Positions 1 through 64,000 of a stretch of 64,000 bases of DNA are shown here, in pieces. The stretch is from an uncultured Planctomycetaceae bacterium (GTDB lineage Bacteria; Planctomycetota; Planctomycetia; Isosphaerales; Isosphaeraceae). The stretch spans positions 1,984,001 through 2,048,000 of the forward strand of contig CAWIAD010000002.1 in the NCBI GenBank assembly GCA_963833985.1, read 5' to 3'. The notes under the pieces are model-generated. The model saw only the letters and a program-made list of their open reading frames with translations, was not told the DNA's origin and did not search any database. The position numbers and the translations under genes were made by a program. The first letter of the stretch is position 1; each line of letters starts with the position of its first letter.

Positions 1-1480
1 AGAGCCTCGCCACGGGAGCAGGGGTGGTGTGCGTTGGGTGCCAGGCCATGCGCCGGGTCGAGCCGTTGCCGTTGCCGTTGCCGTCGCTGCCGCCAGGCCC
101 CGCGGTCTGCCGGGTGGGCACCGACGCCCCGATGAGGATCTCGGGATCGGGGATGGTCACGTCGCCGGGGCGTACCCGCGGGCGATCGGCCTCGTGGCCG
201 TCGGGCGACTGGGCGCGGGCGATGGTGATCGGCGCCTCGTACTTTCCGCGTGTGCGATCGCGGTCGCGTGTGCGGCTCGGGCTGGGCTCGCGGCTGGCGA
301 CAAGCGTACCGGAACCGCGCCGCACCGGCGCGTACAGGGCCATCAGGTTATTGCGGTCGAGCACGCTGTAAATGGAGCGCGGCGTGGCGTAGAGCCCGTG
401 ATTGCCGCGCGGTTCGGCGAAATTGCACACGCCCGCCACGTGGCCGTCAGTGGTATAGAGCCCGCCGCCGGACCGGCCCTGCTTCGGCGCGGTCATGCAC
501 TCGATGGCCTGGTAGGAGGGGTTGCCCGAGAGCCCGTGCATCTGGGGGTTGAGGATCACGGTGTACCAGGCGGTGGCGTCCTGACCCTCGGAGCAGCCGA
601 CGGTCATCATCTTCATACGCGCTTTCGGCTCCCAGTGCGCCGGCACGACCCGCGCCGCAGGCAGTCGGCGGCCGGGGCGGATGCGGATCAGGCCGACGTC
701 CACGGTGAAGTCATAGTCCAGCGCCCGGCCCTCGACCGACTCGACCAGATGCACCTGGGCCGGGTGCTCGCCGTGCAGCTTCCCGTCGAACAGGTCGACC
801 ATGATCTTGCGAGGAAACCTCTGGGGCGGAACCTGCCGCTGGCCGTCGAGCTTGAAAATATGGGCGCACGTGAGAATAATCGCCTCGTCGTTGGAGCTGG
901 AGATGACCGTACCGGAGCCGAAGCCGATGGAGCCCTGCGAGAGCACGCGGATGCGGACCACGGTTTCCCAGGGCTTGGGATTGTGGAACTCCGGCTCGGC
1001 GCTGGCCTGGTCTTCGGGTTCTGCGGCCGCGTCCGGATCCGCGGCGCTGCGCGGCTTTTCCGCGGGCTCGGCGCGCTTCGATTCCTCATCTTCGGCATCG
1101 TCCGCCTTGCCGTCATCTTCGGCGGCGTGAGCGCGCGAGCTGCTCGGCGGCTGCACCTTGGCCTTGGCGTCGAGATAAAACCGGGCAAGCTGCGCGGCCG
1201 CCTGGCTGCCCGAGGTGCGGCCCAGCTCGCGGCCGTCGCGGTCGACGACGATGAAGGTGGGCACGGCGTCCACGCCGTAGCGTTCCTTCAGGTCGGGCGA
1301 CTGATCGATGTCGATGGACCGGATCGGGTAGCCCTTGCGCGCTAGCTGGCTGACGGCCGGGCGCATCTGCCGGCAAGGCCCGCACCACTCGGCATGGAAG
1401 TCGAGGAGTACGGGTTCGGATCCTGCGGCGCTGGAAGGGACTGTGACAAGCAGGGCGACCAGTAGGGAGGCGATGGTCAT
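1..1480 (-). CDS. Secreted thioredoxin-domain / trypsin-like serine protease fusion (3' end runs off the window)
   Basis: Hand translation from ATG 1480 (RBS GGAAAGGAG): signal peptide MTIASLLVALLV, DFHAEWCGPC, then trypsin-like motifs LTCAHIF, DVGLIRI, QGRSGGGL. Absent from the ORF track because there is no stop in the window. Confidence 0.85.
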   Translation of the reverse strand, partial: MTIASLLVALLVTVPSSAAGSEPVLLDFHAEWCGPCRQMRPAVSQLARKGYPIRSIDIDQSPDLKERYGVDAVPTFIVVDRDGRELGRTSGSQAAAQLARFYLDAKAKVQPPSSSRAHAAEDDGKADDAEDEESKRAEPAEKPRSAADPDAAAEPEDQASAEPEFHNPKPWETVVRIRVLSQGSIGFGSGTVISSSNDEAIILTCAHIFKLDGQRQVPPQRFPRKIMVDLFDGKLHGEHPAQVHLVESVEGRALDYDFTVDVGLIRIRPGRRLPAARVVPAHWEPKARMKMMTVGCSEGQDATAWYTVILNPQMHGLSGNPSYQAIECMTAPKQGRSGGGLYTTDGHVAGVCNFAEPRGNHGLYATPRSIYSVLDRNNLMALYAPVRRGSGTLVASREPSPSRTRDRDRTRGKYEAPITIARAQSPDGHEADRPRVRPGDVTIPDPEILIGASVPTRQTAGPGGSDGNGNGNGSTRRMAWHPTHTTPAPVARL

Positions 1481-2122
1481 GCCGCAAGGACTCCTTTCCC
1501 TCGGAACAATCGGCGCGATGGCGCGCGGGCATCAACCTCGGTTGGGACGAGCGTGATGTCATGCGCTTCAGCGTGGTGTGTGCGACCCGAATGCGGATGG
1601 GCCTCTGCGGGCGAGCTCCATTGCCCGGTCATCCCCGAGTCGCCGCGCCAGGACCAGGCGCGGAGCACGAGAAAGGGATGGTCCACCCTCTGGAGGGCGG
1701 ACACCGGAGCCGAAAGAAGCCGATGCAAGGCGAGATGAGGTGCGATGTGCCGGGAGTGCAACCCGGCCCTTCCTTGGGCAATGGGCGTCATCACAGGGCC
1801 AACGCGGCATGCCCTCATGGCCAGCCGCGTCCCGCCATGCCGCACGTCCCCGAGCCTGATCGGCCCGAACGGGTCGAGACCGAAGTCTCGAACCTGGACG
1901 TCCTGGTCCGGCGGTCCCGTGGTGGATGCGACATCCCTGAAGCTCGCCTTCCCCGAGCGTCCAGCTCGAGGTGCACGGGATTCGGAGGGGATCGCGTTCA
2001 CCGCGGTGAGCCCCTTTTACTAGGAGTGAACAAGGAGTACCAGATCAGTTATCGGAGCGGTGCTCCTTTTTCTTGAGCTTTCCTGGAATCCTGTTCCGGA
2101 ATCCGCAGGAACGCTGATCCGG

Positions 2123-3511
2123 TCAAGACGAGATGGGCGGGTGGCGGCAGCCGAATGAGCGGAGGCGAAAGCCCAGCAGCCAGCGCGGCCGCCTCTCGGG
2201 GCATGGCCGCGTTGCCTGGAATTGAAGGAGCCTCGGGACCTTTCTCGCTACGCGCTGTGCCGGGCCTGCTTGCCTCGCGGCGTCCGAGGTACGCGCAGGC
2301 TTCATCGCATCGTTGCGCCACAGGTGCAAGAATCGATATTCGTCCCAGGCGACGCTCAGGAGATCGAGGTCGCCGTCGCCGTCGAGGTCGAACAGCAAGG
2401 TGCCCAGGTGGCTCTCCTTGCCGTGGTCGATGACGTGCGGCGTGAACTGGCCCTGACCGTCGTTCTCGAGCACGAAGAGCCGCTTGTCCTTCCCCTTGTG
2501 CTCGCAGGTCACCAGGTCGAGGTCGCCGTCGTGGTCCAGGTCGGCCACATCCAGGCTGTTCAGCGAGCCGGCGGTCAAGAGCGACCGGCGCTTCCAGGCC
2601 GCGGCGTCTCGCGGTCCTTCCCGTTCAAAGCAGAGCAACTGGGCCACGAGCTCCTGGGTCTGCCACGATTCCTCCGTCACGAGGATTTCGGGGCGGCCGT
2701 CGCCGTTCAGATCGGCGATCGCCAGCCGGTCGGCCGAGAAATTCGGCGTCTGGCCCACGTCGTGACGTTGCCAGGCACCAGGGCGCTTGCCGGGATTCTT
2801 CCACCAGGCCAACGATCGGGGCTGGACGCGGTCGCCCGTGGCTGCCGCGATGTCGATCAGCCCGTCGCCATCGATGTCGCCGACGGCCAGCCCCTGCTCG
2901 GAGGCCTCCGGCGCGGCCAGCGTCACAGGCCAGTTCCCAGCGTCTGGCCGGTCCGGAATCTCCAGGTAACAGGCGCCCTGACCGGTCGTCAGTACGACTT
3001 CCGGCCGGCCGCCGGGAACGAGCTGGGCCGTTGCGAACCCTTGCCCGTTGACGTGCTGCGCAGCAGGCAAGCGGGCGATCTTGATCGCCTTCCACTGCTG
3101 GCCCCGGCGGTCCTGGGCTTCGAGCCAGTAGACCTCGGGAAGCGCCTCGGCGATGCAATCGGCGAACTCGTCGCCATCCACGTCCAGGAACATCAGGGCG
3201 TCCACGTTGCGGCCCAGGTCAATCCGCTTCCAGCGGCCCGTCATGTCGCCCCCGGGGTTGAGATAGAAATAGCGGCCGGCGATGACGTCGAGAGCGCCGT
3301 CGCCGTCCACGTCATGGGCGCTCAGCCCGTAATACTTGAGCCAGTCAGGAGGGGCGAAATCACCCCACTTGCCGCGCGCGTCGTCCACCTGGATGTAGGT
3401 GAATCGATCGAGGCGGATCTTTCCGGGAGGCGCTGCCCACGCCGGGACGGCCGCCATCAGGGCAACGAGTGTGAACCGGGCCAGGCCCGCTTGATTCCGG
3501 CAAATCTTCAC
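2123..3511 (-). CDS. Secreted FG-GAP/VCBS repeat beta-propeller protein
   Basis: Repeated DxDGDGxxD motifs; GTG 3511 preceded by AAGGAGA; signal peptide ending AWA-A. Confidence 0.85.
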   Translation of the reverse strand: MKICRNQAGLARFTLVALMAAVPAWAAPPGKIRLDRFTYIQVDDARGKWGDFAPPDWLKYYGLSAHDVDGDGALDVIAGRYFYLNPGGDMTGRWKRIDLGRNVDALMFLDVDGDEFADCIAEALPEVYWLEAQDRRGQQWKAIKIARLPAAQHVNGQGFATAQLVPGGRPEVVLTTGQGACYLEIPDRPDAGNWPVTLAAPEASEQGLAVGDIDGDGLIDIAAATGDRVQPRSLAWWKNPGKRPGAWQRHDVGQTPNFSADRLAIADLNGDGRPEILVTEESWQTQELVAQLLCFEREGPRDAAAWKRRSLLTAGSLNSLDVADLDHDGDLDLVTCEHKGKDKRLFVLENDGQGQFTPHVIDHGKESHLGTLLFDLDGDGDLDLLSVAWDEYRFLHLWRNDAMKPARTSDAARQAGPAQRVARKVPRLLQFQATRPCPERRPRWLLGFRLRSFGCRHPPISS

Positions 3512-3543
3512 GGCTGTCTCCTTGTCGGCCTTCGTTCCACGGG

Positions 3544-4368
3544 TCACAAAAGCGCCAGTACGCGGCTGGGCCCACCGGTACAGCCGGCGATCTTGGGCGC
3601 CCCGACGAAGATCGTTGCGCCGCCGGCGGGAAGCTGGGCCAGGCCCGCAAGATTCTCCAGGCCCCACTTGCCGTGTCCCAGCCAGAAGTGATGCACCGGA
3701 AAGTCGCTGCTGATGCCCGGATCAAGGCTGATCGTATCCGTGGCGATTCCCTTGATCGTGCGCTCTTCCTGAAGGAACCGCACCGCCTCCACGTGGAAGC
3801 CAGGAAAGTGGAACCCGCCGCGGTGATCCTGGCCGAAGAACCGGCGGGAATCGGCGACCCGGGAATCCCAGCCGCTCTGCATGGCAACCACGGCTCCCGC
3901 GGGAATCGGTCCGTATCGCCGCTCCCAGGCCTTGAGGTCTTCGGTCGTCAGCGCCGCGTCCGCATTCGCCTCGGCGCGGGCGCGGATGTCGACGACCACA
4001 AGCGGCCCGATGAGCTGATCAGCCGGAATGCGGTCGGCGCTGGGGCCTGCCGTGCAGTGCAAGGGCGCATCGATGTGCGTGCCGCTGTGCTCCTGCAAGT
4101 GCCACCGGAAGGCGTTCCACCCCTCCTTTCCCAGCCTGGCGACCGGCTCGAGCCGGAATGGATCCGGCCAGGTCATGGGAAACTCCGCGCTCAGCGTGTG
4201 GGTCAGATCAACGACGCGCTGGTAATCGCGGTGCGGCAGTTCCACACGAGGCGCCGCGGCCACGGGCATGGTAACAGCCGTTGCGCACGCGGCGACGCCG
4301 GCTTGCTTCAAGAAACGCCGCCGGCCGGACATCCCCGCGAGGACGGCAAGACAATCTGGCATGCACAT
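3544..4368 (-). CDS. Cyclase family (kynurenine formamidase-like) metal-dependent hydrolase, Tat-exported
   Basis: HSGTHIDAPLH, DTISLD and LENL motifs; twin-arginine SGRRRFLK; start set at MCMPDC. Confidence 0.9.
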   Translation of the reverse strand: MCMPDCLAVLAGMSGRRRFLKQAGVAACATAVTMPVAAAPRVELPHRDYQRVVDLTHTLSAEFPMTWPDPFRLEPVARLGKEGWNAFRWHLQEHSGTHIDAPLHCTAGPSADRIPADQLIGPLVVVDIRARAEANADAALTTEDLKAWERRYGPIPAGAVVAMQSGWDSRVADSRRFFGQDHRGGFHFPGFHVEAVRFLQEERTIKGIATDTISLDPGISSDFPVHHFWLGHGKWGLENLAGLAQLPAGGATIFVGAPKIAGCTGGPSRVLALL

Positions 4369-4432
4369 GACTTCCATCTCCCATGCGAAAGGGCGGACGG
4401 ACCGATCACCCCGCTCCACCCCGGTCGAGAGC

Positions 4433-4670
4433 CAATACCGTTGAGAGAGCGTTAACGAAAAGGGGCAAGAGGCTTGCGACAGACTTGTTCCCACGCTCTG
4501 CGTGGGAACACCGGTCGGGACGCTCGGCGTCCCAAGATTTCCCAGCCTCAGCACGGGCCCAATTGACGCAGAGTGTCGCAGACGGCATTCCCACGCGGAG
4601 CGTGGGAACGAGGGACAAACCTATGCCTGCACTCAACTTGTCGCTATTTCAATTCATTTCAACGGTATTG
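4433..4670. mobile_element. MITE-like element, copy 1 (238 bp, one REP-like palindrome cassette)
   Basis: Ends CAATACCGTTGA...TCAACGGTATTG; flanks GGTCGAGAGC / GGTCTGGAGC (8/10); homologous to 49036-49455. Confidence 0.85.
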
Positions 4671-4694
4671 GGTCTGGAGCGGTTTTCACTCGGA

Positions 4695-5969
4695 TCAGAG
4701 ACTGAGGCCGGGGGGCAAGGGGTCCCAGAGACTCACGTACTCCTCGTCGCTGTCGGGTAGCGTCCAGTGCACGTGGACGCCAGACTTCGCGTCCAGCCAC
4801 CAGGGCGCCAGAGGACGCTGATCGAGCGACGTCCGTTCCGGCTGGTACCCGTGCCGGTTCGCGGCCGGCTCATGCGGTTTGACGGCGGCGGCGATCTTTT
4901 TCAACTGCTGGTAGCCGAACTCCTTGATCAACCCCGTGCGTGGATCGATGGGCCAGTCGAGCGTACACACGCCACCCTGGCCGTTGCAGGTCTTGATCCA
5001 GTCGATCAGCTCTTGATCGGGGAACTGGTTGGAATTGCCCTGGCCGTGGTAGACGTTGCCACAATAGATCTTGCCGTGCCACAGGATGCCGCCTTGCACG
5101 GGCCGATGGCGCGGTGTCAGCCGGGACAGTTGCTGCTTGCTCCAGGTGTCGCCTCCGTTGAAATCGTCAATCCCCGGCTTGAGGCAGGCTTGCTCGTTGC
5201 CCCCGTAGCTGAAGGCGATCACCGCCCGGGGATTGGCGCGATGGACGATGGTATCGATGAGTGACCAGTCATGGGGCTTACCGTTGTAGGAGTCAGGCTG
5301 CATGCCGTCGAACCACCAGCCGGCCACCTTGCTCTGGTAGCGGTCGGCGTATTCCTGGAGGATCTCGAGCCGGCGCCTGCGGCTCTCGGCGGAGGGCGCG
5401 GTGTCCCAGTCGCCGTCGTCTGCCAGCCCGGCGGTGACCTTCGGCTCCTTCATGTAGCCATTCAGGCCCGCGAAGTAGCAGATCAGCTTCACGCCGCGGG
5501 CATTCAGGGCGTCGGCGAGCTCCCGGATCAGGTCTCTGCGGGAGCACTTCGCGCCGGGAGCGTAGCCGGTGTACCTGTCAAAGGCCGCGTTCGGGGCACA
5601 CGGCCAGGCGAAGTAGTGATCGTCGATGCAGAAGATCACCCACCCCGCGCGGGCCTGCGCGGCCTGGTCCGCAAAACCCGGGACGTCAAAATCATCCACG
5701 AACCGGTTCCACCCGCCGGCCGTCATCTCGGCCGGTTCGGGGAACGCGGGACGGGTGGCGACGGAGCGGCCCAGGAGGATCCGGTACTGGTAATGGACGA
5801 AGAGCCCGTACTTGCCCTTGACCATCCAGGCAGTGTCGTCACCCCCAGCGCGGGCGTGACCTGAAAGCCAGACAAGCGCGAGCACCGCCAGCAAGCCGGC
5901 CCGCCCGATCGTCTGGCAGCGCGCGCGGCTTGCCAGCGGGATCTGTCTTCCGCCATCAGGCTCAGGCAT
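4695..5969 (-). CDS. Glycoside hydrolase, alpha-L-fucosidase (GH29)-like
   Basis: KYGLFVHY, RDLIRELADALNARGVKLICY, AGWWFDG motifs; N-terminal signal peptide. Confidence 0.75.
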   Translation of the reverse strand: MPEPDGGRQIPLASRARCQTIGRAGLLAVLALVWLSGHARAGGDDTAWMVKGKYGLFVHYQYRILLGRSVATRPAFPEPAEMTAGGWNRFVDDFDVPGFADQAAQARAGWVIFCIDDHYFAWPCAPNAAFDRYTGYAPGAKCSRRDLIRELADALNARGVKLICYFAGLNGYMKEPKVTAGLADDGDWDTAPSAESRRRRLEILQEYADRYQSKVAGWWFDGMQPDSYNGKPHDWSLIDTIVHRANPRAVIAFSYGGNEQACLKPGIDDFNGGDTWSKQQLSRLTPRHRPVQGGILWHGKIYCGNVYHGQGNSNQFPDQELIDWIKTCNGQGGVCTLDWPIDPRTGLIKEFGYQQLKKIAAAVKPHEPAANRHGYQPERTSLDQRPLAPWWLDAKSGVHVHWTLPDSDEEYVSLWDPLPPGLSL

Positions 5970-6015
5970 CCTGGTCCGCTCCCTCTCTTCGTCCCACCGT
6001 CCGGCGCCCGGACCG

Positions 6016-7404
6016 TTAGTGCGGACTGATCTCGAGAATCATGGGGTGGTCGCTGAGCGTCAGATCGACCGAGTCCACGTTGCGCAGCACCGAGGTGGCG
6101 GACGTGTCCAGCGTGGGATCAAAAACCTTGACAGTAGGGTGAACGCCGCCCAGCTTGACTTTTACCCGGTCCGAGCCTTTGAGCCGTTCTCCCCAGACGA
6201 TGAGCTCGAAGTGGCCGTTGCTCTTCTGGAGCAGGAGGTCATGCACCGTCGCCGGCCTGGCGGGAATCTCGTAGGCGAGCTTGCCCGGCTCATGAGCCGC
6301 GTTCCGGTCCGCGAGGATGGAGGTGAGACGATGCAGGTATACCGCGGCCTTGCGCGGGGTGTAGTTCGGCTTGAAGAACCCGAACTTCTGGTTGCCGCCC
6401 TCGTCCTCACGGTCACGCAGCAGGTACACCGCTGTGTGCTTCCAGCCGCGCGCGAACTGGGCGAGATAGAGGTTCATCAGGTTCAGCGCGTGGATCTCCT
6501 CGGTGACGGGTCCGTCGATGGTGCATCCGGTTTCGGTGGTGACCCGCGGCAGCGTGAGCAGCGCTTTTTCCGAATAGCCGCGGAAGTGCTGTGCCCAGGT
6601 GACGCCATAGTTGCCGAAAAGGCCGTCGACCCTGCACGCCGCGGTCGGCTCGGCCGCGTTCCAGGATTTGTTGTCCTCGATCCCGGAGGAATTGGGATGA
6701 TAAATGTAGTTATGCACGTTGGCGAAGTCGGCATAGGTCGTCCCGGGGGGCATCTTCGTGCCGGAGCCCGGGGGAATGGTCAGGAACTGCAAGCCAACGT
6801 TGTCGCGCTGTGCGCCCCCCTCGCTGATGGACCAGACGGGGTACGCTTTCAGGATCGGATCGCTCTTCACGGCCCGGTACAGGTCGTGCTGAAGCTTCGC
6901 GACGGCCATCCAGGAGGGGGCGGAGCCTCCGCCCTTCTCGCCCTGGTATGTGACGCCCCAGTTGTTCGGCTCGTTGTTCCCCTCGAAGGCCAGCAGGGCC
7001 CCCGCGCTGGCGAGCTGCCGTGCGGTGGTGATGAGCTTCTCCAGGTCGGTTCCGCCGCTGACCAGTCCCCAGCTGAACCGGACGCCGGTCTGACGATGCA
7101 GTTGCAAGTAGGTCCCGATGGTGGTGGGGCCCTGGGCGGAGAGCCCCTCGATGCCGCCCCGCACCCAGCGGAACCCCGTGTATTTGAGCATCTCGATGGT
7201 CCGCGGCAGGGGCTGCCCGCGGTCGGGAAACGTCGAGTTCACACCGATGCTGTTCAGGAACTCGGCCACGGGAACCGCGATCGTGGCGCCGGCTTGCTTG
7301 CGGCGTGCTGATGCCGAGGCAGGCTGGCCCCATGCCGGGCTGGCCGCCAACATCGCGAGGGCGAGCGCCGGCGTCAACAAGCGCGTCGCATGGACGATCT
7401 TCAT
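6016..7404 (-). CDS. Secreted clan GH-A-like glycoside hydrolase
   Basis: FLNSIGVN, FEGNNEPN (acid/base-like), ANVHNY, TTETG (nucleophile-like); signal peptide. Confidence 0.7.
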   Translation of the reverse strand: MKIVHATRLLTPALALAMLAASPAWGQPASASARRKQAGATIAVPVAEFLNSIGVNSTFPDRGQPLPRTIEMLKYTGFRWVRGGIEGLSAQGPTTIGTYLQLHRQTGVRFSWGLVSGGTDLEKLITTARQLASAGALLAFEGNNEPNNWGVTYQGEKGGGSAPSWMAVAKLQHDLYRAVKSDPILKAYPVWSISEGGAQRDNVGLQFLTIPPGSGTKMPPGTTYADFANVHNYIYHPNSSGIEDNKSWNAAEPTAACRVDGLFGNYGVTWAQHFRGYSEKALLTLPRVTTETGCTIDGPVTEEIHALNLMNLYLAQFARGWKHTAVYLLRDREDEGGNQKFGFFKPNYTPRKAAVYLHRLTSILADRNAAHEPGKLAYEIPARPATVHDLLLQKSNGHFELIVWGERLKGSDRVKVKLGGVHPTVKVFDPTLDTSATSVLRNVDSVDLTLSDHPMILEISPH

Positions 7405-7405
7405 C

Positions 7406-10400
7406 TCAATTCATTCTCCATAAGTGAACATAGCGGCTCTCCGCCCAGCCATGACCGAGGATGCCAAACCTGGCGGGAGAGAGCTCGATGACCCTGGCGC
7501 CGTCATGCTGCTCGAACCTATCGTCCAGCAAGAAGCGAGTCCAGGCGGTACCCCTGGGGTCCGCCAGCTTGTAAACGAAGAGCCGGCACCGGCTGTGATA
7601 GGGATTGAACGGATCATGCTCGCCCGCGACGATCTCCGGCTTGCCGTCGCCATCGAGGTCCGCGACCGAGAGCGAGTGCGGGCAGTGGATGCGATCAACC
7701 ACGTGTGGCACGAACGGCTTGTGCCGCGGGTCGCCGGTGTTCTCCAGCCAGGCCACGCGGGCGAAGTAGATTTGCCGGGTGTTCCAGTTGCCGTCTTCCT
7801 CGCCCAGGACGATGTCTTTCCTGCCATCGCCGTTGATGTCGGCGAGGGCCATGCGCGCCACCTTGGTGTAGCCATCGACAAGCAGGTGCGGCAGGAACTT
7901 GCCGTTGCCCAGGTTCTCCAGCCAGTAGGGCCCGGCGACCACGTCCAGCTTGCCGTCGCCGTCCAGATCGTACGGCACCATCTCCTCGCCGTAAGGAATC
8001 TCGGCGAGCACGCGGCGCTTCCAGGGACCCGCGGCCGGGTCTTCGGGAATCTCGAAGATCTCGGGATGGGTCCGGTCGTGATAACCGGCGACGAGCGCAC
8101 GCCTGCCGCCGGGCAAGAGCGCCCCGATGGCCGTGCCGTGCGGCCAGTCGCCGCTCCCCTTGCCTATGCGGTGCAGTTGCCAGCGGTCGTGCGCAGGATC
8201 GACGGCCTTCAGCCAGCACAGCTCACTGGAAAGTGCTTCGTAAAACTCCCTGGCACCCGGCGTGCCCACGAGCCCGATCAATTCCTTGCGGCCGTCGCCG
8301 TCCAGGTCATGGGCGTTCACGATCTGGACGACTCCGGGAACCTGGTGCCGTTGCCAGGACGGGCTCTTGTACCACCAGGCGCCGCAGACCACGTCGGGAG
8401 AACCATCGCCGTCGACATCGACCCACAGGATGTCCGTTGCGGTTGTCGGCTTCTGCTGGTCGATGAACTCGTGGCGAAACTTGGGAATCGGCGATGCCCC
8501 CTCGCGCTGCTTGTACACCTGGACCCAGCCGATGCAGTCGGGGTATTTGGAGTTGATGACCTGGCCGGCGTGGCCGACGATCTCCGGCACGCCATCGCCG
8601 TCCAGGTCGGCCACGACCGCCTCGTGCGTCCCCTCTCCCTGGTAGAGCAGTTCACGCCGCACGGACTTGCCCTGGTCGCCCAGGACGTATCGGAAGAGCC
8701 GGGCATCGTAGTTGTAGGGCTGTTCCCAGCCTCCCTCGGTCATCTCTCCCACGAACACGTTCGCCTCGTGCGTTCGGGGATCGCGCCAGGCGCGGAGCGA
8801 ATGTGCGAAGATCAGGTCATGGTCGATCGGGTGCTCGACCCAGGGATGCTGCGGATTGATTCCCACCTGGTTCTCGAACCATGAGAAGTGGCCGTCGCGG
8901 TACTCGGACTCGGCAATCACGGCGTCGAGCCGGCCGTCGCCGTTGACGTCCAGGAGCGCGGCGCGGCAAAAGTCCCGGAAACCAGGAGCAAGGCTGTGCT
9001 GCTGCCAGATCGCTCCGGAGAGCGGACCGGAGGCCGGCGGCGAGAACCAGTAGGGCCCGGAAACAAGATCCATCCGCCCGCTGGCCTCGAGCGCTCCGGC
9101 GGTCGTCCCCTCGACGTTAAGCCCCCGCTGGACGACCTGTTTCTTCCACGGCTTCGTCAGATCGCCGGTTGGCTTGTACACGAAGAGCGCCGGGGTCGAG
9201 CAGTACTGCGAGTTGGAGACCACCTCGGCCTTGCCGTCACCGTCCACGTCGGCCACGATGACGTCGTGCGGCCCACCGCCGTTGGGGTCCATGAGCGGAT
9301 CGATCGTGTGCTCGACGAAGGGCTGATTCAGGTCCCTGGCCGGTTTGTACCAGCAGAGGGTCCAGCGCTCGGGACCAGGACCGCGCAGGCTGTGGCCCGC
9401 GATCACCTCCAGCGTGCCGTCGCCATCCAGGTCCAGCAGTGCGGCCCCGCAGTGGAAGTGGCCGCGGCCGACCACGCCTTTCTCGAACGTGGACGGGCGG
9501 TACCAGTACATTCCCCCGACGGCGCCGATGACGACCTCCTCCCTGCCGTCACCGTCGATATCGCCGACGGCCGTGCTACCCGTTTCCTTGCCGTCGCCGG
9601 GCACCGGATCCAGCAGCAGGAGATCCCAGGAGCGCGATGGCTTGAAGGGCTCCGCGTCCGCCGTGTGCTGGCCGGGCCCCTGGTTCAGCCAGATGTCCAG
9701 CCGTGGCGTTTCCCAGTTGTACGGCTTGCTGAGGATATCGAGCCGGCCGTCGGCGTTCAGGTCGGCGACGCGCGCCTCGTGGAACTCCATGCCTGTCTGG
9801 AAGATCGTGTTGTGAAAGTGCCCTGCGCCGTCGCCGTAGCAGAGGAATGCCTGGGCCTTCGGATTGTCGGGATCCTTCCGCTCCTCGGTCCACTTCGCCA
9901 TCTCGGCGACGAAGATGTCGAGATGTCCGTCGCCGTCAACGTCGCCGACCTGGAGCGAATGAGGATGGATGAGCGTGCGTCCGATCAGGTCGTGCCCCTG
10001 CCAGCTTGCTGTCTGGAACGGATCACCCTGGCAGTCGTACCACTTCACCGGCCCGGACCCATCGCCGGGCGCGATCACCACCTGCGGGACCTTTGCCCCC
10101 TGCTTGAACCGGCCGGCGAAGATCAGGCCGCCGATATCGCCGATCCGGGTGGCGCGCCATTTGCCGGTCTTATCGAATGAGAACATGTGATTGCCTGCAA
10201 GGATCTCGGGCCGGCCGTCGCCATCGATGTCGCAGCTCGACATGCCCTCGGCGTACTTGCCCGCTCCCTCACCGGCGTTGCCGGAGAAGACGCGCTCGAG
10301 CGGCCACTCGGAGAGGTCGGACGGATGCGCCGGGATGTCGGCAACAAAGAGCGTGCTGGCTCCCTGGTTCCAGAACGCAAGCTGCGGCTTGCCCCGACCC

Positions 10401-10888
10401 TTGAAATCGGCAAAGCACTGGTCGTGGTGCTGCGTCTTGCCGGACTTCTTGATCGTGTGCCGCTCCCAGCGCGCGGCGGACTGCCAGTCCTTGCCCGGAT
10501 TGCGCCACCACCACACGCAGTTGCTCTGCCAGTCGCCGCCGAAGACGAGGTCGGGCCAGCCGTCGCCATCAATGTCGGTGGACGCTCCGCCCGCCTCGAC
10601 CGTGAGGAAATCGGGCTCGATGACCAGGCGCTCCCAGCCCTTGGCCGCCGGGCGATACCACACCAGCGCGGGGCCGATCTTGCGAAACCCGAGCACGAAC
10701 CCGTTACGGCCGCCATGGTCCAGGTCGGCGACCAGGCAGGCCGTCTGCTGGGTCGAGGTGCCGGGGCTGGCCAGGTCGCCATTCTTGCTCGAGAGATGCC
10801 GCCAGGACGGTTCGGCGGCGTCGATCGGGGAACCTCGGCCCGCGAGCAGCAGCAGGATGGCAAAGGGCACAAGCCGATGAGCTTTCAT
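7406..10888 (-). CDS. Large secreted FG-GAP/VCBS repeat protein (about three beta-propeller modules, 1160 aa)
   Basis: Start MKAHRLVPF with signal peptide and upstream GGGAGAA; many DxDGDG repeats. Confidence 0.85.
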   Translation of the reverse strand: MKAHRLVPFAILLLLAGRGSPIDAAEPSWRHLSSKNGDLASPGTSTQQTACLVADLDHGGRNGFVLGFRKIGPALVWYRPAAKGWERLVIEPDFLTVEAGGASTDIDGDGWPDLVFGGDWQSNCVWWWRNPGKDWQSAARWERHTIKKSGKTQHHDQCFADFKGRGKPQLAFWNQGASTLFVADIPAHPSDLSEWPLERVFSGNAGEGAGKYAEGMSSCDIDGDGRPEILAGNHMFSFDKTGKWRATRIGDIGGLIFAGRFKQGAKVPQVVIAPGDGSGPVKWYDCQGDPFQTASWQGHDLIGRTLIHPHSLQVGDVDGDGHLDIFVAEMAKWTEERKDPDNPKAQAFLCYGDGAGHFHNTIFQTGMEFHEARVADLNADGRLDILSKPYNWETPRLDIWLNQGPGQHTADAEPFKPSRSWDLLLLDPVPGDGKETGSTAVGDIDGDGREEVVIGAVGGMYWYRPSTFEKGVVGRGHFHCGAALLDLDGDGTLEVIAGHSLRGPGPERWTLCWYKPARDLNQPFVEHTIDPLMDPNGGGPHDVIVADVDGDGKAEVVSNSQYCSTPALFVYKPTGDLTKPWKKQVVQRGLNVEGTTAGALEASGRMDLVSGPYWFSPPASGPLSGAIWQQHSLAPGFRDFCRAALLDVNGDGRLDAVIAESEYRDGHFSWFENQVGINPQHPWVEHPIDHDLIFAHSLRAWRDPRTHEANVFVGEMTEGGWEQPYNYDARLFRYVLGDQGKSVRRELLYQGEGTHEAVVADLDGDGVPEIVGHAGQVINSKYPDCIGWVQVYKQREGASPIPKFRHEFIDQQKPTTATDILWVDVDGDGSPDVVCGAWWYKSPSWQRHQVPGVVQIVNAHDLDGDGRKELIGLVGTPGAREFYEALSSELCWLKAVDPAHDRWQLHRIGKGSGDWPHGTAIGALLPGGRRALVAGYHDRTHPEIFEIPEDPAAGPWKRRVLAEIPYGEEMVPYDLDGDGKLDVVAGPYWLENLGNGKFLPHLLVDGYTKVARMALADINGDGRKDIVLGEEDGNWNTRQIYFARVAWLENTGDPRHKPFVPHVVDRIHCPHSLSVADLDGDGKPEIVAGEHDPFNPYHSRCRLFVYKLADPRGTAWTRFLLDDRFEQHDGARVIELSPARFGILGHGWAESRYVHLWRMN

Positions 10889-10932
10889 GATGTTCTCCCT
10901 TGGTTGGTGCCGGCTCCTGACCGGCAGGTGCG

Positions 10933-12153
10933 TCAGGAAATCAGGGTCGGGTGTTCGGCTTGCCTGGGCGCTGTGGATCCCCGGCCCGAACGGCGCGCTC
11001 TGCCCATCAACAGAGAGAGGCCGCACAGAAGCAATGCGATCCCCGCGGCAATCAGCAAGCTTTTTTGCACGCCCAGGCTGACGGAAAGCGTGCCGATCAT
11101 CTTCGGAAAGAGCGTCGGCCCGAGCAGCCCGAGGGCGAAGATGATGCCGAAGACGCTGCCGTACTCGCCCGGCTCGTACTGTGCGAAGGTCACGCCCACG
11201 ATGGTCGGGAACATGGGCGCCAGGGCAAGGCCCGTGACCAGCACCGCGAGCACGGCGATGGAGGGGCTCCGCGTGCACGCCATGACCACGATGGCAGCCG
11301 CGGTCACAAGAGCAAGGATCGCGATCAGCCGTGTGCCGATCGCCGACAGGTTCCTGATCAAGGAGGTCACAAAACGGCCGGCGGCCATGGCCATCCCGAA
11401 AAAGCTGAGCACCCAGGTTGCGGCCCGCACGCTCTGGGCGTTCTGGCCGCCACCGTACATCTCGACCATGTACGGCTTGATCCAGGTATTCATGGAAATC
11501 TCCAGCGCGATGTAGCAGAGCAGGGCCAGCCCCGCCGCCAGCACCGGCGCTTCCCGCAGCAGGCGGAGAGCCGTGGCCACCTGGTATCCGGTCGCCACGG
11601 CAGGGTAGGTCGCGACCGTCGCCACGCAGGCGAACACCAGGACCAGCCCCGCCATCAGCATCAGCGCGAAGGTGAAGCTGAGCCCAAGGTCCCGGAGCAT
11701 CGCGCCCAGCGCCAGCGGCGTGAGCACGAAGGCCAGGCCGACGAAACCGTTGCCGAAGTTGCTGGCCCGAGCGGGGTCCTTGCCGCCGAAGAGCACCATC
11801 GGAATCAGCGTGTTGCCCACCGTGTTCACGCACATGGCGCCCACGCCCAGCAGGCCGCACGCCAGCAGTGCCATGCCGAAGCTGCCGGCGAGAGCCAGAA
11901 GGAAGAGTGCGGCGCTGGTGGCCAGAAAACCGGCGATCGCCATCGTCTTGTGCCCCAGCCGGTCCACGAGCAGGCCGACGAAGAGCTGCACGGCCAGGCT
12001 GGTGAGGAAAAGCGCCGTGGTCAGGCTGCCCACCTGGGAGTTGTCGATACCGAGCCTGGCCTTGAGCTCCTCGGACAGGGCGCCGATGAGGATGAAGCAG
12101 ATGGCCAGCGTGAAAACCGCCATCAGGGCCACAAAACCCGCGAGCGTTTTCAT
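10933..12153 (-). CDS. MFS transporter (putative sugar permease)
   Basis: About 12 hydrophobic segments; MFS motif A GLLVDRLGHK; PMFPT. Confidence 0.9.
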   Translation of the reverse strand: MKTLAGFVALMAVFTLAICFILIGALSEELKARLGIDNSQVGSLTTALFLTSLAVQLFVGLLVDRLGHKTMAIAGFLATSAALFLLALAGSFGMALLACGLLGVGAMCVNTVGNTLIPMVLFGGKDPARASNFGNGFVGLAFVLTPLALGAMLRDLGLSFTFALMLMAGLVLVFACVATVATYPAVATGYQVATALRLLREAPVLAAGLALLCYIALEISMNTWIKPYMVEMYGGGQNAQSVRAATWVLSFFGMAMAAGRFVTSLIRNLSAIGTRLIAILALVTAAAIVVMACTRSPSIAVLAVLVTGLALAPMFPTIVGVTFAQYEPGEYGSVFGIIFALGLLGPTLFPKMIGTLSVSLGVQKSLLIAAGIALLLCGLSLLMGRARRSGRGSTAPRQAEHPTLIS

Positions 12154-12163
12154 GAGCCACCTC

Positions 12164-13327
12164 TCAAAGCGACACCCAGACCGATCCCATGTCGCACGAT
12201 GCCACCCCCTGGGAGACGAACTCGAGTCCGCGCAGGCCGTCATGGACCGAGGGAAAGTCGTACTCCGAAATCGCCAGGGGACGACCTTCCAGGTGCCTGC
12301 GGACGGCGTCGACGAAACCGCAATAAATCGTGGCGAAGGCCTCGATGTATCCCTCGGGGTGACCCGAGGGCAACCGGGTCGACGCCGTGGCCGCGGGGGC
12401 GAGATACTCAGCGTGGCCGCGCGTCAGCACCTGCCTGGGCTGGCCGTACCGGAAGACGCCCAGGCAGTTCGGGTTCTCCTGCTCCCAGAGCAGGGCGGCC
12501 TGTGAGCCGTAGACCCTGAGCCGCAGGTTGTTCTCCTCGCCCGTGGCGATCTGCGAGACCGTGAGCACCCCCCGGCCCCCTCCCTTGAGCCGGAACAGCA
12601 GGTTCGCGTCTTCCTCGAGCTGCCTGTCCGGAAGGAACGTGGACCGATCGGCGGAGAGCTCCGAGATGCGGTCGCCCGTCACATATTCAAGCAAGTTGAC
12701 GCAGTGCACACCGGCCTCGCCGAGCGTGCCCGCAATGCCCACCTGCGCGGGGTCAACGCGCCACATGGCCTGCTTCTGGCCGTGCTTCTCGTGGGGAAAG
12801 GCCAGGAAGTCTTGCAGGTACTCGACGATCACCTTGCGTATGGCGCCCACCTGCCCGCTGCGGCAAAGCTGGCGCGCGTGGCGCACCAGCGGATGCCCGG
12901 TGTAATTATGTGTGAGCGCCAGGACCAGACCGGATCGCTCCACCAGTTGCACGAGTGCCCTGGCCTCGTCGAGAGCGTAGGCGAGCGGCTTGTCGCAGAC
13001 GACGTGGAAGCCCGCTTCCAGGAACGTCCGGGCGATCGGGAAGTGCGAGACCGTGGGCGTGACGATGGTCGCGAAATCGATCCGGCGGCTGGCCGGCAGC
13101 TGGAACTCGCGCGACGCCATCTGCTCGTACGAATCATAACACCGTTCGGGGTCAAGATAGAGCTGGCGGCCGGTTTCCCTGGTGTTGGCCGGATCGCGCG
13201 AGAAGCATCCGGCGACCAGCTCGATCTGCTGATCGAGAGCGGCCGCCATGCGATGCACTGCGCCGATGAAGGCCCCCTGGCCGCCGCCGACCATGCCCAT
13301 GCGCAGCTTGCGTTTCCAGGAGTTCAT
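12164..13327 (-). CDS. Gfo/Idh/MocA family oxidoreductase
   Basis: LRMGMVGGGQGAFIGAVHR, HVVCDKP, PSGHPEGYIEAF. Confidence 0.95.
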   Translation of the reverse strand: MNSWKRKLRMGMVGGGQGAFIGAVHRMAAALDQQIELVAGCFSRDPANTRETGRQLYLDPERCYDSYEQMASREFQLPASRRIDFATIVTPTVSHFPIARTFLEAGFHVVCDKPLAYALDEARALVQLVERSGLVLALTHNYTGHPLVRHARQLCRSGQVGAIRKVIVEYLQDFLAFPHEKHGQKQAMWRVDPAQVGIAGTLGEAGVHCVNLLEYVTGDRISELSADRSTFLPDRQLEEDANLLFRLKGGGRGVLTVSQIATGEENNLRLRVYGSQAALLWEQENPNCLGVFRYGQPRQVLTRGHAEYLAPAATASTRLPSGHPEGYIEAFATIYCGFVDAVRRHLEGRPLAISEYDFPSVHDGLRGLEFVSQGVASCDMGSVWVSL

Positions 13328-14394
13328 GGTGGACCTCCTTCGTGTGACGAGAGTCCCAGCAGGGCGCGATTGCGCTGCGCGTCGGACCGGCCGCCGGCAA
13401 AGTCATCGAAGGCGACGGAGGTTGCGTCGATGAGATGGCTGACGATGAAGGGCGCACCCTCGCGGGCGCCCTGCTCGGGGCTCTTCACACAGCATTCCCA
13501 CTCCAGGACGGCCCAGCCGCGGTAACCGGCCTCGGTGAGAAGCGTGAACACTTGCCGGAAGTCGACCTGGCCGTCCCCCAGCGATCGGAATCGCCCCGCG
13601 CGCCCAGGCCAGTCCTGGTAGCCGCCGTAGACGCCGATCCTGCCGTCGGGCCGGAACTCGGCATCCTTCACGTGGAAGCCGGCGATCCGACGGCCGTAAC
13701 ACCTGATGAACTGGAGGTAGTCGAGTTGCTGGAGCACGAAATGGCTGGCGTCGTAGTTCAGGCAGGCCGCCGGGTGGTCGTCCACCTGGCTCAGAAACAT
13801 CTCGAACGTGGCACCGTCGAACAGGTCCGACCCGGGGTGGAGCTCGAACGCGAAGCTCAGCCCCGCATCGGCGGCCGCGTCGAGCAAGGGACGCCACCGG
13901 CGCGCCAGCTCGGCGAAGGCCTCATCGATGATTCCCGGTGGACGCTGCGGCCAGGGGTAGGCCATGTGCCACGCGAATCCGCCGGAGAGCACGGGAATCG
14001 TCCTCGTTCCCAGCCGGGACGATGCCGCGATCACGTCGCGGAGCTGCGCCGATGCCCAGTCGGAGATCGCCCGGCCGGAGAGACCCTGCGGGTAAAAGGC
14101 GTCGAACATCCGCTCGTATGCCGGATGAAGTGCCAGCACCTGCCCCTGCAAGGCCGCGCACAACTCGGTCACGCTGAGACCGTGTTCGGCCAGGCGCGAC
14201 CGCAGGTCATCGCAGTACGCTTGCGACCGTGCCGCCTGGGCAAGATTGAACACGCGCGGGTCCCAGGCCGGGATCTGAAGCCCCCTGTAGCCCAGCCGCG
14301 CCGCCCAGGGGGCCAGGGTGGCCATGTCGTTGTAGGGAGGTTCCTCGCGCAGGAACTGCGCCAGGAACAGGCCTGGACCAAGCATCCCGTTCAT
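13324..14394 (-). CDS. Sugar phosphate isomerase/epimerase (xylose-isomerase-like TIM barrel)
   Basis: FELHPG, NYDASH, FHVKDAEF, VLEWECC metal-ligand pattern. Confidence 0.9.
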   Translation of the reverse strand: MNGMLGPGLFLAQFLREEPPYNDMATLAPWAARLGYRGLQIPAWDPRVFNLAQAARSQAYCDDLRSRLAEHGLSVTELCAALQGQVLALHPAYERMFDAFYPQGLSGRAISDWASAQLRDVIAASSRLGTRTIPVLSGGFAWHMAYPWPQRPPGIIDEAFAELARRWRPLLDAAADAGLSFAFELHPGSDLFDGATFEMFLSQVDDHPAACLNYDASHFVLQQLDYLQFIRCYGRRIAGFHVKDAEFRPDGRIGVYGGYQDWPGRAGRFRSLGDGQVDFRQVFTLLTEAGYRGWAVLEWECCVKSPEQGAREGAPFIVSHLIDATSVAFDDFAGGRSDAQRNRALLGLSSHEGGPP

Positions 14395-14432
14395 GACGAA
14401 CCTCCCCACCGATGGCAAAGCCTTCCCTTCCC

Positions 14433-15443
14433 TCAGGAGGGCGGAGCCGCCGTCGAGCCGCGCACGATCAGAGAGCCGGGCAGAACCACTTGCCTGGGCT
14501 TGCCGGAGAACCCGCCGATGCGCTCGATGAGGAAGTCCAGAGCGCAATCGATGATCTGGCGGTGAGGAAACCTCACCGTGGTCAGGGGCGGGTCGAGATA
14601 CTCGGCCGCCCATGTGTCGTCAAAGCCGACGATGGAGACGTCCCGCGGCACCGACAGACCCATGTCGCGCAGGCCTCGAAATGCGCCGAACGCCATGACG
14701 TCATTGTGGCAGAAGAGGCCGGTCGGGGGCCGGGAACGGTCCATCAGCAGGTGCACGGCCTGGCGAGCTTCCTCCGCGCTCTCATCGGGACATTCGATGA
14801 TCATGGGCGCGGGCAGGCGGGCCCTCAAGAGCACGTCGGTCAGGGCCCGCGTCCGGGCGCTGCGGAGTGAGGTCCGGCGGCTGAGATGGCCAATCCTGCG
14901 GTGTCCCAGCTCGATCAGGTGCCTGACCGCAAGGACCGCGCCGCCGTAGTCGTCGAGGATCGCGCTATCCGCCTTGCCCGCCGGCGCCGCCGAGCCGAAG
15001 TAGACCAGGTGCACTCCGCTCAGGGAGGAGAGCCCCTGCTTGCCATAGCTCTCGTTCCACCAGTGCAGGATGCCGGCCACTTTCCAGCTGAGCAGCGTTT
15101 CCACGGCCTGAACCCGATCGCTGCGCCGCGAGTTCAGCTCGGTGACCTCGAACAGCGCCCGGTACTTGTGTTCCGTCACGCGGCGGTTGAGATAGGCGGC
15201 CAGGCTGGCGAAGAACGGGTTCTCGACGTACTCGATGACCGCGCCGATGAGCTCGCTCTGCGAAACCAGGCTGCGCGCCAGCCGGTTGGGCCGGTAGCCC
15301 AGTGACCGCGCGGCGTCCCAGACGCGCTGGCGCGTGGCCTCGGGAAAGCTGGCGTCGCGGCCGTTCAGCACCATCGACGCCGTTGTGGGCGAGACAGCGG
15401 CGCGGGCGGCCACATCACGGACGGAAGCACGTCGGTTCAGCAA
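14433..15443 (-). CDS. LacI family transcriptional regulator
   Basis: HTH SVRDVAARAAVSPTTASMVLN, YRPNRLARSL, VSIVGFDD, PPLTTV; start inferred (TTG overlapping upstream stop). Confidence 0.93.
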   Translation of the reverse strand: MLNRRASVRDVAARAAVSPTTASMVLNGRDASFPEATRQRVWDAARSLGYRPNRLARSLVSQSELIGAVIEYVENPFFASLAAYLNRRVTEHKYRALFEVTELNSRRSDRVQAVETLLSWKVAGILHWWNESYGKQGLSSLSGVHLVYFGSAAPAGKADSAILDDYGGAVLAVRHLIELGHRRIGHLSRRTSLRSARTRALTDVLLRARLPAPMIIECPDESAEEARQAVHLLMDRSRPPTGLFCHNDVMAFGAFRGLRDMGLSVPRDVSIVGFDDTWAAEYLDPPLTTVRFPHRQIIDCALDFLIERIGGFSGKPRQVVLPGSLIVRGSTAAPPS

Positions 15444-16378
15444 GTTTGCAGAAGCTCCTCGGCCCGGCGCACGATCGCCTGGCAATCCAGACCGTAGTGA
15501 GACAGCAAGCGGCGGAAATCTCGGCCCGAGCTGGCGAAGCGATCGTCCAGGCCCACTCGCAGTACGCGAGTCGGATGCCGCTCCGCCACGACCTCGCAGA
15601 CCGCGGATCCGAGGCCGCCGTGGATGTTGTGGTCCTCGATCGTGACGATCCCCGCGGTTTCACGAGCCGCGCTGAGGATCGCTGCGACATCGATCGGCTT
15701 GATCGTGTGGCAGTCGAGCACGCGCGCGCTCAGGCCCCGGGACGCGAGGATCTCGGCAGCCCGCATGGCCTGCTCGACCATGTGGCCGGTGGCGATAAGG
15801 GTTAACCCGTCGCCGTCGCGCAGGCGAATCATGCGGCCGATCTCGAACGGGATATCGGGCCGATGCAGGACCACGGCATCCTGCCGGCCGAGACGCATGT
15901 ACACAGGCCCCTCGTAGCGGGCGATGGCCTCGGTGGCCAGGCGGGTGGTCACAGGGTCGGACGGCGAGAGCACGACCAGGTTCGGAATCGCGCGCATCAC
16001 CGCCAGGTCCTCGCAGGCCTGGTGCGTGGGGCCGTCGCCGCAGATTTCCACGCCCGCATTGCAGGCCACGATCTTCACGTTCAACCGCGGGTAGGCCACG
16101 CTCGAGCGAACCTGCTCGGCGGCCCGGACGCCGGCGAAGATGCAGAACGTGCTTGCAAACGGTATCTTTCCCGTGGTGGCCAGCCCGGCCGAGAAACTGA
16201 CCATGTTCTGCTCGGCCGATCCCATGTTGAAGAACCGTTCGGGGAACTGCCGGGCGAAGTGGAAGGTGTTGGTTGACTTGGAGATGTCGGCGTCGAGCAC
16301 CACGATGCGGCGGTCCCGGGCGCCGAGCTCGGCAATCGTTTTGCCATAGACCACTCGATTGGGCTGAGCTTCAAGCAT
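15437..16378 (-). CDS. Transketolase, C-terminal subunit
   Basis: FPERFFNMGSAEQNM, GDGPTHQACED, EDHNIHGGLGSAV. Confidence 0.95.
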   Translation of the reverse strand: MLEAQPNRVVYGKTIAELGARDRRIVVLDADISKSTNTFHFARQFPERFFNMGSAEQNMVSFSAGLATTGKIPFASTFCIFAGVRAAEQVRSSVAYPRLNVKIVACNAGVEICGDGPTHQACEDLAVMRAIPNLVVLSPSDPVTTRLATEAIARYEGPVYMRLGRQDAVVLHRPDIPFEIGRMIRLRDGDGLTLIATGHMVEQAMRAAEILASRGLSARVLDCHTIKPIDVAAILSAARETAGIVTIEDHNIHGGLGSAVCEVVAERHPTRVLRVGLDDRFASSGRDFRRLLSHYGLDCQAIVRRAEELLQTC

Positions 16379-16547
16379 GGGCGCTGGTTCCAGCTCGTAA
16401 AAGCACGGGGTGGCGTATCAAAAACAGAGAAACAAACCACGGAGAGAAATTCATGGATTCAAGAGAATCGTTCCATGGCGAAAACGTAGAGTCAAAGGCG
16501 CCTGGGTCCCTCGAATAGCCGTCGAAGCTCAGGATTGAAAACGAACG

Positions 16548-16579
16548 AACCACAGAGAGCACAGAGAGCACGGAGAAAA
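16548..16579 (+). repeat. Left arm of 9-bp-unit inverted repeat flanking the GxxExxY gene
   Basis: AACCACAGAGAGCACAGAGAGCACGGAGAAAA; complementary to 17025-17057 and to the arms in the array. Confidence 0.9.
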
Positions 16580-16617
16580 GACTCTTGAAATTCAGAATAG
16601 TTATATGTGCTAAATTT

Positions 16618-17001
16618 CTAGAGTCGAAGCCGCTTGATTCCCTGGGATAGCTGTCGAACGTGGAAATTGATCAGGAGACCGACCGGGCAGCCGGAAAGCT
16701 TGAGGTAAGAGAGCACCTGTGCTTCATGGATGGGCGTCAGCTCCTGTACGGCTTTCAACTCAACAATCACCGTTTGCTCGACGAGCAGGTCCACCCGGTA
16801 GCCGCAGTCGATCACGAGCCCCTTATACGTCAAGGGCAGCATCTTCTCGCTATCCACCCACAGCCCCTGATTCTTCAGTTCGTGAACCAGGCACGCATGA
16901 TAGGCGGATTCGAGCAATCCTGGCCTGAGCGTCCGGTGCACCTCGATTGCCCCCCCGATAATTCTCCCCGTGAGTTCATTGATCGCCTCTTCCGTGACCA
17001 A
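16618..17001 (-). CDS. GxxExxY protein (PD-(D/E)XK nuclease-like)
   Basis: 127 aa; GLLESAY motif, RVDLLVE...VELK, GLLINF; AAGGAGG upstream of TTG; lower GC than neighbours. Confidence 0.95.
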   Translation of the reverse strand: MVTEEAINELTGRIIGGAIEVHRTLRPGLLESAYHACLVHELKNQGLWVDSEKMLPLTYKGLVIDCGYRVDLLVEQTVIVELKAVQELTPIHEAQVLSYLKLSGCPVGLLINFHVRQLSQGIKRLRL

Positions 17002-17660
17002 CTCATACCCCTCCTTCGATTCGATTTCTCTCTGTGCTCTCTGTGATCTCTGTGGTTAGAACGCTTTGATTTCCTGCTGTGGTCCCCCGAGTATTTCCCG
17101 CAGCGCCGCATCGGTTTGCTCGGGCGAGGTCGGCCAAACTTCCCCGTAATTTCATTGATCGCCTCTTCCGCAACCAACTCTCTCTCTCCAGTTCGATTTC
17201 TCTCTGTGCTCTCTGTGCTCTCTGTGGTTAGACCGTTTTGATTCCCTGCTGTGGTCCCCCGAGTATTTCCCGCAGCGCCGCATCGGTTTGCTCGGGCGAG
17301 GTCGGCCAAACTTCCCCGTAATTTCATTGATCGCCTCTTCCGCAACCAACTCTCTCTCTCCAGTTCGATTTCTCTCTGTGCTCTCTGTGCTCTCTGTGGT
17401 TAGACCGTTTTGATTCCCTGCTGTGGTCCCCCGAGTATTTCCCGCAGCGCCGCATCGGTTTGCTCGGGCGAGGTCGGCCAAACTTCCCCGTAATTTCATT
17501 GATCGCCTCTTCCGCAACCAGCTCTCTCTCTCCAGTTCGATTTCTCTCTGTGCTCTCTGTGCTCTCTGTGCTCTCTGTGGTTAGACCGTTTTGATTCCCT
17601 GCTGTGGTCCCCCGAGTATTTCCCGCAGAGCCGCATCGGTTTGCTGGGGCGAGGTCGGCC
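16960..17660. repeat. Tandem array of four 172-181 bp units (transketolase 3' end + 9-mer array + GxxExxY 5' end)
   Basis: Units at about 16960-17135, 17136-17307, 17308-17479 and 17480-17660; the stop-codon TTAG recurs at 17056, 17228, 17400, 17581. Confidence 0.95.
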
Positions 17661-18432
17661 CGGCGTGCCACTCCGCCTTGTCTTCCATGAACGAGACGCC
17701 CTTGCCTTTGATCGTGTCGGCCACGATCACGCTGGGCCGTCCGTTCCGTGTCATGGACTGCTCGACGGCGGCGTCGATGGCTGCGAAGCTGTGCCCGTCA
17801 ATCTCGTGGGTGTTCCAGCCGAACGCCGCGAACCTGGCCGCGATCGGTTCGACATTCATGATGTCGCTGGTGCGGCCGTCGGTTTCGAGCTTGTTGTTAT
17901 CAACGAACACCACGAGGTTGTCGAGGCGGTAGTGTGCCGCGGCCATGGCGGCCTCCCAGACCTGTCCCTCCTGAAGCTCGCCGTCACCGACCATACAGTA
18001 AACCGTGAAGTCCTTGCCGTCGAGTTTGCCGCCGGCCGCGATTCCGGCGGCGGCCGAGATGCCCTGGCCCAGCGAACCGGTCGACATATCGACTCCCGGC
18101 GTCTTGTTCATGTCGGGATGTCCTTGCAGCCGGCTGCCGATCTCGCGCAGGGTCCAGAGCGTCTCCTCCGGAAAGTATCCCCGGGCCGAGAGGGTCACGT
18201 AGAGCGCCGGGCAGCAGTGGCCCTTGGAGAGCACGAACCGGTCGCGGTCTTCCCAGCGCGGCCGCTCCGGATCGATGCGCATCTTTTGAAAGTAGAGGTA
18301 AGTGATGATGTCGATCGCCGACATCGAACCGCCGTTGTGGCCCGACCCGGCCAGAGCGATCATCTTCACGATGCGGGCGCGGGACGCGCGGGCAAGCTCT
18401 TCGAGCCGCTGGACCGGAAACTCGTGGGACAC
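17581..18432 (-). CDS. Transketolase, N-terminal (TPP-binding) subunit
   Basis: DRDRFVLSKGH, LQGHP, STGSLGQG, TPP motif GDGELQEG...NN, KGKG. Confidence 0.95.
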   Translation of the reverse strand: MSHEFPVQRLEELARASRARIVKMIALAGSGHNGGSMSAIDIITYLYFQKMRIDPERPRWEDRDRFVLSKGHCCPALYVTLSARGYFPEETLWTLREIGSRLQGHPDMNKTPGVDMSTGSLGQGISAAAGIAAGGKLDGKDFTVYCMVGDGELQEGQVWEAAMAAAHYRLDNLVVFVDNNKLETDGRTSDIMNVEPIAARFAAFGWNTHEIDGHSFAAIDAAVEQSMTRNGRPSVIVADTIKGKGVSFMEDKAEWHAGPTSPQQTDAALREILGGPQQGIKTV

Positions 18433-18443
18433 GGTGAGGGCCT

Positions 18444-19241
18444 CTACTGGTTTTTTTCCAGGACCGCGCGCTGGTGTTCCTCGGGAAAGCGGCCGAAGAC
18501 GGTCCAGCCGCCGTCCACGAAGAAGACCTGGCCGGTCATGTAGCTGGAGTCATCGGACGCAAGGAAGACGCACGGGCCGACCATTTCTTCCGGGGCGGCC
18601 GTGCGCTGCATCGGCGTCATGCTGCCCCAGACGCGGTCGTAATCAGGATCATCGCAAAGATTGCGCTCCACGCGGGTTGGCCCGGGAGCAAACGTGTTCA
18701 CGCGTACGCGGAGCGGTGCGAACTCGACGGCGAACTGCCTGGTCAGCGCGTGGATTCCCCCTTTGCTGGCGGCGTACACCGCCAGGCCCTTCACGCCCAG
18801 TTCGGCGCAGTTGGTGGAGACGTTGATGATGCTGCCACCATCACCGCGTGCCGCCATGATGCGGGCCGCCTCGACCGAGCAGAAGAACGTGCCTTTCAGG
18901 TTCGTGCCGATGATCCGTTCCCAGGACTTCTCGTCCACGCGAAACGGGTCGGTCCAGCCGGTCAGGCCGGCGTTGTTGACCAGGATATCCAGCCGGCCGA
19001 AGGTCTCGGCCGTGCGCGCGAACATGTGCTTGACGGCCGCGACGCTGGAGACATCGGCCGCCATCGTCTGGCTGCGTCGTCCCAGGGTCGCGATCTCGTT
19101 CGCGACGGTCTCGGCCCCCTCGCGGCTGGTGTGGTAGTTGACCACGACGTCGGCCCCGGCGCGTGCCAGGCCCAGCGCCAGCGCCCGGCCGATGCCCGTT
19201 CCCGCGCCCGTCACCAGTGCGACCTTGCCACTGAGCTTCAT
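18444..19241 (-). CDS. Short-chain dehydrogenase/reductase (SDR)
   Basis: TGAGTGIG, NNAG, YAASK. Confidence 0.95.
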   Translation of the reverse strand: MKLSGKVALVTGAGTGIGRALALGLARAGADVVVNYHTSREGAETVANEIATLGRRSQTMAADVSSVAAVKHMFARTAETFGRLDILVNNAGLTGWTDPFRVDEKSWERIIGTNLKGTFFCSVEAARIMAARGDGGSIINVSTNCAELGVKGLAVYAASKGGIHALTRQFAVEFAPLRVRVNTFAPGPTRVERNLCDDPDYDRVWGSMTPMQRTAAPEEMVGPCVFLASDDSSYMTGQVFFVDGGWTVFGRFPEEHQRAVLEKNQ

Positions 19242-19252
19242 GAGTGCCGTTC

Positions 19253-20287
19253 TCACGCGCCGTAGTAGAGGAGGACTTTGAGGGCCTCGCCGCGCTCGCA
19301 GAGCTCAAACCCGCTGTGCCATTGCTCGAGCGGCAGCTTGTGGGTGATCACCCGCGCGAGGTCGATCTGGCGGTTCTCGAGCAGCCGCATCGCGCGTTGC
19401 CACGTATTGAGCGAATGCCCCACGGAGCCGAAGACGCGCAGCTGCTTGAAGAGGATTGTGTCGAAGTTGACCGTGATTTCCTTGCCGGCGATCCCGATCT
19501 GGACATAGCGGCCGAGCGGGCGCACCGCCTTCAGGCACGTGGCCACCGAGCCGGCCGCGCCGGCGGCCTCCACGGCCATGTCCGCGCCGCGTCCGCGCGT
19601 CTGCTCGCCAACCACTTCCAGCAAATTCTGGCGATCGCAATCAACCGTCACTGCCGCTCCCAGCCGGGCCGCCAGCGCCAGCCGTGGCGCGTCTGTGGAC
19701 CTGCCCGCGACGATCACCTTGCAGCCTTGCAGGTTCAGGACCATCAGGCAGAGCAGTCCAATGGGACCCGGCCCGGAGAGCAGCACCCAGTCTCCCGGGG
19801 CCGCGGGAGCCAGCTCGCCGACGGCCTGAAGCGCCGCCGCGAATGGCTCGGTCACGGCCGCCTCCTCGAGCGTGATCCCCTCCGGCAGCTTGTAGCACTG
19901 GTCTTCCCGGACGTTCACGAACCGCGTCAGCGAGCCGCTCACGCCGTGCCCCATGCCGCGGCGAATGGGGCAGAACATGTAATACCCCTGCCGGCAGTAT
20001 TCGCAACCGCCGCAGACCACCGCGGAGGACGGCAAGACCACCACGCGGTCGCCGGCGGCGATGTTCCGCACCCCGGCGCCGGTCTCGCACACAGTACCCG
20101 AGAATTCGTGTCCCAGGATCACCGGAGGGTAGTTGGGGAACCGGTCGTGCAGGACGTGGATGTCGGTTCCGCAGATGCCCGTGAAGGCGACCTCGATCTT
20201 CACCTGATGCGGGCCGCACGTGCATTCAGGCACGTCGACGAGCTCGACGTTTCCCGGTCCCGAGCGAGTTTTCACGACGGCCCGCAT
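19253..20287 (-). CDS. Zinc-dependent polyol/alcohol dehydrogenase (MDR family)
   Basis: GICGTD, GHE, CGGCEYC...C, GPGPIG; start MRAVVK after GGGAGG. Confidence 0.93.
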   Translation of the reverse strand: MRAVVKTRSGPGNVELVDVPECTCGPHQVKIEVAFTGICGTDIHVLHDRFPNYPPVILGHEFSGTVCETGAGVRNIAAGDRVVVLPSSAVVCGGCEYCRQGYYMFCPIRRGMGHGVSGSLTRFVNVREDQCYKLPEGITLEEAAVTEPFAAALQAVGELAPAAPGDWVLLSGPGPIGLLCLMVLNLQGCKVIVAGRSTDAPRLALAARLGAAVTVDCDRQNLLEVVGEQTRGRGADMAVEAAGAAGSVATCLKAVRPLGRYVQIGIAGKEITVNFDTILFKQLRVFGSVGHSLNTWQRAMRLLENRQIDLARVITHKLPLEQWHSGFELCERGEALKVLLYYGA

Positions 20288-20315
20288 GGTCAGCCTCCCG
20301 CCGTCCGGCACTTCC

Positions 20316-20333
20316 TGGTGAAACGTTTCACCA
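20316..20333. promoter_or_regulatory. LacI-family operator
   Basis: Perfect 18-bp palindrome TGGTGAAACGTTTCACCA between the -10 box and the first gene of the operon. Confidence 0.85.
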
Positions 20334-20362
20334 AAGCTATCCACGCTCCGGACCGGCGTCAA
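20334..20362 (-). promoter_or_regulatory. Sigma70-type promoter of the sugar operon
   Basis: Minus strand TTGACG-N17-TAGCTT directly upstream of the operator. Confidence 0.7.
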
Positions 20363-20409
20363 GAGAGTGCAGCCGCAAAGGCACAGCACATAAAAGATTG
20401 ATTCATATT

Positions 20410-21618
20410 CTAGACCGAGAATGAACCTGCGCCGGCCTGCGATTCGCGGCGGTAGGCGCTGGGCGTCTTGCCGTCATGTTTGCGGAAGCAGGTGGAAAGA
20501 TACTCGGGGTACGCGAAGCCGGTGCGCTGGGCGATCTCCTCGAGAGAGAGGTCCGTCTGCGAGAGCAGCTCACGGACGCGCTGGAGCCGCACTTCGTGGA
20601 TGGCGTCAAGGATTGTCTTGCGCAGCGATTTCTGGAACAGCCGCTGGAGCATGCTGCGAGACATTGACACATGTTCCAGGACGTCATCGACGCGGATGCC
20701 CTGGCAGGCATGTTCGCGGATGAACCGTACGGCGTCGGCCAGGCGCGGGTCCTCGATGGCCGTGACGTCGGTCGACTGGCGCGTGACGACGCCGAGTGGA
20801 GGAATCGGGTTCAGGGGCAGGGCCGGGGGCTGGCCGCTCATCATGCGGTCGAGCAGGCCGGCGGCCTCGTAGCCGATGCGCCGGGCGTCGGGGACGACGC
20901 TCGAGAGCGGCGGGTAGGCAAGCTGGCAGACCAGCTCCTCGTTGTCGACGCCGATGACGGCGACCTCCTCCGGGACCGCCACGCCGGCAAGCCGGCAGGC
21001 GTCCAGCAGCTGCATGCCGCGGATATCGTTGCCCGCCATGACGCCGAGCGGCTTGGGCAGCGTACCGATCCAGCCGCCCACACGCTCGATCTCGTCCTCC
21101 CACGAGTCCTGCTGGTGGCCCCACGAGACGGGCCTGGTGTGGGGACGCTCGTGGAACGTGCCCCCCGCCTCGCGTACCCGGCGTGCGAACGCGTCATGCC
21201 GGCGCACGGACCACTCGAAGACGGGAAAGCCAAAGTAGGCAAAGTGGCGGAACCCCCGCTCCAGCAGGTGCTCGGCCGCCAGCCGGGCGATGGCCGCGTG
21301 GTCGGCGTGCAGCTGGGGCAGGCCGAGGTCGCGCACCTGGTCATTCAGGTCGACCGTGGGGACGCCGGTCTCCAGCAGCTTGCACGCGCTCTGGGGCGTC
21401 GACGCACGGGCGATGATGCCATCGCCGTTCCAGCGGTCGATCCAGGGTGGCATCTCGTCGTGAAGCGACCGCTGCTCGATGTACACCGTCCACGGTCCGT
21501 GCTCGCGGACGTACTGGGAGATCCCCTCCAGGATGGCGCGTCCGAAGGCCGTCGACGTCTCGACGATGAGCGCGACGTGGGGCAGGCGCAAGACATGAGA
21601 ACGCGAAGAGGTATGCAT
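20410..21618 (-). CDS. XylR-like regulator (LacI-type sensor domain + AraC HTH)
   Basis: VALIVETSTAFGRAILEGI, VPEEVAVIGVDN, C-terminal EIAQRTGF...TPSAYR. Confidence 0.92.
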   Translation of the reverse strand: MHTSSRSHVLRLPHVALIVETSTAFGRAILEGISQYVREHGPWTVYIEQRSLHDEMPPWIDRWNGDGIIARASTPQSACKLLETGVPTVDLNDQVRDLGLPQLHADHAAIARLAAEHLLERGFRHFAYFGFPVFEWSVRRHDAFARRVREAGGTFHERPHTRPVSWGHQQDSWEDEIERVGGWIGTLPKPLGVMAGNDIRGMQLLDACRLAGVAVPEEVAVIGVDNEELVCQLAYPPLSSVVPDARRIGYEAAGLLDRMMSGQPPALPLNPIPPLGVVTRQSTDVTAIEDPRLADAVRFIREHACQGIRVDDVLEHVSMSRSMLQRLFQKSLRKTILDAIHEVRLQRVRELLSQTDLSLEEIAQRTGFAYPEYLSTCFRKHDGKTPSAYRRESQAGAGSFSV

Positions 21619-22235
21619 AAAAAGGGGAGTCCCGAGACGCGGAAATCGATTGGCGATTTCTTCTGCCGGAACCGTACAGGCCTGGCCGGATTGTACAGCC
21701 GGGCCATGCGGCCGACGGCCCCGATGGCCTTTGTTCTGCTCCGAAACCTCGGCGAATGCATTCTAGAAGAGCATTCGCGCCAGGTCCAGCAATGTGACGG
21801 CGAGTACCGGAAATCATAGGCAGAAAAACCGAAAAACTCATGGATCTCCCGGCGCGACCTGTTAATCTCAGGCTGGAGACCGGGGTCTCCGGTGCTCGTC
21901 TCAGGCAAGCAGGAAGCGATCCGGGCGCCCGTGAAGATGGCTGCTGTGCAAGTCGTCGGGCGGCCCGGAAGGGGCGGTCTTTTCGTTGTCGGTGGTGCGC
22001 GGGGCGGCCCGCTTCTCGGCCGCTGGGCCGGGTGCGAGGCGGCCGCGGGGGGTCGGACCGCGCGTCTCCATCAAGGCGAACCGAGCTGTGCATTCGGTTC
22101 CGACGTGACGGCCTGCCCGTGCGGCGCCGGTGATCGCGGTGTGCGCACAAATCAGATCACATGTTCGTGCGCTCGTTCCCCGCTGTGATTCGTTTCGCCA
22201 CGTTCTTGTCCGCGTGCCCTATCCGGGAGGCATTC

Positions 22236-23361
22236 ATGCGAAAGAAACGCAACCTGGGCTTCACTCTGATTGAGCTGCTGGTGGTCATCGCCATCATCGC
22301 GGTCCTCATCTCACTGCTTTTACCCGCCGTGCAGTCGGCGCGAGGCCGCTCGCCGCGCGCAATGCACCAATAACCTCAAGCAGATTGGCCTTGCGCTGCA
22401 CAACTATCACAGCACGATGGACCGGTTCCCCATGGCCGTCTCCAAGGACCCGTACTGGGGCCCGGGAGACACCGACGGCCAGTGGGGTTACGGCCGCTGG
22501 ACCGGCTGGAGTGCGCAGGCCCTGCTCCTGGGTTATCTGGACCAGATGCCAATGTACAACGCGGCGAATTTCAACCTGGGCCCGGGATGCGCAGGTGGAC
22601 TGCTGGGCTCGCTCCCCAACAGCACCGTCTACAACGCCGTGATCAATTCCTACCTGTGCCCATCGGACCCGAACGCGGGTCCCCAGCGCAGCAACAGCTA
22701 CCACGCGAGCATCGGCTCGACCACCTACGAGAGCCCCATCACCACGCCGGGGATGTTCGCGGTATTCAACTGCTACGGATTGGCATCCTGCACCGATGGC
22801 TCCTCGAACACGATTGCTTTCGCAGAAGCCCTGACGGGCAGCGACACGGCGGTCTCGGGGAATACCTCGCAGGGTAATGCGTACCGCGGCGACGTTGTCG
22901 AGAACGCCAACAACCCGGGGACGGGCGGCCAGGGTGCGGACGATCCCCAGGGCTTCTACGGCACGAACGCGCAATTTCTCATGGCCTCTTCGAACTCGAC
23001 CGCCGTACTCGCCGGCCTGCAAGCCTGCGCCCAGGCCTGGACCAACCAGGCGACCGCGTCGTACTCGACGATGCGCGGGTTCGTCTGGTCCGACGGTAAT
23101 GGCGGCTGGACCTACACCAACCTGATCCAGACGCCGAACAGGGACCCGCTCTTTTCCGGTGGCGGCTGCCGCTTCAACTGCGCCGGGTGCGGCATCGACA
23201 GCTCGTTCAGCTACGCCGTCTCGAGCAACCACCCCGGCGGGGCAAACCTTCTGATGACCGATGGCAGCGTCCGGTTCATCAAGGACAGCGTGAATCGGAT
23301 GACCTGGTGGGCCCTTGGCACGCGCAATGGCAACGAGGTCATCAGCTCAGACAGTTATTGA
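22236..23361 (+). CDS. DUF1559 prepilin-type protein (frameshift near 22341, probably a sequencing indel)
   Basis: [29 protein letters not shown] / [27 protein letters not shown]-terminal [14 protein letters not shown]; 2 nt missing in a GC run. Confidence 0.93.
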
Positions 23362-23424
23362 ACGAGATCGACCCGGAGACGCGGCCAGCCATGCGGGCTG
23401 CGCCTGCGGGCCGCAGGAGAACTC

Positions 23425-23646
23425 ATGATGCCTTTCCCTCGCGTTCGAACGTCCGCCACCGCGGCGCTCCATTGCGTCTTGCTGGCAGGATTTGCCCTGA
23501 CCTGTGGGTGCTCCGGGTCGGCTTCCGGTAACAAGGCCGACGATCCGGCGCTCAAGTCGGCCACGCAGAAATCGATGGAGCTGTACAAGTCGAAAACGCA
23601 GCACATGAAGCCTCGTTCGCAGTCGGCGGTGAAGCGGCCGCGCTAA
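23425..23646 (+). CDS. Small putative lipoprotein downstream of DUF1559
   Basis: Hydrophobic stretch, lipobox-like LTCGC, RBS AGGAGA. Confidence 0.65.
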   Translation: MMPFPRVRTSATAALHCVLLAGFALTCGCSGSASGNKADDPALKSATQKSMELYKSKTQHMKPRSQSAVKRPR

Positions 23647-23753
23647 GGCCAGGCGCCATGCCTCTGTCTGGCGCATCCACGATGCGCGGCGTCGCAACGC
23701 CCGCCATGGCGGCGTCGGGCCGGCCGGCGGGCACGGCCCGATGGCCCGCAAGC

Positions 23754-24412
23754 TCACCGTGACGCCTGCGGCTCCAGCTCGGTGATCTCGATATCCTTGA
23801 AGCGCACTTCCATCGGCGGGCCGACGTGGACCTGGAGGGCGATGATGCCCTGGTCTTCAAATTCGGGATCGGTGCGGTCGATGATGCGCGTGCCGTTCAG
23901 GTCGATCGTGACGTGCTTGCCTTTGGCGGTGATGATGAACTCGTTCCAGCCGCCCTGCTTGACCAGCTTGGCGGCCTCCTCCTTGGGATATTGTTGAAGC
24001 ATGCCCCGGCCCCGCTCCTCGTAGAGCAGGCCCCAGTAACCGTCAGCGACGTCAGCCTGCGGGCCGGACACGGCGCCATCGGAGTGCGCTTGCTGCGGAA
24101 CTGGATGCCCGAGTTGCCGTTCTTGAACTTGACCTTCGCCTTGAGCACGAAATCGCGATACGGCCTGGCCGTGACGAGGAACTCATTCTTCTTCAGGTTC
24201 CCCTGGGTGCGGCCAACGATCTCGCCATCCTCGGCGGTGAAGATGGCCTTGTCGTCGGGCGTGACCCAGCCGTTCAGGTCCTTGCCGTTGAACAGGCTCT
24301 GAGCCCTGGATTGCTCCTGGCCCCAGGCGTGAGTCGCCACGGCACCCGGTAGCCAGCCCAGACCGCAGAGGCCGATCAGGCACGCAGGCAGCAATCGCGC
24401 ATTGAGCTTCAT
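23754..24412 (-). CDS. DUF1080 (3-keto-disaccharide hydrolase-like) protein, frameshift near 24075
   Basis: SLFNGKDLNGW, GNSGIQFRS, GPQAD, WNEF, IALQVH, FKDIEI across two frames. Confidence 0.9.
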
Positions 24413-24593
24413 GAGCGTGGTCTTTCTTGATTGCGAAGGCGGGGCCGGGTGAGCGGGCATGCGGCGCAAACCGCCAGCGCCCGGCCCGTGAGTCCTGGCG
24501 GGTGGCACGATCCTTCGCGATTGTCACCCCGCGCCGCCGCCGGGTCAACGAGCCAGCGATCCTGGCCCGCGACAATCCAGTGCACAGCGGCAG

Positions 24594-24637
24594 GCGCCGC
24601 CCGTGACCGGGGCACGCGCCGCCCGTGACCGGGGCAC
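24594..24637 (+). repeat. Perfect 22-bp direct tandem repeat
   Basis: GCGCCGCCCGTGACCGGGGCAC x2 in the divergent intergenic region. Confidence 0.85.
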
Positions 24638-24754
24638 ACGATCGCGTTCGGGCCTTCGGCTTCCTCCCCGGCTGGCAGACGGTCCCGGGGACCAGTAGAA
24701 TCAGTCACGTTGTCTGCACGGAACACAATGACTGCCGCACGAGGCTGAAACCGC

Positions 24755-25774
24755 ATGTCGTTCCAGGAGGATCTGGCACGCTACGGGCCTGGAACGACCG
24801 GGTGCATGTCACGCGCCGAGGCGCTGGCTTATTGCGCGCAGCTCACGGCCACGCACTATGAGAACTTCAGCGTGGTGACCTGGCTGACGCCGCGCGCGCA
24901 CCGGCCGGCCTTCCAGAGCATCTACGCCTACTGCCGCTGGGCCGACGACCTGGGCGATGAGATCGGCGATCCCGCGCGCGCTCTCAGTTTGCTGGCCTGG
25001 TGGCGCGGCGAGCTGCGCGCGATGTACCAGGGCGAGGCGCGGCACCCGGTGATGATTGCGCTGGCGGAAACCGTCTCGGCCTACCAGATTCCCATCGCGC
25101 CCTTCGAGTCGCTCATCGACGCCTTCGAGCAGGACCAGACCGTCACCGAATACGAGACCTTTGCGGAGCTGGTCGACTACTGCACGCGCTCGGCCAATCC
25201 GGTGGGCCGCCTGGTCCTGCATGTGGCCGGTGCGTACACCGAGGAGAACCTGCCGCTGTCCGACGCCACCTGCACCGCGCTGCAACTGGCGAACTTCTGG
25301 CAAGACGTGGCACGGGACCTGGCCATCGGCCGCATTTACCTGCCACGCGAGGATCGCCTGCGCCACGGCTACCCGGGCTCCGACCTGAGGGCCCTGCGAT
25401 TCACGCCGGCCTTCGCACGGCTCATGAAGTTCGAGGTGGAGCGCACCCGGGCCCTCTTCGACCTGGGCCGTCCCCTGGCGGCCCGGATTCCCGGCAGCCT
25501 CGCGGTTGACATCGACCTCTTCTCGCGCGGCGGCCTGGCGATCCTGGACCGGATCGAGGCGCGCGGCTTCGACGTGCTGAGTGCGCGCCCGTCGCTGTCG
25601 CGCTGGACCAAGGCCAGCCTGCTGGGACATGCGCTCGCCGGCATGGCCTGGGCGTCCCTGCGGGATCGCCGGAGCGGTACGCGCCCGTCCGCCAGCCGGG
25701 CGCCCGCGGCCTGCGGAAGTGCGCCGACACCCGCGTCCGCCCCCGCGCCACAAAACCTGGAGAGCCCCCGGTGA
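24755..25774 (+). CDS. hpnC: Squalene synthase HpnC
   Basis: HYENFSV, YAYCRWADDLGDE, YCTRSANPVGRL, LQLANFWQDV; first gene of an hpnCDE order. Confidence 0.92.
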   Translation: MSFQEDLARYGPGTTGCMSRAEALAYCAQLTATHYENFSVVTWLTPRAHRPAFQSIYAYCRWADDLGDEIGDPARALSLLAWWRGELRAMYQGEARHPVMIALAETVSAYQIPIAPFESLIDAFEQDQTVTEYETFAELVDYCTRSANPVGRLVLHVAGAYTEENLPLSDATCTALQLANFWQDVARDLAIGRIYLPREDRLRHGYPGSDLRALRFTPAFARLMKFEVERTRALFDLGRPLAARIPGSLAVDIDLFSRGGLAILDRIEARGFDVLSARPSLSRWTKASLLGHALAGMAWASLRDRRSGTRPSASRAPAACGSAPTPASAPAPQNLESPR

Positions 25775-26675
25775 AGAGGGAACCCGCACTCGACCGCAGC
25801 TACCGGTTCTGTGAGCGGCTCGCCCGCCGGGAGGCGAGGAACTTTCATCTCGCGTTCCGCCTGCTGCCGCTGGATCGCCGGCTGTCGATGTCGGCGCTGT
25901 ATGCCTTCATGCGGCACACCGACGACCTGGCGGACTCGAGCGGCGCGGTGGAGGAGAAGGAGGCAAGGCTCGGCCAGTGGCGCGGCGAACTGGAGGCGGC
26001 CCTGGCGGGCCGGCTTGTCGAGTGGCCTGGCCTGCCCGCCCTGGCCGACACCGTCGTGCGCCGGGGAATTCCCCCGGAGCACTGCTACGCGGTGATCACC
26101 GGGGTGTCCATGGACCTCAGGCCGCAGTCCTACGCGAGCTTCGAGGAGCTGACGGATTACTGCTACCACGTCGCGTCGGTCGTCGGCCTGTGCTGCATCC
26201 ACATCTGGGGCTACCGCTCGGACGGTGGGCGGGCCGAGCGTCTGGCGGAGGCGTGCGGCACCGCCCTCCAGCTCACGAACATCCTCCGTGACGTGCGCGA
26301 GGATGCGCGCGCGGGCGCGTGTACCTGCCGCGTGATGAGATGGCCCGCTTCGGCGTCACGCCGGAAGACCTCGACGCCGACCACCTGAGTACGGGGCTCC
26401 GCGACCTCCTGGCCTTCCAGGCGGACCGCGCACGCGGCTACTACGAGCAGGCCGCGGAACTGCTCCCCCTGGTCGAGCCGGTCGGCCGGCCGGTGCTGCT
26501 CACCATCGTGGGAATCTACCGGGCCTTGCTCGACGAGATCATCCGGCGGGATTATAACGTTTTATGTTCAAGGGCGACTGTTCCCTCCTGGCGCAAGGCA
26601 CTGATCGCCCTGACGGCGCTGCCCCGGCGGTTCACGCGCACCGCCCAGGCGCTTTCCACCACTCCCGTTTCGTGA
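25771..26675 (+). CDS. hpnD: Presqualene diphosphate synthase HpnD (frameshift near 26318)
   Basis: ALYAFMRHTDDLAD, YCYHVASVVG, LQLTNILRDVREDA; YLP continues in the next frame. Confidence 0.88.
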
Positions 26676-26696
26676 GCGTGCTGGTTGTCTCATCTC

Positions 26697-28289
26697 ATGT
26701 CGCCCGCATACAAGCCTCCGGCTCCCCACGTCGTGATCGTCGGCGGCGGCCTCGCCGGGCTGGCGGCCGCGGCCGCACTGGTTGACCGGGGGCTGAGAAT
26801 CACGCTCCTGGAGAGCCGGCCCAGGCTCGGCGGCCGCGCCAGCTCGTTCACCGATCCGGTCACCGGCGAGCTGGTCGACAATTGCCAGCACGTGAGCATG
26901 GGCTGCTGTACGAACCTGGCCGATTTTTGCAGGCGCGTGGGGATCGCGGACCTGTTCCGTCGCGAGCCTGCCTTCCTCTTCCTGGGTCGCGACGGGCGGC
27001 TCTCCACGCTCAGGGCCGGCAAACTGCCCGCTCCCTTGCACCTGGCGGGCAGCTTCCTGCGTGTCCGCTTTCTGGGGTGGGGCGACAAGCTGCGGATCGC
27101 GCACGGACTGGCTTGCCTGGCACTCGGCCATGACGAGCGCCCGGGCGAGCCTTTCCAGTCCTGGCTGACCCGGCACGGGCAGAACGCGCGCACGCTCGAT
27201 TTGTTCTGGTCGGCCGTGCTGGTCTCCGCGCTGAACGAACGGCTCGACCAGATGGATTTCGGCCATGCCCGCAAGGTCTTCGTCGATGGTTTTCTGAGCA
27301 ACCCGGCCGGTTTCGAGATGGAGCTGCCGCTGGTGCCCCTGGGCGACCTGTATGGCGCGCGGCTCCAGGCGTGGCTGCAAGCGCAGGGCGTGGCCGTCCA
27401 CCTGACCGCGGGCGCCCGCGCGGTGGACTGCGACGACGATGGCGCCTTGCGCGGGCTCTTCCTGCGTGACGGGACGTTTCTGACCGCCGATTTCGTGGTG
27501 CTGGCAGTCTCGTTCGACCGCGTGCCAGCCCTGGCCGGCGAGCCGCTCGTCGCGCGGGTCCCGGGTTTGCAGAACCTGGCCGCGCTCCAGTCCTCACCCA
27601 TCACCGGAGTCCATCTCTGGTTCGACCGGCCGGTCTGCCCTCATGACCACGTGGTCACGCCTGGTCGGCTGGTCCAGTGGGTCTTCAACCACACGGCCAT
27701 CCAGGGGAGGACTGCGCGTGGGCTCGCTCCGCGGGCCGACCGGCAAACCGGGATCGGACCCGGCGAAAAGCCGGAGAGCCAGTACCTTCAGGTCGTCATC
27801 AGCGCGTCGTACGACCTGCTCCCGCTCGACAAAGTGGCGATCCGCGATGCCGTGCTGGCCGATCTGGCCGCGATCTGGCCGGCAGCCCGAGAGGCGCGGT
27901 TGCTCCGGTGGTGGGTGGTCACCGAGCACGGCGCCACCTTCGCCGTCCGGCCGGGCGTGGACGCGCTGCGGCCACCCCAGCGCACGCCCATCGACGGCCT
28001 CTTCCTTGCCGGCGACTGGACAGCCACAGGCTGGCCGGCCACCATGGAGGGCGCGGTGCGATCCGGCTACCTCGCCGCGCAGGGCATCCTCGAGGACCTG
28101 GGCCGGCCCAGCCGCCTGCTCCGCACGGACCTCGCACGCGGCAGGCTGGCCCGACTGCTGCTCGGCTCGCCGGCCGAAAGCCCGCGGCGGCTCGCCTTCG
28201 AGGAACTCCGCCAGCCACTTTCCGCCCCCTCGGACCCGCGCCCGCCGGTCGTACCTTCGTCGTGCGCCCGCGCGGACGAAACCTCTTGA
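26697..28289 (+). CDS. hpnE: Hydroxysqualene dehydroxylase HpnE (FAD-dependent)
   Basis: VGGGLAGL, LGGRASS, DNCQH, LAGDWTATGWPATMEGAVRSG. Confidence 0.92.
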   Translation: MSPAYKPPAPHVVIVGGGLAGLAAAAALVDRGLRITLLESRPRLGGRASSFTDPVTGELVDNCQHVSMGCCTNLADFCRRVGIADLFRREPAFLFLGRDGRLSTLRAGKLPAPLHLAGSFLRVRFLGWGDKLRIAHGLACLALGHDERPGEPFQSWLTRHGQNARTLDLFWSAVLVSALNERLDQMDFGHARKVFVDGFLSNPAGFEMELPLVPLGDLYGARLQAWLQAQGVAVHLTAGARAVDCDDDGALRGLFLRDGTFLTADFVVLAVSFDRVPALAGEPLVARVPGLQNLAALQSSPITGVHLWFDRPVCPHDHVVTPGRLVQWVFNHTAIQGRTARGLAPRADRQTGIGPGEKPESQYLQVVISASYDLLPLDKVAIRDAVLADLAAIWPAAREARLLRWWVVTEHGATFAVRPGVDALRPPQRTPIDGLFLAGDWTATGWPATMEGAVRSGYLAAQGILEDLGRPSRLLRTDLARGRLARLLLGSPAESPRRLAFEELRQPLSAPSDPRPPVVPSSCARADETS

Positions 28290-28326
28290 CGACCACCGCG
28301 ATCCAGCTCATGCCCGGTCGAACGAA

Positions 28327-28965
28327 TTAGTGACGCACAATGGGGATGAAACCCTCATTGCGGTAGGGGTCAATTTCGTCGCCCAGCAGTTCCAGCTCAC
28401 CGTTCAAGTATTGATAATACTCAATATGATGGTTGAAGGTCGAGCAGAGGCTCCGCTCCTTCGTCGCGCACATCGGATGCACGAAAACGACGGCCCGCCA
28501 GTGGCCGTGCGGCAGCCGCATGACTCGTTTGATCCAGAGATTCCACCCCGGCGGAATCAGCTCGGGATGCTGGGGATCGGTCGTCTTCCAGGTTGGGAAC
28601 GATTGCAGCCTGTTCGGGTTCTCCGGCTCGGCCTGCTCCAACACGCGCTGGACTTCCTTGGCCAGCACGACACTCTCAGCATCGCCGGGGGCTTCGAGTT
28701 GGATCATTACATGGAATTGGCCAGTCGACTCCAGGTCGATCGCGCCAGGCAAGTGACGAATGTCAATCCCCGTATAAGCCTTTACGTTCGGAGGCATTGG
28801 AGGTGGCGGATCCGGCGGGCCCACGAAAGGCGGCTTGGGCCAGGGCGGGAGATTGCCCGGTACGTAATCGGGCGGTGGTACGATCCCGCCCCGATACTCC
28901 ACCACGGCAACCATCGCGACGATGAGGCCCAGCAGGAACGCCAGCCGGCAAACTTGCTTGATCAC
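28327..28965 (-). CDS. Hypothetical exported Pro-rich protein, paralogue B
   Basis: N-terminal hydrophobic segment, Pro-rich linker; paralogous to 29109-29750; GTG start after GGAGG. Confidence 0.75.
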   Translation of the reverse strand: MIKQVCRLAFLLGLIVAMVAVVEYRGGIVPPPDYVPGNLPPWPKPPFVGPPDPPPPMPPNVKAYTGIDIRHLPGAIDLESTGQFHVMIQLEAPGDAESVVLAKEVQRVLEQAEPENPNRLQSFPTWKTTDPQHPELIPPGWNLWIKRVMRLPHGHWRAVVFVHPMCATKERSLCSTFNHHIEYYQYLNGELELLGDEIDPYRNEGFIPIVRH

Positions 28966-28985
28966 TGAACCTCCCAAATGGGACA

Positions 28986-29101
28986 CTTCAATCGTCACCC
29001 ATCACTGGCGTCCATCTCTGCTTTGACCGGCCGGTCTGCCCCTACGACCACGTGGTGACGCCCAGCCGGCTGATCCAGTGGGTCTTTAATCGCACGGCCA
29101 T
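28986..29101 (+). pseudogene. 116-bp internal fragment of a divergent hpnE allele
   Basis: Aligns without gaps to 27585-27700 (LQSSPITGVHL.FDRPVCP.DHVVTP.RL.QWVFN.TA). Confidence 0.9.
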
Positions 29102-29108
29102 GTCCTTA

Positions 29109-29750
29109 TCAGGGCCGCACAAAAGGCACGATGCCTTGCTCAGGGTCGAAGTCAGGATCTACTTCATCGCCGATCAGTTCCAGCTCACCATTTAAATACC
29201 GATAATATTCGATATGATGGTTCAGAGTCGAGCAGCGGTTGCGCTCTTTCGTCGTGCACATGGAATGCACGAAGACGACGGCCCTCCAGTTCCCATGCGG
29301 CAGCCGCATGACCCGTTTGATGGAGAGATACCAACCCAATGGGATCACCTCGGGATACCGGGGATCCCTCGTCCTCCAGGTCGGGAAGGATAGCATCCGG
29401 TTGGGATTCTCCGGCCGGGCCTGCTCCAGCACGCGCTGGACCTCCTTGGCCAGCGCGACACTTTCATGATTGCCAGCGTCCTCTAGCTGGATCAGCACCT
29501 TGAGCTGTCCCGTCGACTCCAGGTCGGGCATGAAAGGCAAGTGCCGAATATCGCCTCCCGGATAGACCTTCGCGGGCGGGAACGGATGCGGCGGATCCGG
29601 CGGGCCCACGAAAGTCGGCTTGGGCCAAGGCGGGAGATTGCCCGGTACGTAATCGGGCGGTGGTACGATCCCGCGCCGATACTCCACCACGGCAACCATC
29701 GCGACGATGAGGCCCAGCAGGAACGCCAGCCGGCAAACTTGCTTGATCAC
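29109..29750 (-). CDS. Hypothetical exported Pro-rich protein, paralogue A
   Basis: GTG start overlaps the TGA of the upstream gene; paralogous to 28327-28965. Confidence 0.78.
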   Translation of the reverse strand: MIKQVCRLAFLLGLIVAMVAVVEYRRGIVPPPDYVPGNLPPWPKPTFVGPPDPPHPFPPAKVYPGGDIRHLPFMPDLESTGQLKVLIQLEDAGNHESVALAKEVQRVLEQARPENPNRMLSFPTWRTRDPRYPEVIPLGWYLSIKRVMRLPHGNWRAVVFVHSMCTTKERNRCSTLNHHIEYYRYLNGELELIGDEVDPDFDPEQGIVPFVRP

Positions 29751-30691
29751 TGGACCTCCCAATGTGTCGCGTCGACCTTGGTCCACATCCAGTTCAAGGC
29801 CGGTAGCCCTACCGTAAAGGACTCCTGGCCCTGGTTGGTGGACATCTCCCACGTGTACTGAAGCTCCTGCGTATATGCGACGTATGCGGTCCCGACGGGG
29901 ATCGCCGCCCATTGCGCGGCCGTCATGCCCGGAACCCCGACCGAGTCATAGAGATGGGGTGCTGTGACGTTCCAGCTCAAACCGTACACCGACGGCCCCC
30001 ATCCCTGCGCAAAGGTAATGGATATCGTCGTGAAGACGTTGGTGAGATTCTCTTGAAAAAGCCCTGCCGCGAACGAGCCCAGCGGGCCGTTGGGCGTGGC
30101 GATGTCATCGGTGAGCAGGTCTGCGGCGGTCCATGCGATCGGCGTGTCGATGCCTCCGTCCTTCGTGATTGCCGATGGAGGTGGCACGTCCACCAGGCTC
30201 GTGACGGTCGTCGGCGAGTGCCTCGGGCCTGAAGGATTGCTATCCATGTAGGTCGTCACCGCCGTCACCGTGTACATACCAGGGACCGACAGGTACACTG
30301 TGGCATTCAGAAGCCCGGGACTCTGGGGTGTCAGCGTCGCCGATGTGAACCCATTATACGTGACGGTATAGGTCCAGGTCGTGCCCGTAATCACGAAGTT
30401 CGGCGCTGGCGTCGTCGTTAATGTGAACCTGAGGGTTCCGCCAAGAGCTGGGGTGGTTGTGCTTGGCGACATGCTTACAACGATATCGAATGGCGTGATC
30501 ACGTGCGTCCTCCCGGCCGGCCTGGTCGGCCTGGTCGGGCGGTGCGCGTGACCCTCGTGACTGGGATGTTCCACGTGAGGCGCGTGATGGAGAAGAGGCG
30601 CCAGGGTCGATGGCATGATGCGGAATTCGACGGCCTCAAACACAGGCCGACAGGCTGTCTTACGCATGCGGATGTTGCTTCTGGTGCTCAT
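29747..30691 (-). CDS. Hypothetical secreted protein with planctomycete export motif and PKD/Ig-like region
   Basis: RPVFEAVEFRIMPS (LExR-like), His-rich linker, Thr-rich beta region with PGMYTVT. Confidence 0.7.
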   Translation of the reverse strand: MSTRSNIRMRKTACRPVFEAVEFRIMPSTLAPLLHHAPHVEHPSHEGHAHRPTRPTRPAGRTHVITPFDIVVSMSPSTTTPALGGTLRFTLTTTPAPNFVITGTTWTYTVTYNGFTSATLTPQSPGLLNATVYLSVPGMYTVTAVTTYMDSNPSGPRHSPTTVTSLVDVPPPSAITKDGGIDTPIAWTAADLLTDDIATPNGPLGSFAAGLFQENLTNVFTTISITFAQGWGPSVYGLSWNVTAPHLYDSVGVPGMTAAQWAAIPVGTAYVAYTQELQYTWEMSTNQGQESFTVGLPALNWMWTKVDATHWEVQ

Positions 30692-30992
30692 ATTCTTGGG
30701 TGACGTTGTCGTGCCGCCAGGTTACTCCGTTCCACATCGAGCGAGAGAACCTCGGCGAGTCTAGCGATCCGGATTCGCCATTGCCATCAAAAACAAAGCG
30801 AGATCGAAGGTTCCCGCGGCTCATCATCGCGAGCAAGTAGTACACGCACTCTGCTTCCCGAATCATCAGCGGTAAGGACATCGCGGCGCTTAGCTTTGAG
30901 GATGCAATTGCTCAAGTTCCCTACCCGCGACCGCCGAATAGCTCTGAGAAGGATCAAAGGACGTCCAGAATCTCAGTCCGTCAGGATGCGCA

Positions 30993-31856
30993 ATGAGTGT
31001 GCCCATTCACGCAGGCGAGGCCCGGTCAGCGACCCGATCACGTCCCCGCTGGCTCCGGGCGCTGGGCCTGCAAGATCCTCCTGAGACGCTTCAGATCGCG
31101 GGACTTCCGCATCGTCTGAGAGAGCTTTACAAGCACGACTCCTGGGCGGCGACCGCCCTCTATGAGAGTGCCCAGGGCGACTTGCGGATCGTCAAGCTGC
31201 ACCGCCAGGCGTCCGCGTTCGGCATGCCGCTGGACTGGGTCGGCCGGCGGACGGCCCGCAACGAGCGCCAGTTGCTCGCACATCTCTCCGGACTCGATGG
31301 CATCCCCGTCCTGGCCGGTCCGGTGTGCGTGGACGGCAAGGTGCTTGCCAACAGCGTCGCCCGCGAGTTCGTCGCCGGCCATCCGCTGGGCAATCGTGAG
31401 CCGGTTCCCGATGCCTTCTTCCCGGAGCTCCGCCGCTTGCTTGCAGGACTGCACGGGCGGCGCACGGTGTATGTGGACCTGCACAAGCGTGAGAACATCA
31501 TCGTCGGCGACAGCGGTCAGCCGTGCCTCATCGACTTTCAGATCAGCCTGACCTGGCCGGCGTGGCTGCCGTCGGGGCCGATCTTCCGCATCCTCTCGCG
31601 CAGCGATGACTATCACCTGATGAAACACTGGGCGCGGTGCCGGCCCGATCAGTGCGGGATGGACTCGGCGGCCCTGCAAAAGCACATTCCCTGGTGGATC
31701 CGCGGCCATCGGCTGGTGGCCCGCCCGTTCCGCGAGCTGCGCAGGCGGCTGCTGGTGCGGCTGGGAATTCGCACCGGCAAGGGAAGAGTCGAGACGGAGG
31801 CCTTCGCAGAACACGCCCTCCGTGATATAACGCCGGCCAGAGACAAGGCTGCCTGA
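30993..31856 (+). CDS. Atypical (RIO/Kdo-like) protein-kinase-fold protein
   Basis: IVKLHR, YVDLHKRENII catalytic loop, LIDFQIS. Confidence 0.75.
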   Translation: MSVPIHAGEARSATRSRPRWLRALGLQDPPETLQIAGLPHRLRELYKHDSWAATALYESAQGDLRIVKLHRQASAFGMPLDWVGRRTARNERQLLAHLSGLDGIPVLAGPVCVDGKVLANSVAREFVAGHPLGNREPVPDAFFPELRRLLAGLHGRRTVYVDLHKRENIIVGDSGQPCLIDFQISLTWPAWLPSGPIFRILSRSDDYHLMKHWARCRPDQCGMDSAALQKHIPWWIRGHRLVARPFRELRRRLLVRLGIRTGKGRVETEAFAEHALRDITPARDKAA

Positions 31857-31903
31857 TCGCTCAGGCAGACTGACCCACGAAATCTCGGGGCCGCGCAAGA
31901 CTC

Positions 31904-33274
31904 ATGGACGAACCCGCGCGAGGATGGCGCTTCCGGGCCTGGCCCTGGCTGGTCCTGGCCGTTGCCACGCTACCCGCCTTCTGGTACCTCGTTGATTTTG
32001 AGTCCGACATCGACCCGGAATTCCCGAGCGTGTCGCGCCCGACGTTCAACACGTATCCACCGCCCGCCTACCGGTTTGCCGAACCGGGCGACACCATCGA
32101 CCACGTCGCCATCTACGTGGCCGCGGCAGCACTGGTGCTCTCGGCATGGGGCCTGGTCCGCGGCACGCGGAGACGGCTCTGGATGGGTGCCCTGGCACTC
32201 TCCCTCGCCGGTTTCTGGCACGCCGCGACCCCGGGGCGCTCATGGACGGCTGGCACGGCCTGGGCTGGCGGACGATCTACCATCCGGAAGTCGACTGGCG
32301 GCTGCGCATGGCCCTCGCGGGCGCCGCGCTGGCGCTGCTGCTCGTGGCGGCCTGGAGCCTGCGGGAACGGCCGCTCGTGGTCCTCTGGAATGAGGCACGG
32401 GCGCAAGGAATCGCCTGGCTGCTGATTGCGTCCGCGCTGCTGCTGGCCGCTCGTCAGGTCGGCTGGATCGATCGTGAGCCGCTGGGCTTCTGGCCGCGCT
32501 GGATCTACGTCTGGGGCTTGCTGGCCTGGGCCCTGGCGCTGCTGCTGGCGCTTCCTCGCCACCCGGCGAGGTTCCGGCAGGTGGCCATCATCGCGAGCCT
32601 CGTGGCCGTCTGGCTGCTCCTGGATTTCACGGGACGGGGGCTACTCTGGTATCAGCGTCCCCTGCATCGCCTGCGCGAGGTGGTTCCCGGGCAGGTCTAC
32701 CTGATGCGCCATGCCCACCTACGAGGGACTGGTGCTGGCCCAGCAGCGCCACCATTTCCGGACCATCATCAACCTCTTCCCCGAGCACACGCCCCAGCGC
32801 AGTCCTCTGGTGGACGAGGAACTGCGGTTTATCCGCGAGCATGGCCTGAGCTACATCGGCAACTATGCCCGCAACGACGCCTCCGGCGAAGCGTTCATTG
32901 CCCGGACGCTGGCGGTCGCCCGTGATCCAGCCGCCTGGCCGATCCTGGTCCATTGTCACGCCAGCATGGATCGTTCCCCCGCCTGGATGGGCCTCTACCG
33001 CTTCGTGGTGCAGGGATGGCCCCTGGCGGACGCCCTCCGCGAGCTCGAGCAGCATCGCGGCCTGCGTCCCAAGGCGTCGGTCACGCTGCTCTACAATCGG
33101 CTCCTGCCGCAGCTTGCACCGGCGTGCGCGGCGAACGACCCGACCGTGCCCATCCTCCGAGCATGCGCCGCGGGGACCGTTGACCCCGTGACCCGTTCCT
33201 CACCGTTGCCGCCCGGCCGAGATGAAAACCACGATGCCCAGGCAATCCAGGGTTCTACGAGCCTGAGGCGCTGA
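31904..33274 (+). CDS. Multi-TM protein fused to a cysteine (PTP/DSP-like) phosphatase domain; frameshifts near 32235 and 32708
   Basis: Several TM segments, then REVVPGQVY, RTIINL, ILVHCHASMDRS (Cx5R); three overlapping ORFs join into one. Confidence 0.75.
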
Positions 33275-34088
33275 GGGGTGCGGTCCGGCGGATGCGGGCC
33301 AGCCAGGCTTTCGGTTCTGCCGGGCCGGTGCTCGATGCACCGGGGGAATCCGTGGTCTGGAACCGGCTTTCGCGGATCGTCTCGACGGTCCAGCCATCGT
33401 GGAACGCCGCGCGGATCTCGGCCTGCGTGACTCGCCGGGGGCCATTGCCGGGCGGTTCCTGGTCGCTGAAGCAGAGGAGATGGAAGACGCCTCCGGGGCG
33501 GACCACGTGCGCCAGTCCGGCGACGTAACGCGATCGATCGGCGTCGCCGAACGTATGGAAGAGTCCGCTGTCGACGGCGCTGTCGAAACTGCGGCCGAGC
33601 TCGTCGAGCTTCAGGGCATCGCCCACCAGGAACGTCGCATTCGACCCGCGCTCGCGGGCCTTTGCCTTCGCTCGCTCGATCGCCACGGGCACGAAATCGA
33701 GTCCCACCACCTCATGGCCTCGAGAGGCGAGGTAGAGGGCGATCTCGCCCGTCCCGCAGCCGACATCCAGCACCGAGCCCTGGATCTCCCCCGCGTTCTC
33801 CAGCGCGACGAAGGCCGGCTGAGGTCCGGCGATGTCCCAGGGCGGACGACCCGTATACGCGTGCTCGAAGCCTTCCCGGCTCATCGACCGCGCCGGCCGC
33901 CTGGTGGGACCCGGAGCCGCGGCAGCCGTTCCTGCCGCGTCCCCCCGCGCCGCGGAGCCCGCAGCGCCGTGGCGGCCTTCTGCCTGGTCCAGCAAGCGGG
34001 GTGCGGTCCACCAGAAGGCCAGCGCCACAACGATGATCATCAACATCGTCGACAGCAGCCCCCAGCGGCCGGCGCGCTTCGCGGTCAT
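33255..34088 (-). CDS. Class I SAM-dependent methyltransferase with N-terminal TM segment
   Basis: PPWDIAGPQP, VLDVGCGTG, DSGLFH. Confidence 0.9.
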   Translation of the reverse strand: MTAKRAGRWGLLSTMLMIIVVALAFWWTAPRLLDQAEGRHGAAGSAARGDAAGTAAAAPGPTRRPARSMSREGFEHAYTGRPPWDIAGPQPAFVALENAGEIQGSVLDVGCGTGEIALYLASRGHEVVGLDFVPVAIERAKAKARERGSNATFLVGDALKLDELGRSFDSAVDSGLFHTFGDADRSRYVAGLAHVVRPGGVFHLLCFSDQEPPGNGPRRVTQAEIRAAFHDGWTVETIRESRFQTTDSPGASSTGPAEPKAWLARIRRTAPLSASGS

Positions 34089-34334
34089 GTTCGTGAAGTT
34101 CCTCAGGTCCGGGAGCCCCTGCTGGTTCCATCCCGCACCGACGACGTTGTCGGGTGCGCTGGGATTCGTCCTTCCATCCTCGCCGCCGGAACGCTCGATG
34201 GGAAGGCCGTCGTGCCGCGGGCGCCAGGCAGCCTCTCTGACCCATGATTCTGGCGGGCTGAAGCATGTGCCCTTCAGACTCCCTCCTCTTCAGCTTCCCC
34301 TGGCATGTGGCGACCATAGGTGCGAATGTTCAGT

Positions 34335-34934
34335 CTACTTTAGTCTAACTATCGAAGCCGGTTTCTCCATTTCACGGGGAACCATTACAGGATGGGCAGG
34401 AGACGATTCTGACTTTCGACTCCTGGCCCCTTTCCGGCTCCAGAGCCGGCGGAAGGCAAGCAAACCCGTGATGCCGCCCGCCAGCAGCGCCATCGAGGTC
34501 GGTTCCGGGACAGGGGCCGTTGAAACCGTCAAATCGTCGCGCGCCTTCATGATATTCGTCTCGGCAGGGCGGCCGTTTGACCCGGTGTACGACCACTCGC
34601 CGCTGACGAACATGGGTTTTGCATCTGTGCTCTGGAACGTGAAAGTCACCTTCCCGCCAGCCGCGAGTCCAAGATTGAATTCGGCATCGACGACGTCGCT
34701 GCCAAACAGATCGATCGTCCCCGCCGTCGCGGTGAGGATCGGGTCGGTAAGGCTGATGACGCCGCCGGTGCTTGTTTTCCAGTACGTGACGATGTCATCG
34801 ACGTCGCCGACGCCCGCGTTGTTTGTCAGGGTGACAGTGGTGACGTACATGCCTCCTGCGTGGCCTGGCGTCGCGAACGCCAGGCCGCTCAGGAGTCCCA
34901 CACCCAGCGCGATAGAAAATGATTGTTTCTTCAT
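34335..34934 (-). CDS. PEP-CTERM sorting-domain protein
   Basis: Signal peptide; VPEPTSMALL + TM + RRLWSRK. Confidence 0.85.
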   Translation of the reverse strand: MKKQSFSIALGVGLLSGLAFATPGHAGGMYVTTVTLTNNAGVGDVDDIVTYWKTSTGGVISLTDPILTATAGTIDLFGSDVVDAEFNLGLAAGGKVTFTFQSTDAKPMFVSGEWSYTGSNGRPAETNIMKARDDLTVSTAPVPEPTSMALLAGGITGLLAFRRLWSRKGARSRKSESSPAHPVMVPREMEKPASIVRLK

Positions 34935-35508
34935 TGATCATCCCGGAATGTGGCTGTTCGAAATCCGTCATCCCTCGCGTCCATCAACGCGGCTGACAAC
35001 GACAAGTTTCACGCATTCGGACGGTGGACTTAAGATGGATCTACTTGTGCGTGAGTTGACCGCGTCGCCGCAACGTCCAGGCTCTGTGCCGGCTCGGTTG
35101 TAACTTCTGCCAACCATCCCACCGGGCAGAAGCAAGGTGCAGCGATATGTTCAAGGGATGCCGCTCAACCGAACTGAGCAAACCAGGTCACCCGCTCCTG
35201 GTAGCCCGCTATCTTGTGCGTCGTTTGCAGACGCCCTCCAAGGAGTAACTTATGCGCCTAGCCAATCCGCCACCGGATTGCAATACGAAAAAACCTCGAT
35301 GCAGTTGAGATCCAGAGGCGGAGGATGGGGGTTCCTGACTTCGCGCCTTAAGGCTGGCGCAAGCGGCTCGTAGATGCGGGCGAAACCATACCAGGTGACT
35401 GGCGTCCGCAGCCGGCGGACATGCACCGCACCTTCCTCGCTCTCTCTGGCTTGCATCAAACTCTGTCTCGGCAGCCTACAACAGCGCTACAGTCAGACGC
35501 TCTGAGGT

Positions 35509-38500
35509 TCAGAAATCATTCATTCCGTAAAAAATTGAAAATCGTCTCGATGACTGTCGCGACGATGCGATAAGCGACGTCCGGGGTGCGGGCCAGGTTG
35601 TAGAGGACGAGGCGAGCTGGGCCGCGGTGACCTCGGCGGCTACTGTTGCAAGATCGGCCTCGAACGTCGGCTTCAGAATCGGGACAACGATCGCCGGCGC
35701 GGCGGAGCTGTCAAGCTCGACCCTGATCTGGCCGGTGACTGCCACATCGGCGGAGAATTCGGAGGTGTTTCCATTCGGGTCGGTCGCTGTTGCGCTGACC
35801 CACCGGCCTACGGAAACGGGCGCGTTCAACGTGAGCGAGAAGCTCGCATTGCCCGAGTTGTCGGTGATCACAACGAAGGTTCCGATGAGCGTACTCCCCT
35901 GACCATAGCCGCTGGGGTCGGCCGCAGAGTTGGAGAAGAACTGTAGTGTGTAGGTTGTGGCCGGCACGCCTGTCAACGTGCCCGACACGATCGTGGCCCC
36001 CTTTCTCGTGACAACTGAGGACAGGACCGGGTAGTTCTGCCCGTTGTTCGGCGTGACGGCTGAATCATTGGGCGTCACGCCGTCATCTCCCAGATCGATC
36101 CCGAGTCCTGCGTTGGCGTAAATCGTGTTCGACAGGATCGCGTCATTGATGCTCGTGTCGCTGCTATTGCTGCCCACCGTGATTCCATTGCCGTGGTTAT
36201 GGGAGATGATATTTCCGGAGCCGGCGGCAAGCCCGCCGATGATGCAGATCTGCGAACCTCCGTTGAGGTTAACCCCGTCAGAGGTGTTCCCCAGGGAAAG
36301 CTTGCCCGACCTGTCGGTCCCAATCCAGTTTCCCTGGGCAAGGTCCCTCGATGAGTACTGGATTTCGAGCCCGTATTTGCCGTTGGCTGCGATGACGTTA
36401 CCGGCGCCGGCAGCCGTCCCGCCGATCGTGTCGTCGTAGCCGGCCTCGTAGACACCATCGGTGATGTTGCCGAGCGCCACTCTCCCGGTCTTGTCGGTAC
36501 CTACGAGATTCCCCTCGACCGTATTGTTGTTCGAAGAGTTGACGATTCCGATTCCCGAGTACCCGTTGCCCGAGCTAACGTTCCCCGCGCCGGGGGCCGT
36601 GCCTCCGATGAGATTAAGGGAGGAGCCGTCGCGTACGCTGATGCCGTCGTAGCCATTGCCCATCACGCTGGTCCCGGCTTTATCGGTGCCGACGTAATTT
36701 CCTTGGACCGTGTTTCCTGACCCGCCTTCGAGGATGATTCCGTACTGAGCGTTGGCCGAGATCACGTTGCGTGCGGCGGAAGAGGTGCCGCCAATCTGGT
36801 CGCTGAAGCTGTTGACGTAGATCCCGTCACCCAGGTTGCCGAGTGATTTCTCACCAGTTTGATCGGTGCCAATCAGGTTTCCCTGGACGTAGGTCTCGGT
36901 CGCGCCATAGTAGATCGACAGGCCGCTCGCAGCGTTGCCGGACAGCAGGTTCCCCGCGCCAGTGGTCATTCCACCGATATAGTTGTTCGACGAGTTACCC
37001 TGGACGTTCACGCCGTCGAAGCCGTTTGGCACCGCGTAAGTCCCGCTGACGTCCGTTCCGACGTAGTTACCGATAACGGAGTTGCCGACTCCCGAGTCGA
37101 GCTCGATGCCGAAGAAACTGTTGCCGGAGACGACGTTTCGGGACGCGGAAGACGTCCCGCCGATCACATTACCGGTTCCGTTCACGTAAACTCCCGCGCT
37201 GCCGTAGGAACCGTTGCCTAGGGGCTCTGATCCGCTTGGGCCGGTTCCGATGTAGTTCCCCAGGACGTTGTTGTAGGAGCCACCCTGCATACTCATGCCG
37301 TCGCCGCTATTACTGGAGATGATGTTCCGACCTGCGGGAACACTGCCACCGATGGTGTTCAGATTGCTCGTGATAAAGATGCCGGCGTTGCTGTTTCCGA
37401 TGCCATGCGAACCGGAGGTGTCGGTGCCGATGAAGTCCCCGGCGATCACGTCGCCGTTCGCTCCGACCAGGTCGATGCCGTCCCCGGGGAAGCGAACGAT
37501 CTCAAGCCCCTTCACCGTGCTCCCTCCTCCGGCCAGGACCAGGCCGGTGTCGCCAGAGTAGGAAGGGAGCTTCGAGCCGTCGAGAACAATCTGGATGACG
37601 GCGTTGTCTCCCGCAGCCAGCGTGTTCGGGTTGGCGCCGGTCTGCGTGTAGCCGTCGATGACTGTCGGGTGCGATAGCGCGGGGAGCGGAGTCAGCGGGC
37701 TGATGGTGAACGGCCCGGTCCCGGGGATGGCGAACCTGATCGTGTCGGGTGTCGCGCTGGTGGCGAGATTGGCGCTCGTGATTGCCCAGCGAAGCGAGCC
37801 GGTCCCGCTGTCATTCGCGTTCCTCACCACGAAAACTTTCGGCTGCACGATGATGGAAACGGTCGCGAGGTTTGAGGTTCCGTCCGCGCCGACGTCTTCA
37901 TAGGTATAAGTGTCGTTGCCGACGTAGCCCGCTCGGGGCGTGTACGAGAACGAGCCGTCCGGGTTCAGGGTGAGCACGCCGTGCGCCGGACGGGAGACGA
38001 GTTGCGAGGTGAACGCATTGCCGTACACGTCGAAGTCATTGGCCTGGACGCCGGGGGCCTGGTCGTTCAAGGTTGTCCCGGTGTCAACGCGATACGAGTC
38101 GTTGACAGCCACGATCGGGGTCGTGGACGCGATGACCGTGGCATCGGCTGAGAACTCGGAGGTATTTCCGTTCGGGTCGGTGGCCGTCGCTGACACGGTC
38201 GTGCCGGGCTGGGGCAGGAAGCCAGCGAGAAACGAGGCGTGGCCGGAGCCGTCGGTCGTGACGCTCGTCGTGCCCAGGAGTGCCTGACCTTGGCCGTAGC
38301 CGCTCGGGTCGGGTGAGGGGTTTGTGAAAAACTGAAGCGTGTACGTCGTGTTGGCGGCAGCGTCAAGAGTGCCCTTGATGTACTCGTTCTCCGCGTAGGT
38401 CGCCGCATCGGAGATGAAGGGATAGTTTTGCCCGTTATTCGGCGCGCTGCCGGAATTGTTTCGCGTCACGCCGTCGTTGCCAAGGTCGATACCGAGCTTT

Positions 38501-41500
38501 GCGTTGCCGTAGATCGCGTTCGACAGGATGGAGACACCGGAGACCGTGTCATTAGGGCTCCCGCCAACGGTAATGCCGTTGCCGCTGTTGTAGGCAATGA
38601 CGTTCCCCGCGCCGGCCGCCGTGCCGCCAATCTGGTCGTTTCCGCCGCCGAAGTACGTTGCGGTGAGGAACAGGCCGCTGCCATCGTTCCCCAGGGGATT
38701 CATTCCGGTCGCGTCGGTGCCGATCAGGTTCCCTTCGATGACCGCGCCGGTAGTCTGATCCACGTCGATGCCGTCATAGGTATTTCCCGAGATGACATTG
38801 CCGGCCCCGGTAACTGTCCCACCGATGACGACGTTGTTGTTCGTTTCGAGTTCGATCGCCGGCTGCTGGCTCGTACTCGCGTTCGGAATCGCGTAGGAAC
38901 CAGAAATGTCTGTACCGACGAGGTTTCCCTGGATGAGGTCGGTGCCCGCGCCGGCATAGTAGAGAGAGGTTTGATCGAAGATTGCTGGACCGAGGTTGCC
39001 CGAGATGACATTTCCCGCACCCGGGACCGTTCCGCCGATCTGCGTCCCGCCTGAGAAAGAAAGCACAATGCCTTCACCGTTACCAATGGAACGGAGGCCG
39101 CGGGCGTCGGTGCCGATCAGATTCCCCTCGATGACCTCGCCACTGGTGGCTGAAATGGGGCCCTGGTCGCCAACCTGGATGCCTGCACCGTCTCCCGAAA
39201 TGACATTACCGTCGCCGGGGGCGGTGCCGCCGATCAGCGTGTTGGGGCCGGCCTGGATCCAGATACCGACGCTGTAAAAAACATCCCCGTCGGCCACAGT
39301 GCCCGTGGCGTCGAGGCCGATGATGTTTCCCTCGATGACTGTCCCCGGTGAACCCGCCGTTGTGTTCTGCGCCGCTATCTGAATACCTTCGGCGGCATGT
39401 GAGAGGACGTTCCCGGCGCCTGCCGCGGAGCCGCCGATCGTGTTTCCCGGCGCATCGGTCAGCGACACGGCCGGCCCACTAAGTCCGCCGTTGTTACCCG
39501 ATCGGTCCGGTCCGACGTAGTCGCCTTCGAGCAGGTTACCCATAGCACCGTCCTGGAAGACCACGCCTCCACTGCCGCCAGCGATGACGTTCCGGTCGGC
39601 CGGGTCGGTGCCGCCGATCGTGTCGGACGACATGGCATCCACGACCAGGTTGTTATCGTTTCCCTGGTTGTAACTGAAGCCCAAGACTCCCGAAGGATCA
39701 AGGCCCAGGAAGTTCCCCGTGATCAGGTCTCCCGAGCCTCCGTGAGCGTAAATGCCGAACTGGAACCCGAGGATCGAGAGCCCCCGGACGTCGATGCCAC
39801 CCCCTTCCAGGTCGAGCCCGTCGCCTGCGTGATAAGTATCATAATAGAATGCCTCACCACTAATCTCGATCTGGATCACGGCGTTGTCGCCAATGGCCTG
39901 CGTGTTGGTCGCCGAACCCGGCTGGCTGTAGCCGTCGATCACCGTGGGTCGGGTGACGGCGGGAAGCGGCGTGACCGGCTGAATCACATAAGGGCCCGAC
40001 CCGGTGAGGTCGAAGTCGATCGTGTCGGGCCCTGGGCTATTCGAACCGTCGGCAGTCGAGATCGCCCACCGCAGCGATCCGACGCCCGAGTCGTTCGAGT
40101 TCGTCACGACCAGCGTTTTCGGGTTGACAGTGATGGTGACCGTTGCAGTGTTCGAGTGGCCACCCTGGAAACGATCGCGGTAGGTGAACGAGTCGGTTCC
40201 CGTAAATCCCGAGGCCGGCGTGTACGAAAACGAGCCATCCTGGTTCAGCGTGATCGAGCCGTGCGCTGGACTGGCCACGACCTTCGATGTATATGACACA
40301 CCCGGTTGCGAGAGATCATTCGCCTGCACGCCCGGCGCCGCGACGACCACGGTACTGTTGATGTCGGTGCTATAGGCGTCGTTGACCGCGTAGACGGGCG
40401 TTGATGAAACGACAATCGGGACATCGGCAGAGAACTCAGAGGTGTTCCCATTCGAATCGGTGGCCGTCGCGCTGAGCACCGTGCCGGCAGGCAGCTTCAC
40501 CGGAAACGTGTCGGTAAAGCTGCCATTGCCAAGATTGTCGGTCGTCACGCTGAGCGTCCCCAGGAGCGTCTGGCCCTGGCCGTAGCCGCTTGGGTCGGAT
40601 GAGGGGTCGGCGAAAACTTGCACCATGTAGGTCGTGTTCGGCAGGTCGGCGATCGACCCCTCAAGAGCCGTGCTGGACGAAAAGCCAATGGCCGCGTTGA
40701 TGACTGGGTAAGGCTGGAGACGATTAGGCCCGCTCGGGTTGCCGCCGGGAGTATTCGGCGTCACGCCGTCGTCGCCGAGATCGATGCCGAGCTTCGCGTT
40801 GCCGTAGATCGCGTTCGACAGGATCGCGTTCCCCTCGGAAGTGTCGCTGGTGCTGGCACCAACGATCACGCCATTGCCGCCGTTGTACGCAATGATATTG
40901 CCAGCGCCGGTGGCCGTCCCGCCTACCGTATTGTTTGAAGCGCTGTCCTGTAGGTTTATCCCGTCGCCTCCATTACCGAGGTTGAGTGTCGCGGTTGGGT
41001 CGGTACCGATCCAGTTGCCCGCGATCATATTGTCGGCGGCAGCAGAGTAGCCCTGGATCACGACGCCATCGCCGGTGTTCCCGGAGATGACATTGCCGGC
41101 GCCGGTGGTCGTGCCGCCGATTGTATTCCCAGATCCGCCCCCGATGGTAATACCTGTTCCGTTGCCCAGGGGGGTTGTGCCGTTAATGTCGGTCCCGATC
41201 AGGTTGCCCTGCACAACGTTGTTCGAGGAAAACTGCATCTCGATCCCGGTCCCGTTGCCGGAGATCAGGTTGCCCGCGGCCGCCACGCTTCCGCCGATCG
41301 TATCACCACCAGCACCGTCGATTTCGATTCCCGTGCCGTAGCCGTTCGAGAGGGAAATCGTGCCCGTGGGGTCTGTGCCGATCTTGTTCCCCTCGATCAC
41401 GGCCCCATTGCCGTTCAGCGCGACCGCGTAGTCGTATTGCCCGGCAATGACGTTTCCCGCGCCCGGTGTCGTGCCGCCGATCAGGCAGGAAGATCCTCCG

Positions 41501-42255
41501 TCGTCGATGCCATCAAATGCGTAGCTGTTGATGGTCGACTGTCCCGATGCTCCGATGCCAATGAAGTTCCCCTGAACCATCGCGGACGAGCCGTAGTCGA
41601 GCTGGACTTCGTCGAACTCGGTCGCGGCGATGATGTTACGCGATGCCGGGGCCGTCCCGCCGATTGTGACGTTGGAACCGCCGTAGTTCACCTCTACGCC
41701 GTAAAAAAGGTTGCCGTTCGCGGAAGTGCCCGTAGGGTCGGTTCCGATAAAATTGCCCTGAACCGTGACGCCTGACGCCCCAACGTAGATGCCATCATCC
41801 CAGTGACTGATCACGAGCCCCTGCACCGCGCTCCCCTGCGCCTCGATATCGAGCCCGTCGCCATAGCCGTAGTAGCCGTTGCCGGCCTGTGTTCCGTCGA
41901 TCACGACCTGGAGGACGGCGTTGTCGCTCGTTGTCTCTGTATTCGGGCTTGAACCCGGCTGGCTGTAGCCATCGATCAAGACGGGCGTTGTGATCGACGG
42001 CAATGCCGACGTGGGTTGGATGACGAACGGACCGGTGCCTGGGATGTCGAAGTTGATCGTGTCGGTCACGCCGCTGTCGCCGTTGACCTGGTCGATCGCC
42101 CAGCGCAAGGTCCCGGCGGAGCCATCATCGGCCGTACTGGTGACGGTGTACGTCGAGAGCAGGCAGCGCTCCTCGAGCCGGAAAAGAGAAAATGCAGTCC
42201 TTCGATGGCGGCGAGAGTCCCTTCGACCAGGGGTGCGTTCATTGCGGAAGAGCAT
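35509..42255 (-). CDS. Giant secreted parallel beta-helix / Ig-like repeat surface protein (2248 aa)
   Basis: LEERCLLS export motif; many GNxIGTD/GNVISGN repeats; three modules ending ATATDxNGNTSEFS separated by AVNDxY...DGSFSYTP domains. Confidence 0.9.
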   Translation of the reverse strand: MLFRNERTPGRRDSRRHRRTAFSLFRLEERCLLSTYTVTSTADDGSAGTLRWAIDQVNGDSGVTDTINFDIPGTGPFVIQPTSALPSITTPVLIDGYSQPGSSPNTETTSDNAVLQVVIDGTQAGNGYYGYGDGLDIEAQGSAVQGLVISHWDDGIYVGASGVTVQGNFIGTDPTGTSANGNLFYGVEVNYGGSNVTIGGTAPASRNIIAATEFDEVQLDYGSSAMVQGNFIGIGASGQSTINSYAFDGIDDGGSSCLIGGTTPGAGNVIAGQYDYAVALNGNGAVIEGNKIGTDPTGTISLSNGYGTGIEIDGAGGDTIGGSVAAAGNLISGNGTGIEMQFSSNNVVQGNLIGTDINGTTPLGNGTGITIGGGSGNTIGGTTTGAGNVISGNTGDGVVIQGYSAAADNMIAGNWIGTDPTATLNLGNGGDGINLQDSASNNTVGGTATGAGNIIAYNGGNGVIVGASTSDTSEGNAILSNAIYGNAKLGIDLGDDGVTPNTPGGNPSGPNRLQPYPVINAAIGFSSSTALEGSIADLPNTTYMVQVFADPSSDPSGYGQGQTLLGTLSVTTDNLGNGSFTDTFPVKLPAGTVLSATATDSNGNTSEFSADVPIVVSSTPVYAVNDAYSTDINSTVVVAAPGVQANDLSQPGVSYTSKVVASPAHGSITLNQDGSFSYTPASGFTGTDSFTYRDRFQGGHSNTATVTITVNPKTLVVTNSNDSGVGSLRWAISTADGSNSPGPDTIDFDLTGSGPYVIQPVTPLPAVTRPTVIDGYSQPGSATNTQAIGDNAVIQIEISGEAFYYDTYHAGDGLDLEGGGIDVRGLSILGFQFGIYAHGGSGDLITGNFLGLDPSGVLGFSYNQGNDNNLVVDAMSSDTIGGTDPADRNVIAGGSGGVVFQDGAMGNLLEGDYVGPDRSGNNGGLSGPAVSLTDAPGNTIGGSAAGAGNVLSHAAEGIQIAAQNTTAGSPGTVIEGNIIGLDATGTVADGDVFYSVGIWIQAGPNTLIGGTAPGDGNVISGDGAGIQVGDQGPISATSGEVIEGNLIGTDARGLRSIGNGEGIVLSFSGGTQIGGTVPGAGNVISGNLGPAIFDQTSLYYAGAGTDLIQGNLVGTDISGSYAIPNASTSQQPAIELETNNNVVIGGTVTGAGNVISGNTYDGIDVDQTTGAVIEGNLIGTDATGMNPLGNDGSGLFLTATYFGGGNDQIGGTAAGAGNVIAYNSGNGITVGGSPNDTVSGVSILSNAIYGNAKLGIDLGNDGVTRNNSGSAPNNGQNYPFISDAATYAENEYIKGTLDAAANTTYTLQFFTNPSPDPSGYGQGQALLGTTSVTTDGSGHASFLAGFLPQPGTTVSATATDPNGNTSEFSADATVIASTTPIVAVNDSYRVDTGTTLNDQAPGVQANDFDVYGNAFTSQLVSRPAHGVLTLNPDGSFSYTPRAGYVGNDTYTYEDVGADGTSNLATVSIIVQPKVFVVRNANDSGTGSLRWAITSANLATSATPDTIRFAIPGTGPFTISPLTPLPALSHPTVIDGYTQTGANPNTLAAGDNAVIQIVLDGSKLPSYSGDTGLVLAGGGSTVKGLEIVRFPGDGIDLVGANGDVIAGDFIGTDTSGSHGIGNSNAGIFITSNLNTIGGSVPAGRNIISSNSGDGMSMQGGSYNNVLGNYIGTGPSGSEPLGNGSYGSAGVYVNGTGNVIGGTSSASRNVVSGNSFFGIELDSGVGNSVIGNYVGTDVSGTYAVPNGFDGVNVQGNSSNNYIGGMTTGAGNLLSGNAASGLSIYYGATETYVQGNLIGTDQTGEKSLGNLGDGIYVNSFSDQIGGTSSAARNVISANAQYGIILEGGSGNTVQGNYVGTDKAGTSVMGNGYDGISVRDGSSLNLIGGTAPGAGNVSSGNGYSGIGIVNSSNNNTVEGNLVGTDKTGRVALGNITDGVYEAGYDDTIGGTAAGAGNVIAANGKYGLEIQYSSRDLAQGNWIGTDRSGKLSLGNTSDGVNLNGGSQICIIGGLAAGSGNIISHNHGNGITVGSNSSDTSINDAILSNTIYANAGLGIDLGDDGVTPNDSAVTPNNGQNYPVLSSVVTRKGATIVSGTLTGVPATTYTLQFFSNSAADPSGYGQGSTLIGTFVVITDNSGNASFSLTLNAPVSVGRWVSATATDPNGNTSEFSADVAVTGQIRVELDSSAAPAIVVPILKPTFEADLATVAAEVTAAQLASSSTTWPAPRTSLIASSRQSSRRFSIFYGMNDF

Positions 42256-42955
42256 TGTTGTGTTCCTCAGTGAGGCTCTTGGAAAAAACCCGAAGCGCGC
42301 AGCACGGCTTACAAACCACCCCGGACCGTCGGAGTGCTTTTCGCTCTGACTAAGGCACGATGTGTTGACTTGAAACCCTATGCACGACCATGAAAATGAC
42401 GATCCACAGCGACCTGGCCTCCCCGAACGAAAGATTCTTGAAGCATTTCAATCTGCGGGAGCTCGCGAGGCACAATCAATGGGACCTGCCCACCAACTCT
42501 CTAATACGTGCAGTCTCCGGTAACCTTACACGCAGCAGTTAAGAAAACTGGAGAAAACGTCGCAACGCTGATTCTGCGACGGAGGTTGCGGCATACGAGG
42601 CCGCCGAAGTGTTGTCGGACCGATGCCAGGCAGCACGGAATCAATTCCAGTACGTAACGGGAACGATCAAACCTCTGATGCGGACATCTGAAAGGTGCCA
42701 GCCCCGTTGATTCGTATTCCTGCTTGAAAGTTGAGAAAGCGCAAGTGAGAGTTGAAAAAGTAAGATGTCAAGAGTTGATTCGCGTCGTAATCATTGGTGG
42801 CAGTTTATTGTCGAGTTTCGAACGCGGCTTGGTCATCCCCTTGGATTGATGCAAGATGCACGCATGCCAGCACGCAATTCTTTCCGTGCAAGAGCGTCGC
42901 TGGACTTTCCGCTCGAATCCCTGGCCTGGATTCCCACGGAGGGGGAATCACCTAG

Positions 42956-44229
42956 CTAATCGATCCACCGCGGATAGAACTGCCCGGGCAGGAGGGCCCT
43001 GGCGGCCGACTTGTCAACCAGGCTCGGGATGATCTCCAGAACGATCTCCCTGATCGACCCGCGCGCGCCGAAGAATGTCCCTTCCAGGCCCTTGGCCAGC
43101 GCCCGGCGCGAGCCTGACCCGTGAGCCCCTCGGTCGAGCGAATCAAGGCGCGTCCATATCGGTCGCCGATCGTCTCCCTGACTCGAATCCGCGGCTGGAA
43201 TACCGCGCCGCAAGACCAGTCGTAAGGGTTCGGCATGTCGAACTCGAAGATCCGGTGCAAGGCATAATACAGGGCAACTCCACTGCCCGGATCGGCTTCC
43301 CCCTCGGCAATCCGCCGCCGGACCGCCTCGATCGAAGCCACGTCAAGCGGGACGTAGTCGCCGCGATCGAACCGGGTGCGCGACGCCTGAGCGGCGAGCA
43401 CGGCCTTGAGCGTGCTGAGAGCGAGGCGGTCTTCACCGGCGAGTACCTCGCCCGCCGCGCGGAGCAGCAGGGACTCCTGAAGCGACTCGCCGCGGAGCTT
43501 CGCCCGGGCGATCAGCGAGTCGACCGCGGCCGGGGCGATCGCTGCGGTGTGGAGCTCCAACGGGGCTTGGAACTCGTCGAGCGCCCGACGGCCATCCAGA
43601 TAGGCCAGATAACCACTCAAGTCCGACGGGTCGGCAGCGCGTATTTCGGCCACACAGTCGGAGTAAAATCGGGAGATGAAACGGGGATCAATCTCCGAGA
43701 GTCCGGTGACCAGCTCGGCGGCCCGCAATTCGCCCTTGAGCGCCTGCGCCCGGTTCAGCGCCGCGCGGAGCCGTCGGCCCCGCTCACGCAGCGGCGCGAG
43801 ATAGTTCCAGTACGCCTCCGGGGTCTGGAAGGCATCGCGGTATGTCGTCCGAGCGTAAGGCCGACCATCGGCCAGCGCCAGGACGACCGTCGGCACCGAA
43901 GCGATTCCGTACCGCTCCTGAAGCTCCTCGTACCGCCGCTTGCGATCCGGTGGGATCAGGCTCCGCGCCGGCAGGTCAATATCGACGAGAACGAACGTGT
44001 CGCCCGCCCGCTCGATAAACTCGGCTCTGGAAAGAATCCGCTCCTTCAGCCACTTGCAAGGTGCACACCAGTCGCTGCCACCAAAGTCGATCAGGAGGTC
44101 TTTTCCCTGCGCCTTTGCGGCGGCTCGCCCCTCTTCAAACTCCAGGCACCGCGGCTCCCCGGCCTGGACGGACGGGAAGAAGGACCCTGCCAGGGCCACC
44201 AACAAGACCAAGCGGCGACCAGACTTCAT
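42956..44229 (-). CDS. Secreted thioredoxin-family protein (frameshift near 43110)
   Basis: Signal peptide, DFGGSDWCAPC, FVLVDIDLP; RBS GGGAGG. Confidence 0.8.
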
Positions 44230-44246
44230 GGCGACCTCCCAGCTAG

Positions 44247-46246
44247 CCCATGTTTGGGGTGAGATCGCCTTCCGCGCGACTGCTGCCACGCATAATTCCT
44301 CTATTTTCCAGGGGTTGGCGAGCGGCATACCCGTTTTTTTCCGAAAAGTGTAGTGACAATATCGACGCGATTACTTCGGAATTTACCTTGATTTCGCCTT
44401 GAAATCGGCGCGTTCCGTCGTGATACTTCACGACATGTACCTGAGAACCATAAAAGTCCGGTCGTCCAGCGGTGCGCTGAACGAGTACGTCCGCGTCGTC
44501 GAAGCCTATCGCGACAACGGTAAGGTCAAGCAACGCACCGTGGCCGATCTGGGACGCAAGGACCTGCTTGCGGAATTGTTTCCCAAGCTAAAACGCTTGC
44601 TCGGTCAAGATGTCGAGTCGGAGTCCGCTGGGGACGAGGATCTCGACATCCTGGACGCTTCCACCTGGGGGCCGGTCCTCGCCGTCCGGGCCTTGTTCGA
44701 CCAACTCGGGCTCTGGACCATCCTCGACGAATCACTCGGCAAAGCCAAAGGCGTGCCGTTTACTGACCGGGCCTTCGTGCTCATTGCCAATCGCCTGATT
44801 CACCCCGCCAGCGAACACGGCTTGGCGGGGTGGCTGGAGACCGACTTCGTCTGTGATCGCCAAGGCCGCCGTTTTGTTCCTCGCTGGCACCAGCACAAGC
44901 GGGTTCGCGTCGACTTTCGCCAACTGGAGTCCTGGTACCGGACCCTCGATCAACTCGTGGACGCCAAGGAACGGATCGAGGTGGCTCTTTATCACCGCCT
45001 TCGCGACCTGTTCAGTATCAAGCCGGACCTGGTGCTCTATGACATCACGAGCACCTACTTCGAGGGAGCTGGACCGGCCAACTTCGCCAAGCATGGCTAC
45101 AGTCGGGACGGCAAGCCGCACAACGTCCAGGTGATCGTCGGAGTGGTGATGGTGGGCGGCTGGCCGATCGCTCATCACGTTTGGGCCGGCAACGAAGTCG
45201 ACCACCAGACCGTGCAGAAAGCCATTCGTGATCTGCACCAGCGATTTGGTTTCAGCCGCCTCGTTTTTGTCGGCGATCGAGGCATGATCACCAATGACAA
45301 TCTGGAAGCGATCACTGGCGACAAGCATGGCTATCTTGTGGGCGTGAAGCGAAGGCGGAATGCAAAGTTGACCAAGTGGCTGGCTGCCCTCGACGATGCC
45401 AAGTGGATTTCTTGCCCGGTAGGGATCACCGCCCGGGAAAAGACCAATCCACCGCGCACTCGGGCGCAAGAGGTGCCGTCAGGAGTTGAAGGTTTGCGGA
45501 TAATCATCGTCGATTCCGACGAGCGCCGCGAATACGAGCAAGCCATGCGTCAGAAGGCCATGGAGCGGACACATCAATCGCTCGAGAAGTTGCAGGGGCG
45601 TGTGGCGGCAGGGAAGTTGAAACAGCCCGAGAAGATTGGCGCCGCAGCCGAGCGCCTCCTGCAACGAAACCATGGCTATCGTTACTATTCGTGGGACCTC
45701 GACAAGGGGATTTTCCGCTACTTTGAGAACACGAAGGGTCTGACCAATGAGCAGGGAATCGAAGGCAAGTATGTGATCGCCACGAGTGAAGCAGCGCTCA
45801 GCGTGCTTGAGGTCGTGGCGATCTACAAGGACCTGAGCGATGTCGAGCGCGGGTTTCGCCAGCTCAAGGACGTGCTGGCCATGCGGCCGATTTATCATCA
45901 GATTGAGGAACGAGTAAAAGCACATATTTTCGTAGCTGCACTGGCATTACTGGTCCAGCGGCTATTGCACCGCCGACTTGAGCACGCTGGGATAGATTTC
46001 TCTCCAGAGAGGGCGATGCAAGCTCTCTCCACGCTCCGGGTGGTGACCCTCCGTCTCGACGATCAGCCCGAACGGCAAGGAGTCAGTGGAGGCTGCCCCG
46101 ATGCGCGGCGGGTCCTGAAGGCGCTGGGCTTAACCGAGCTCAGGCCGCCAGCACCACCGGAAGACGAAAAAACCGTGATGTAGTGACAATCTGAAAAATC
46201 GCCCCTTGCGCCGCAAGGACTTAGGGCGACCCACCCCAAACATGGG
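44247..46246 (+). mobile_element. IS1634-family insertion sequence, complete (2000 bp)
   Basis: Inverted repeats CCCATGTTTGGGGTG / CACCCCAAACATGGG, each flanked by CTAG (44243-44246, 46247-46250). Confidence 0.9.
44435..46183 (+). CDS. IS1634-family DDE transposase
   Basis: LYDITSTYFEG, GYSRDG, VGDRGM, VERGFRQLK, RPIYH. Confidence 0.95.
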   Translation: MYLRTIKVRSSSGALNEYVRVVEAYRDNGKVKQRTVADLGRKDLLAELFPKLKRLLGQDVESESAGDEDLDILDASTWGPVLAVRALFDQLGLWTILDESLGKAKGVPFTDRAFVLIANRLIHPASEHGLAGWLETDFVCDRQGRRFVPRWHQHKRVRVDFRQLESWYRTLDQLVDAKERIEVALYHRLRDLFSIKPDLVLYDITSTYFEGAGPANFAKHGYSRDGKPHNVQVIVGVVMVGGWPIAHHVWAGNEVDHQTVQKAIRDLHQRFGFSRLVFVGDRGMITNDNLEAITGDKHGYLVGVKRRRNAKLTKWLAALDDAKWISCPVGITAREKTNPPRTRAQEVPSGVEGLRIIIVDSDERREYEQAMRQKAMERTHQSLEKLQGRVAAGKLKQPEKIGAAAERLLQRNHGYRYYSWDLDKGIFRYFENTKGLTNEQGIEGKYVIATSEAALSVLEVVAIYKDLSDVERGFRQLKDVLAMRPIYHQIEERVKAHIFVAALALLVQRLLHRRLEHAGIDFSPERAMQALSTLRVVTLRLDDQPERQGVSGGCPDARRVLKALGLTELRPPAPPEDEKTVM

Positions 46247-46633
46247 CTAGTCCGATGATGGTCGGACATGCATCGCTCGTCCCTTCGGTCCGGGCTCGGA
46301 CAATTGTTTTAGTCCAGCCGGCACATCGTGCCGGTTCTAGTGCAACCGCGGAAATAACCAGGCAAAATGCTGCGGACGGGGCCATGGCGGGCCCTGGAGC
46401 GTAAGTAAGTGATCAGGAGTCGATTTGGCCCACGAAGGTCTCCAGACTTGTTCTCTGTTCCTCACACCTGAGCTTTTTCCACGGCAGAGGAGAATGATCA
46501 TGCCGATGATCCGTGATGGCTTCGATGCGATGGAATGCCCCGGCATCCTGAGAAGCCGGGGCTCCGAATCCAGGAGATTGAAAGGTGGCACAGATCCTGC
46601 CGCAAAGCTTCTCGAAAGCCGGTGCCCATGCCC

Positions 46634-46833
46634 CTATCTCTCGTAATGGTCTCTTTCGACGCCGTCGAAAAAAGCCCGTGTTTCGGCAGCACCGCTTGAA
46701 CAGCCGCCCACTACCGCACGGGCATGGGTCGTTGCGACCGAGCTTCTCTCTCAGTTCCTTGTCACCGTGGACGACCCTGCGGCCCCGCTTGACATGGGTT
46801 TCGCTAAGGGTAGCCTCGGCGCCGCTTCGACAT
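46634..46833 (-). CDS. Small SEC-C zinc-binding motif protein (two apparent +1 indels)
   Basis: [20 protein letters not shown] seen directly; removing one base near 46806 and one in the A run near 46670 gives a 65-aa ORF (inferred). Confidence 0.65.
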
Positions 46834-47128
46834 GGATTCAAAAGGAGTTCCCGTCTTCGTTCAAGTCGGGTCGCATGGTCCACCTCCTCTGGCAGAGATC
46901 GAATCGGTAATCTGAGGGAAGAGGTGCGGTACGCACCGTCCCCGAGGTAGACAATGTGAGGCTCGCCGAAGTTCGTGGCATCCGCTACGTCTCCCAACAC
47001 CAGGAGCTGCCGTTTCCCTGCTTCCTCCGTCTGCTCAGGCTGCCCTTGCAGGGTGTGCCGGGCCTTTGGGCTTTTGCTTATGCAAGACTACGAGGCGATT
47101 CAGCCTCCCAACCGGAGAGCTCATTGAC

Positions 47129-47662
47129 GTGCCCACGTTGAACATGCCCCTCATTCTCCATGGCATCCTTGAAGCGTATGTCCTTCCTTGGGATGGCGAT
47201 CACGGGATTGCGCACTCGGCGCGGGTTCTCGAAAACGGGCTGCGGATCGCCGAGGAGGCCGGAGCCAGCATCGAGGTCGTGCAGCTCTTCGCCATCCTCC
47301 ACGACTCCCAGAGAATCAACGAAGGTGGAGACCCCAAACATGGTCCACGAGCTGCCGCCTTCGCCCTGGAAGTGCGAGGGCTGCTGTTCGACCTGCCTGA
47401 CCACGAGTTTCGCCTGTTGCACCGCGCGTGTTCGGGGCACACTCACGAGCGGTCTCATCCCGATGTCACGATCCAGACCTGCTGGGACTCCGATCGTCTC
47501 GACCTTGGTCGGGTGGGCATCACCCCGCACCCAGGTCACCTTTGCACGGAGGTTGCAAAGCGGCCAGAGATCATCAGGTGGGCTGACGACAAGGCGACCC
47601 TTGGCGTCGTCCCGGAATTCGTCAAAACGGCATGGGGCATCGATCTTTACAGCAACCAGTGA
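47129..47662 (+). CDS. HD-domain phosphohydrolase
   Basis: HGIAHSARV, AILHD, TCWDSDRLDL; start inferred from GGAGAG. Confidence 0.85.
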   Translation: MPTLNMPLILHGILEAYVLPWDGDHGIAHSARVLENGLRIAEEAGASIEVVQLFAILHDSQRINEGGDPKHGPRAAAFALEVRGLLFDLPDHEFRLLHRACSGHTHERSHPDVTIQTCWDSDRLDLGRVGITPHPGHLCTEVAKRPEIIRWADDKATLGVVPEFVKTAWGIDLYSNQ

Positions 47663-47670
47663 TGGATGAG

Positions 47671-47946
47671 TCAGCATCCACACGACCTCGGACGGCGGGC
47701 TCTGGAGCAGCAACCAGGGAGCACGGCTGCGAGAACAGCCTGGTCGAACCTGTCTTGCCGCAGATCCTCAGCCGTGATTGAAGTGTCCTCGATCACATCA
47801 TGGAGCAGCGCCACGATCTTTGCCGGTTCATCCGCCACGGCGCTCATGACTCGGAGTGGGTGAAGGATATAAGGCTGACCGTCCTTGTCCTCCTGCCACT
47901 CGTGAGCTCTGGCGGCGATCTGCAAGGCCTTCTCGATGGATGCCAC
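47671..47946 (-). pseudogene. Truncated RelA/SpoT-hydrolase-like HD protein
   Basis: KALQIAARAH, PYILHPLRV, ALLHDVIEDT; similarity ends after about 75 aa, C-terminal part missing. Confidence 0.7.
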
Positions 47947-48103
47947 GATGTCCTCCGCAAGTGATATGTCAGAATGCGTCGATGTCAGGATCGACTTCAC
48001 CGGCCGGGTGGCGCTGCGTGCCGGGATGTGCCTGGCCAGGGTCGTGTTCGGGTCGCTCTCGAGCGAGAGGTCCTGTTATTCTCACTGTCACGTAGCCAGG
48101 TGC

Positions 48104-48724
48104 TTATCCGCCTCGGCGATGATCGAACGGGACCAGTTCGCTCGTCCCGGTGTCGAACAAGGCGCAGCAACCATTACACACCGCCTGGACCGCCACGAAG
48201 TAGCGCTGTGCGGCATCCAGGACGACTGGTCGATCTCCCGACCATGGCTGAACACCCTCTGGGTTCGCCAGCATCCAGTGATGGAAATGCCCGACAAAGA
48301 TGAGCCGGCCCGGGACCGCTGCGAAGCTCCGAGCCAGTTCTGCCGGCGTTTCAGGAAACCCCTCGAAATACCACAAATCCTCGATCAGCTCGGGGTTCAG
48401 CCAGGGTTCGACGTGGCTGAAATGACAGCCGTCAAGTTCCAGGCGGGGCTGAAGGCCACCCATGAATGCCAGAACAAGCTCGCTATACCTCTGCCGGTCT
48501 TCGGTTGTCGGATTGTCCCGGCAGAGACCGAAGTCGTGGTTGCCCCAAACGCCGATTGCACCGGCCTGGGCGAGGAGATCAATGGTCTCCTCCAGGCGGG
48601 GTCCCGTCTCGAACACGTCACCGAGGAACACGATGCGGTCGGACCCCTGCTCACGGAGGACATCAATCGCCCACCGCAGGTGACTCACGCTCTCGTGAAC
48701 ATCTGCCAGGATTCCGATCCTCAT
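48104..48724 (-). CDS. Calcineurin-like metallophosphoesterase
   Basis: ADVH, GD, GNHD, SH, GHFH motifs. Confidence 0.9.
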   Translation of the reverse strand: MRIGILADVHESVSHLRWAIDVLREQGSDRIVFLGDVFETGPRLEETIDLLAQAGAIGVWGNHDFGLCRDNPTTEDRQRYSELVLAFMGGLQPRLELDGCHFSHVEPWLNPELIEDLWYFEGFPETPAELARSFAAVPGRLIFVGHFHHWMLANPEGVQPWSGDRPVVLDAAQRYFVAVQAVCNGCCALFDTGTSELVPFDHRRGG

Positions 48725-49035
48725 AAGGCACTCCCGCAATGCATCGAGCAACAGGAGAGAAACGCCAGGAGTTCCGTGTGGAATGCTGCCGGATCAGGCT
48801 GTACGGGGCACACAGGCAAGCAAAGCAAGGACCTGCCATGCAGCCTTCCAGTGTAGCCTTCCCATGCAACCTCTGTCAGGATCCGAGGAGCCTGGCCGGC
48901 GGCAACACGATCGCGAGGGCAGCGCGGCTGCTGCCGACTGACGAGCATCCGGAGGCCGTGGGATTTTGCGGTGAGGTTGCCGGCGCGGTCCGCCCTCATG
49001 CGAGAAACTTCCTTGTCAAGCACGTATCGTAAGCC

Positions 49036-49455
49036 CAATACCGTTGAAATAGAGTTAACGAAAAGGGGCAAGAGGCTTGCGACAGACTTGTTCCCACGCT
49101 CTGCGTGGGAACACCGCTCGGGACGCTCTGCGTCCCATGGATTTCCCAGCCTCAGCACGGGCCCAATCGACGCGGAGCGTCGCAGACGGCATTCCCACGC
49201 GGAGCGTGGGAACGAGGAACAAACATACAAAATTATCTACGCTATAAAAATGCTGTGATATGTGAGAGTCTTGTTCCAACGCTCTGCGTGGGAACACCGG
49301 TCGGAACGCTCTGCGTCCCATGGGTTTTCCCGCCTGAGCACGGGCCCAATCGACGCGGAGCGTCGCAGACGGCATTCCCACGCGGAGCGTGGGAACGAGG
49401 GACAAACATATGCCTGCACTCAATTGATCGCTATTTCAATATTTCAACGGTATTG
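49036..49455. mobile_element. MITE-like element, copy 2 (420 bp, two REP-like palindrome cassettes)
   Basis: Perfect 15-bp TIR CAATACCGTTGAAAT; perfect 10-bp direct repeat ATCGTAAGCC at 49026-49035 and 49456-49465. Confidence 0.92.
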
Positions 49456-49712
49456 ATCGTAAGCCTGTCACCCCCCGGGGCGTAGCGCCAGAAACATGAC
49501 TCGCATCGACCGTCCTGCCTGATGGAACTCGCCGGCTTGCTGGTTGGCAGGGGCGGGTTCGCATGGAGACCGACCAGGCGGCCTCAGTGCTTGCAGTGTT
49601 GATCGCTTGCCAAAGCAGATGAGCCGCTCAATAATAAAGCGATTCCTTTCGTGACGGAACGTCCCGGTCGATTGCCGCAAAGGCTGGCGTACTTGCACGG
49701 TCAGGGGGACGC

Positions 49713-50420
49713 ATGAACCTCGTTCCCATGAACTTCTACTTGATCTTCATCGCAGTCGCGGTGCTGATGGTCGTCATCTCGATTGCCTCGGCCATCGCCA
49801 GGGCGCACCGCCGGAGGGAGCTCAGGGGGTTCGCCTCGAGCCAGGGCTGGCTGTTCGCGGCAGCGCGTGACCAGCGGCTCAGGGAGCGATTTCCCGAGCT
49901 CGGCTGCCTGAACCGGGGCGAGCCACCGCGCTATGCGTTCAATCGCATGAGCGGTACGACCGGCGACCGGCGGTTTCTCGCCTTCGACTATCACTACCAG
50001 GAATCACACACCGACAAGGACGGTGCGCGGCACGTGAGGCACGTCGTTTTCTCGGCCGTGATGATCGCCAGCCGCGTGCCCCTGAAACCGCTGCTCGTCC
50101 ATCCCGCCTCGGTGATCGACTGCGCACTCGGGTTCCTGGGAAAGTCCCGAGTGGAATTCGAGTCGGCCGAGTTCAACCGCGAGTTCTCCGTGAGCAGCCC
50201 CGACCGGCGCTGGGCTTTTGACGTGATTCATCCCCGAACCATGGAGTTCCTGCTCGGCTCTCCACGTTACTCGATCCAGTTTGGCGACGGAGTGGTCCTG
50301 GTCTGGAGGAGCTCGACGTTCAGCCCGCGCGAGTTTGCTGAAGCGCTCGAGCTGGGAACCGGGCTGTTCGATCGCCTGCCGGATTACCTGCTGGAACAGC
50401 AGCGTTTGACCGTGAGTTGA
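49713..50420 (+). CDS. Hypothetical single-TM protein upstream of lemA
   Basis: N-terminal TM; VEFESAEFNREFSV...DVIHPRTMEFLL; 1 bp from the lemA ORF. Confidence 0.75.
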   Translation: MNLVPMNFYLIFIAVAVLMVVISIASAIARAHRRRELRGFASSQGWLFAAARDQRLRERFPELGCLNRGEPPRYAFNRMSGTTGDRRFLAFDYHYQESHTDKDGARHVRHVVFSAVMIASRVPLKPLLVHPASVIDCALGFLGKSRVEFESAEFNREFSVSSPDRRWAFDVIHPRTMEFLLGSPRYSIQFGDGVVLVWRSSTFSPREFAEALELGTGLFDRLPDYLLEQQRLTVS

Positions 50421-50421
50421 A

Positions 50422-51024
50422 GTGAGGCAACGCATCATGGCGGAGCTACAGAGCGTTGACGTTCCCTGGCCGCTGATCTTCCTTGGGGTGATCGGCGTGC
50501 TGCTCCTGTGGTTGATTATCAACTACAACCAGCTCGTGCGGTTGCGCCTGCACGTGGCCGAATCGTGGTCGGGGATCGACACGGAGCTGAAGCGGCGCCA
50601 CGACCTGATTCCCCGCCTGGTGGAAACGGTGAAGGGCTATGCCCGGCACGAGCGGGCTGTCATCGAAGCCGTTCTTCAGGCCCGCGACCAGGCGGCGAGC
50701 ACGCCAGGCTCCCCGCGCACACAGGCCGCGGCCGAGAACGCGCTGGTGCATGAGATGCGCATGGTTCTCGGGGTCATCGACCGGTATCCGGAGCTGAAAG
50801 CGGGCGAGCATTTCCTGCGGCTCCAGCACGAGCTGTCGAACACGGAGGACCGGATCCAGGCTGCCCGCCGGTTTTACAACGGCAATGTCCGCGACCTCAA
50901 CACCTGCATCGAGGGCTTCCCGTCGAACCTCCTCGCCCGCTGCCTGGGCGTGCAACGGGCCGAGTTCTTCGAGGTCGAGGCCGCGCTGGCCGCGGACTCG
51001 CCGGCGGTGTCGGCAACCCGGTAA
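50422..51024 (+). CDS. lemA: LemA family protein
   Basis: YNQLV, ELKRRHDLIP, YPELKA, TEDRIQAARRFYN, FPSNL. Confidence 0.93.
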   Translation: MRQRIMAELQSVDVPWPLIFLGVIGVLLLWLIINYNQLVRLRLHVAESWSGIDTELKRRHDLIPRLVETVKGYARHERAVIEAVLQARDQAASTPGSPRTQAAAENALVHEMRMVLGVIDRYPELKAGEHFLRLQHELSNTEDRIQAARRFYNGNVRDLNTCIEGFPSNLLARCLGVQRAEFFEVEAALAADSPAVSATR

Positions 51025-51143
51025 CAGGACGTCCCCCGGGCACGCAGGCGACGCGTGTCCGGAAGGAAGCTGGCGGAACAGGGTTTGAGATGCGGGAGCA
51101 CGGACCGCGGACCCATCGTCCCGGGATCATCCTTGCCGATAGC

Positions 51144-52140
51144 TCAGTGCGAGGCTTCCGGCTCGGTGAAGATGCTGGCCGCCGGCAACGCCCGGCGCAT
51201 CGAGCTCAGGCCCGCGTTGCTGACCCGTGTGCCGCACAGGTTCAGCACCTGAAGCTCGCTCAGCGTCGTGAGGTGTTGCAGGCCGGCGTCGCTGACCTGA
51301 GTCTGGCTGAGGTCGAGCGCTTGCAGACGAGTGAGCGCGGAGAGGGTCTTGAGGCTGGGGTCGCCCACGCGCGTACGGGACAGGTTGAGCGACCAGAGTT
51401 TCGTCAGACCGCGCAGACGGGTGATACCCAGATCGCCGACCCGGGTCCCTTGCAGGTTGAGCTTGCGAAGGTCGGTCATTTCTTCCAGGTGCACCAGGCC
51501 CGCGTCGCCCGCCACGGTCTGCTCGATGTCGAGCAGGCGAAGTTCCTTCATGCCTTCGAGATGAGCCAGGCCGGCGTCGCTGATGCGCGTCCGCGCCAGT
51601 CCCAGCTCGCTGATCCGGGTCAGGCCCGCGATCCGTGCCAGCCCCTGGTCCGTCACCGCGGAGCCCGTCAGGTAGAGCCAGCGGAGCTCGGCCAGACCGC
51701 CCAGGTGATCAAGTCCCGCATCGCTGATCCCGGCGCCACGGAGCGAGAGCCGCTGAAGCTTGACGAAGGACCGCACCGCGGCCAGTGCACTGTCGGTCAC
51801 GCGCGGGCCGTCGAGGTAGGCCGTGACCACGGGAGCCCGTGGATCGTCGCCCGCGCGCTCGATCGTGCAGCCGATCGCGCAGGCGAAGGATTGCCATGGG
51901 AGCGTCCGGAGTTCCGGCCCGGTCCACCAAAGCGGCCGATTCGGCTCGGGCCGCCTGCTCCCGGACCGAAGCACTGTCCGGGGCACTAGGAACCGGGGTC
52001 GCGGACCCGGCGGAGCAGCCGGCCGCGGCCGCGCTCAGTGCCATCAGCAGGCGGAGCAGAGGGCGCGGGTACGCTTCAGCGAGGAAGCGGTTCGCGCCGG
52101 CGGTGCTGCGTCGACGATCGCGCTCAATCCTCGTCCGCAC
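51144..52140 (-). CDS. Leucine-rich repeat putative lipoprotein (frameshift near 51878)
   Basis: 24-aa LxxLxLxxTxVxDxGL repeats; lipobox-like AAGC in the upstream frame. Confidence 0.8.
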
Positions 52141-52978
52141 CTTTCAGGTCCACTTCTGCAAGGCCCATCTGCTTGGCGATCCTGGAAAGCTGGTCTCGAA
52201 CCTCAACCATGTCTGCCGGGCGATTGTCGGGTCTGGACTGGAGGCAGCCGATGATCAGGGTGTTGAGGTCGTTGGGGATGCGCGGGTTCAGCTTGTTCGG
52301 AAGGGTGACCTTCCGCTCATCGCCCGGCTTGGGAATGGCACCCTGCACGAAACGGCCGGTGAACATGCGATACATCGTGGCACCGAAGTTGTAGATGTCG
52401 GTCTTCTGGTCGACCGTTTTCTCGATGGCCTGTTCCGGGGCCATGAACTGCGGGGTGCCCTGGATCCGGTCCTTGTTCTGGCCGCGGATCCAGGCGGTGC
52501 CGAAGTCGATGAGCTTCACCTGGCCATTCTTCGAGAGCATGATGTTCTGCGGCTTCAGGTCGCCGTGGAAGACGCCCCGGCGGTGCATGTGCGCCAGAGC
52601 GCTGGCCACCTGGCCGAAGATGAGCACGAGCTGGCCGAGCTCCGGCGCCTCCACCTCCTCGAGGCTCTTGCCGTCCACGTACTCCATGAGCAGCTCGCAG
52701 CCGGTGACCTTGAACCAGGACTTCTTCTGGCGGAAGTCATAAACCTTGGCGATCGTCGGGTGGTTCAGCTTCTGGGCGGCCTCGTACTCGGTCTTCGCCT
52801 GCTGGACGTAGATCTCATCCTCGGGCTCCTGCTTGCGAATGATCTTCAGCGCGTAGCGTTTGCCTCCGGAGGTCTTATCGCTGATCAAGAAGATCTTGCT
52901 GCCCGCGCCTTCGCCCAGCTCGTTCACGACGCGGTATTTCATTGAGGAGAGCTTGGGCGTGCCTGGGACGTTCGCCAT
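52124..52978 (-). CDS. Hanks-type Ser/Thr protein kinase (cytoplasmic)
   Basis: LGEGAG, YALK, HGDLKPQN, DFG, GTPQFMAPE. Confidence 0.95.
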   Translation of the reverse strand: MANVPGTPKLSSMKYRVVNELGEGAGSKIFLISDKTSGGKRYALKIIRKQEPEDEIYVQQAKTEYEAAQKLNHPTIAKVYDFRQKKSWFKVTGCELLMEYVDGKSLEEVEAPELGQLVLIFGQVASALAHMHRRGVFHGDLKPQNIMLSKNGQVKLIDFGTAWIRGQNKDRIQGTPQFMAPEQAIEKTVDQKTDIYNFGATMYRMFTGRFVQGAIPKPGDERKVTLPNKLNPRIPNDLNTLIIGCLQSRPDNRPADMVEVRDQLSRIAKQMGLAEVDLKGADED

Positions 52979-53126
52979 GGAGAGCCTCGTTCGATCGATT
53001 CCTGGTTGAGCCATCACTTGCACAAACACGTCGTCGGGTTTCGCCCGGGCGATCTTCGGCCCATCATGGCCGGCTCGTGGGCCACCGGCAACGGCGTCGC
53101 TGATCCGTCCGGGCGGGTTCATTGCA

Positions 53127-53701
53127 TCAATTGAGGATCTTCACCAGCTCCACCTCGAAGATCAGGTTGGACTTCGCCGGGATCTTCTTCCGCTCCTGTT
53201 CCCCGTAAGCCAGCTTGTAGGGGATCCAGAGCTTGCGCGTCTCGCCGACCTTCATGCCGGGAAGTCCCTCCTCCCAGCCGCGGATCAACTGCCCCGTGCC
53301 GATGGCGACCTTGTACGGGTCGCTGCGGTCGCGAGTGCTGTCGAAGACTGTTCCGTCCTCGAGCTTTCCAACGTACTGGAACAGGGCCACTTGCCCGGGC
53401 TGGAGCGCATCGCCGGTGCCCTCCTTGAGCGTTTCGTACTTGACTCCGTTCTTGGTGACCTTGGTCTCTCCCCTGGCCGTGGGCAGGGCGGGCGTGAATG
53501 CCGGCTTGGCGGAGTCTCCCGTCTTGGGCACGATGGCCAGGGTTTCGCCCTGCCCTGCGCCGGGTCATTCACGTCCGGGGCCGTCCGGGGAATGACCGTT
53601 CCGGGCGGGGTCGTGGCTGTGATCTGCTCGGGGGCGTCACAGCCCAGAAGGGCCAGGACAAGCCCTAGACATCCCCGGGTTATTCTCTGCCATGAGCTCA
53701 T
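53127..53701 (-). CDS. FKBP-type peptidyl-prolyl isomerase, lipoprotein (frameshift near 53550)
   Basis: GTVFDST, LIRGWEEG, LAYG, LIFEVEL; LLGC lipobox in the upstream frame. Confidence 0.9.
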
Positions 53702-53892
53702 CACGTCTCTCCCACCTGAGCTGACGCAAACCAGAGGAATGGATGGAACGTCGGCCCGGCCCACGAAAGCGGGGACCGCCTCATCGCCGCGCGGAGGTTG
53801 CTGCCGCCAAGATGCTCCATTATGTCACGACCGGGCGGGAATCGACCAGATCTCAGCTCTCGGCTCCGAGGTTTTGACGCATGTCCGGGCTG

Positions 53893-54637
53893 TCAGTGAC
53901 CGGCGCCCGCGCACGGCAGTGGTCCGCCGTCCGGATCGGCCAGGACGACGCGGCTGACGGTGATCTGGCCGCCAAAGCAAGCCGCGACGTCCAGCCCCGC
54001 GCGCCTGGCGCGCTGCTGGTAGTTGCCCGTGTACGTGGCCGCGCCCGGCTCGAGAAGGTAGTCCAGCGGCAGCGGGGAAGGGTCCACGGGGCAGAAGACG
54101 ATCTCGGGTTCCGCGGCGCCGGCAGCCGGATGGGGAAGATTGACGTTCCAGAACGTGCCCGGCTGCCACGGCAGGGCCATCACCTGCCGAAGCACGCGGC
54201 CCGCCCGGATCGCCGCCTGGTCCCAGTCGATCACTCGCCCGCGGGCGATGTAGTGCGAGAGGGCGATGGACGGCACGCCGCGGATCGCGGCCTCGCGCGC
54301 GGCAGCCACCGTGCCCGAATGGTGGATGTCTGTCCCCAAGTTGCCCCCTGCGTTGATGCCCGAGAGCACCCAGCCCACGTCTTTTGCCAGCGCTGCGATG
54401 GCCAGCCGCACGCAATCGACGGGGGTGCCGGCGACGGCCAGTTTCTCCGCGCCGCCGTCGGTGATCCGGATCGGCGCGTGCGTCGTCACCTGGTGCCCGC
54501 ATCCCGAGAGCCCGTCGCAGGGTGCGATCACGCGGCACTTTCCCAGTCCCTGTGCTGCGCAGCAACGCCTCCAGGCCGGGCGCCAGGATCCCGTCGTCGT
54601 TGGTCAGCACGAGAACCGGCCGTTCCTGGTCCATCAT
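53893..54637 (-). CDS. surE: 5'/3'-nucleotidase SurE (frameshift near 54545)
   Basis: LTNDDG, GTPVDCV, SGINAGGNLG, SGTVAAAREA, NVNLP. Confidence 0.93.
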
Positions 54638-54984
54638 CGCTGCTCGCTGCTGTTATGTCCGGTGGTTGCGCATTGCCAGCAGAATGGATCGCCTGACGCG
54701 GATGACGGCCGTGGCCTGTTGCGGGGGCGGCGAGCCTGAAAGAACCTGGCCACTCTGTCCCGGCAGAAACCATTGACGCCGTGCCCGCGCTACGCGCACT
54801 ATCTGGCAAGCCCGCAATCCGCCTCGACATCGATCGAACAGGGAAGCCGGAGCAGGTAGCGGGTGCGGACATGACCCTTCCGGGTCCGACGGGCCGATGC
54901 CATCCGCCGAGGTCGCCGTCTCGCCCCGGCGTGCGCCCGTACGTGCAAGGCGTCATCTTCTCTCCACGACGCTCGGAAGCTGCC

Positions 54985-55542
54985 ATGGACGAACCGCCTC
55001 TCTCTCCAGGAATCTCCGGCCGGCGCAGGCGCGGAGGCGACCACGACATCCTCATGCCGGGCCCGGCGGCCGACGCCGCCCCCGCTGCCCAGGCACCCAA
55101 TGCCGAGACCGCCCGGGCTGCCGGCGAATCCGCGGCAACAACCCGCCAGGCGCGGTTCGCGCTGCCGGTCTCCGCACTCGGCCCGCTGTTCCGTCATCGC
55201 TTTGAGCAAATTTATAGATGCCGTATCGATTATCAAATTGACGTGAGCAACCGCGCCACGCTGCGCGTGCTCGGCGGCTACTACAAGTCCCGGCGGCTGG
55301 TGCGGGTGTACGCGCGCGACCGGGAACTGGGGGTGCGGCCCCTGGAGGAGCTTTTCGATACCTTCCTGCACGAGATGGCGCACCACCTCGAATACACCGA
55401 ACCCTTCTCGTTCTCCGCCCGGTCGTGCGGCCGCGTGCCCGGGCGGATGCACAGCCGCCTCTTCTGGAAGATCCTTGGCGAGCTGAAGTACCGCTGGGCG
55501 TACCAGCAAAAGCGGCGCGATGGCACCGCCGTACGGCCCTGA
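54985..55542 (+). CDS. Hypothetical zincin-like (HExxH) protein
   Basis: TFLHEMAHH followed by MHSRLFW; start uncertain. Confidence 0.6.
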   Translation: MDEPPLSPGISGRRRRGGDHDILMPGPAADAAPAAQAPNAETARAAGESAATTRQARFALPVSALGPLFRHRFEQIYRCRIDYQIDVSNRATLRVLGGYYKSRRLVRVYARDRELGVRPLEELFDTFLHEMAHHLEYTEPFSFSARSCGRVPGRMHSRLFWKILGELKYRWAYQQKRRDGTAVRP

Positions 55543-55615
55543 TTCGGAGGTGAAGCGCCGGGGCACGATGGCCACGCCCCGGCTCCACTGCGATCAGGTC
55601 AGGATGCCGCCCGTT

Positions 55616-56161
55616 TCACTTGCCGGCGATTCCCAGCTCCTTGAGCTTGGACGCGACGTCGTCAGCGGCCTTGGCGGTCACCACCTTCTTGTCGATGGCG
55701 CGGATGACGCCCTCCTTGTCAATGTAGAACGTCCAGCGCTCGGGGACGGGCCGGCCTTCGTGGACCACGCCATACGCCTTGGCCACGCTCTTGTCGGGAT
55801 CGCTCAGGATGGGGTAATCGCAGTTCAGCGATTCGGCGAACTTCTTGTTGTAGTCGGGCACATCCACGCTGGCCGTGAAGTACGCCACGTTGAGCCCCTT
55901 GAGCAAGTTGCCTCCCTGGGCGAACGACTTGCATTCGGCCGTGCAGCCGCCCGTGAACGCCTTGGGAAACCAGGCGAGCACGACGGCCGACTTGCCCTTG
56001 TACTCGGCCAGTGAGTGAACCTTGCCGTCGGATCCGGGGAGCGAGAACTCGGGGGCCGGCTCGCCCACTTTGGGCTCGTCGGCCAGCGCAGCAACGGCGC
56101 TGCCGGCGAGCAGGAGACCGGCTCCCAGCAACACCGCGGTGGCTCTGAGGTATCGGCTCAT
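55616..56161 (-). CDS. Exported peroxiredoxin (BCP/PrxQ type)
   Basis: WFPKAFTGGCTAEC, YPILSD, RWTFYID; signal peptide. Confidence 0.92.
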   Translation of the reverse strand: MSRYLRATAVLLGAGLLLAGSAVAALADEPKVGEPAPEFSLPGSDGKVHSLAEYKGKSAVVLAWFPKAFTGGCTAECKSFAQGGNLLKGLNVAYFTASVDVPDYNKKFAESLNCDYPILSDPDKSVAKAYGVVHEGRPVPERWTFYIDKEGVIRAIDKKVVTAKAADDVASKLKELGIAGK

Positions 56162-56456
56162 GGGGAACTCCTGTTGCAAGCAACCTGGGCGGGAATGGAA
56201 ATCTCGATGGCGGGCGGTACGGCGAGTCCGCATCGCATCCAGCGCGCGTTTCGCCGCAACTGCCAGGTGATGAAAGTTATCAGCCGGTTGCCGCGGGTGC
56301 AACGGTTACCGGGCCTTTTACGACCGCGGCTGGCGGTGCGCCGCTTCGTCTCCGGCATGCCTCGACCTGCCCGCGCGCGGGCCGGTACACTGGGACGATC
56401 GCCTCGCCGTCGTGGCGGGGGATCGTCAAGCAGGGTTTCGAGTACGGAGCGTGATC

Positions 56457-59270
56457 ATGTCCGCGGTGAGTCCGCCCGAGCCGCGGCCCGGCCCGGAGAC
56501 GAAACGGCCGCGGGCAGCTCGGCAGAGCGGGGCGGCATATTCCCCCGCCCGGGGAATGCGCGTCATCGATGCCTGCCTGATCACGCTCTTCCTCGGGCTC
56601 ACCTTCCTGCTGGGCATCTTTCCCCTCAAGGATGCCGACTATTACTGGCACCTGCGCACCGGCGACCTGATTCGCCAGTCCGGACAGGTCCCCCGGGTCG
56701 ATTTCTTCACCTTCACCCGCGCCGGAACTCCCTGGATCGACCTGCACTGGATCTTCCAGGTCGGCATCAGCTGGATTCGCGAGCATGGGGGGGTGCCTGC
56801 GCTCACCCTGGCGAAAGCCGTCGTCACGAGCCTGGCGGTGTTCTTGCTGATCACCGCACGGCGCCGCGCGTGGCCGGTCTGGACGATGATCCTCGCCTGG
56901 CTGCCCGCCCTGCTGGTTCTGAGCGGGCGGATGTACGTGCGGCCTGAGACGCTGAGCCTGCTCTACCTCGCGCTCTACCTGGCTGTGATTTGCCGCTGGG
57001 ACCGGTATCCCGCGCTCGCCTGGCTGTTGCCGGCGGTCCAGGTGGCGTGGGTGAACTCGCATGGCCTCTTCGTTCTGGGTCCCATCATCCTGGTTTTCGC
57101 GCTGATCGACGCGCTGCTGCGGCCGGGGGCCCTGGACGCCGAGCGCGCGGGCTGGTGGCGGATCACGGTGCCGGCCTGCGTGGCCACGGGGTTGGCCTGC
57201 CTGCTGAACCCCTACGGTTTGCGGGGGGCCCTCTATCCCCTGGAACTGGCCCGGACGATGAGTAACCCGATCTTCTCCCGGAGCATCGCCGAGCTGACGC
57301 CGATTCCGCTGTTCATCGAGAAGTCCGGCCTCGGGAACCTGCCGCTCCAGCTTCACCTGGCAGCCATGCTGCTGGGCGCGCTCAGTTTTCTGGTCCCCAT
57401 GGTATGGACGCTGGCCGTACGCTGGCGAAGGTCCGGCGGCGATACCGGCGCAGACCGCGGAGGCGCGCGGACCCCACGGAAGCGCACCAAGAAGCGGCGT
57501 CAGGCGGCGGAGCCCGCGGAGACCGAGGGGAACTGGCGGCTGAGCCCGTTCCGGCTGCTGCTGTACGGGGCCTTCAGCCTGCTCAGCCTCCAGGCCACGC
57601 GCAACAGCCACCAGTTCGCGGCGGTCGTCGGCACGGTCACGGCCTGGAACCTGGCCGAGTGGGCCGCGGCCCGGCGTGCACGCGCCGGCCGGCAGAGCGG
57701 CGAGGACGCCGGCGCCGGCGACCTCCGTCCTCGCCTGCTGACCCTTGCCGTGCTGGCGGTGATGCTGCTGTGGGTGGGGAGCGGGCAGTTCTACGCCATG
57801 ACCGGCGAGGGCCGGACGATCGGCTGGGGCGAGGAGCCGCTCTGGTTCGCCCACGATGCCGTCAGGTTCGCCGGTGCGCCGGGGATGCCCGAGCGGTTCC
57901 TCAGCTACCACAACGCCCATGCCTCGGTCTTCGAGTATTACCACAGCCCGGAACGCGAACACGGGCCGGGCCGCACGGTCTTCACCGACCCGCGGCTGGA
58001 GATCGCCGGTGCCGAGCTCTTTGACGAGTACCAGAAGCTGGGGGACCGGATCACGAAGGCCAGCCCCGGCTGGGACGACCAGCTCGACCGCATGGGCCGG
58101 CCGACGATCCTGGTGGACCACGTGGACAACGCGGGCATTGGCGCCAGCCTGCTGGCCAGCCGCCACTGGAAGTGTGTCTGGTTCGACCCGATCGTCGCCG
58201 TCTTCGTGCACGACAGTTACCCGGCCGCCAGGAGTGGCGCCGTCGATTTCGGCAGCCGTCATTTCCGGCCCGATCCGGCCACCGAGCCGCAAGGGCCCGC
58301 GGCGCTGCTGGCCTCCGCGAAGGGCCTGCGCAACTACTTGAACTTCGGGCTGGGACGTGGCGACATTTCCCGGCCCCTGGTCTGGCTGGCCGAGGACCAT
58401 GCCCGGCGGCTCGTGGAGACCGACCCGAACGCCGCGGACGGCTGGAAGACGCTGGGACAGGTGGAATTGCTGCGTGAGCCCGCGGCCGCCCCCGTGGCCC
58501 GGTTCCGTATGCCCTTCGACCCGGTGTTCGACCTGCCGCTGGTGCGCGCGGTTTATGCCTTCCGCCGCGCGGCGGAGCTCGAACCCCGAGACTTCATGAC
58601 CCTGATCGGACTGGAACAGGTCTTCGAGACCCGGCAAATGGACGAGGCGGAGCTGCCGGTGCTCGATCGTCTCCGCGAGCTGCGCCCGATCAACCGGCTG
58701 CAAAGGGCGCACCTGGTCCAGGCGGATGCGACACGGGCACAGCTCCGCGCCCGGCTTGGCCCTGCGCCGGACACATCCTGGAAGAACCTGGGCGAGCTCG
58801 ACCGGGTCGTGACGGCGCAGCTTGCCAGCGGCCGGGCCGCCACCGCCGCCGAGACCCTGGAGCGTGCGCTGCCGCCGGAGAAGATGCCCTGGGAGTTACT
58901 CGACCGGGCCGCCACGCTGCGTCTGCACCTGGGCGAGCCCGAGGCCGCGCGGCAGCTCTGGCGAGGCGCGGCTGAGGTTCCACACCCCGCCGTGCGCGAC
59001 GCCCGGCTGGCGGCCGCCTTTCTGGCCGAAGGGCAGTTCGGCGCGGCACGCGCAGCCTACGAGCGCGCGCTCGCGGCGGACCCGGCTCTCTTCGAGGCAC
59101 ACTATGGGCTGGCCGTACTGGAACAGGACGCGGGCCGGGCGGACCCGGCCTACCGTCATTCGCTGGCTGCCATCGAGTCGGCCCCCGGCGACGTCGCCCG
59201 TTCCGCCGCCCGCGCCATGGCCTCGGCCCTGCACCCGTTCGCGCAGGCCGAGGCCGTCCGGACTCAATAA
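56457..59270 (+). CDS. Multi-TM membrane protein (possibly GT-C-like) with C-terminal TPR repeats
   Basis: DADYYWHLRTG, RPETLSL, WVNSHG, LLNPYG; C-terminal TPR-like helices. Confidence 0.75.
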   Translation: MSAVSPPEPRPGPETKRPRAARQSGAAYSPARGMRVIDACLITLFLGLTFLLGIFPLKDADYYWHLRTGDLIRQSGQVPRVDFFTFTRAGTPWIDLHWIFQVGISWIREHGGVPALTLAKAVVTSLAVFLLITARRRAWPVWTMILAWLPALLVLSGRMYVRPETLSLLYLALYLAVICRWDRYPALAWLLPAVQVAWVNSHGLFVLGPIILVFALIDALLRPGALDAERAGWWRITVPACVATGLACLLNPYGLRGALYPLELARTMSNPIFSRSIAELTPIPLFIEKSGLGNLPLQLHLAAMLLGALSFLVPMVWTLAVRWRRSGGDTGADRGGARTPRKRTKKRRQAAEPAETEGNWRLSPFRLLLYGAFSLLSLQATRNSHQFAAVVGTVTAWNLAEWAAARRARAGRQSGEDAGAGDLRPRLLTLAVLAVMLLWVGSGQFYAMTGEGRTIGWGEEPLWFAHDAVRFAGAPGMPERFLSYHNAHASVFEYYHSPEREHGPGRTVFTDPRLEIAGAELFDEYQKLGDRITKASPGWDDQLDRMGRPTILVDHVDNAGIGASLLASRHWKCVWFDPIVAVFVHDSYPAARSGAVDFGSRHFRPDPATEPQGPAALLASAKGLRNYLNFGLGRGDISRPLVWLAEDHARRLVETDPNAADGWKTLGQVELLREPAAAPVARFRMPFDPVFDLPLVRAVYAFRRAAELEPRDFMTLIGLEQVFETRQMDEAELPVLDRLRELRPINRLQRAHLVQADATRAQLRARLGPAPDTSWKNLGELDRVVTAQLASGRAATAAETLERALPPEKMPWELLDRAATLRLHLGEPEAARQLWRGAAEVPHPAVRDARLAAAFLAEGQFGAARAAYERALAADPALFEAHYGLAVLEQDAGRADPAYRHSLAAIESAPGDVARSAARAMASALHPFAQAEAVRTQ

Positions 59271-59303
59271 ACCGGATCGGCCGGGCACGGGACGCGCACG
59301 GGT

Positions 59304-59720
59304 TCAGACGCCGGCGCCGGCCTTCTGCTTCACGGGCTTGGTGCGCGCGGTCTTCCAGTCGTCGTACAGCGCCTTCAGCTCCTCGACGGTGACGCCGCCA
59401 TGGTCCTCGCCCGAGTGCCAGCGGCCCATGAGCACCGTGAGGCGGTCGCGGAGCGGCCCGCGGGGCAGGAACTTGCCGTGGAACTTCTTCAGGACCTTGA
59501 GCCGCGGATCCGCCGGCGGCCTCGGCGGCGCCTTGGGCTTCTCCTCCTTGGGAGCGGCCTCGGCGCCTTCCTTCTCCTTCTTGGCCTTGGCTTTGTCCTT
59601 GTCCTTGTCTTTGTCCTTCGGCTTGGCCTCGCCCTTGTGCTGCTTGCCGTCGCCCTGCGGATGGGCCTTGGCCTTGGCTTTGTCCTTGTCTTTCGCCTTG
59701 TCGCCGTCTTTACTGGCCAT
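59304..59720 (-). CDS. Small Lys/Asp/Ala-rich hypothetical protein
   Basis: (KD)n/(KA)n low-complexity N-terminus, ordered C-terminus, high-GC codon usage. Confidence 0.7.
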   Translation of the reverse strand: MASKDGDKAKDKDKAKAKAHPQGDGKQHKGEAKPKDKDKDKDKAKAKKEKEGAEAAPKEEKPKAPPRPPADPRLKVLKKFHGKFLPRGPLRDRLTVLMGRWHSGEDHGGVTVEELKALYDDWKTARTKPVKQKAGAGV

Positions 59721-59987
59721 CAATTCGTTCCTGATTGCTGCCCGATGCGTGCTCCGCGGAGCAAACCGTCGGACGTCTCGATCCGCGTGTCTGTGACGGA
59801 GCGCTTCCGATAGCGCGACGTCGTCTCTGCCGGCGGGTTCCGTCGAACGCTCTCCGGCAAAATCCAAGCTTCTTAACTTACTCGAACCCGGCCCGGCCTG
59901 ACAAGCGCCCCAAACGCGGGCCCGCGGTTCGCCCGGGTTCCGCGGCTCAATGTAACGAACTCCGGTTTTCTCCGGTATGGTGAACAG

Positions 59988-60122
59988 TCAGAGGCCGGCC
60001 CTTGTGGCAAGGCATGCGGAAACAAGAATGGGAGCGTAGCACCAAACGTGCTGCCGGCGTGCCTCACCCCGTTGCTCTCCGAACCCTATCAGGTGGTACG
60101 GGGTTCCCATCTTGGCCTCTCA
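59988..60122 (+). ncRNA. Putative structured non-coding RNA (family not recognised)
   Basis: Nested complementary segments (AGAGGCC/GGCCTCT, ATGGGAGC/GTTCCCAT, ACCCCGT/ACGGGGT, GTAGCAC/GTGCTGC) in an 800-bp intergenic gap. Confidence 0.3.
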
Positions 60123-60534
60123 GTCGTGGCAAAACATTCCGAGCTCGTCACGAAAACTGAGACTGATCAGTAGATTTGAAGAGGCAGGAATGAAATCTTG
60201 TCCCACGCGAGACGCTTGAGGGTCAATGGCTGAGGCTCGCCGGCGGCACGCCGGTTCCAGCGGTCTCATCCCTTTATTCCGCATACCTGGCCACGACCAT
60301 CGGCCGCTGATTGTTCACTCTGTGCAACAGACTCTACCATTGTGGGACAGCCTCTGAGCTTGCCGGCAGCGGGCCCTGCGAGGACCCGTGCTCCGGATGC
60401 TGCCTTCGTTGCTGAGGACTACCCTGGGCGCCGTCGCACCGCGTGACGCGGAAGCCGGCTCGCTCTTCCTCTCGGTTTGCACCGTCTCGCGCAGGAAGCT
60501 GAGCACCACCGCATGGAAGAAGGCCTTCATGAGA

Positions 60535-60923
60535 ATGACACACACACACACGCTCGATTGTGGCGTGCCCCGCCGGATTGCCGGGTGTCAATTGGTAAGC
60601 GCAGGCCGCTGGTAAGCGCGCAGGCCGCCCCGGATTGGTGGAGTGCCGAGAATCAGGCTCGCCATGAAATGGGCCTGGATCAGTTCGTCGATGTTGACGA
60701 AGTTCGCCAGATCGCGGCCGAATCATACGTACCGGTCGGCCGGGTCGATCACGGGCGGGTTCCGCGGGTCGGCACAATCCTGAACGTCCAGGAAGTCGGC
60801 CTCGTCGGTGAGGAAATCGGGCCGGTGCAACGCACCCTGCGCCATGGCGCAGGCGCATGCGGCGCACGCGGATCGCCCGTCGAGCCCTTGCAAATCAGGG
60901 AGAGCGCCGTGATCATCAAGTAA
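60535..60923 (+). CDS. Small hypothetical protein, 5' part uncertain
   Basis: Coding-like codon usage from about 60630 to TAA 60923; start ambiguous near an (AC)n tract. Confidence 0.4.
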
Positions 60924-60971
60924 ACCCCAGCACCGGGGCGAGGCCGGTAGGGGCGCGGGGGATCGAGCCTG

Positions 60972-61868
60972 ATGCACTGGAAAGACAGGGTTTACGGAGA
61001 GGTCTCGATCACCGACCCGGCGCTTCTTGAGCTCGTAGCCACTCCCACGTTCCAGCGGCTGCACGGAGTCCGGCAGGCGGGTCCCTCCGCGATCGCCTTC
61101 TCGTTCAAGGACGTGACTCGCTTCGAGCACAGTCTGGGCGTGCATCTCATGCTCGGCCGCCTCGGGGCGGATTTCAAGCAGCAGGTCGCCGGGCTGTTGC
61201 ACGATATTTCGCACACGGCCTTCTCGCACGCGGTCGATTTCCTGGTGACGTCCGACGAGCAGGACCATCACGAGCGATTGAAGCCGCAGATGCTCGACCG
61301 TCCCGATATCGTCCGCGGCCTTGCGAACATGGGATACCATCCCGAGGACTTTTATGACGATACCGTTTATCCTCTGCTCGAGCGCTCCCTGCCGAACCTC
61401 TGTGCCGACCGGCTCGACTACTTCCTGCGCGACGGGCTGGCCTGCCGGGTGATCGCGCCCGTCGAGGTTCGGTGTATCCTTGAGGACCTGGTCGTCATCG
61501 ACTCGACGATCGGCTTCACCGAGCTGGGCGTAGCACGGCGAGCCGCCGCGCTCTTCGGAGTAATGAACCGCGACTGGTGGGCCAGCCGCACCGAGGCATT
61601 CATTTACAACGAATTCGCCGATGCCCTGCGCGAGGGCTTCCGGCTGGGGGTGCTGAACGATGGCGACCTGCTCACCGAGGACGCCCTGGTGCTGGCCAAG
61701 CTCGACGCGGCGCACAGCCCGCTCATCACCGCGAAGCTGGCGGCGATCCGCCAATTCCACCCCGGACTGCTCGCAGGATACACCCCTCGCGTGATCCCCA
61801 AGGAGCGCTGGCTTGATCCGCCCGTGAAGTGCGGGCAAGGATTCCGGCGGATGTCCGAGTTTCGCTGA
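60972..61868 (+). CDS. HD-domain phosphohydrolase (dNTP triphosphohydrolase-like)
   Basis: FQRLHGVRQ, TRFEHSLGV, LLHDISHTAFSH, ADRLDY. Confidence 0.9.
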   Translation: MHWKDRVYGEVSITDPALLELVATPTFQRLHGVRQAGPSAIAFSFKDVTRFEHSLGVHLMLGRLGADFKQQVAGLLHDISHTAFSHAVDFLVTSDEQDHHERLKPQMLDRPDIVRGLANMGYHPEDFYDDTVYPLLERSLPNLCADRLDYFLRDGLACRVIAPVEVRCILEDLVVIDSTIGFTELGVARRAAALFGVMNRDWWASRTEAFIYNEFADALREGFRLGVLNDGDLLTEDALVLAKLDAAHSPLITAKLAAIRQFHPGLLAGYTPRVIPKERWLDPPVKCGQGFRRMSEFR

Positions 61869-62040
61869 AGAGAGCGGGTCTCCCTCGTCCAGGGACTGAG
61901 CTGAGGTCGGTGAAGCAGGCAGCAACTGGAATCGAAGTGTGGAACGGCCCCGGAACGTCATGGCGATTCATTGCGGCCGCGAGCCGGGGCTTGCTAGACT
62001 GAATCTCGAAATCGAGTCAACTACCTCTCCGGTTTGACCC

Positions 62041-62481
62041 TTGCGAGCGAAGACCGTGCGATTGCTTGCAGATTCTCAGGCGCTCAGGGATGCTCTCTCG
62101 TGGAATCCAGACGGACTCGTACCGGCGATCGTCCAGGACGCAACAAGCGGCGAAGTGCTGATGATGGCCTGGGTGAATCACGTCGCGCTGGAGAAGACGC
62201 TCGCGCTGGGACAGACGCATTTCTATTCCAGGTCGCGGGGCTCCCTCTGGCACAAGGGGGCGACTTCAGGACACGTCCAGGAGGTCGAATCGATCCACGT
62301 CGACTGTGACGGCGACGTGCTCCTTATCAAGGTCCGCCAGCACGGCGGCGCCTGCCACGAGGGCTATCGCTCCTGCTTCTACCGCCGCGTGAACGAGGCC
62401 GGAACGCTCGAGGTGGATGCGACACCAATCTTCAGCGCCGCCGACGTGTACCGGGGCAAGCCGGAGCCGCCGCCGAGGTGA
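62041..62481 (+). CDS. hisI: Phosphoribosyl-AMP cyclohydrolase
   Basis: [37 protein letters not shown]; start may be 15-21 nt further downstream. Confidence 0.95.
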
Positions 62482-62865
62482 TCCACCGAGGCTGAGGGGC
62501 TCGCGCACGCGCTTGTGCGAACCATTTTCTCCCAGCGCCCCACCGCCCGACCCGCAGCCGCGAGGCCGCGCCCTGCGCACGAGCGCGGAGCGACCAACAC
62601 TTCGGCTTCCGCGGTCACGAGCTGGCGCACTGCGCCCGGAGTCGAGCCCATGAACGAGGGCTCACCCAATTCCTGCTTCTGGACCGTCTGGTCTCGCGGA
62701 GTCGAGCTGGGGAGCAGCCTTCGCCAAGCCTGCACGCAACCGGTCTTTCGCGGCGCGGGCGTGAGCTATTAAAATACGGACTTCCGCACCACCGGCAACC
62801 AACCCGCGGACGCGAGGAAAGAACGCGTGCCGCGCGTGCCGGCTGACCATACGAGGAATCGATTG

Positions 62866-64000
62866 ATGCGAAAACCGCGACTCATGACGCCTGGTCCCGC
62901 GAACGTTCCCGAAGAAGTGCTCCTGGAGCTGGCCCGGCCGGTGATCCACCATCGCTCGGCCGAGGCCAAGCAGGTCATTGTCGAGGTGACCGAGGGGCTC
63001 AAGCATGTCTTCCAGACGCGGAACGACGTCCTGATCCTCACGGCTTCGGGAACGGGGGCCATGGAGGCCGCGGCCGTCAACACGGTACCGCCGGGCGGCA
63101 AAGCCCTGGTGCTCAGCGCGGGCTACTTCGCGGCGCGATGGGGAAGTATCTGCAAGGCTTACGGGATCCACGCGGTCACGCTGGAGACCGAATGGGGCCA
63201 GCCCGTGGATCCCGGGCAGGTTGAGAACGCCCTGCGGCAGCATCCCGATACAGCCTGCGTGATGGGCACCCTGAGCGAGACCTCGACGGGCACCGGCCAT
63301 CCGGTCGAGGCGATCGGCAAGGTGGTCGCAGCCACGCCGGCCGTATTCGCCGTCGACGGCATCTCCGGCGTGGGCGCCATGGAGTGCCGGACCGATGAGT
63401 GGGGCATCGACCTCCTGGCCGTGGGCTCGCAGAAGGCACTCATGCTGCCGCCGGGTCTGGCGTTCCTGGCGGTGAGCGACAAGGCCTGGGCGAAGATCGA
63501 CGCCTTCGAGGCGCGCAGTTTCTACTTCAACCTCAAGGCGGCGCGCAAGAAGGCGAAGGAGTTTGACACGCCCTATACTCCGGCCCACACGCTCATTCTC
63601 GCCTTGCGGGCCTCATTGCGGCGCATCAAGGAGGAGGGCCTGGAAAACATCCTGGAACGCCACCGCCGCATGAGTGAGGCGTGCCAGGCGGGTGTGCGTG
63701 CGCTGGGGCTGGAGCTGTTCAGCGCCCGGCCGGCCGAGGGGCTGACGGCGTTCCGCGTTCCCGAAGGTTTCAAAGATACCGACATCCGCAACAAGCTGAC
63801 CGAACGCTTTGGCATTACCACGGTGGGCGGCCAGGACAAGCTCAAGGGGAAGATCATCCGCATTGGCCACATGGGCTACACTGACGAGATCGATGTGGTG
63901 GCCACCCTGGCGGCGCTGGAGATGGCGCTGGGTGAGCTGGGATATGACGTCGAGCCGGGCGCCGCCGTGACGGCGGCCCAGCAGGTCCTGATGGGCAAGC
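62866..64000 (+). CDS. Class V PLP aminotransferase (alanine/serine-glyoxylate type), 3' end outside the window
   Basis: Hand translation: MRKPRLMTPGP, SGTGAMEA, ETSTG, VDGIS, GSQKALMLPPG, RIGHMG. Confidence 0.93.
   Translation, partial: MRKPRLMTPGPANVPEEVLLELARPVIHHRSAEAKQVIVEVTEGLKHVFQTRNDVLILTASGTGAMEAAAVNTVPPGGKALVLSAGYFAARWGSICKAYGIHAVTLETEWGQPVDPGQVENALRQHPDTACVMGTLSETSTGTGHPVEAIGKVVAATPAVFAVDGISGVGAMECRTDEWGIDLLAVGSQKALMLPPGLAFLAVSDKAWAKIDAFEARSFYFNLKAARKKAKEFDTPYTPAHTLILALRASLRRIKEEGLENILERHRRMSEACQAGVRALGLELFSARPAEGLTAFRVPEGFKDTDIRNKLTERFGITTVGGQDKLKGKIIRIGHMGYTDEIDVVATLAALEMALGELGYDVEPGAAVTAAQQVLMGK

Follow-up and report, generated by a model that had tools for sequence, protein, structure and literature searches.

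GxxExxY genes and their inward-facing 7-mer arrays: a possible selfish DNA system, as seen at a transketolase gene pair

Introduction

Two described bacterial systems combine a nuclease with its own cognate repeats. In the REP/REPIN/BIME systems, a small nuclease gene encoding RAYT (TnpA-REP, a Y1 HUH enzyme) has inverted copies of its cognate repeat on either side, intergenic DNA holds many inverted pairs that lack a gene and vary in spacer, local tandem amplification takes in flanking DNA, and the gene has a long vertical residence, as described in PMC3333891 and PMC3733652. TnpA-REP cleavage has been proposed as the cause of the amplification of REP clusters (PMC3333891). In the Ssn system, a small single-domain nuclease is flanked on both sides by its own dispersed repeat (NTS/SRM), and repeat variants co-vary with the protein (Chenal et al. 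2025, PMC11893778). All of these features are shared by the GxxExxY genes described here. The enzymes differ, however: RAYT is an HUH-tyrosine enzyme (PF01797) and Ssn has a GIY-YIG fold, whereas the GxxExxY cassette protein matches PF13366 only and its top structural matches are PD-(D/E)XK nucleases, with no GIY-YIG hit in Pfam among 95 family members. The repeats differ as well, in that REP repeats are short palindromes with a GTAG/CGTC foot and the SRMs of Ssn are hairpins of 20–50 nt (PMC11893778), whereas the GxxExxY arms are direct arrays of a non-palindromic 7-mer, set in inverted pairs and without such tags. Ssn is a site-specific single-stranded DNA nuclease; the GxxExxY proteins are putative nucleases. 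Because its fold is PD-(D/E)XK and its repeats are non-palindromic arrays, the GxxExxY system lies outside both REP/RAYT and Ssn/NTS; by analogy it appears to work like both while being a member of neither, and it does not look like a classical IS.

Other known systems share some of its features. Like IS elements with MITEs, GxxExxY cassettes come in gene-bearing and gene-less forms with inverted ends, have 8-bp or TA flanks in some sub-lineages, and leave filled and empty alleles of one site (at tkt, genomes G000 and G002; at cheA, 7 filled and 3 not among 10 loci), but they lack a transposase gene and a general target-site duplication (TSD), and their gene-less pairs mostly have unrelated spacers. 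Cas4/RecB-like PD-(D/E)XK nucleases such as SSO0001 share the predicted fold and the D-ExK and QxxxY motifs, but the protein studied here is 127 aa long, is 17–19% identical, and has neither Fe-S cysteines conserved in the family alignment nor a CRISPR context. Intervening sequences in 23S rRNA hold four-helix-bundle ORFs (TIGR02436) and thus also place a small ORF inside an inverted repeat; GxxExxY cassettes differ in lying in mRNA operons, in encoding another protein family, and in showing no sign of selection for an RNA stem. As to the GxxExxY family itself, PF13366 is listed as of unknown function in PMC3424549, and one paper names GxxExxY in passing, beside a reverse transcriptase. The RAYT survey in PMC5581495 has 0 occurrences of tandem inverted repeats in planctomycetes, and a literature search that covered sources other than subscription journals and supplements found no description of a partnership between GxxExxY nucleases and repeats.

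Results

The window analysed is a 64,000-nt stretch of the source genome (G000), positions 1984001–2048000 of contig C2. ORF calls and profile searches place a GxxExxY gene between two halves of a transketolase:

15437–16378, minus strand: transketolase C-terminal subunit gene (tkt-C), host flank
16618–17001, minus strand: GxxExxY gene, 127 aa, TTG start (TIGR04256, PF13366)
17581–18432, minus strand: transketolase N-terminal subunit gene (tkt-N), host flank

The first-pass annotation, made from the letters alone, had described a 127-aa GxxExxY gene of lower GC content between the transketolase halves, and this description is correct. The GC content of the gene is 56.8%, against 64.2% and 65.9% for the two tkt halves, and the protein matches TIGR04256 (E 2.4e-44; 150.4 bits against a cut-off of 35) and PF13366 (E 1e-41; 142.4 bits against a cut-off of 22), its sole Pfam match. 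The motif that names the family is G28-x-x-E31-x-x-Y34. The cassette is a single ORF, with no DDE, HUH or recombinase gene by Pfam, and no sigma-70 promoter or minus-strand terminator was found between 16200 and 17800. A sugar-catabolism cluster around the transketolase pair (window ~9900–21900) has a close orthologue in 1 other of 121 genomes of the order and itself appears to be patchily distributed. Elsewhere in the window, a degenerate 6-bp array (CTTGGC ×19.7; 59580–59700) is probably a low-complexity coding stretch, and a long open frame on the minus strand (7406–12160), whose true start is probably internal, has in its 3′ part many DxDGDG repeats that we take to be FG-GAP/VCBS-like.

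On both sides of the gene lie inward-facing arrays of CACAGAG plus 2 nt, giving a 9-bp period (16551–16576 and, inverted, 17544–17579). The arms and the repeats around them are as follows:

16434–16450, plus strand: decayed outer right arm with a single CACGGAG core; putative right end of the insert
16487–16526, minus strand: decayed copy of the GxxExxY 3′ end, 32/43 nt identical
16532–16579, plus strand: right inner arm, AAC plus three cores (CACAGAG, CACAGAG, CACGGAG; 2-nt linkers) at 16548–16576, with an outer inverted match of ~16 nt
16965–17660, minus strand: 172-bp tandem array, four units
17028–17057, minus strand: left arm adjoining the intact gene, three cores
17200–17229 and 17372–17401, minus strand: two further left arms inside the tandem array
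~17136–17177, ~17308–17349 and ~17480–17521, minus strand: three 14-codon 5′ stubs of the GxxExxY gene
17544–17582, minus strand: left arm at the true tkt-N stop, four cores, its start overlapped by the TAA stop
17584–17613, minus strand: outer partial arm unit and linker, encoding the last ~9 tkt-N residues; putative left end of the insert

Left and right arms match as inverted repeats over 45–48 nt at 85–87% identity; as a pair they score 61, where the 99th percentile of 400 random windows is 31. The first-pass annotation had seen the 9-bp arrays, their inversion and the upstream stop codon inside an arm correctly, but where it had drawn a single left arm there are four copies in the 172-bp array. 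Each 172-bp unit joins the last ~27 tkt-N codons to the arm and to the first ~64 nt at the 5′ end of the cassette. There is no difference between units 2 and 3; unit 1 contains one core more, unit 4 continues into the intact gene, and the arm at the tkt-N stop lies ~520 bp away from the left arm that adjoins the gene. Compared with the intact gene, the 14 codons of the stubs show A/T, I/L, K/R and F/I substitutions and one silent difference, and the stubs likely represent a sibling allele rather than decay. An assembly artefact is an unlikely source of the array: its units differ (153–172 identical positions, one extra core), and similar arrays occur at other arms.

Orphan arms, suspected in the first reading of the sequence, occur throughout the source genome, which has 71 two-unit arms at 31 loci. 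A looser pattern returned 58 three-unit arms (~5 of them chance-like by eye) and 0 in two shuffles. All two-unit arms belong to three core types, and these are the types that flank the genome's three GxxExxY genes, the other two of which have arms of their own (CACGAAA and CAC(A/G)AAG). Many of the arms form gene-less facing pairs, 90–200 bp apart. Long tandem arrays hold an arm in 6 of 151 cases, against 0.26 expected, and 24 of the 71 arms lie inside such arrays. Because GTAG-type hairpins in the same genome are tandemly amplified too, amplification is not specific to arms. At four sites (C2:36844–37920, locus L185; C1:569224; C2:736672; C2:2735451), arms are found nested with GTAG-type hairpins and CAGTGGG 7-mer arrays and are amplified together with them (173 bp ×6), and small repeat families of different kinds pile up at the same intergenic sites. 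RAYT and four-helix-bundle genes were rejected as arm partners, none being found within 15 kb in this genome; its 7 Y1 transposase (PF01797) hits lie >15 kb from the nearest arm.

An empty allele of the tkt site exists. Among the 121 genomes in the order-wide comparison, only G002 has a close orthologue of the tkt region; synteny extends over ~10 kb at 77–78% identity, the tkt halves of G002 overlap directly, and the window is longer by ~1,207 bp net at the tkt-N/tkt-C junction. Another 21 loci matching both tkt halves, some of them fused single genes, gave no GxxExxY hit. Judged against the empty allele, the cassette at tkt is an insertion, as the first-pass annotation had proposed. In the window tkt-N ends in GGPQQGIKTV, in the empty allele in DRQ-stop, and the last tkt-N residues in the window appear to derive from the insert. 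Because the outer arm units supply the last codons and the stop of tkt-N, and the cassette ends just before tkt-C, the operon likely stays readable. The ends of the insert are bracketed (~16434 to ~17613) rather than placed exactly, since the sole close orthologue among the 121 genomes is ~80% identical. As the earlier reading had noted, the tkt locus has no classical TSD: the best flanking 8-mer matches at 6/8, which does not exceed the matches at other offsets.

The arrangement is not peculiar to this genome. From 154 GxxExxY loci, 95 were kept after removal of 22 that were partial or broken, 18 with short flanks and 19 that were redundant. Inverted flanks scored above threshold (the 99th percentile of 400 random windows) at 73 of these 95 genes, compared with 40 of 469 mismatched pairs, and under a strict arm pattern 53 genes had inward arms on both sides, 24 on one side and 18 on neither. 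In a held-out set of 37 loci (55, from which 12 lacking the anchor motif, 4 near-duplicate loci and 2 short loci were removed), 28 passed the inverted-flank test. Other GxxExxY genes share the flanking inverted arrays, and the same gene-plus-arms design occurs across many phyla. Genomes have 1–10 GxxExxY matches each, and among 41 relatives, which as kin are not independent, strict arms were present in 20 of the 25 that carry the gene and in 3 of the 16 in which it was not found. Those three (G037, G011 and G028) have 15, 4 and 1 strict arms and no GxxExxY gene was found in them; gene loss or a divergent partner is possible. Viral contigs gave 3 pattern matches, with no relative among them. 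Individual loci show further rearrangements. At G020:C12:108537–109643 (L035/L051) the gene and its arms are duplicated in tandem as one cassette, with a period of 765 bp, and in the closest homologues (L022 and L023, 78% and 73% identical) a palindromic insertion of ~35 bp splits the right arm. At locus L124, the gene is followed 3′ by a truncated second GxxExxY copy, a hairpin repeat and what looks by eye like the start of a GIY-YIG (Ssn-type) gene, so that two repeat systems look to be neighbours there.

The AlphaFold2 model of the window protein has a pLDDT of 97, and its top structural matches are PD-(D/E)XK nucleases, the best being Cas4 SSO0001 (PDB 4ic1; Foldseek E 6.4e-4). By VIA, SSO0001 aligns with Z 8.2 and an rmsd of 3.9 over 99 residues, and the next rows have Z 7.9 and 7.3, values that do not settle the exact fold neighbour; on the model, the protein is likely Cas4-like. 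The fold neighbours are mostly DNases. Across the 95 sequences D71 is invariant, and E41, E81, K83, H92, Q95 and Y99 are at least 90% conserved; all are present in the window copy, in which the predicted catalytic residues D71, E81 and K83 and the Q95-x3-Y99 motif are intact. At position 26, however, the window protein has Arg where at least 90% of its relatives have Gly, and this G26R change may impair it. In Pfam searches, PF13366 matched 95/95 family members and Cas4 weakly matched 5/95. The family comprises 20,455 clusters at 50% identity (E ≤0.001), including two-domain fusions, of which P0001–P0007 and others are ~250–295 aa long with two GxxExxY domains in tandem; from these fusions, single-domain members may act as dimers. 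A sequence search of the PDB gave 0 matches at E ≤1, and the ESM Atlas, with PF13366 clusters excluded, gave no usable match.

Protein and core word co-vary, in line with the link between protein and arm that the first-pass annotation had drawn. Among the 53 genes with both arms, like core types group together on the protein tree, with 25 changes against 37.2 when shuffled and 0/200 shuffles as low; CATGAAG cores form one clade (support 94/98) that spans four named phyla. Residue 11, in helix 1, goes with core base 5: T occurs with G 32 times and with A once, whereas S or A occurs with A 31 times and with G 4 times (rule holds in 63/68). In the held-out set the counts were T-G 15, T-A 0, S-G 2 and S-A 6 (21/23), plus G-A 2 and V-G 1. 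Residue 11 was chosen post hoc from 127 columns and the control for kinship is weak. The best tree has 9–10 changes, and the independent pairs with strong branch support number only 2, which does not suffice for a test. We therefore treat the association as a lead, one that would be consistent with direct reading of core base 5 by residue 11 of helix 1.

Discussion

Our results suggest a selfish DNA system, apparently not described before, in which a small nuclease-family enzyme likely recognizes and nicks its own repeats. On balance, we lean towards a model in which the protein binds its own 7-mer arrays as DNA and nicks nearby, with host repair giving arm-centred duplications and occasional new copies. 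In this model, the Cas4-like protein would recognize each 7-mer core, at a 9-bp pitch, in DNA rather than in an RNA stem; it would nick the DNA beside the arms; repair of the nicks by the host would yield arm-centred duplications and, rarely, new copies; and, in the manner of REP/RAYT and Ssn/NTS, spread would be slow and vertical residence long. Counted against the nick-and-repair model are the 18 of 95 genes without strict arms, the possible impairment by G26R, the lack of a TSD excess, the IS-like ends on recent copies and the amplification of GTAG hairpins as well. A bolder version, which we consider rather unlikely, would make GxxExxY proteins the motors of an undescribed class of mobile DNA, in which a 14-kDa Cas4-like nuclease with a simple residue-to-base code could move or amplify any DNA that two facing arrays enclose, with no transposase involved, and would be directed to gene junctions within operons.

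At the cheA junction, 7 of 10 loci in a genus hold the cassette, 2 of the 7 in broken form, and the outer arm unit again forms the last codons of the upstream gene. The dN/dS of GxxExxY at this site is 0.105 (10 pairs), and the flanking genes have values of 0.17 and 0.11. The cassette at cheA is long resident, vertically kept and under purifying selection, with a divergence like that of the host genes, which fits domestication as well as selfishness. There was no sign of an inversion switch, the gene having one orientation at 7/7 filled cheA loci. The description of the cassette as mobile, made in the first reading, is accordingly right with a qualification: the insertion relative to the G002 empty allele and the patchy presence agree with it, but at cheA the cassette has been held in place across the genus under purifying selection. 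Cassettes are patchy and do move, though slowly.

Other enzymes may have been responsible for the clearest recent moves. In genome G007, a ~265-bp element bounded by TA and by short terminal inverted repeats is present in nine copies (89–100% identical), which have at least 4 distinct flanks (L319–L327) and carry a gene-less arm pair in their middle; we take the element to be IS630-like, with TA duplication. GxxExxY genes 95–98% identical to one another occur in different flanks (L068, L069, L124 and L126), two of them on one chromosome. This sub-lineage has extra GTA...TAC ends at five sites, which include gene-bearing and gene-less forms and whose flanking 8-mers match at 8, 8, 7, 6 and 5 of 8 positions, compared with 2/8 for one alternative inner end. 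Across L191–L220 of genome G137, the GTA...TAC terminal word has 60 matches (≤1 mismatch), against 15 for a reversed control; between its two ends lie arm arrays, GxxExxY genes and other palindromes, and 8-bp repeats lie in its flanks. With IS66- or IS630-like ends on the clearest recent copies, and with one old site that has been inherited vertically, self-mobility is no more than a possibility.

These observations bear on the strongest rival, which we hold to be rather unlikely: the arm-recognizing protein would serve the host, as an Ssn-like filter on incoming or single-stranded DNA or as a regulator, and cassettes and arm pairs would depend for any movement on homologous recombination or on derivatives of ordinary DDE transposases that carry them along. 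The long residence at cheA, with a dN/dS like that of flanking genes, would be expected of a host function, and the TA-ended copies of G007 would suit passenger movement. So would the G137 copies, whose GTA ends and 8-bp repeats follow the pattern described for the IS66-family element ISDge4 (PMC12898284), and the precedent of Ssn points the same way, in that SsnA modulates transformation (PMC11893778). However, no IS66 transposase was found in the G137 genome, and in G000 and G004 the majority of arm pairs lack IS-type ends and enclose unrelated spacers. The cassettes are, moreover, patchily present, some copies are broken (2 of 7 at cheA) and their gene neighbourhoods are unrelated, as is typical of selfish DNA.

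It is improbable, in our view, that the protein is itself a minimal cut-and-paste transposase that pairs the arms, cuts the ends and inserts with an 8-bp stagger. The five GTA...TAC sites, the near-identical genes in different flanks, the failure to find an IS66 transposase in G137 and the dimer suggested by natural two-domain fusions would all suit such an enzyme, but those 8-bp ends look IS66-like, and TSDs are not seen elsewhere. None was found at the tkt locus, at 13 convergent arm pairs in G000 or, measured near the arms, at 20 gene-less pairs in G007 and G004, and a general test on 53 loci, measured from the inner arms, gave 2/53 at ≥6 nt, against 0–5 in controls. The copy number, 1–10 matches per genome, is also low. 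In addition, PD-(D/E)XK enzymes normally hydrolyse DNA rather than transfer strands, and in Tn7 TnsA only nicks.

Another reading gives the arms a role as RNA, in which they would pair on the transcript, loop out the ORF and be processed like an rRNA intervening sequence, as the first-pass annotation had suggested; we think this very improbable. The transcript does fold in silico with the arms paired (−233 kcal/mol, z −3.55), although this is expected of any inverted repeat, cores are complementary within a locus, and 37 of 47 cassettes with a called neighbour (on crude ORF calls) are co-oriented with the upstream gene. The pattern of matches between left and right arms argues otherwise. Core columns match at 83–100%, the variable ones among them at 0.83–0.99 against 0.49–0.77 across loci, whereas the two linker positions match at 0.49 and 0.61, against 0.38 and 0.44 across loci, meaning that linkers are complementary in only about half of cases. 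Mismatches between the arms are not biased towards G-U on the mRNA strand (G-U 37 and A-C 42, p 0.65; held-out loci, G-U 5 and A-C 13). With linkers that fail to pair and no excess of G-U, the stem idea lacks support. Neighbouring units of a single arm have the core in common as well, which a stem would not need, Rfam gave one match, at chance level (E 0.64), and the fold neighbours, as noted, are mostly DNases. The arms thus look like putative DNA binding sites rather than an RNA stem.

Finally, although kinship alone would cluster core labels on a tree and the independent pairs are too few, we discount almost entirely the idea that the arrays are neutral products of slippage, passed on next to the gene but not physically linked to its protein, since both arms and distant gene-less pairs bear the core of the resident gene, every unit on both sides changed core together at the cheA locus of G012, and cores persist while linkers and spacers diverge.

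In summary, what is new here is the empty allele at tkt, the linker and G-U comparisons that bear on the RNA stem, the residue-to-base association with its held-out check, the dN/dS at cheA and the finding that recent copies have IS-like ends. No function is known for the very large GxxExxY/PF13366 family, and the flanking arrays give each of its members a candidate substrate, while the pairing of residue 11 with base 5 offers a one-mutation test of direct recognition. If the nick-and-repair model is true, GxxExxY would add a third enzyme fold, after the HUH RAYTs and the GIY-YIG Ssn nucleases, to the design in which a nuclease is combined with cognate repeats. It would also explain a widespread kind of intergenic repeat and local tandem amplifications, and would offer a panel of very small sequence-specific nucleases.
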